Source: an uncultured archaeon | Lineage (GTDB): Archaea; Iainarchaeota; Iainarchaeia; Iainarchaeales; CSSED10-239 | Direction: 5' to 3' | Assembly (NCBI GenBank): GCA_964591795.1 | Contig: CAZQEL010000021.1 | Coordinates: 1-14,978, forward strand | Length of the DNA: 14,978 bases | Shown: positions 1 to 14,978 of the stretch, one piece after another | Layout of the letters: every line of letters starts with the position of its first letter | Position numbering within the stretch: the first letter of the stretch is position 1 | The notes under the pieces: model-generated | The model's database searches: none | Seen by the model: the letters and a program-made list of their open reading frames with translations, nothing else | What the model was told of the DNA's origin: nothing | Program-made: the position numbers and the translations under genes

Positions 1-2
1 TT

Positions 3-614
3 AAAAAGAAAATTAAAATTAGTGGAATTAGAGACCATAAACATGCAGCATGTTTTCTTGTATGGAAATTCTTTAATAAGGGAGCACCTGAATTTGTAAA
101 ATATATACAAGATATGGATTTATGGACTTTTAAACTTGAAAATTCAACTTATTTTATAGCAGGACTTATTAATCTTAAAGAAAAATATAATAAAAAAAAT
201 ATAAAATATATTTTAGATCTTCTTGATTTCGATAATTTTAATTTAAATAAACCAAAAATTATTGATAAAGGTAAAATTATACATGAACATGAAAAAAAAC
301 ATATATTAAGTTTAATATCTTTTGGAAAAATAATTAAATTTTATGGGAAAAAAGCATTTATAATTAATACAAATTTTTTCTCTAGTTCTTTTGCAGAAGT
401 TCTATTTAACTTAAAGAATAAAAAATATAAAGATGTTGAAATATTTATTATTTGGAATAAAATATATGATACTAACAAATACAAATTTAGTTTAAGAAAA
501 AGGAAAAATTCAAATACAGATTTATCATTAATTGCAAAAGAATATGGTGGTGGTGGACATCCTGCTGCAGCTGCTTTTCATCTTGATGATATTTCAAAAT
601 TTAAATATGATTAA
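3..614 (+). CDS. DHH/DHHA1-family phosphoesterase (NrnA/RecJ-like), C-terminal part; 5' end lies outside the window
   Basis: The frame of the 114..614 ORF stays open back to base 3 (KKKIKISGIRDHKHAACFLVWKFFNKGAPEFVKYIQDMDLW...), so the ATG at 114 is internal. C-terminal EYGGGGHPAAAAF is the GGGH signature of the DHHA1 domain. TAA stop at 612-614. Confidence 0.75.
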   Translation, partial: KKKIKISGIRDHKHAACFLVWKFFNKGAPEFVKYIQDMDLWTFKLENSTYFIAGLINLKEKYNKKNIKYILDLLDFDNFNLNKPKIIDKGKIIHEHEKKHILSLISFGKIIKFYGKKAFIINTNFFSSSFAEVLFNLKNKKYKDVEIFIIWNKIYDTNKYKFSLRKRKNSNTDLSLIAKEYGGGGHPAAAAFHLDDISKFKYD

Positions 615-616
615 CT

Positions 617-1489
617 ATGACAGATTACTTATTAAACCTTGCAAGATTCGTTTCATACAATGAAAAGAAAGAAATTTATAAAGAACTTAAAACCAAAGGA
701 TACACTGTATCAAATGATGCTTGGTCTTACAGAAGATTAATATTAAATAAACCTATTAAAGGAAAACCTTACATAGCAAGTTTAATTGAACTAAAAGAAT
801 CATTTGCACAAGATAATCTAACTCAAACAATAGATAGACTATCAAAATATAAAATAAAAAAAATAAAAGCAAAAATTGACCGTAATGTTCCTTTCCATGA
901 AAAAGCTATTACAGATAGATATTCTAAAAAATATAAGTTTGTAGAAAATGGAGATACAATTTATTTAGAAGCAAAAACTGAAAATGATAAAGTACTTGTA
1001 AGAATAGGTGTTTATATTGATGAAAAAGAAAATAAAGTTATTGAAAAAGCAGTTGAATATCCTGACCTTGCTATAGAAAGTCCATTTACTTTAGGTGAAA
1101 TAGGTGATTTTTTAAGATTTACAAAAACTTTTAAAATGAAAATTTACATATTAACTTTAAATGATAGAGATTGTCTTGAAAGTGTATCTAATTTTTTAAA
1201 AGAGAATAGTTTTAGTAAAGGAAATGTAACTGTTGTAAAGGATATTGATGCAATTAAAGCAAACTATAATGTTATTGGTTTTAGTATGTGGGGTAAAAAT
1301 CCTATTAGTTCATTAGTTGAAAATAATAATAAAAAGACACTTCTTATTTTTGGTAATGAAAGACGTGGACTTTTAAAAAGTACAATGGAAATATGTTCTA
1401 AAGTAATAAAGGTTGGTTCATCCTCAGAACCATTAAGAGCAACCCAAGCAGCTTCTTTTGCCTTAGGTTATATTTTTTCTAAAAAATAA
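617..1489 (+). CDS. SPOUT (SpoU/TrmH-like) RNA methyltransferase with an unassigned ~170-aa N-terminal region
   Basis: The C-terminal third reads LLIFGNERRGLLKSTMEICSKVIKVGSSSEPLRATQAASFALGYIF. This resembles SpoU/TrmH motifs 2 and 3 (GNExxG ... S/L-N/R-x-xxAAxIxLY). The ATG lies 2 nt after the stop of the DHH gene, implying an operon. Confidence 0.65.
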   Translation: MTDYLLNLARFVSYNEKKEIYKELKTKGYTVSNDAWSYRRLILNKPIKGKPYIASLIELKESFAQDNLTQTIDRLSKYKIKKIKAKIDRNVPFHEKAITDRYSKKYKFVENGDTIYLEAKTENDKVLVRIGVYIDEKENKVIEKAVEYPDLAIESPFTLGEIGDFLRFTKTFKMKIYILTLNDRDCLESVSNFLKENSFSKGNVTVVKDIDAIKANYNVIGFSMWGKNPISSLVENNNKKTLLIFGNERRGLLKSTMEICSKVIKVGSSSEPLRATQAASFALGYIFSKK

Positions 1490-1708
1490 ATTAGTAAATG
1501 AAAGTTAGTAGATAATAAAAAAAAATTGTTGATTTAAATGAAGTAAAAGAATCATTCATAAAAAAATGATAATAAACAAATTTAACCTAATTGATTTTAA
1601 TAATTTTAAAAAAAATAAAAATAAAATTATTAAAAAATAAAAAACAGTTATAGAACATCAAAGATATTATGTTAAAAAAATGAGTAATTTAGGTAAATTA
1701 GTGGATAA

Positions 1709-2350
1709 ATGAATAAAAAAAATATAACTAATTTTATTAAAAAAAATAAAGCCTACAAAAAAGAACTTGTTTTTATTACTATAGATAATAAAAAAATAAT
1801 AGATATTAGTGAAAAAAGAAAAAAAAAGAAAGTTACACCAGATATATTAAAAACAGCAATAATAAGATTACAAAATAAAAATGCAAATTTAAAATTAATA
1901 CATACCCACACAAAAGTATTAACAACATGGATAGGTGCTAAATTTGGAATTATAAAAACAGGTGAAGCAATATCTATTCAAGATGTACTTTTTATGATAG
2001 GTAGTAAACAAGAACAAGGATTGTCTAAATTTTCAATAATTATAAAACCAAACAAAAAAGGGGATTTTAAAGGAAGAATTAAAATTAGTCTTAAAAACAT
2101 AAAAATTAAAAAATATATAAAAGGTTTAATTGATAGTAATTTACATGAAAAGATAATCACATCATTTAATCATTATTATAAAGAAAAAATGATAAGTAAA
2201 AATTATACAAAAGAAAAAGCCATTGGATCATTATCATATAGAATACTTCATGACTTCTGTATAGAAATTTTACACTTTGATATACAATATATTGGAGAAA
2301 ATGGTAATCAATATGATCTTAATAGAATGATGTTTAGTAAAGGAAAATAA
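1709..2350 (+). CDS. hypothetical Lys-rich protein; possible very divergent JAB/MPN (RadC-like) core
   Basis: 213-codon ORF in DNA where stop codons are very frequent by chance. GTGGAT SD-like element just upstream of the ATG. ELVFITIDNKKIID ... LKLIHTHT ... ISIQDVLFM loosely fits E...HxH...SxxD, but the spacer is about 21 aa instead of 7. Confidence 0.5.
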   Translation: MNKKNITNFIKKNKAYKKELVFITIDNKKIIDISEKRKKKKVTPDILKTAIIRLQNKNANLKLIHTHTKVLTTWIGAKFGIIKTGEAISIQDVLFMIGSKQEQGLSKFSIIIKPNKKGDFKGRIKISLKNIKIKKYIKGLIDSNLHEKIITSFNHYYKEKMISKNYTKEKAIGSLSYRILHDFCIEILHFDIQYIGENGNQYDLNRMMFSKGK

Positions 2351-2426
2351 TTATAAGTGAATATTTAATTAATTTTATAAGATTCAAAAGTAATTGAATA
2401 TCCTTATCTTTTTATAAAAAGTTCAT

Positions 2427-2657
2427 TTATTTTAAAGCTGCTTCAATTGCGGGTTTATTAAAACCAATTATTATTTGACCATTTACATCAAGAACAGGAA
2501 CTCCTTGTTGACCTGATTTTTTAATCATTTCCATTGCTCTTGTCATATCAGCACTAACATCAACATCTTCAAAATCAATTTTTTTTGATTTAAAATATTC
2601 TTTTGCCATTACACAATAAGGGCATGCTTTTGTAGAGTATACAATTATATTATTCAT
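2427..2657 (-). CDS. glutaredoxin-like protein (small NrdH/Grx type, CPYC active site)
   Basis: 76 aa. IIVYSTKACPYCVMAKEYF, GVPVL..NGQIIIGF, i.e. a thioredoxin fold with CPYC. AAGGTGATGAAAA-ATG Shine-Dalgarno. The ATG overlaps the upstream TGA (ATGA). Confidence 0.9.
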   Translation of the reverse strand: MNNIIVYSTKACPYCVMAKEYFKSKKIDFEDVDVSADMTRAMEMIKKSGQQGVPVLDVNGQIIIGFNKPAIEAALK

Positions 2658-2938
2658 TTTTCATCACCTTTTATTTTTTTAATATCATTTATAATTTTTA
2701 AAACTAATGTTTTGTTTTTTAACTTAATACATTTTGTTTTATTTATTTTTGTAATTTCAATAATATTTTCTTTTTTTAAAATACTAAGTTGTCTTGATAT
2801 GGTAGATAAATCTTTTTTTGTAAAAGAAGCTAAATTTGTACAACAATTGTTTTTTGTATTTAATAATTTTAGAACAATTGAATATCTTGTTTTTTCACCA
2901 AGTGCTTTAAAAACTTTATATTCATTCATATATACCAT
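2654..2938 (-). CDS. ArsR/SmtB-family winged-helix transcriptional regulator
   Basis: FKALGEKTRYSIVLKLL ... CCTNLASFTKKDLSTISRQLSILKKENII matches the ArsR HTH layout. A vicinal Cys pair sits where ArsR carries ELCVCDL. 4-nt overlap with the glutaredoxin gene. A second in-frame ATG at 2929 is an alternative start. Confidence 0.85.
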   Translation of the reverse strand: MVYMNEYKVFKALGEKTRYSIVLKLLNTKNNCCTNLASFTKKDLSTISRQLSILKKENIIEITKINKTKCIKLKNKTLVLKIINDIKKIKGDEK

Positions 2939-2955
2939 TTATTAGTTTTAGTTAG

Positions 2956-2971
2956 TTGTATATATATACAA
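2956..2971. promoter_or_regulatory. perfect 16-bp palindrome TTGTATATATATACAA; candidate TATA box and ArsR operator
   Basis: Read directly: TTGTATAT/ATATACAA is self-complementary. Its centre lies about 25 nt upstream of the arsR-like ATG (2938) and no SD intervenes. This geometry fits an archaeal TATA box driving a leaderless mRNA. Confidence 0.35.
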
Positions 2972-3037
2972 GTAAAGAAATGTTTATAAACAAATCGTTA
3001 AAGTTTAAATTAATAAAAAATAGCAATTTATAATTTT

Positions 3038-3199
3038 CTATATATGGCAACCAATACCATAACCACTACCATAAGAAGCATCTAAAATAATATCATTATT
3101 AGTTATAAAATTTAATGCAAATTTATATCTTATTAAGTGACTAGATTCTGCTTCTTCTATGGTTTTTGGTGCTTGTCTTTTTTTATTTGAGTTAATCAT
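3038..3199 (-). pseudogene. 53-codon N-terminal stub of a class I SAM-dependent methyltransferase
   Basis: My own translation (below the ORF-track cutoff): MINSNKKRQAPKTIEEAESSHLIRYKFALNFITNNDIILDASYGSGYGIGCHI*. H-x-x-RY-x-FA ... (I/V)LD-x-x-CG-x-GYG is the usual N-terminus plus motif I of Methyltransf_11/12-like enzymes. Here CG reads YG and the frame stops right after motif I. No continuation was found in other frames. Confidence 0.45.
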
Positions 3200-3219
3200 G
3201 ATTATCTATGTAATTTATT

Positions 3220-4996
3220 TTATTCAACAGTTACTGATTTTGCAAGGTTTCTTGGTTTATCAATATTACATCCTTTTAGATCTGAAATATAATATGCTAA
3301 AAGTTGCATAATTATAACGTTTATAAAAGGAGTAAAATCATTATCTATGTCTTTAACATAAATCACATAATCAGATATATTTTTTATATATTCATCATTT
3401 TTAGTTGCAATTGAAATAATTACTCCACCTCTTGCTTTTACTTCATTAATATTTGAAATAACTTTTTCATAGTTATTATTTTTATTCACAATAAAAACAG
3501 AAGGCATATTTTTATCAATTAAAGCAATTGGACCATGTTTCATTTCAGCTGCTGGATATCCTTCAGCATGAATATAAGATATTTCTTTTAATTTTAAAGC
3601 ACCTTTTAGAGCTATAGGATAATTAATACCACGGCCTAGATATAAAAAGTTTTTAGAATCTTTAAAATTAATTGCTATTTTTTGAATATCATTAACAGAC
3701 TCATTAATTGTTTCAACAATTATTGTAGATAAATTTAATAAATTATTAATTATTTTATTAATATCTGTAGGTGAAATTAAATTATTTTTTTGTCCAATAA
3801 ATAATGTTAACATCCACATGGATACTAATTGATTAGTAAAAGCTTTGGTTGAAGCAACTCCAATTTCAGGCCCTGCTCTTGTATATATTCCAGCTTTTGA
3901 TTCTCTAGCTATGGTTGAACCTACTACATTAACAATACCAATTATTTTTCCTTCTTTTTGCTTTGCTTCTCTTAAAGCTGCAAGAGTATCTACAGTTTCT
4001 CCTGATTGAGAAATAACAATTACAAGGGTATTTTCTGAAATTATTGGATCTCTATATCTAAATTCTGAAGCATAGTCAACCTCTGTAGGAATTTTTAGAT
4101 ATTTTTCAAAAATAAACTTTGAAACAAGAGCACAATGCCAAGAGGTTCCACAGGCAACAATAACAATTCGATTTAATTTAGCTAGATATTCTTTAGTTAA
4201 AAAATTAAGTCCACCAAGGACTTTTTTTTTTTATAGATCTATTCTTCCAGCTAATGCATTTTTAACAGAATCTCCTTGCTCATAAATTTCTTTTAACATG
4301 AAATGTTTAAAACCTTGTTTTTCAATTTGTTCTAAAGAAATTGATAATTCTTTAATTTTTTTATCAATTATTTCATTATTAAAGTTTGTAATTGAATAAC
4401 CTTTGTCAGTAACAGTGATTATTTCATCATCTTCAATATAAACAACATTTTTTCCAACACCCAAAACAACTGGAGAACCTTTTCTTGCTACAATAATTTC
4501 TCTTTTATCTTTTGCCATAACTAAAAGTCCAAAGGAACCAACAACTTGACTAATTGCTTTTAAGGTTGCTTGTTTAAGATCATTAGTATAAAATTTAGAA
4601 ATTAATGCTACAAATACTTCTGAATCTGTTTGAGATTTAAACGAATATCCTTCTTTAATTAAATATTTTTTTTAAGATTCATAATTTTCAATAATACCAT
4701 TATGAACAATTGTAATTTTGTTAAAAGAATCAGTATGTGGATGTGAATTAACATCTGATGGTTCTCCGTGTGTAGTCCATCTAGTATGTGCAATTCCAAT
4801 TATTGAGTTAATTGAAAAGTCTAATTTTTTTTTTAAGATTAAGAACCTTTCCTTTGGTTTTAATGGTTAAAATTTTATTATTATATAAAATTGAAACACC
4901 GCAGGAATCATAATCTCTATATTCTAATCTAATGAGTCCATTAATTAAAATTGGTAATACTTTTTGTTGTCCTATATATCTTATAATTCCACACAT
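3220..4996 (-). pseudogene. glmS: glutamine--fructose-6-phosphate aminotransferase (GlmS), disrupted by 1 frameshift and 2 in-frame TAA
   Basis: N-terminus MCGII.YIG...RLEYR.YDS. Middle [21 protein letters not shown]...VHNGIIENY...SQTDSEV. SIS domains VACGTSWH...SQSGETVDT...GVASTKAF...GRG..YPIALKGALKLKEISYIHAEGYPAAEMKHGP. Canonical C-terminus KPRNLAKSVTVE*. Track ORFs 4808..4996, 4231..4518 and 3220..3819 are pieces of this one gene. Lesions: extra A in the A10 run (plus 4825-4834), TAA at 4672-4674, TAA at 4231-4233. Positions 4230..3220 form one uninterrupted 337-codon frame. Confidence 0.9.
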
Positions 4997-5017
4997 AAAT
5001 ATACCTCTTAAATAAGG

Positions 5018-5027
5018 TTTTATAAAG
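5018..5027 (-). promoter_or_regulatory. TATA-like box CTTTATAAAA upstream of glmS
   Basis: Minus-strand CTTTATAAAA ends 21 nt upstream of the glmS ATG. It shares the 9-mer CTTTATAAA with the box upstream of RNase P RNA. AAGAGGT lies 6 nt upstream of the ATG. Confidence 0.3.
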
Positions 5028-5183
5028 ATATTTAAGTGACAAAAGGTTTTAAAACAAAATATTTTAATATAATTTAAAACTAACTTTATCTAAATAAATT
5101 TTAATAATTTTATTAAATTTACTAATAATAAGCAAAGTTTATTTTTTAGAATTATTTTTTACATAAAAAATTAAAATATTTAA

Positions 5184-5795
5184 TTATGCTTTTTCATTTA
5201 TAAAAAATTTAAAGAATATTGCAATAAAATTATGAATACTATGTGCTATTGTTGCAAATATAAGATTTGGATAGAAAACATAAATCATAGCTAATAAAAA
5301 TCCTTCTAGAAAAATTAAAACTAAATCCATTCTTTTTACACTATAGATTATATGAATAAACATAAAAAGTATAGCATTAATAAAAACAACAATTAAAGAA
5401 GAACTAAATATTTCAAATAATTTAGGAATTAAATATCCTCTAAAAATAAATTCTTGTAAGAAACATAGTGGAATAAATATTAAAATATGATATTTTTTAT
5501 CATGCCAATAATGAATATAATGCTCTCTTTTTAGAACATATTTTGAAAGATAAATAATAGCTAAGGAAACAAGAATTGTAAATAGGATATATGGAAATAT
5601 ATGTCCATCAATATTATCAAATCTAATACCAAGATCTGAAAATGTTATTCCTTCTAAAATAACAAAAGCAATAACTATAAGAAAAATAGAAAATAGAACA
5701 TGAAGTCTATATTTAAAAGGTATTATTTTAACATATAAAAGAAAAACAGGTAATACAAAAATTAAAATTACCTGTAAAATTGATATTAACATCAT
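5184..5795 (-). CDS. CPBP-family (CAAX/Abi-type) intramembrane glutamic endopeptidase
   Basis: Polytopic hydrophobic protein carrying the three CPBP motifs in order: LQEFIFRGY (EExxxR, first E is Q here), FMFIH (FxxxH), HSIHN (HxxxN). Confidence 0.8.
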   Translation of the reverse strand: MMLISILQVILIFVLPVFLLYVKIIPFKYRLHVLFSIFLIVIAFVILEGITFSDLGIRFDNIDGHIFPYILFTILVSLAIIYLSKYVLKREHYIHYWHDKKYHILIFIPLCFLQEFIFRGYLIPKLFEIFSSSLIVVFINAILFMFIHIIYSVKRMDLVLIFLEGFLLAMIYVFYPNLIFATIAHSIHNFIAIFFKFFINEKA

Positions 5796-5824
5796 ACTTT
5801 ATCTTTTATATATTAATTATTTAA

Positions 5825-6877
5825 CTAACCACAAGTTGCATCTGTTGCAGAACCTGTAGTACTTTTATTAAACCCAAATCCTGGTGTAGGTGAGTCGCTA
5901 CTTAATGTTTCATTACATGCTCTTGGTTTTGTTGTAAAAGCATCACAAATACTATTAAGTAAACTTTGAGGATCTCTTGCAGAATTAACAGTAGTTCCGT
6001 TAATTACAAATGTAGGCGAACCTTGTATACCGTATTTTTGATTATCAGCATCGTCTATTAAGAACTTAGGATAAGTTCCATTAAGCCATGATGCCTTATC
6101 AGTATATGAACCCATAATATTGTATGTTTCATCAGTTTGAGCAATACAAGTGCTTAAAGAATCTCTTGTAATTCCAGTTGATTTAAGACATCTATCTGTA
6201 TTTCCATCTTCTAAGAAACAATATAAATATTCATTATATTTGTCAGTAAATTCAGATTTAATACATGATTGTAATAATTCTTCTTTAACTTCAACTTCAC
6301 CGTGCATAATGTAGTTTACAAATTTAATTTCAAAATCTATTGAATCACCTAAAAGATCAACAACAGGTAAAATTCCTTTTTCAGCTTGTGTACCATATGG
6401 ACAATAGGACATTATAAATAATTCAACTATTGGTTTATCTGATGGTTCTAATTTTTGAACTTCTGGTGCTTTATTATCAGTTGCATTTACATCATTTATA
6501 TTAATTGGATCTAAACCAGGTACAAACACTATTTCTCCATCTAAAGAGGTATAAATATTTAAATTTTGATCTTGTATTGTAAATGTATGTAAATACATAT
6601 TATTTTCATAAATTGACTTTTTTAAATTAAGTTCAGGAAGATTAAATGCTGTAATTAAAAAATCTTTTGTAATATTACCAACTTGTAATGCATTTTGTGC
6701 ATCTAATTCATCTGTTTGCTCGTTATTTGAGAAAAGAAAAATTGTTGATATTATAAGTAATATTAATAATACTAAGGAAACTATTTTCCAAGAATGATCT
6801 ATAAAACAAAATTTATTTTTTGCTTTATGTATTTTATGTTCATGATTTTTCGAAGATTTTTTCATATTTTCATTCAT
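5825..6877 (-). CDS. membrane-anchored extracytoplasmic thioredoxin-fold protein (DsbA/GILT-like), monothiol CPYG site
   Basis: N-terminal basic segment plus one TM helix (IVSLVLLILLIISTIFLF). Trx-fold core FIMSYCPYGTQAEK ... GIQGSPTFVINGT (cis-Pro loop). Several further Cys. TTGGTGATAAAA-ATG Shine-Dalgarno. TAG stop. Confidence 0.7.
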   Translation of the reverse strand: MNENMKKSSKNHEHKIHKAKNKFCFIDHSWKIVSLVLLILLIISTIFLFSNNEQTDELDAQNALQVGNITKDFLITAFNLPELNLKKSIYENNMYLHTFTIQDQNLNIYTSLDGEIVFVPGLDPININDVNATDNKAPEVQKLEPSDKPIVELFIMSYCPYGTQAEKGILPVVDLLGDSIDFEIKFVNYIMHGEVEVKEELLQSCIKSEFTDKYNEYLYCFLEDGNTDRCLKSTGITRDSLSTCIAQTDETYNIMGSYTDKASWLNGTYPKFLIDDADNQKYGIQGSPTFVINGTTVNSARDPQSLLNSICDAFTTKPRACNETLSSDSPTPGFGFNKSTTGSATDATCG

Positions 6878-6938
6878 TTTTTATCACCAAATATTTTTTA
6901 AAAAAATTAAAAAAATAGTTTTTTTTTAATTACATATT

Positions 6939-6956
6939 TATATATATATATATATA
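6939..6956. repeat. (TA)9 dinucleotide microsatellite in the intergenic/promoter region
   Basis: Read directly: tatatatatatatatata between the stop of the repeat-protein gene (6976) and the start of the Trx-fold gene (6877). Confidence 0.8.
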
Positions 6957-6975
6957 GAAATATTTAAAAAGAAAA

Positions 6976-9369
6976 TTATAAACTTTTTCTAACTTTTGAC
7001 ATAGAAAAACCACAATCTAAAAGTTCTGATTCAGAATAACCAGCAAGTTTAAGTTCCTCTAAATTATAACCAACAGATCTAAGTTCTTTTGCAGAAAAGT
7101 TTAAATTTTTAAGTTCTTTTGCACTAAAGTGTATTACTTTCATAAGTCTTATACCAATTCCAAGATCAAAAACTTCTTTTGCAGAATAACCAGCATAATG
7201 AAGTTGTCTTGCACTATATCCTACATCATAAAGATCTTTTGCTGAAAAATTACCATCTCTCATAAATGATGCATCAAACCCAGCAATCTTTAATTGTCTT
7301 GCAGAATAGAATGTATGTAAGTCTTTTGGAACATATCCAGCTTGAGCCATTTCTTTTGCAGTGTATCCTGCATTATAGAATTCAGATATGGGTACCTCTA
7401 ATTTATTAAGTTCTTTTGCTTTATAACCTGCAAATCTAATGCTTGAAACATCAAATCCAGCATCATAAAGTTCTTTAGCTGTATATCCAACCACATGGTA
7501 TTGTTTAGCAGTATATCCTATGCTTAAAAGTTCTCTTGCACTAAATCCACCTTTTCTTAAATCAATTAAAGAGAATCCTTCTAAATGAAGTTCAAGAGAA
7601 GTAAAACCAGCAAGTCTTAAATCAACTAAAGAATATCCATTTGCTAAAAAGTCTTTTATAGTACAACCAAGCATATGAACTTCTCTTAAAGAATAACCAC
7701 CAACAAGTAAATCATTACAAGTAACTCCTGCGTTTTTAAGTTGAATTGCTTCATAACCAGCTTCTTTTAAATCTTTAATTGAGTATCCTAAATTTATTAG
7801 TTCAGGAATTGTATATTTAAGATATTTAAGTTCATCTAAATTAAGTTTATCTTTTGAAACTTTAACTTCTTCAACTGGTGATAGGTGAATAAGATCTGAT
7901 AAATCATAACCTGCTTTTTTTAAATCTTCAATAGAAACTCCACTTTCAGCTAACCATTTAGCAGGAATTTCTTCTTTTTTAAATTTAGTTAAAGAAATTT
8001 CTTTTATAAGTTCTTTTAATGAAAAACCAACATCTAAAAGTTCTTTTATGGTAAATCCTTCTTTTAAAATTTCATTTAATGTATAAACCGATCTTACTTC
8101 TTCTAAAGTATAACCTTTTTTTATAAGTTCTTTTAATGTAAATATTTTAACAAGATCTTTAATTGAAAAACCACAATCTAAAATTTCTTTAAGTTTATAA
8201 TTAGCTGATATTAAATCTTGTAAAGAATAACCTGCATGTTTTAAATTCTTAGCAGAGTATGCGTATTCTTTTAATTTTTTTGCAGTAAATTTAGCATTTT
8301 TTAAATCTTTAGCATCAAATTCAGCAAACAATATTGTATGTTGATCAAATCTAACTTTTTTAAGATCTATTGGTTTGTAACCTATGTTTTTAAGTTCTTT
8401 TGTACTTACACCTGCAAGTTTTAGTTCCTTTAAAGAAAAACCAGTATTCTTTAAATCTTTTGCAGAAAAATGAAGATAATAAAGATCTTTAGCTGAAAAA
8501 TTAAGTTCTTTTAAAATTTTAATTGAGAATTTATTTTGTTTTAAAACAACAGCATCAACACCATATGAAAAAAGGTCTTTTGCAGTCATAGTTTTTAAAG
8601 TTTTTTTATTAATAATTATTTTTTTAACTTTTTCTTTTTTAGGAGTTTTTACTTTTTTAATAGTTTTTGTTTTAGCTACTTTTACTTTTTTAACAGCTTT
8701 TGTTTTAGTTACTTTTACTTTTTTAATTTTAATTCCAATTTCTAAATCAGTAAAACCAGCTTTTCTAAGATCATTAATACTAAATTTAGCTTTTTTAAGT
8801 TCTTGTATTGTATATGTTCCTTGATAAAGTTCTTTTGCTGATAAATTAATTGTTTTAAGTTGAGTTGCTGTAAATTTAGCTCTTTTTAAATCCTTAATAA
8901 CAAATCCAACTTCTAAGAGTTGTCTTGCACTAAATTTTGATTTTTTAAGTTCTCTTGTAGTATAACCAACTGCTTTTAAATCTTTTAAATTAATACCAAT
9001 TTCTTTTAATTCTTTTATAGAATAACCAGATACTTGTAAATCTTTTACAGAATAACCCACAGAATATAACTCTTTAGCAGTAAAATCTAAATTTTTAAGA
9101 TTAACTCCACTAAATCCTACTTCTTTAAGTTTCTTTACTGTAAACCCTGCTTTGTTTAATGTTTTTGCTTTAAAGCCAAGTCCTTTTAAAACTGTATAAT
9201 TTGCTTTTATTTCTTTTAATTTTTTTGCAAAATCAATTCTATTAATATTAAATTTTGAGAAAATAGTAACATCTACAGGAGATATAATATATCTTGAAGG
9301 AGAGTTAATTTGTTTTAATAATAAAGAATCTAGTTCTTTTTTAGTTAATTTTTTAATATTTATTGTCAT
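6976..9369 (-). CDS. 797-aa decapeptide tandem-repeat protein (x-G-[FY]-[ST]-x-x-[ED]-L-[KR]-x) with a Lys-rich central linker; function unknown
   Basis: One uninterrupted 797-codon ORF. AGGTGGTGCTTATAT-ATG Shine-Dalgarno. Residues ~62-212 form 15 consecutive 10-aa units with no indels (LKGLGFKAKT LNKAGFTVKK LKEVGFSGVN LKNLDFTAKE ...). The same unit continues through residues ~255-797 with a few 9-aa units. No N-terminal signal peptide or TM helix is evident. Confidence 0.85.
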   Translation of the reverse strand: MTINIKKLTKKELDSLLLKQINSPSRYIISPVDVTIFSKFNINRIDFAKKLKEIKANYTVLKGLGFKAKTLNKAGFTVKKLKEVGFSGVNLKNLDFTAKELYSVGYSVKDLQVSGYSIKELKEIGINLKDLKAVGYTTRELKKSKFSARQLLEVGFVIKDLKRAKFTATQLKTINLSAKELYQGTYTIQELKKAKFSINDLRKAGFTDLEIGIKIKKVKVTKTKAVKKVKVAKTKTIKKVKTPKKEKVKKIIINKKTLKTMTAKDLFSYGVDAVVLKQNKFSIKILKELNFSAKDLYYLHFSAKDLKNTGFSLKELKLAGVSTKELKNIGYKPIDLKKVRFDQHTILFAEFDAKDLKNAKFTAKKLKEYAYSAKNLKHAGYSLQDLISANYKLKEILDCGFSIKDLVKIFTLKELIKKGYTLEEVRSVYTLNEILKEGFTIKELLDVGFSLKELIKEISLTKFKKEEIPAKWLAESGVSIEDLKKAGYDLSDLIHLSPVEEVKVSKDKLNLDELKYLKYTIPELINLGYSIKDLKEAGYEAIQLKNAGVTCNDLLVGGYSLREVHMLGCTIKDFLANGYSLVDLRLAGFTSLELHLEGFSLIDLRKGGFSARELLSIGYTAKQYHVVGYTAKELYDAGFDVSSIRFAGYKAKELNKLEVPISEFYNAGYTAKEMAQAGYVPKDLHTFYSARQLKIAGFDASFMRDGNFSAKDLYDVGYSARQLHYAGYSAKEVFDLGIGIRLMKVIHFSAKELKNLNFSAKELRSVGYNLEELKLAGYSESELLDCGFSMSKVRKSL
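8646..8730 (-). repeat. ~33-nt (11-codon) tandem repeat, about 2.5 copies, encoding KKVKV[TA]KTK[AT][VI] inside the repeat protein
   Basis: Plus strand: tttttacttttttaatagtttttgttttagctac / ttttacttttttaacagcttttgttttagttac / ttttacttttttaatttt. Protein: KVKVTKTKAVK KVKVAKTKTIK KVKTPKKEKVKK. Confidence 0.6.
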
Positions 9370-9632
9370 ATATAAGCACCACCTAAAATATATAATTATA
9401 TTTAGTTAAATAATTATAGTTGAGTTAAGTTTAAATATATTGTTTTTAGTTATGTATACTTAAATTCATTTAAAATCATTTTTTTTATCTAAAAAACAAA
9501 AATATAGAGCCAATAATAATAATTATTACAATCCATATAAATAATTAAATTTTTATTTAATCTTTTAAAAAAACCTAAAATTCACATATAACTCAATAAT
9601 AAATGTTAAAGATATAAAAATATAGTTAATAA

Positions 9633-10604
9633 TTATCGTTTGATTTTATTATTTATAATACTATTTAAAAATGATTGAGTTTTAATTGTTGTAAGATCTC
9701 CTTCTTCACCAAAACTTCCATTTAAATTTCCATGATTTCTTTTAGGTATAATATAATATTCAGCATAATGATCAGAATTTATTAACTTTAAATAAAAATC
9801 CAAAGCCTCAATTTTACCAATTCTTAAGATACTATTTTCAGCACTAAAAAGAATTATTGGTGGAATATTTGTATTTTCATTAATATGATTAATTGCAGAT
9901 GCTTCTTTTAAAAAAGAATCATTTTCACTAAAAGTAAACATTAGATATTTACTTACAATTTGACTATCCACATCAAACTCTCTTGATTTTAATAAATCAT
10001 AACCTATTCCTTCTAAAAGAATAGAGCCTTTAATTACACTTAAATCCATATTATTTTTTTTTAAATAACTTTCATCAGTTGAAATTAATGATATTATTTG
10101 AGCTCCAGCAGAGTGCCCACCTAAAAAAATTAAATCTCTATCTCCAGAATATATATTTATATTATCGTAAACCCAAGCTATAGCTTTTGAAACATCTTGA
10201 ACATATACAGGAAATTTATATTCAGGAAAAACTCTGTAGTTTATATTTACAAAAACATAATTTTGATCTGTAAAATATATACCTTTTAATAAATAATCTC
10301 GATAGTTATTTTTGTTTCCAAAAAAATCAGTCCAAGCTCCACCATGTACAAAAATAATTACTGGCATTTTTTTATCAGGTTTATCTTTAGGAACATAAAT
10401 ATTTAATGAAGTATAATTAATATTATAGTTTACATCTTTTGGATTATCCACATATGGAATATCTTGATAAATTTTAAAATTTGCTTTCTTTTCTAAATTA
10501 TAATAATAAACAGTAGTATATATAATTGAAAATATTATAAATAAAAAAAGAATAGATAAAAAAACAAATAAATATTTGTATTTTATATAAATATTTTTTA
10601 TCAT
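9633..10604 (-). CDS. membrane-anchored alpha/beta hydrolase (esterase/lipase-like, HGG type)
   Basis: N-terminal TM helix (LFVFLSILFLFIIFSIIY). Oxyanion motif IIFVHGGAW. Nucleophile elbow GGHSAGAQ (GxSxG). C-terminal NHGN as candidate catalytic His. TGTGATTATTA-ATG Shine-Dalgarno 14 nt after the upstream stop. Confidence 0.8.
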   Translation of the reverse strand: MIKNIYIKYKYLFVFLSILFLFIIFSIIYTTVYYYNLEKKANFKIYQDIPYVDNPKDVNYNINYTSLNIYVPKDKPDKKMPVIIFVHGGAWTDFFGNKNNYRDYLLKGIYFTDQNYVFVNINYRVFPEYKFPVYVQDVSKAIAWVYDNINIYSGDRDLIFLGGHSAGAQIISLISTDESYLKKNNMDLSVIKGSILLEGIGYDLLKSREFDVDSQIVSKYLMFTFSENDSFLKEASAINHINENTNIPPIILFSAENSILRIGKIEALDFYLKLINSDHYAEYYIIPKRNHGNLNGSFGEEGDLTTIKTQSFLNSIINNKIKR

Positions 10605-10618
10605 TAATAATCACATAT

Positions 10619-11170
10619 TTAAATAAATTTGCTTGATATTATAGCTAAATAACCACCTACAAAAGCAGTAATTAACTGTAAAATACCCATAGCTGTTAAG
10701 AAAATTATAGGAAAATTAAAAAAATAAACTAAAATACAAGTATAACCAAATAATAACCCTGCCTTAATTAAAGAAGACACAACTGGAGTTATCCATAGAT
10801 TCATATTTTTTCTAAATTTTAAAAATTTAAAACTTAAAACATAGGTAAGGTTTGAAATCCATATCATTGGAATAAAATAAAGTAAAAAGTGAGTGTTAGT
10901 TCCAAATATTAACCCAGCTGCTAAAACTCCTAAAGATGGTAATAATATAATAGGCAATATATATTTTAGTTTAAAATAAATTGCAGATCTAATTAAAAAG
11001 AAATTAACTAAAATTCCAATAATCCATTGAGGATGAGCAATTATAAAAGGCAAAATAAAAACAGCTACACAATAAATAGCAAATTCAAATACTTCTAGAT
11101 TATAGTATTTAGAAATATTTCTTAAATTATAATAATTTTTAGAGCTATAAGTAAAATTATTTTTATTCAT
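10619..11170 (-). CDS. hypothetical polytopic membrane protein (~5-6 TM helices)
   Basis: 183-codon ORF, strongly hydrophobic and segmented. ATATTTAAAT TATA-like box about 21-30 nt upstream and no SD (leaderless geometry). Tightly followed by the hydrolase gene. Confidence 0.6.
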   Translation of the reverse strand: MNKNNFTYSSKNYYNLRNISKYYNLEVFEFAIYCVAVFILPFIIAHPQWIIGILVNFFLIRSAIYFKLKYILPIILLPSLGVLAAGLIFGTNTHFLLYFIPMIWISNLTYVLSFKFLKFRKNMNLWITPVVSSLIKAGLLFGYTCILVYFFNFPIIFLTAMGILQLITAFVGGYLAIISSKFI

Positions 11171-11419
11171 ACAAATAGTATATATGTTACATTTAAATAT
11201 ATTACTTATAAATTAAATTAAAAAAAAAACAAAAACAAATATTAATTCATAAAAATAATAAAATTTCTGCTAATTTGGTTACTTCATTCCTTTCATAAAT
11301 ATGTTCTTTTTCACCTAAATTTATTAATTACTTCTTTTATTAAATTTTTAATAATTGTTTTTTTTATCTTTTTTTTAATTTTAAGATATTTAATAATATA
11401 AAAATGTTTAAATTTATTT

Positions 11420-11434
11420 AAAAAAAGAAAAATA
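11420..11434 (-). terminator. oligo-U tract directly after the tRNA 3' end
   Basis: The minus strand reads UAUUUUUCUUUUUUU immediately after the discriminator base. This is an archaeal-style oligo-T terminator. Confidence 0.35.
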
Positions 11435-11552
11435 TCCCCCCTCCCAGATTTGAACTGGGGATCTTCCGGTTACCGCCATTAAAATAAATTTAACTTTGGT
11501 ATTACCCAAAATGTCTACAGCCAGACGCACTAGACCACTATGCTAAGGGGGG
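11435..11552 (-). tRNA. tRNA-Tyr (anticodon GUA), archaeal type, intron-containing, no encoded CCA
   Basis: Folded by hand: acceptor CCCCCCU/AGGGGGG; D arm GCA-UAGUGGUCUAG-UGC; anticodon stem UCUGG/CCGGA; loop C-U-G-U-A-G-[intron]-A; variable AGAUC; T arm CCCAG-UUCAAAU-CUGGG; discriminator A. C1-G72 and the short variable loop are the archaeal/eukaryal tRNA-Tyr type. Confidence 0.9.
11471..11514 (-). other. 44-nt tRNA intron at the canonical 37/38 position
   Basis: 118 nt of gene minus a 74-nt mature cloverleaf. The inserted ACAUUUUGGGUAAUACCAAAGUUAAAUUUAUUUUAAUGGCGGUA sits between G37 and A38. Exact bulge-helix-bulge boundaries were not verified. Confidence 0.7.
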
Positions 11553-11597
11553 TGTTTATAACTATATAATATATTAGCAAAACATATTTAAATAAAA

Positions 11598-12038
11598 CTA
11601 TTTTAGAATAATTTTTTTTAATTGTTTCTTTCTTGTTGGAAATAAGATTTTATAATAACCAACCGCATTTTCTGCCATAATATTATTTTCTAACATATAT
11701 TTATTGAACGTATATGATTTTAAAGAATCTAAAACTTCTTTTAAATTGCCTTTATATTCTACATTTAAACTTTTTTCAACAATTTTTGAAAAATTAGATA
11801 AATTAATTTCTTTTATAAAAAATGATGGATCTTTTGAAAATAATTTAGAAATTTCAAGATTAAATGATGTTAAATTAATTATTTTCCCTAAGTATTTATT
11901 TATTTGAAAGTTACTTGTAACTTCAATTGAAATTAAAAACTCTAAAATATCTAAATCTTTAACACCGGGAATTATTTTCATTTTTTTAACAGATTTAAAA
12001 TCGTTTGTATTAGCAATAAAATTAATTGTTTGATTCAT
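11598..12038 (-). CDS. hypothetical protein, paralogue B of a tandem pair
   Basis: 146-codon ORF. TGTGATTAATT-ATG Shine-Dalgarno overlapping the upstream TGA stop. Shares INFI..NDFK..KK...DLDI...ISI...INKY.G ... LFS...SF.KE.N.S.F with 12045..12431. Confidence 0.6.
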   Translation of the reverse strand: MNQTINFIANTNDFKSVKKMKIIPGVKDLDILEFLISIEVTSNFQINKYLGKIINLTSFNLEISKLFSKDPSFFIKEINLSNFSKIVEKSLNVEYKGNLKEVLDSLKSYTFNKYMLENNIMAENAVGYYKILFPTRKKQLKKIILK

Positions 12039-12044
12039 AATTAA

Positions 12045-12431
12045 TCACATTTTATGAAAAGATGGAAATGCATTTTTTTTTGAAAAATATTTTTCTAAAA
12101 TATATACTTTACAGGCATGAAATAAAGCTTTTTTCTTAGCTTTTTTATATTCAGTTAAAAGTTCATTTACTTGTCTTTTAAATTTACTGGAATTAAGTTC
12201 CTTTAAAAAAGAAGTTTCATTCATTGAAAATAAAGCTAAGTTTGATTTTTCTAATTTTTTTACATCAAGTATCTTTTCTAAAAGAACGCCTACATATTTA
12301 TTAATTGGAGTTTGAATAGATATGTAATATTTAAAAATATCCAAATCATTTGTTTTTAATTTAAACGGTAATTTTTTATCTTCTTTAAAATCGTTTACAC
12401 TTGAAATAAACTGTATATATTCATCTGCCAT
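12045..12431 (-). CDS. hypothetical protein, paralogue A of a tandem pair
   Basis: 128-codon ORF. TGTGATTTAAT-ATG Shine-Dalgarno. Collinear similarity to 11598..12038 over most of its length. Confidence 0.6.
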   Translation of the reverse strand: MADEYIQFISSVNDFKEDKKLPFKLKTNDLDIFKYYISIQTPINKYVGVLLEKILDVKKLEKSNLALFSMNETSFLKELNSSKFKRQVNELLTEYKKAKKKALFHACKVYILEKYFSKKNAFPSFHKM

Positions 12432-12485
12432 ATTAAATCACATATTTTTTATTCTAAATATAATAATAGATAAAGAATATAAAGA

Positions 12486-13067
12486 CTATTGTTTAAAACA
12501 CTTTGAACATCTTGCTTGGTATTTTTCAGTACCACCTAGAATAACAGTTTCTTTTGAATCTCCAAGTCTATAGGTTCTAGTTGCAGTTTCACCACAATTA
12601 TTACAAACTGCATCAAGATGTATTACAAAATCTGAAAGAGCCATTAAAGTTCCAATATGATCCTTTTTGTCCTTAAAAGGAAAAGGTTTACCTTGAAAAG
12701 TTTGATTTAACCCGCAAGAGAAAACATTAACCCTAAAAGTTGTAATTTCTCTAATAATATTTAATATTTTAGAATCAAAAAATTGTACTTCATCAATAAA
12801 AACATTAACTAAAGGTACCTCTTTTTGGTTACTTGAAGCTATGTATTCTTTAACTTTTAATAAAATTAGTTCTGAATTACTACAAGGGATTGCATCTTCT
12901 TTAATACCATTATGATTTAATATTGATTTGTTTGAATATCTGTTATCCATTTCAGGTTTAAATATTAATGAATATCTTTTAGCTATTTCTTCTCTTGATT
13001 TAAGTCTTAAAAGCTCTGTTGTTTTTCCAGAAAACATAGGTCCTGTAATTGTTGTTATTTTTCCCAT
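12486..13067 (-). CDS. tdk: thymidine kinase (TK1 type)
   Basis: P-loop ITGPMFSGKTTELL; VFIDEVQFF; C-terminal zinc site CNNCGE ... ARCSKC. Length 193 aa. GAGTGATAAAA-ATG Shine-Dalgarno. Confidence 0.9.
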   Translation of the reverse strand: MGKITTITGPMFSGKTTELLRLKSREEIAKRYSLIFKPEMDNRYSNKSILNHNGIKEDAIPCSNSELILLKVKEYIASSNQKEVPLVNVFIDEVQFFDSKILNIIREITTFRVNVFSCGLNQTFQGKPFPFKDKKDHIGTLMALSDFVIHLDAVCNNCGETATRTYRLGDSKETVILGGTEKYQARCSKCFKQ

Positions 13068-13092
13068 TTTTTATCACTCATTTTTTTTATTA

Positions 13093-13906
13093 CTAATACA
13101 TATGACTTCTTGTGCTAATTAATAAATCTGTAAAATAAACATCAATCTTACCATCTACTCTTTTAACAAAAATATTTGAAAGTTTTTCAAAATCTCCAAT
13201 ACCTCTTTTGTTACCTACAGAAACTGGTAAGAAGTTAAGTTCTGTTAATTTATGAATTTTATTCTGAATTGATTTAAGTTCTTTTGTTGTTATTTTTTTA
13301 TCTAAATAAGCTTCACCCATTGTTTTTAATCCTGTAAAGTCATAAGCAATAATACTTTTCCTACTTAAGTTATCAGTAAACGCTAAATGAGGCTTTATTG
13401 TATTAATTCCATATTTTTGAAAAGCTTGATTTGCAATAAATTCATTATTTGCTAAAAAACTACTCATTGGAGCTTCAACCATTTTTAAAAAATAATCTTT
13501 AGATATATTTTCTTTTTTTAAAAATAAATTCATTTTCAGTAAATATTTATTATTATAACTACTTTTCTTAAAATGAGATAAATTTAAATCAAGTTTATCT
13601 GTACTTAAAGAATACTTTTTAATATTATTACTATTAATATTAAATACGTTTTTAGAAATAAAATCTATAACTTCAGGATATTGTTTAAATATATTTTTTC
13701 CAATTAAGCTTAGATGTAAAGTTTTAGATTTTTTAGAACCTAAATCAATTGAGTAATATAAAGTTTTGCCATTTAATTTTGTAACTTTAAATTGATTCTT
13801 ATTTTTTATAAGTCTTTTTCTTTTTAAAGTAATATTAGAATCTATTTTTCCTAAATTAACATCTAATTTAGGTTTTTTTAATTTTTTTAAAATTTAAACA
13901 AATCAT
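13093..13906 (-). CDS. hypothetical protein, ~270 aa if one A is removed from an A7 run; as written, the start is frameshifted from the body
   Basis: The track ORF (13093..13533) has no SD at its ATG, and its frame stays open 120 more codons to 13893 without any ATG/GTG/TTG. AGGTG-TAA-ATG lies at 13914-13904 in the frame offset by 1 (MICLNFKKIKKT*). The two frames overlap only across two A7 runs (plus T-runs 13873-13879 and 13882-13888). Confidence 0.55.
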
Positions 13907-13927
13907 TTACACCTGATTAATTATAAA

Positions 13928-14212
13928 TATAGTGGTTTACTATAAGCCGCTTTATGTAGTTAATAGCAATCAGTCTTAGCGGAGATTAAAATTCTCCTTG
14001 CACCAAATGTATTCCTGCATGATTTCAGCCTTTCTCTTTTCCCTTCAGTTCTACACATCACAAGTTTAAAATAGAAAAGAGCCGTCTTGTTTCTGTTCAG
14101 GAATAAAGCCCCATTAAGAACTTTTATTTTTTTAATTAAATTATTGGTGAGCGGACTTTCCTCATCTTTTTAGAATCACTCTAAAAAAATGTGCTAAACA
14201 TAAACCACTATA
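13928..14212 (-). ncRNA. rnpB: RNase P RNA
   Basis: ORF-free G+C-richer island. The minus strand contains, in the correct order: GAGGAAAGUCCGC (CR-I / P4 5' strand, plus 14151-14163), AACAGAAAC, AAGGGAAAAGAGAAAGG, AGACUGAUUG, and ACAUAAAGCGGCUUAUAG (CR-V / P4 3' strand, plus 13940-13957). AAG-U-CCGC pairs with GCGGCUU, leaving the conserved bulged U. The termini form a perfect 12-bp P1 (UAUAGUGGUUUA / UAAACCACUAUA). Confidence 0.85.
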
Positions 14213-14234
14213 TATAATATTAAGATAAAAATAG

Positions 14235-14243
14235 TTTATAAAG
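14235..14243 (-). promoter_or_regulatory. TATA-like box CTTTATAAA upstream of RNase P RNA
   Basis: Minus-strand CTTTATAAAC lies about 22-31 nt upstream of the first P1 nucleotide, directly after the stop of the 14244..14945 gene. Confidence 0.35.
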
Positions 14244-14945
14244 CTATTTGTAAGCTTTATAAATTTCATAAGTACTAACTAATATTGAACTTAACCATAA
14301 ATAAACAAAAAGCACTATAAACAACCCTATAAAATAATTTGATAAAATTGGAAATATTAAAGACAATAAACTTAATATAAGACTAAACACTATAATTAGA
14401 ATTAATAAATATCCAATCAAAAAGATTTGAGTTATCCAAAAATTTTTTGTAAATATAATTTTTAAATTTTTTTTAAATTCAAAAAAGTCTTCAAATTTGT
14501 TTGATTTTAAATATTTAATAAAACCTAAATTTTTAATGTATTCTAAAATTAAAAAACCAATTATCATTATTAAAATAGTTATTAATAATAAAAAAATACC
14601 AAAATTCAAAACAAAAATATTTTCAGTATTAATTAATGCTTTTAAAAAATAAACAGGGACTAAAAAGATCAATAAAAAAACACCTTGAATAAATAAAAAT
14701 ATAAATGAACCAATTAAATAAATTAAACCTAACTGAAGTATCTTAACAATTGTTTTCTTATCATAATGCTTTAATGAAGTTAATAATTGTAAACCAATAA
14801 AACCAGCAGTAAAAAATATAGCTAAAATTAATGATGGTAAAATAAATACATCTCCAATTAAAGTTAATAATCCAATTAAAATTATTATTAATAAAAATTT
14901 AAAATTTATATAAGGTATTTTAATTATATTTCTAAAGTCTATCAT
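14244..14945 (-). CDS. hypothetical polytopic membrane protein
   Basis: 233-codon ORF with about 6 long hydrophobic segments. GTGAATAATT-ATG SD-like element. No recognisable catalytic motif. Confidence 0.6.
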   Translation of the reverse strand: MIDFRNIIKIPYINFKFLLIIILIGLLTLIGDVFILPSLILAIFFTAGFIGLQLLTSLKHYDKKTIVKILQLGLIYLIGSFIFLFIQGVFLLIFLVPVYFLKALINTENIFVLNFGIFLLLITILIMIIGFLILEYIKNLGFIKYLKSNKFEDFFEFKKNLKIIFTKNFWITQIFLIGYLLILIIVFSLILSLLSLIFPILSNYFIGLFIVLFVYLWLSSILVSTYEIYKAYK

Positions 14946-14978
14946 AATTATTCACATTTATTTATATTATATATAAAG

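Follow-up and report, generated by a model that had tools for sequence, protein, structure and literature searches.

A broken glmS gene in an AT-rich DPANN archaeon, probably inactivated recently and before two strains diverged

The window, that is, the whole stretch of DNA that was analysed, comprises 14,978 nt, is an NCBI contig in full and has a GC content of about 22%. Its archaeal-type genes encode a DUF2666 protein, a DUF4013 protein, an HVO_A0114-like ArsR protein, a thymidine kinase and a decapeptide-repeat protein. When the translation is repaired, a single glmS gene is found on the minus strand, running from 4996 to 3220. Pfam assigns to the repaired translation SIS (2.4e-60, in two stretches), GATase_6 (2.2e-15) and GATase_7 (1.7e-12), and the alignment with the E. 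coli GlmS structures extends over the full length. As expected of a GlmS, the N-terminal class-II (Ntn) glutaminase domain has a Met-Cys start (MCGI...) and the isomerase module consists of two SIS domains, in which KLKE, MKHGP and AKSVTVE align with E. coli 4AMV. The catalytic Cys1 is retained, as are the equivalents of Glu488, His504 and Lys603, the roles of which in GlmS have been described (PMC9272926). A GlmS also requires one unbroken frame of about 600 codons for both domains. Here that frame is interrupted by a +1 frameshift, two TAA codons and a 51-nt deletion, and the feature is therefore a pseudogene of the GlmS family. Its parts are the following.

3220..4996, minus strand: glmS pseudogene, glutamine--fructose-6-phosphate aminotransferase, with a GATase-II domain and two SIS domains
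4826..4996, minus strand: N-terminal 57 codons in the start frame, ending ...GKVLNLKKK and including codons 6 and 28
4981-4979, minus strand: codon 6, AGA, G6R (MCGIIRY; Gly or Ala in other homologues)
4915-4913, minus strand: codon 28, GAT, G28D (RLEYRDYDS; Gly in 119 of 119 homologues)
4825..4834, minus strand: A10 run with the +1 frameshift, reading T10 on the plus strand
4774..4776, minus strand: ACT, Ala to Thr at residue 74 in the RWATHG loop (A74T), private to the window's strain
4672..4674, minus strand: first in-frame TAA (T plus A8; run 4666-4673), from TTA (Leu), private to the window's strain
4447..4455, minus strand: junction of the 51-nt in-frame deletion, within GGA AAA AAT, between AAA-RAT microrepeats
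4222..4233, minus strand: second in-frame TAA (4231-4233) with an A11 run, in the interdomain linker; A10 in the sister strain
3220..4230, minus strand: isomerase (2xSIS) half, 337 open codons, carrying E464K and A335V
3993-3991, minus strand: A335V, inside SQSGETADT, strain-specific
3606-3604, minus strand: E464K in the SIS half, at a Glu invariant in 119 homologues

The gene begins with the ATG at 4996-4994. Its middle part has 197 codons and in the repaired frame reads ...NGIIENYES, TAA, then KKYLIKEG...NALAGRIDL and the second TAA. The original prediction had described one glmS gene broken three times, and the N-terminal piece, the A10 frameshift at 4825-4834 and the in-frame TAA codons at 4672-4674 and 4231-4233 are in the sequence as it gave them; the count was too low, however, because the 51-nt deletion brings the disabling lesions to four or more. 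Neither an Rfam nor a tRNA scan of the window gave a match, so that no glmS ribozyme or other RNA element is present. A sigma-70 promoter scan of the window returned 22 sites against 18 expected, which is uninformative for archaeal AT-rich DNA.

The glmS product has its best database matches, at 75-77% identity, in intact proteins of 608-610 residues, one of them named Candidatus Iainarchaeum sp. Candidatus Iainarchaeum belongs to the phylum Iainarchaeota of the DPANN archaea. Homologues were aligned in two sets, first 15 and then 119 intact sequences. Deletion of one A from the A10 run restores the glmS frame, and at this position the relatives read AAA GAA AAA. The first TAA aligns with Leu or Ile in all homologues, and in E. 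coli with a Leu of IENHEPLREEL, as the original prediction had stated; the DNA of the relatives reads AGT TTA AAA AAA TTT. The proposal that both stop codons arose from TTA holds for the first, for which the relatives' DNA and the TTA of the sister strain agree. For the second, TTA is no more than a candidate ancestral codon, as this stop lies in a variable part of the linker (K, S, V or F in relatives; the linker is one codon shorter in the window). On the plus strand, a 6-bp GC-containing hairpin directly precedes the T11 of this linker (4207-4232); it resembles a terminator, is antisense to glmS and is made of the VLGGL codons and the linker A run, probably fortuitously.

The in-frame gap had been noticed as well, with a size of about 15 residues. 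It takes out 17 (EDEYFIASDTSAIIEYT or equivalent), including the conserved xFxASDxxAxxxxT strand and three columns that are 100% conserved in the 119 homologues. The AAA-RAT repeats that flank the junction in the relatives are the signature of a microhomology deletion. The two glycine replacements reported earlier are confirmed by the comparison with homologues, and the orthologue alignment shows that the deletion and the loss of Gly28 are abnormal against the 119 intact sequences. Residue 74 is A or S in all 15 aligned homologues.

Conserved columns of the N-domain are broken by the window in 5 of 64 cases, whereas the maximum among the other sequences is 3 and the median 0; in the C-domain the window breaks 1 of 111, which is in the normal range. 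Identity to the relatives is 0.68-0.72 in the N-domain (0.68-0.76 among intact orthologues) and 0.80-0.82 in the C-domain (0.78-0.82), so that by per-domain identity neither half of glmS shows a clear excess of divergence. When unique substitutions at conserved sites were tested for an excess, the counts were weak, and it is the kind of substitution that stands out (G28D and E464K, against I/V-type changes elsewhere). Because the divergence falls within the range of intact orthologues, the inactivation must be recent, and the substitution-level evidence is thin.

Comparison of the window proteins by tblastn showed that the gene order around glmS matches that of relatives (L006, L086 and L087) on both sides, at 59-83% identity. 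The common order is esterase, decapeptide-repeat protein, a 350-aa ORF, CAAX protease, glmS, ArsR and glutaredoxin (Grx), then SpoU methylase and DHH. By position, the broken gene is the orthologue of the intact 609-aa glmS of the Candidatus Iainarchaeum relatives, and since the flanking order is conserved it is not a spare paralogue on the contig. It resembles the intact Iainarchaeum GlmS (P0001-P0008, 608-610 aa; L006, L086, L087 and L090) in domain order and flanking genes, and differs from it in the frameshift, the two stops, the 17-aa deletion and the substitutions G6R, G28D, A74T, E464K and A335V. The upstream leaders of the two are unrelated. The untouched promoter-like box and SD, which had been cited against full decay, consequently have no weight, as the relatives' different leader lacks an SD and the sister strain has GAGA in place of GAGG.

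In the relatives, a 380-aa malic-enzyme gene lies between the glutaredoxin and SpoU genes (L090 2266-3408, corresponding to window 1490-2426). At this site the window and the sister strain have a 213-aa ORF (1709-2350) that is unrelated and runs on the opposite strand, and no remnant of the malic-enzyme gene was detectable in the window.

In a scan of genome contigs the best match among those listed was 75% identical; a scan of metagenome contigs with a lineage-specific 101-aa stretch returned only the 58% relatives and no sister strain; and a protein search with the middle piece of glmS returned distant partial proteins only. One protein of 512 residues (P0012), considered as an N-terminally truncated relative, was rejected since its sequence stops where the contig ends. 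The database clusters of the 62-aa and 95-aa ORF fragments, which include the JGI variants P0242 and P0244, led to the sister strain. Its contigs come from two metagenomes, JGI 3300039186 and 3300039187 (L091 and L092; L088 and L089 for the downstream part), and it is called the JGI strain below.

The A10 frameshift, the 17-aa deletion and the linker TAA are common to the window and the JGI strain. The 62-aa product of the latter also ends in KKKIRLFN before its stop, and its 95-aa product contains GVGKNVVY, that is, the deletion junction. In the JGI gene, the N-terminal 57 codons are in frame with the SIS half, and the 197 codons of the middle part are out of frame with both. The two strains differ at the following positions of the gene.

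4981: GGA (Gly6) in the JGI strain, AGA (Arg) in the window
Codon 28 (4915/4914): TGT (Cys) in the JGI strain, GAT (Asp) in the window
4776: GCT (Ala, RWATHG) in the JGI strain, ACT (Thr) in the window
4673: TTA (Leu) in the JGI strain, TAA (stop) in the window
4359: GAA (Glu) in the JGI strain, AAA (Lys), E213K, in the window
Linker run, one A at 4232: A10 in the JGI strain, A11 in the window
3992: GCA (Ala, SGETADT) in the JGI strain, GTA (Val) in the window

With the relatives as outgroup, six of these differences arose in the window's strain, each of them by a change to A or T. Seven of the strain differences in glmS are non-synonymous or nonsense and one is synonymous, whereas the neighbouring CAAX protease gene has 3 non-synonymous and 6 synonymous; against all other genes pooled (42:26), the ratio of 7:1 is not significant (P = 0.25).

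The window's own type is represented by two further assemblies. A short-read megahit k141 contig (ENA ERZ27316756, L001) covers window positions 3650-14616 with one mismatch, at 3658 and outside the lesions, and a Logan contig of SRR8862237 (L005) covers 3659-4710 with 100% identity. The three assemblies probably derive from one read set. Lesions that are partly common and partly private across separately assembled samples cannot be explained by sequencing error. The conclusion of the original prediction, one glmS gene in real decay rather than an error, is thus upheld by the lesions outside homopolymers, by the agreement of the assemblies and, above all, by the pattern of lesions in the second strain. 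Those common to both strains place the inactivation before the strain split, and the private ones indicate that decay continues independently.

Divergence between the strains is a mosaic along the contig, ranging from 0.025% to about 4%, and its density shifts at the JGI contig breaks, 3991-4118. Contig breaks recur: L001 and L005 end at 3650 and 3659, around the synonymous variant 3658, and those from JGI at 3991 and 4118, next to variants 3992 and 4117. Such coincident breaks in the assemblies of different samples imply that haplotypes co-exist within each sample. The segment 5646-6832 is hypervariable. It includes the N-terminal part of the CAAX protease and the greater part of the 350-aa ORF, which is secreted and thioredoxin-like, and it accounts for about 57 of the 87 strain differences; 30 changes are non-synonymous and 18 synonymous, and an indel of 9 bp lies near 6711. 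In the 8 kb that follow (6833-14890) the strains differ at only 2 sites. The pattern points to recombination or to diversifying selection acting on a surface protein.

In all likelihood the locus is a formerly functional, orthologous glmS of a DPANN archaeon near Candidatus Iainarchaeum, which was pseudogenized recently, before the strains diverged, and is now drifting. The decay may have begun in the common ancestor of both strains with the conversion of a Lys-rich stretch to an A9 run, probably by G-to-A changes, after which the run would have gained one A by replication slippage and thereby the +1 frameshift. Still in the common ancestor, the 51-nt segment would have been lost between the short AAA-RAT repeats, a TAA would have arisen at the 5' edge of the linker A run, and Gly28 would have been lost. 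Later, the window's strain would have acquired the TTA to TAA change at the second T/A-run edge together with G6R, A74T, E213K and A335V, all to A or T, and the other strain would have lost one A from the linker run.

Slippage in a run is known from other organisms to give indels, and transient misalignment ("dislocation") to turn a flanking base into the base of the run. The simplest account of the clustering of lesions at T/poly-A junctions may thus be a mutational hot spot, the long A runs being prone to slippage indels and to misalignment substitutions of the base beside them. The repaired gene offers 311 possible nonsense substitutions, only 2 of which extend a homopolymer to at least 8, and both are those seen; the chance of this is about 4e-5 when the linker codon is assumed to have been TTA. 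Among the background differences between the strains, 6 of 30 touch a homopolymer of at least 7, against 1.25 expected (P about 0.002). Within glmS, the change of GAA to AAA at 4359, which merges the A's into an A7, is of the same run-edge class. The long runs are unevenly placed: the N-half and linker hold A9, A7 and A10, the SIS half one A7 and two A6. Base substitutions at homopolymer edges may be a dominant, measurable mutation class in DPANN genomes.

Three polymorphisms outside glmS also lie at runs. At the intergenic position 1608 the strains have T|A8 and TT|A7, the same kind of edge as at the glmS TAA; at 11611 they have A|T8 and T9, giving Ile/Asn near the end of a DUF2666-like gene; and at 192-193 the difference is A6 against A8 (CGA AAA and AAA AAA). 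Reassignment of TAA to sense was considered and rejected, because the 16 neighbouring ORFs end in 9 TAA, 5 TAG and 2 TGA. No internal TAA was found in the other genes of the window.

In very AT-rich, reduced genomes, indels in A runs have been described as the first steps of gene erosion (PMC3017870). The insect endosymbionts studied there, Buchnera and Blochmannia, are like the window in their very low GC content and the long A runs in coding sequence, in a one-base indel in a run of 9-11 A as an early inactivating event, and in a frameshift kept between related strains while erosion differs by lineage (PMC3017870). The present organism differs from them in being a DPANN archaeon and not a bacterial endosymbiont, and its gene has in addition two run-edge nonsense substitutions, a 51-nt deletion and the loss of an invariant Gly. 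The mutation classes are those expected in a very AT-rich genome, and the case is one of ordinary, known gene erosion with no new mechanism.

The 337-codon SIS half had been regarded as untouched and as a sign against full decay. This is correct for its frame and stops only, as it carries E464K and the strain-specific A335V; as a sign against decay it is weak, since the half lacks its own start codon and, in the sister strain, does not share the frame of the middle part. The GlmD/NagB-II proteins of archaea are stand-alone SIS-domain glucosamine-6-phosphate deaminases, homologous to the isomerase domain of GlmS, and their two-SIS module corresponds to the surviving frame. An alternative to the decay of the whole gene is, accordingly, that the isomerase (2xSIS) half functions alone in the manner of these deaminases and only the glutaminase half decays. 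Several observations fit it. The four disabling lesions are confined to the N-half and linker, the first 43% of the gene, for which the chance, given four lesions, is (766/1777)^4 or about 0.035. The strains differ at 7 sites in the 766 nt of the N-half and at 2 in the 1011 nt of the SIS half, and the non-synonymous and synonymous changes number 6 and 0 in the former and, with the 3658 variant counted, 1 and 2 in the latter. The SIS ORF is open in both strains and keeps the equivalents of the catalytic Glu488, His504 and Lys603 (for their roles see PMC9272926).

A stand-alone enzyme would, however, need an ORF with its own start codon over both SIS domains, and neither the window nor the sister strain has one. 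From the linker TAA to 3819 there is no in-frame ATG, GTG or TTG, and a start at 3819 would leave 199 residues, from which the first SIS subdomain with the phosphate loop would be missing. The Met of HFMLKEIYEQ, which would be the natural start of a GlmD-like protein, sits upstream of the linker TAA, so that the piece differs from GlmD/NagB-II in lacking a start codon and in having the equivalent N-terminal helix before the stop; it also comes from a bifunctional GlmS by decay and not from a dedicated gene. In the sister strain, too, the SIS frame has no start after the nearest upstream stop. E464K affects a residue invariant in 119 homologues, and A335V, within SQSGETADT, likewise falls on a conserved site. 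The distribution of lesions tracks the A runs, the long ones being in the N-half and linker, and divergence between the strains is a mosaic (0.025% to 4%), the density of which changes at the contig breaks 3991-4118. These objections are stronger than the hints of residual constraint on the SIS half, and the SIS half would be open because the inactivation is recent and because few long A runs occur there. That the glutaminase half was discarded while the two-SIS half stayed under selection by way of non-canonical initiation is therefore improbable. If true, it would reveal, in a symbiotic archaeon, a bifunctional amidotransferase midway in its conversion to a stand-alone sugar-phosphate enzyme of the GlmD/NagB-II kind.

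It is more doubtful still that full-length GlmS continues to be made by recoding, that is, by transcriptional or ribosomal slippage on the A runs combined with read-through of UAA, the runs serving as expression switches. The A10 frameshift is kept in both strains, the linker run is A10 or A11 depending on the strain, and rescue by transcriptional slippage of otherwise intact genes with a single A-run frameshift is documented in Blochmannia and Buchnera (PMC3017870). The A10 run with its one surplus A is indeed a single indel in a run of about 9 or more A/T, but the rescued genes have that indel only and are intact otherwise (PMC3017870), whereas the present gene has two TAA codons, the 17-aa deletion and G28D. 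With these lesions beyond the indel, transcriptional slippage cannot restore the product; at best it could mend the A10 frameshift. A change in the number of A's removes neither TAA, because the T and the first two A's stay in frame, and among the genuine stop codons of the contig TAA is the most frequent. A full-length product, if made, would be crippled by the deletion and by G28D, and in the sister strain a change of frame and a TAA separate the middle part from the SIS half.

The least credible explanation is that glmS is intact and only seems broken through homopolymer errors in sequencing or assembly. In its favour, the frameshift and both stops touch A runs 8 to 11 long, one read set may underlie all assemblies of the window's type, and the strain differences elsewhere are run-enriched too, which a technical bias could mimic. 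Against it, the short-read megahit k141 contig and the Logan contig agree with the window, two more samples, separately assembled, carry the A10 frameshift, the linker TAA and the deletion, neither the deletion nor the substitutions at invariant residues are homopolymer errors, and errors would not pile up in one gene while other genes with A8-A9 runs stay open.

With glmS disrupted by recent pseudogenization, the organism cannot make glucosamine-6-phosphate with this gene, and amino sugars or a replacement activity presumably come from elsewhere. If this is the only glmS copy, the ability to make glucosamine-6-phosphate de novo, from which the path to UDP-GlcNAc begins, has just disappeared from this Iainarchaeum-like lineage while its closest sequenced relatives keep it, and the event would be a dated step of metabolic reduction and of growing dependence. 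With the two strains, the decay of a pseudogene can be followed in real time and at small scale, which is rarely possible; they also show that in this genome, with its GC content of about 22%, the edges of A runs, and not run lengths alone, are mutational hot spots. For annotation, the public 62-aa and 95-aa "GlmS" fragments should be flagged as pieces of one pseudogene, and pathway reconstruction for this MAG should not count glmS as present.

Some features of the remainder of the contig may be recorded. The segment 13534-14243 comprises 710 nt without an ORF of at least 90 aa and without an Rfam or tRNA match on a contig that is tightly packed elsewhere; the sister strain has no gene call in this segment either. 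At 11598-12431 two tandem DUF2666-like paralogues of 128 and 146 aa lie in one frame, parted only by TGA and two codons, and the ENA gene caller merged them into a 277-aa product, probably by using a TGA-sense code for the low-GC contig. The gene at 6976-9369 encodes a protein of 797 residues that consists almost entirely of decapeptide repeats (Pfam PF25296, E = 1e-166, 12 stretches) and has 72% identity in the relatives.

Follow-up and report, generated by a model that had tools for sequence, protein, structure and literature searches.

A conserved protein-coding gene located between the RNase P RNA gene and the thymidine kinase gene is, in the archaeal DNA studied here, split from its start signals by a frameshift of one base. 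We call this DNA, the whole stretch of 14,978 nucleotides, the window. The gene is specific to a lineage of Forterrea/Iainarchaeum-type DPANN archaea, and its product is about 265 amino acid residues long. It is quite probable that the gene in this clade starts at a TTG codon, that one base was lost at codon 4, and that the lesion is really present in the genome; we infer the exact base that was lost. On balance, the event was probably a recent inactivating frameshift in a decaying, reduced, AT-rich genome, and the function would thereby have been lost. The initial annotation, which was made from the sequence alone, had regarded the 266-codon frame as a real gene, and the continuous orthologues bear this out.

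In AT-rich reduced genomes, frameshifts in poly(A) or poly(T) runs have been interpreted as young pseudogenes or as genes rescued by slippage (PMC3017870; PMC5574713). The same alternatives, a first step of erosion versus rescue by polymerase slippage, have been reviewed, as have the archaeal cases of programmed frameshifting (PMC5009743). The present case, in which two genes are hit among about 17 in 15 kb, is one further, modest example of how genes erode at A/T runs in ultra-small archaeal genomes, and shows the value of comparative alignment for the repair of reading frames.

Methods

The start region of the window was compared with that in three other assemblies, IMG 3300039186 (JGI), ENA ERZ27316756 (with k141 contig names), and Logan SRR8862237. 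The contigs were found by look-ups of the window's thymidine kinase and of the annotated 146-residue product. The sequence features, the continuity of the orthologues, the reproducibility in other assemblies, and the spacing of the Shine-Dalgarno (SD) motifs are direct observations.

Results

Reading frames at the locus

The minus-strand sequence around the start is ...CACTATATTTATAATTAATCAGGTGTAAATGATTTGTTTAAATTTTAAAAAAATTAAAAAAACCTAAATTAGATGTTAATTTAGGA..., and the locus contains the following elements.

13914-13910, minus strand: AGGTG, SD-like motif, seen in the sequence
13909-13907, minus strand: TAA between AGGTG and ATG
13906-13904, minus strand: ATG, the start proposed in the initial annotation
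13906-13868, minus strand: out-of-frame mini-ORF of the ATG frame, MICLNFKKIKKT-stop (stop TAA at 13870-13868)
13901-13899, minus strand: TTG in the third frame, putative ancestral initiation codon, aligned with the relatives' starts
13892-13889, minus strand: T4 run, putative site of the one-base loss in codon 4, with the stop of the TTG frame (TAA) at 13889-13887
13888-13882 and 13879-13873, minus strand: two A7 runs, encoding KK motifs
13893-13093, minus strand: long open frame of 266 codons plus stop, from ATT 13893 to the stop at 13095-13093
13533-13531, minus strand: ATG that opens the annotated 146-residue product, the first canonical start in the long frame
12486-13067, minus strand: thymidine kinase gene with its own SD, a conserved neighbour 25 nt downstream of the frameshifted gene

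The AGGTG-TAA-ATG, the 266-codon frame, the 23-nt overlap, and the two A7 runs had all been located correctly in the initial annotation. The ATG frame and the long frame are both open over 13893-13871 (23 nt), and both A7 runs lie inside this overlap. As had been proposed, one A fewer in either run gives a continuous ORF, MICLNFKK(L/I)KKPKLDVNLGK. The AGGTG-TAA-ATG had also been taken as the only start signal; here, the TTG at 13901-13899 in the third frame had been overlooked. This TTG opens a four-codon ORF, TTG-TTT-AAA-TTT-TAA (MFKF-stop), which ends at 13889-13887. In the long frame, the first ATG, GTG, or TTG is at 13533, 120 codons in.

These 120 codons had been judged unlikely to be open by chance, and our estimates agree. 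The G+C content of the window is 22.5%, and, with all six frames counted, a fraction of 0.084 of the codons are stops; an open stretch of 119-120 codons has a chance probability of about 3e-5, and when the 360 nt were shuffled 200,000 times, no stop-free sequence arose.

Orthologues and gene neighbourhood

A search with the repaired protein gave eight homologues of 263-309 residues with a coverage of 86-100%. All were unannotated or labelled 'hypothetical protein', and they aligned from the first residues to the last. The reading frame is continuous in all eight homologues and in four syntenic loci, and is disrupted in the window copy. Whether orthologues would be continuous had been suggested as a check, and they all are, with conservation at the protein level across the upstream 120 codons. 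The closest relative, found in three samples (L001, L018, and L019), has a 77% identical protein and 81% identical DNA. The matches in genomes were to Candidatus Forterrea multitransposorum and to a Candidatus Iainarchaeum MAG. A profile search of 1.8 billion cluster representatives yielded 72 members at E < 1e-3, mostly of 230-290 residues, one of which was the window's own truncated 146-residue call. A second homologue search with a 40-sequence profile returned no names and no Pfam domains.

The order of a DUF4013-like membrane protein, the RNase P RNA, the frameshifted gene, thymidine kinase, a 128-residue gene, and a 146-residue gene is conserved in L002/L003, L011, L014, and L015. The identity of the thymidine kinase is given by PF00265 on the orthologues and by its synteny in L002, L011, L014, and L015. 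As the orthologues are continuous and occupy the same neighbourhood, the annotated product is a truncation.

The two genes at the end of this order are tandem paralogues of 128 and 146 residues (11598-12431, minus strand), which share about 33% identity and have been kept in every relative. In an ENA record (L005, 2186-3019), they are called as one protein of 277 residues across the TGA at 12047-12045, probably because the gene caller used a TGA-sense code on DNA of low GC content.

RNase P RNA upstream of the gene

The initial annotation had placed an RNase P RNA just upstream of the start region, and a match to RF00373 confirmed it. Related loci have their own copies, as listed below.

13931-14209, minus strand: archaeal RNase P RNA gene (RF00373), immediately 5' of the frameshifted gene
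L001, 76-321: RNase P RNA of a relative, RF00373 matched end to end
L002, 5687-5972: the same
L011, 1437-1728: the same
L014, 26-312: the same

The match in the window covers the full model and includes the GAGGAAAGUCC motif, with 58.9 bits and an E-value of 6.9e-16, and does not reach the gathering score of 84. The RNA is kept at the syntenic place in the four relatives (L001, L002, L011, and L014), again as full-length matches below the threshold. The RNase P RNAs of this lineage score only 47-74 bits against RF00373, all below 84, and a search of the whole window with Rfam at the gathering score gave no hits. Thus, standard Rfam annotation misses the RNase P RNAs of this lineage.

A TATA-like TTTATAAT is located at 13920-13927 (minus strand), just beyond the 3' end of the RNase P RNA. 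The TTG follows only about 20 nt later, and transcription from this element would give an mRNA without the SD. For the frameshifted gene, co-transcription with the RNase P RNA and leaderless transcription are both conceivable.

Start codon and lesion

The TTG at 13901 aligns with the TTG start of the closest relative (L001, L018, and L019) and with the ATG start of L002 and L014. The start-codon positions compared were as follows.

L001: 351-353
Window: 13901-13899, minus strand
L002: 6001-6003

In L001, where the gene is intact, the string ATGATTTGTTTAAAT is identical to that of the window, and a start is possible only at the homologous TTG. The same ATG is present in L001, where it is out of frame and meets a stop after nine codons. 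In a DNA alignment made with MAFFT, the single gap in the window is at codon 4, where AAATT-TT stands against AAATTATTT, GGATTTTTT, and GGATTATTT in the relatives. One base added at this codon gives MFK(F/L/I)LKKLKKPKLDVNLGK, which has the same length as MFKLFKKIIRPKVEVNLGK of L001 and the same pattern, M-x-x-hydrophobic-hydrophobic-K-K, as all orthologues (the others read MVGLFKKLFS...). The deletion of an A gives MICLNFKK..., which is one residue longer than the protein of L001 and has a non-homologous N-terminus.

The spacing of the SD points to the same codon. Seven other genes in the window have a GGTGAT-type SD with exactly 7 nt from GGTG to the start, and the 16S rRNA of a related Forterrea genome carries the complement of this motif at its 3' end, ...GGATCACCTCCT. 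At the frameshifted gene, the distance is 8 nt for TTG 13901 and only 3 nt for ATG 13906. That the spacing to the ATG is shorter than in the other genes had already been pointed out, and it is indeed 3 nt versus 7 nt. The ATG at 13906 therefore does not stand as the start; in addition to its spacing, the DNA and protein alignments place the ancestral start at TTG 13901. Counting against the TTG, no other gene in the window starts with this codon.

Since the TTG aligns with the relatives' starts and has a suitable SD spacing, the simplest lesion is a one-base deletion in codon 4, within the T run at 13892-13889. The two A7 runs are downstream of the stop of the TTG frame; thus, this frame is not repairable there. 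The initial annotation had placed the lesion in an A7 run with one extra A; the alignments instead give one missing base in codon 4, and the extra A appears, on the sequences compared, to be the less likely lesion. One base loss in codon 4 would alone explain the window, whereas the extra A requires both the gain of an A and a switch to a start codon other than that of the sister lineage. Against the loss, the gain from A6 to A7 is mutationally at least as easy as the loss from T5 to T4. Two one-base repairs each give an ORF, and only the orthologues tell which of them is the historical one.

In Forterrea, L014, and L011, the start codon is ATG; it became TTG in the ancestor that the window and L001 share. 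Thus, initiation may already have been weakened before the frameshift.

Presence of the frameshift in other assemblies

The start region, T4-A7-TT-A7, is identical in the JGI, ENA, and Logan assemblies, which makes an assembly error unlikely, although these assemblies may come from shared samples or a shared study and are then not fully independent, and consensus contigs hide minority variants. Over 4.8-5.1 kb, the window has 100% identity with the ENA and Logan contigs. Eight differences, all outside the frameshifted gene, separate it from the JGI contig.

We regard an assembly or sequencing error at a homopolymer, with an intact gene in the real genome, as quite unlikely. The lesion does lie among runs of T4, A7, and A7, and the window is a metagenome-derived contig; however, different pipelines gave the same bases in three other assemblies, one of them with eight SNPs elsewhere, and the lesions in a second gene, glmS (see below), are likewise reproduced. 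Moreover, a search of 5.8 billion clusters gave no full-length protein of this organism, for which only the 146-residue call is on record (in NCBI, JGI, Logan, and ENA).

The annotated 146-residue product

That this product is a real protein starting at ATG 13533 is hardly credible. Among the ORFs with a canonical start it is the longest, and the best-conserved motifs fall within it, but the 120 codons upstream of 13533 are conserved coding sequence, and no SD or promoter-like motif was found upstream of the ATG. The methionine is not conserved, most orthologues having leucine at this position. In the AF2 model, it is inside a predicted beta strand (residues 117-125), so that the product would begin in the middle of a strand and lose the preceding strands together with the whole N-terminal domain. 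The doubt that had been cast on this start was thus well founded. The call of 146 residues is an artefact of first-ATG calling in a frameshifted gene, and the annotation should read: disrupted copy of a gene of about 265 residues, with a TTG start in this clade.

Slippage, recoding, and switching

The long ORF is in the -1 frame relative to the TTG frame, so that a shift would be needed within AAA-TTT, before the TAA. By inspection of the sequence, no X XXY YYZ heptamer leads from the TTG frame into the ORF. After a -1 slip, tRNA-Lys would pair with UAA or tRNA-Phe with AUU, in each case with a mismatch at the first position. A +1 slip on TTT-T was considered as a rescue and rejected; it enters the ATG frame, which stops again at 13870. 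Reassignment of a stop codon was also rejected: the genes in the window end in TAA, TAG, and TGA, and several different stops surround the start.

The frameshift is absent from the orthologues; L001, L018, L019, L002, L011, and L014 are all in frame. As no relative has the shift, nothing indicates that a recoding site has been maintained. Nor does anything favour a conserved programmed slippage site: the orthologues are free of the shift, and the TTG frame lacks a slippery motif that allows re-pairing. Rescue by slippage is possible and unsupported. It would call for a tract of about 9 nt or more with a common product that restores the frame, and the runs here are of 4 and 7 nt.

If translation started at ATG 13906 with one A too many in an A7 run, MICLNFKK... 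would be made from a fraction of the messages or ribosomes, either because RNA polymerase leaves out an A or because tRNA-Lys slips by +1 on AAA-AAA-A. We consider this unlikely. It has in its favour that the ORF is otherwise intact and becomes continuous once either A7 run loses one A, that a +1 slip on A7, which permits perfect re-pairing, or the deletion of an A in the RNA would join the ATG frame to the ORF, and that poly(A)-tract frameshifts in AT-rich endosymbionts have been reported to be rescued by transcriptional slippage (PMC3017870). However, that literature discusses tracts of 9 nt or longer, the length at or above which the tracts of Blochmannia were considered rescuable (PMC3017870). 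In Buchnera, transcription insertions dominate at A/T runs and deletions there are less frequent, error rates climb exponentially with run length, and restoration of the frame was not observed (PMC5574713). At the present locus, an added A in an A7 run gives an immediate stop; only the deletion of an A helps, and from the ATG alone. The 3-nt spacing, the out-of-frame ATG of L001, the longer and non-homologous N-terminus, and the lack of the shift in any orthologue, all described above, count against this start as well.

A real frameshift with a full-length or nearly full-length protein still made from the TTG/SD context by a non-canonical route is unlikely too, and slightly more so. The candidates are a -1 slip at AAA-TTT, re-initiation after the four-codon ORF, and initiation at ATT 13893. 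The ORF is intact, and the first ten or so residues are of low confidence in the model and variable in the family, so that slight shortening at the N-terminus should do little harm. Slippage in the P site is known to be stimulated when a stop codon occupies the A site, which also counts for such a route. Against it, the -1 re-pairing has the first-position mismatch and lacks an X XXY YYZ motif, ATT 13893 is 16 nt from GGTG, and none of the candidate routes is conserved in the relatives.

We think it very unlikely that the gene is a phase-variable (contingency) gene switched by slipped-strand mispairing in the 5' T and A tracts. Homopolymer tracts are present within the first 10 codons, where the tracts of contingency switches in bacteria are typically found. 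However, all recovered contigs show the same off state, with T4-A7-TT-A7 throughout at the consensus level, the tracts are short (4 and 7 nt), and the related organisms are all in frame.

It is unlikely that the T4/A7/A7 stretch at codons 4-10 is a 'saviour' site for recoding or switching in a DPANN archaeon. If it were, a minority of transcripts, ribosomes, or cells (the last through a change of tract length) would restore the frame, and a kinase-like protein would be made at a low, tunable level and would not be lost.

A probable young pseudogene and the erosion of glmS

We return to the reading that we prefer, a recent inactivating frameshift. The ancestral start in the clade would be TTG 13901-13899, served by the AGGTG SD 8 nt upstream. 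The loss of one base in a TTN-TTN stretch, now the T4 run at 13892-13889, would have turned the TTG frame into MFKF-stop and left the remaining 266 codons in the -1 frame, without ATG, GTG, or TTG before codon 121. The ATG at 13906 would be an out-of-frame bystander, as it is in the intact relative. The likely outcome would be little or no full-length protein, and the gene is probably a pseudogene of very recent origin, in a genome that is small and AT-rich and sheds genes through indels and TAA mutations at A/T runs.

The frame is disrupted relative to intact orthologues, and the lesion is reproduced in the JGI, ENA, and Logan assemblies. No further disabling mutations or relaxed selection were found in the gene, the other 266 codons being open. 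As these codons have stayed otherwise intact at a GC content of 22.5%, a pseudogene would have to be of very recent origin; the alternative is that the lesion is tolerated thanks to some product that is still made. The dN/dS values against L001, which mostly reflect the history before the shift, are below 1 in both parts of the gene (0.41 over the 117 N-terminal codons, 0.16 over the 146 C-terminal ones). As a test of relaxed selection, a comparison of the two parts does not decide the matter, since in the family as a whole the N-terminal half is the less conserved one.

A second gene in the window is broken three times.

3220-4996, minus strand: glmS (glutamine-fructose-6-phosphate aminotransferase)
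4825-4834: frameshift in an A10 run (A run on the coding strand)
4674-4672: in-frame TAA that heads an A8 run
4233-4231: in-frame TAA that heads an A11 run

The same lesions are found in the ENA assembly (L016), and a look-up of the 199-residue glmS fragment found it not on record. The gene looks like an older pseudogene.

Predicted fold of the protein

The AF2 model of the repaired protein, made with 40 family members in the alignment, has a pLDDT of 92.2 and a pTM of 0.89; an earlier model from nine sequences (pLDDT 80) gave the same weak kinase matches. Four beta strands followed by two helices are predicted for residues about 10-90. In the model, residues about 94-260 begin with a beta-rich lobe, which is followed by one helix, two strands, two further helices, and a beta hairpin region at the C-terminus. 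In the alignment of 40 sequences, K137 (YFLK) is invariant, and E151, D234, N240, and D256 (FTD) are conserved in at least 90%. By the predicted secondary structure, these residues can be assigned as the beta3 Lys, the alphaC Glu, the catalytic-loop D..N, and the DFG-type Asp of kinases. The canonical spacing from D to N in kinases is +5. It is +6 in the branch of the window and +5 in distant family members, in agreement with the earlier remark that the spacing is off by one.

In a search of the PDB with Foldseek, nothing matched at E <= 0.001, and the best E-value was 0.01. The list was made up mostly of protein kinases (Wee1, CDK8, DAPK1, PKA, WNK, MEK, and the PAN3 pseudokinase), with probabilities up to 0.98, TM-scores of 0.31-0.39, about 160-200 aligned columns, and E-values of at least 0.01; the N-terminal part gave faint matches to PUR repeats. 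Profile searches of Pfam, NCBIfam, and PDB sequences with the repaired protein and the 40 members yielded nothing beyond noise (DUF7884 at E 0.005, Kdo at E 0.099 in two of the 40 members, and designed helical proteins). An alignment of the family profile with the PKA sequence by hhalign gave one chance match of 15 columns. The earlier hint at a kinase-like fold thus holds in part: the Foldseek probability of 0.98 and the conserved residues weakly favour it, but no match reaches E <= 0.001 and the sequence methods are empty. Judging from the predicted structure, the family is an uncharacterised one and probably minimal kinase-like, with an extra N-terminal domain.

Other features of the window

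A protein of 797 residues is encoded at 6976-9369 (minus strand) and consists almost entirely of short degenerate repeats (...G[YF]S.K[ED]LK.[AV]...); its precomputed Pfam field is empty. The stretch of 428 nt at 11171-11597 has no ORF of at least 40 residues. At the equivalent position, 4824-4952, L011 has an Rfam match to a tRNA of 129 nt, which presumably contains an intron. A scan of the whole window for tRNAs with ARAGORN and Rfam found none.

Discussion

What this gene encodes is a well-predicted, uncharacterised family with kinase-like catalytic residues and a fixed place between the RNase P RNA and thymidine kinase. Its intact members could merit a biochemical test. Like Bud32, RIO, and Kdo/WaaP kinases, the protein is small and has a Lys in a beta strand, a Glu in the next helix, D-x(4-5)-N, and a later Asp, and its Foldseek matches are almost all protein kinases. 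Unlike them, the family has no sequence match in Pfam, NCBIfam, or the PDB, and its Foldseek matches have E-values of at least 0.01 and TM-scores of about 0.3-0.39. The protein also ends about 10 residues after the DFG-like Asp and carries an extra N-terminal beta4-alpha domain of about 90 residues.

In bacterial prfB, a +1 frameshift takes place at CUU-UGA. The present locus resembles such programmed frameshifting in having a short zero-frame ORF that ends at a stop, the main ORF in another frame, and an SD upstream. It differs in that the shift site is not conserved in orthologues, that no codon is competent for re-pairing in the required -1 shift, and that a +1 shift on TTT-T leads into the wrong frame.

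The frameshifted genes of Buchnera and Blochmannia also lend themselves to comparison. In these endosymbionts, as in the window, a single indel has occurred in a homopolymer-rich and otherwise intact conserved gene of a very AT-rich small genome, and here a nearby gene, glmS, is also eroded at A runs. Unlike the endosymbiont genes, the present gene belongs to an archaeon and not to an inhabitant of insects, its lesion is at codon 4, next to the start, and the shift is not shared with relatives. The tracts are short (T4 and A7) compared with 9 nt or more, and the common product of slippage, one additional A, would leave the lesion as it is.
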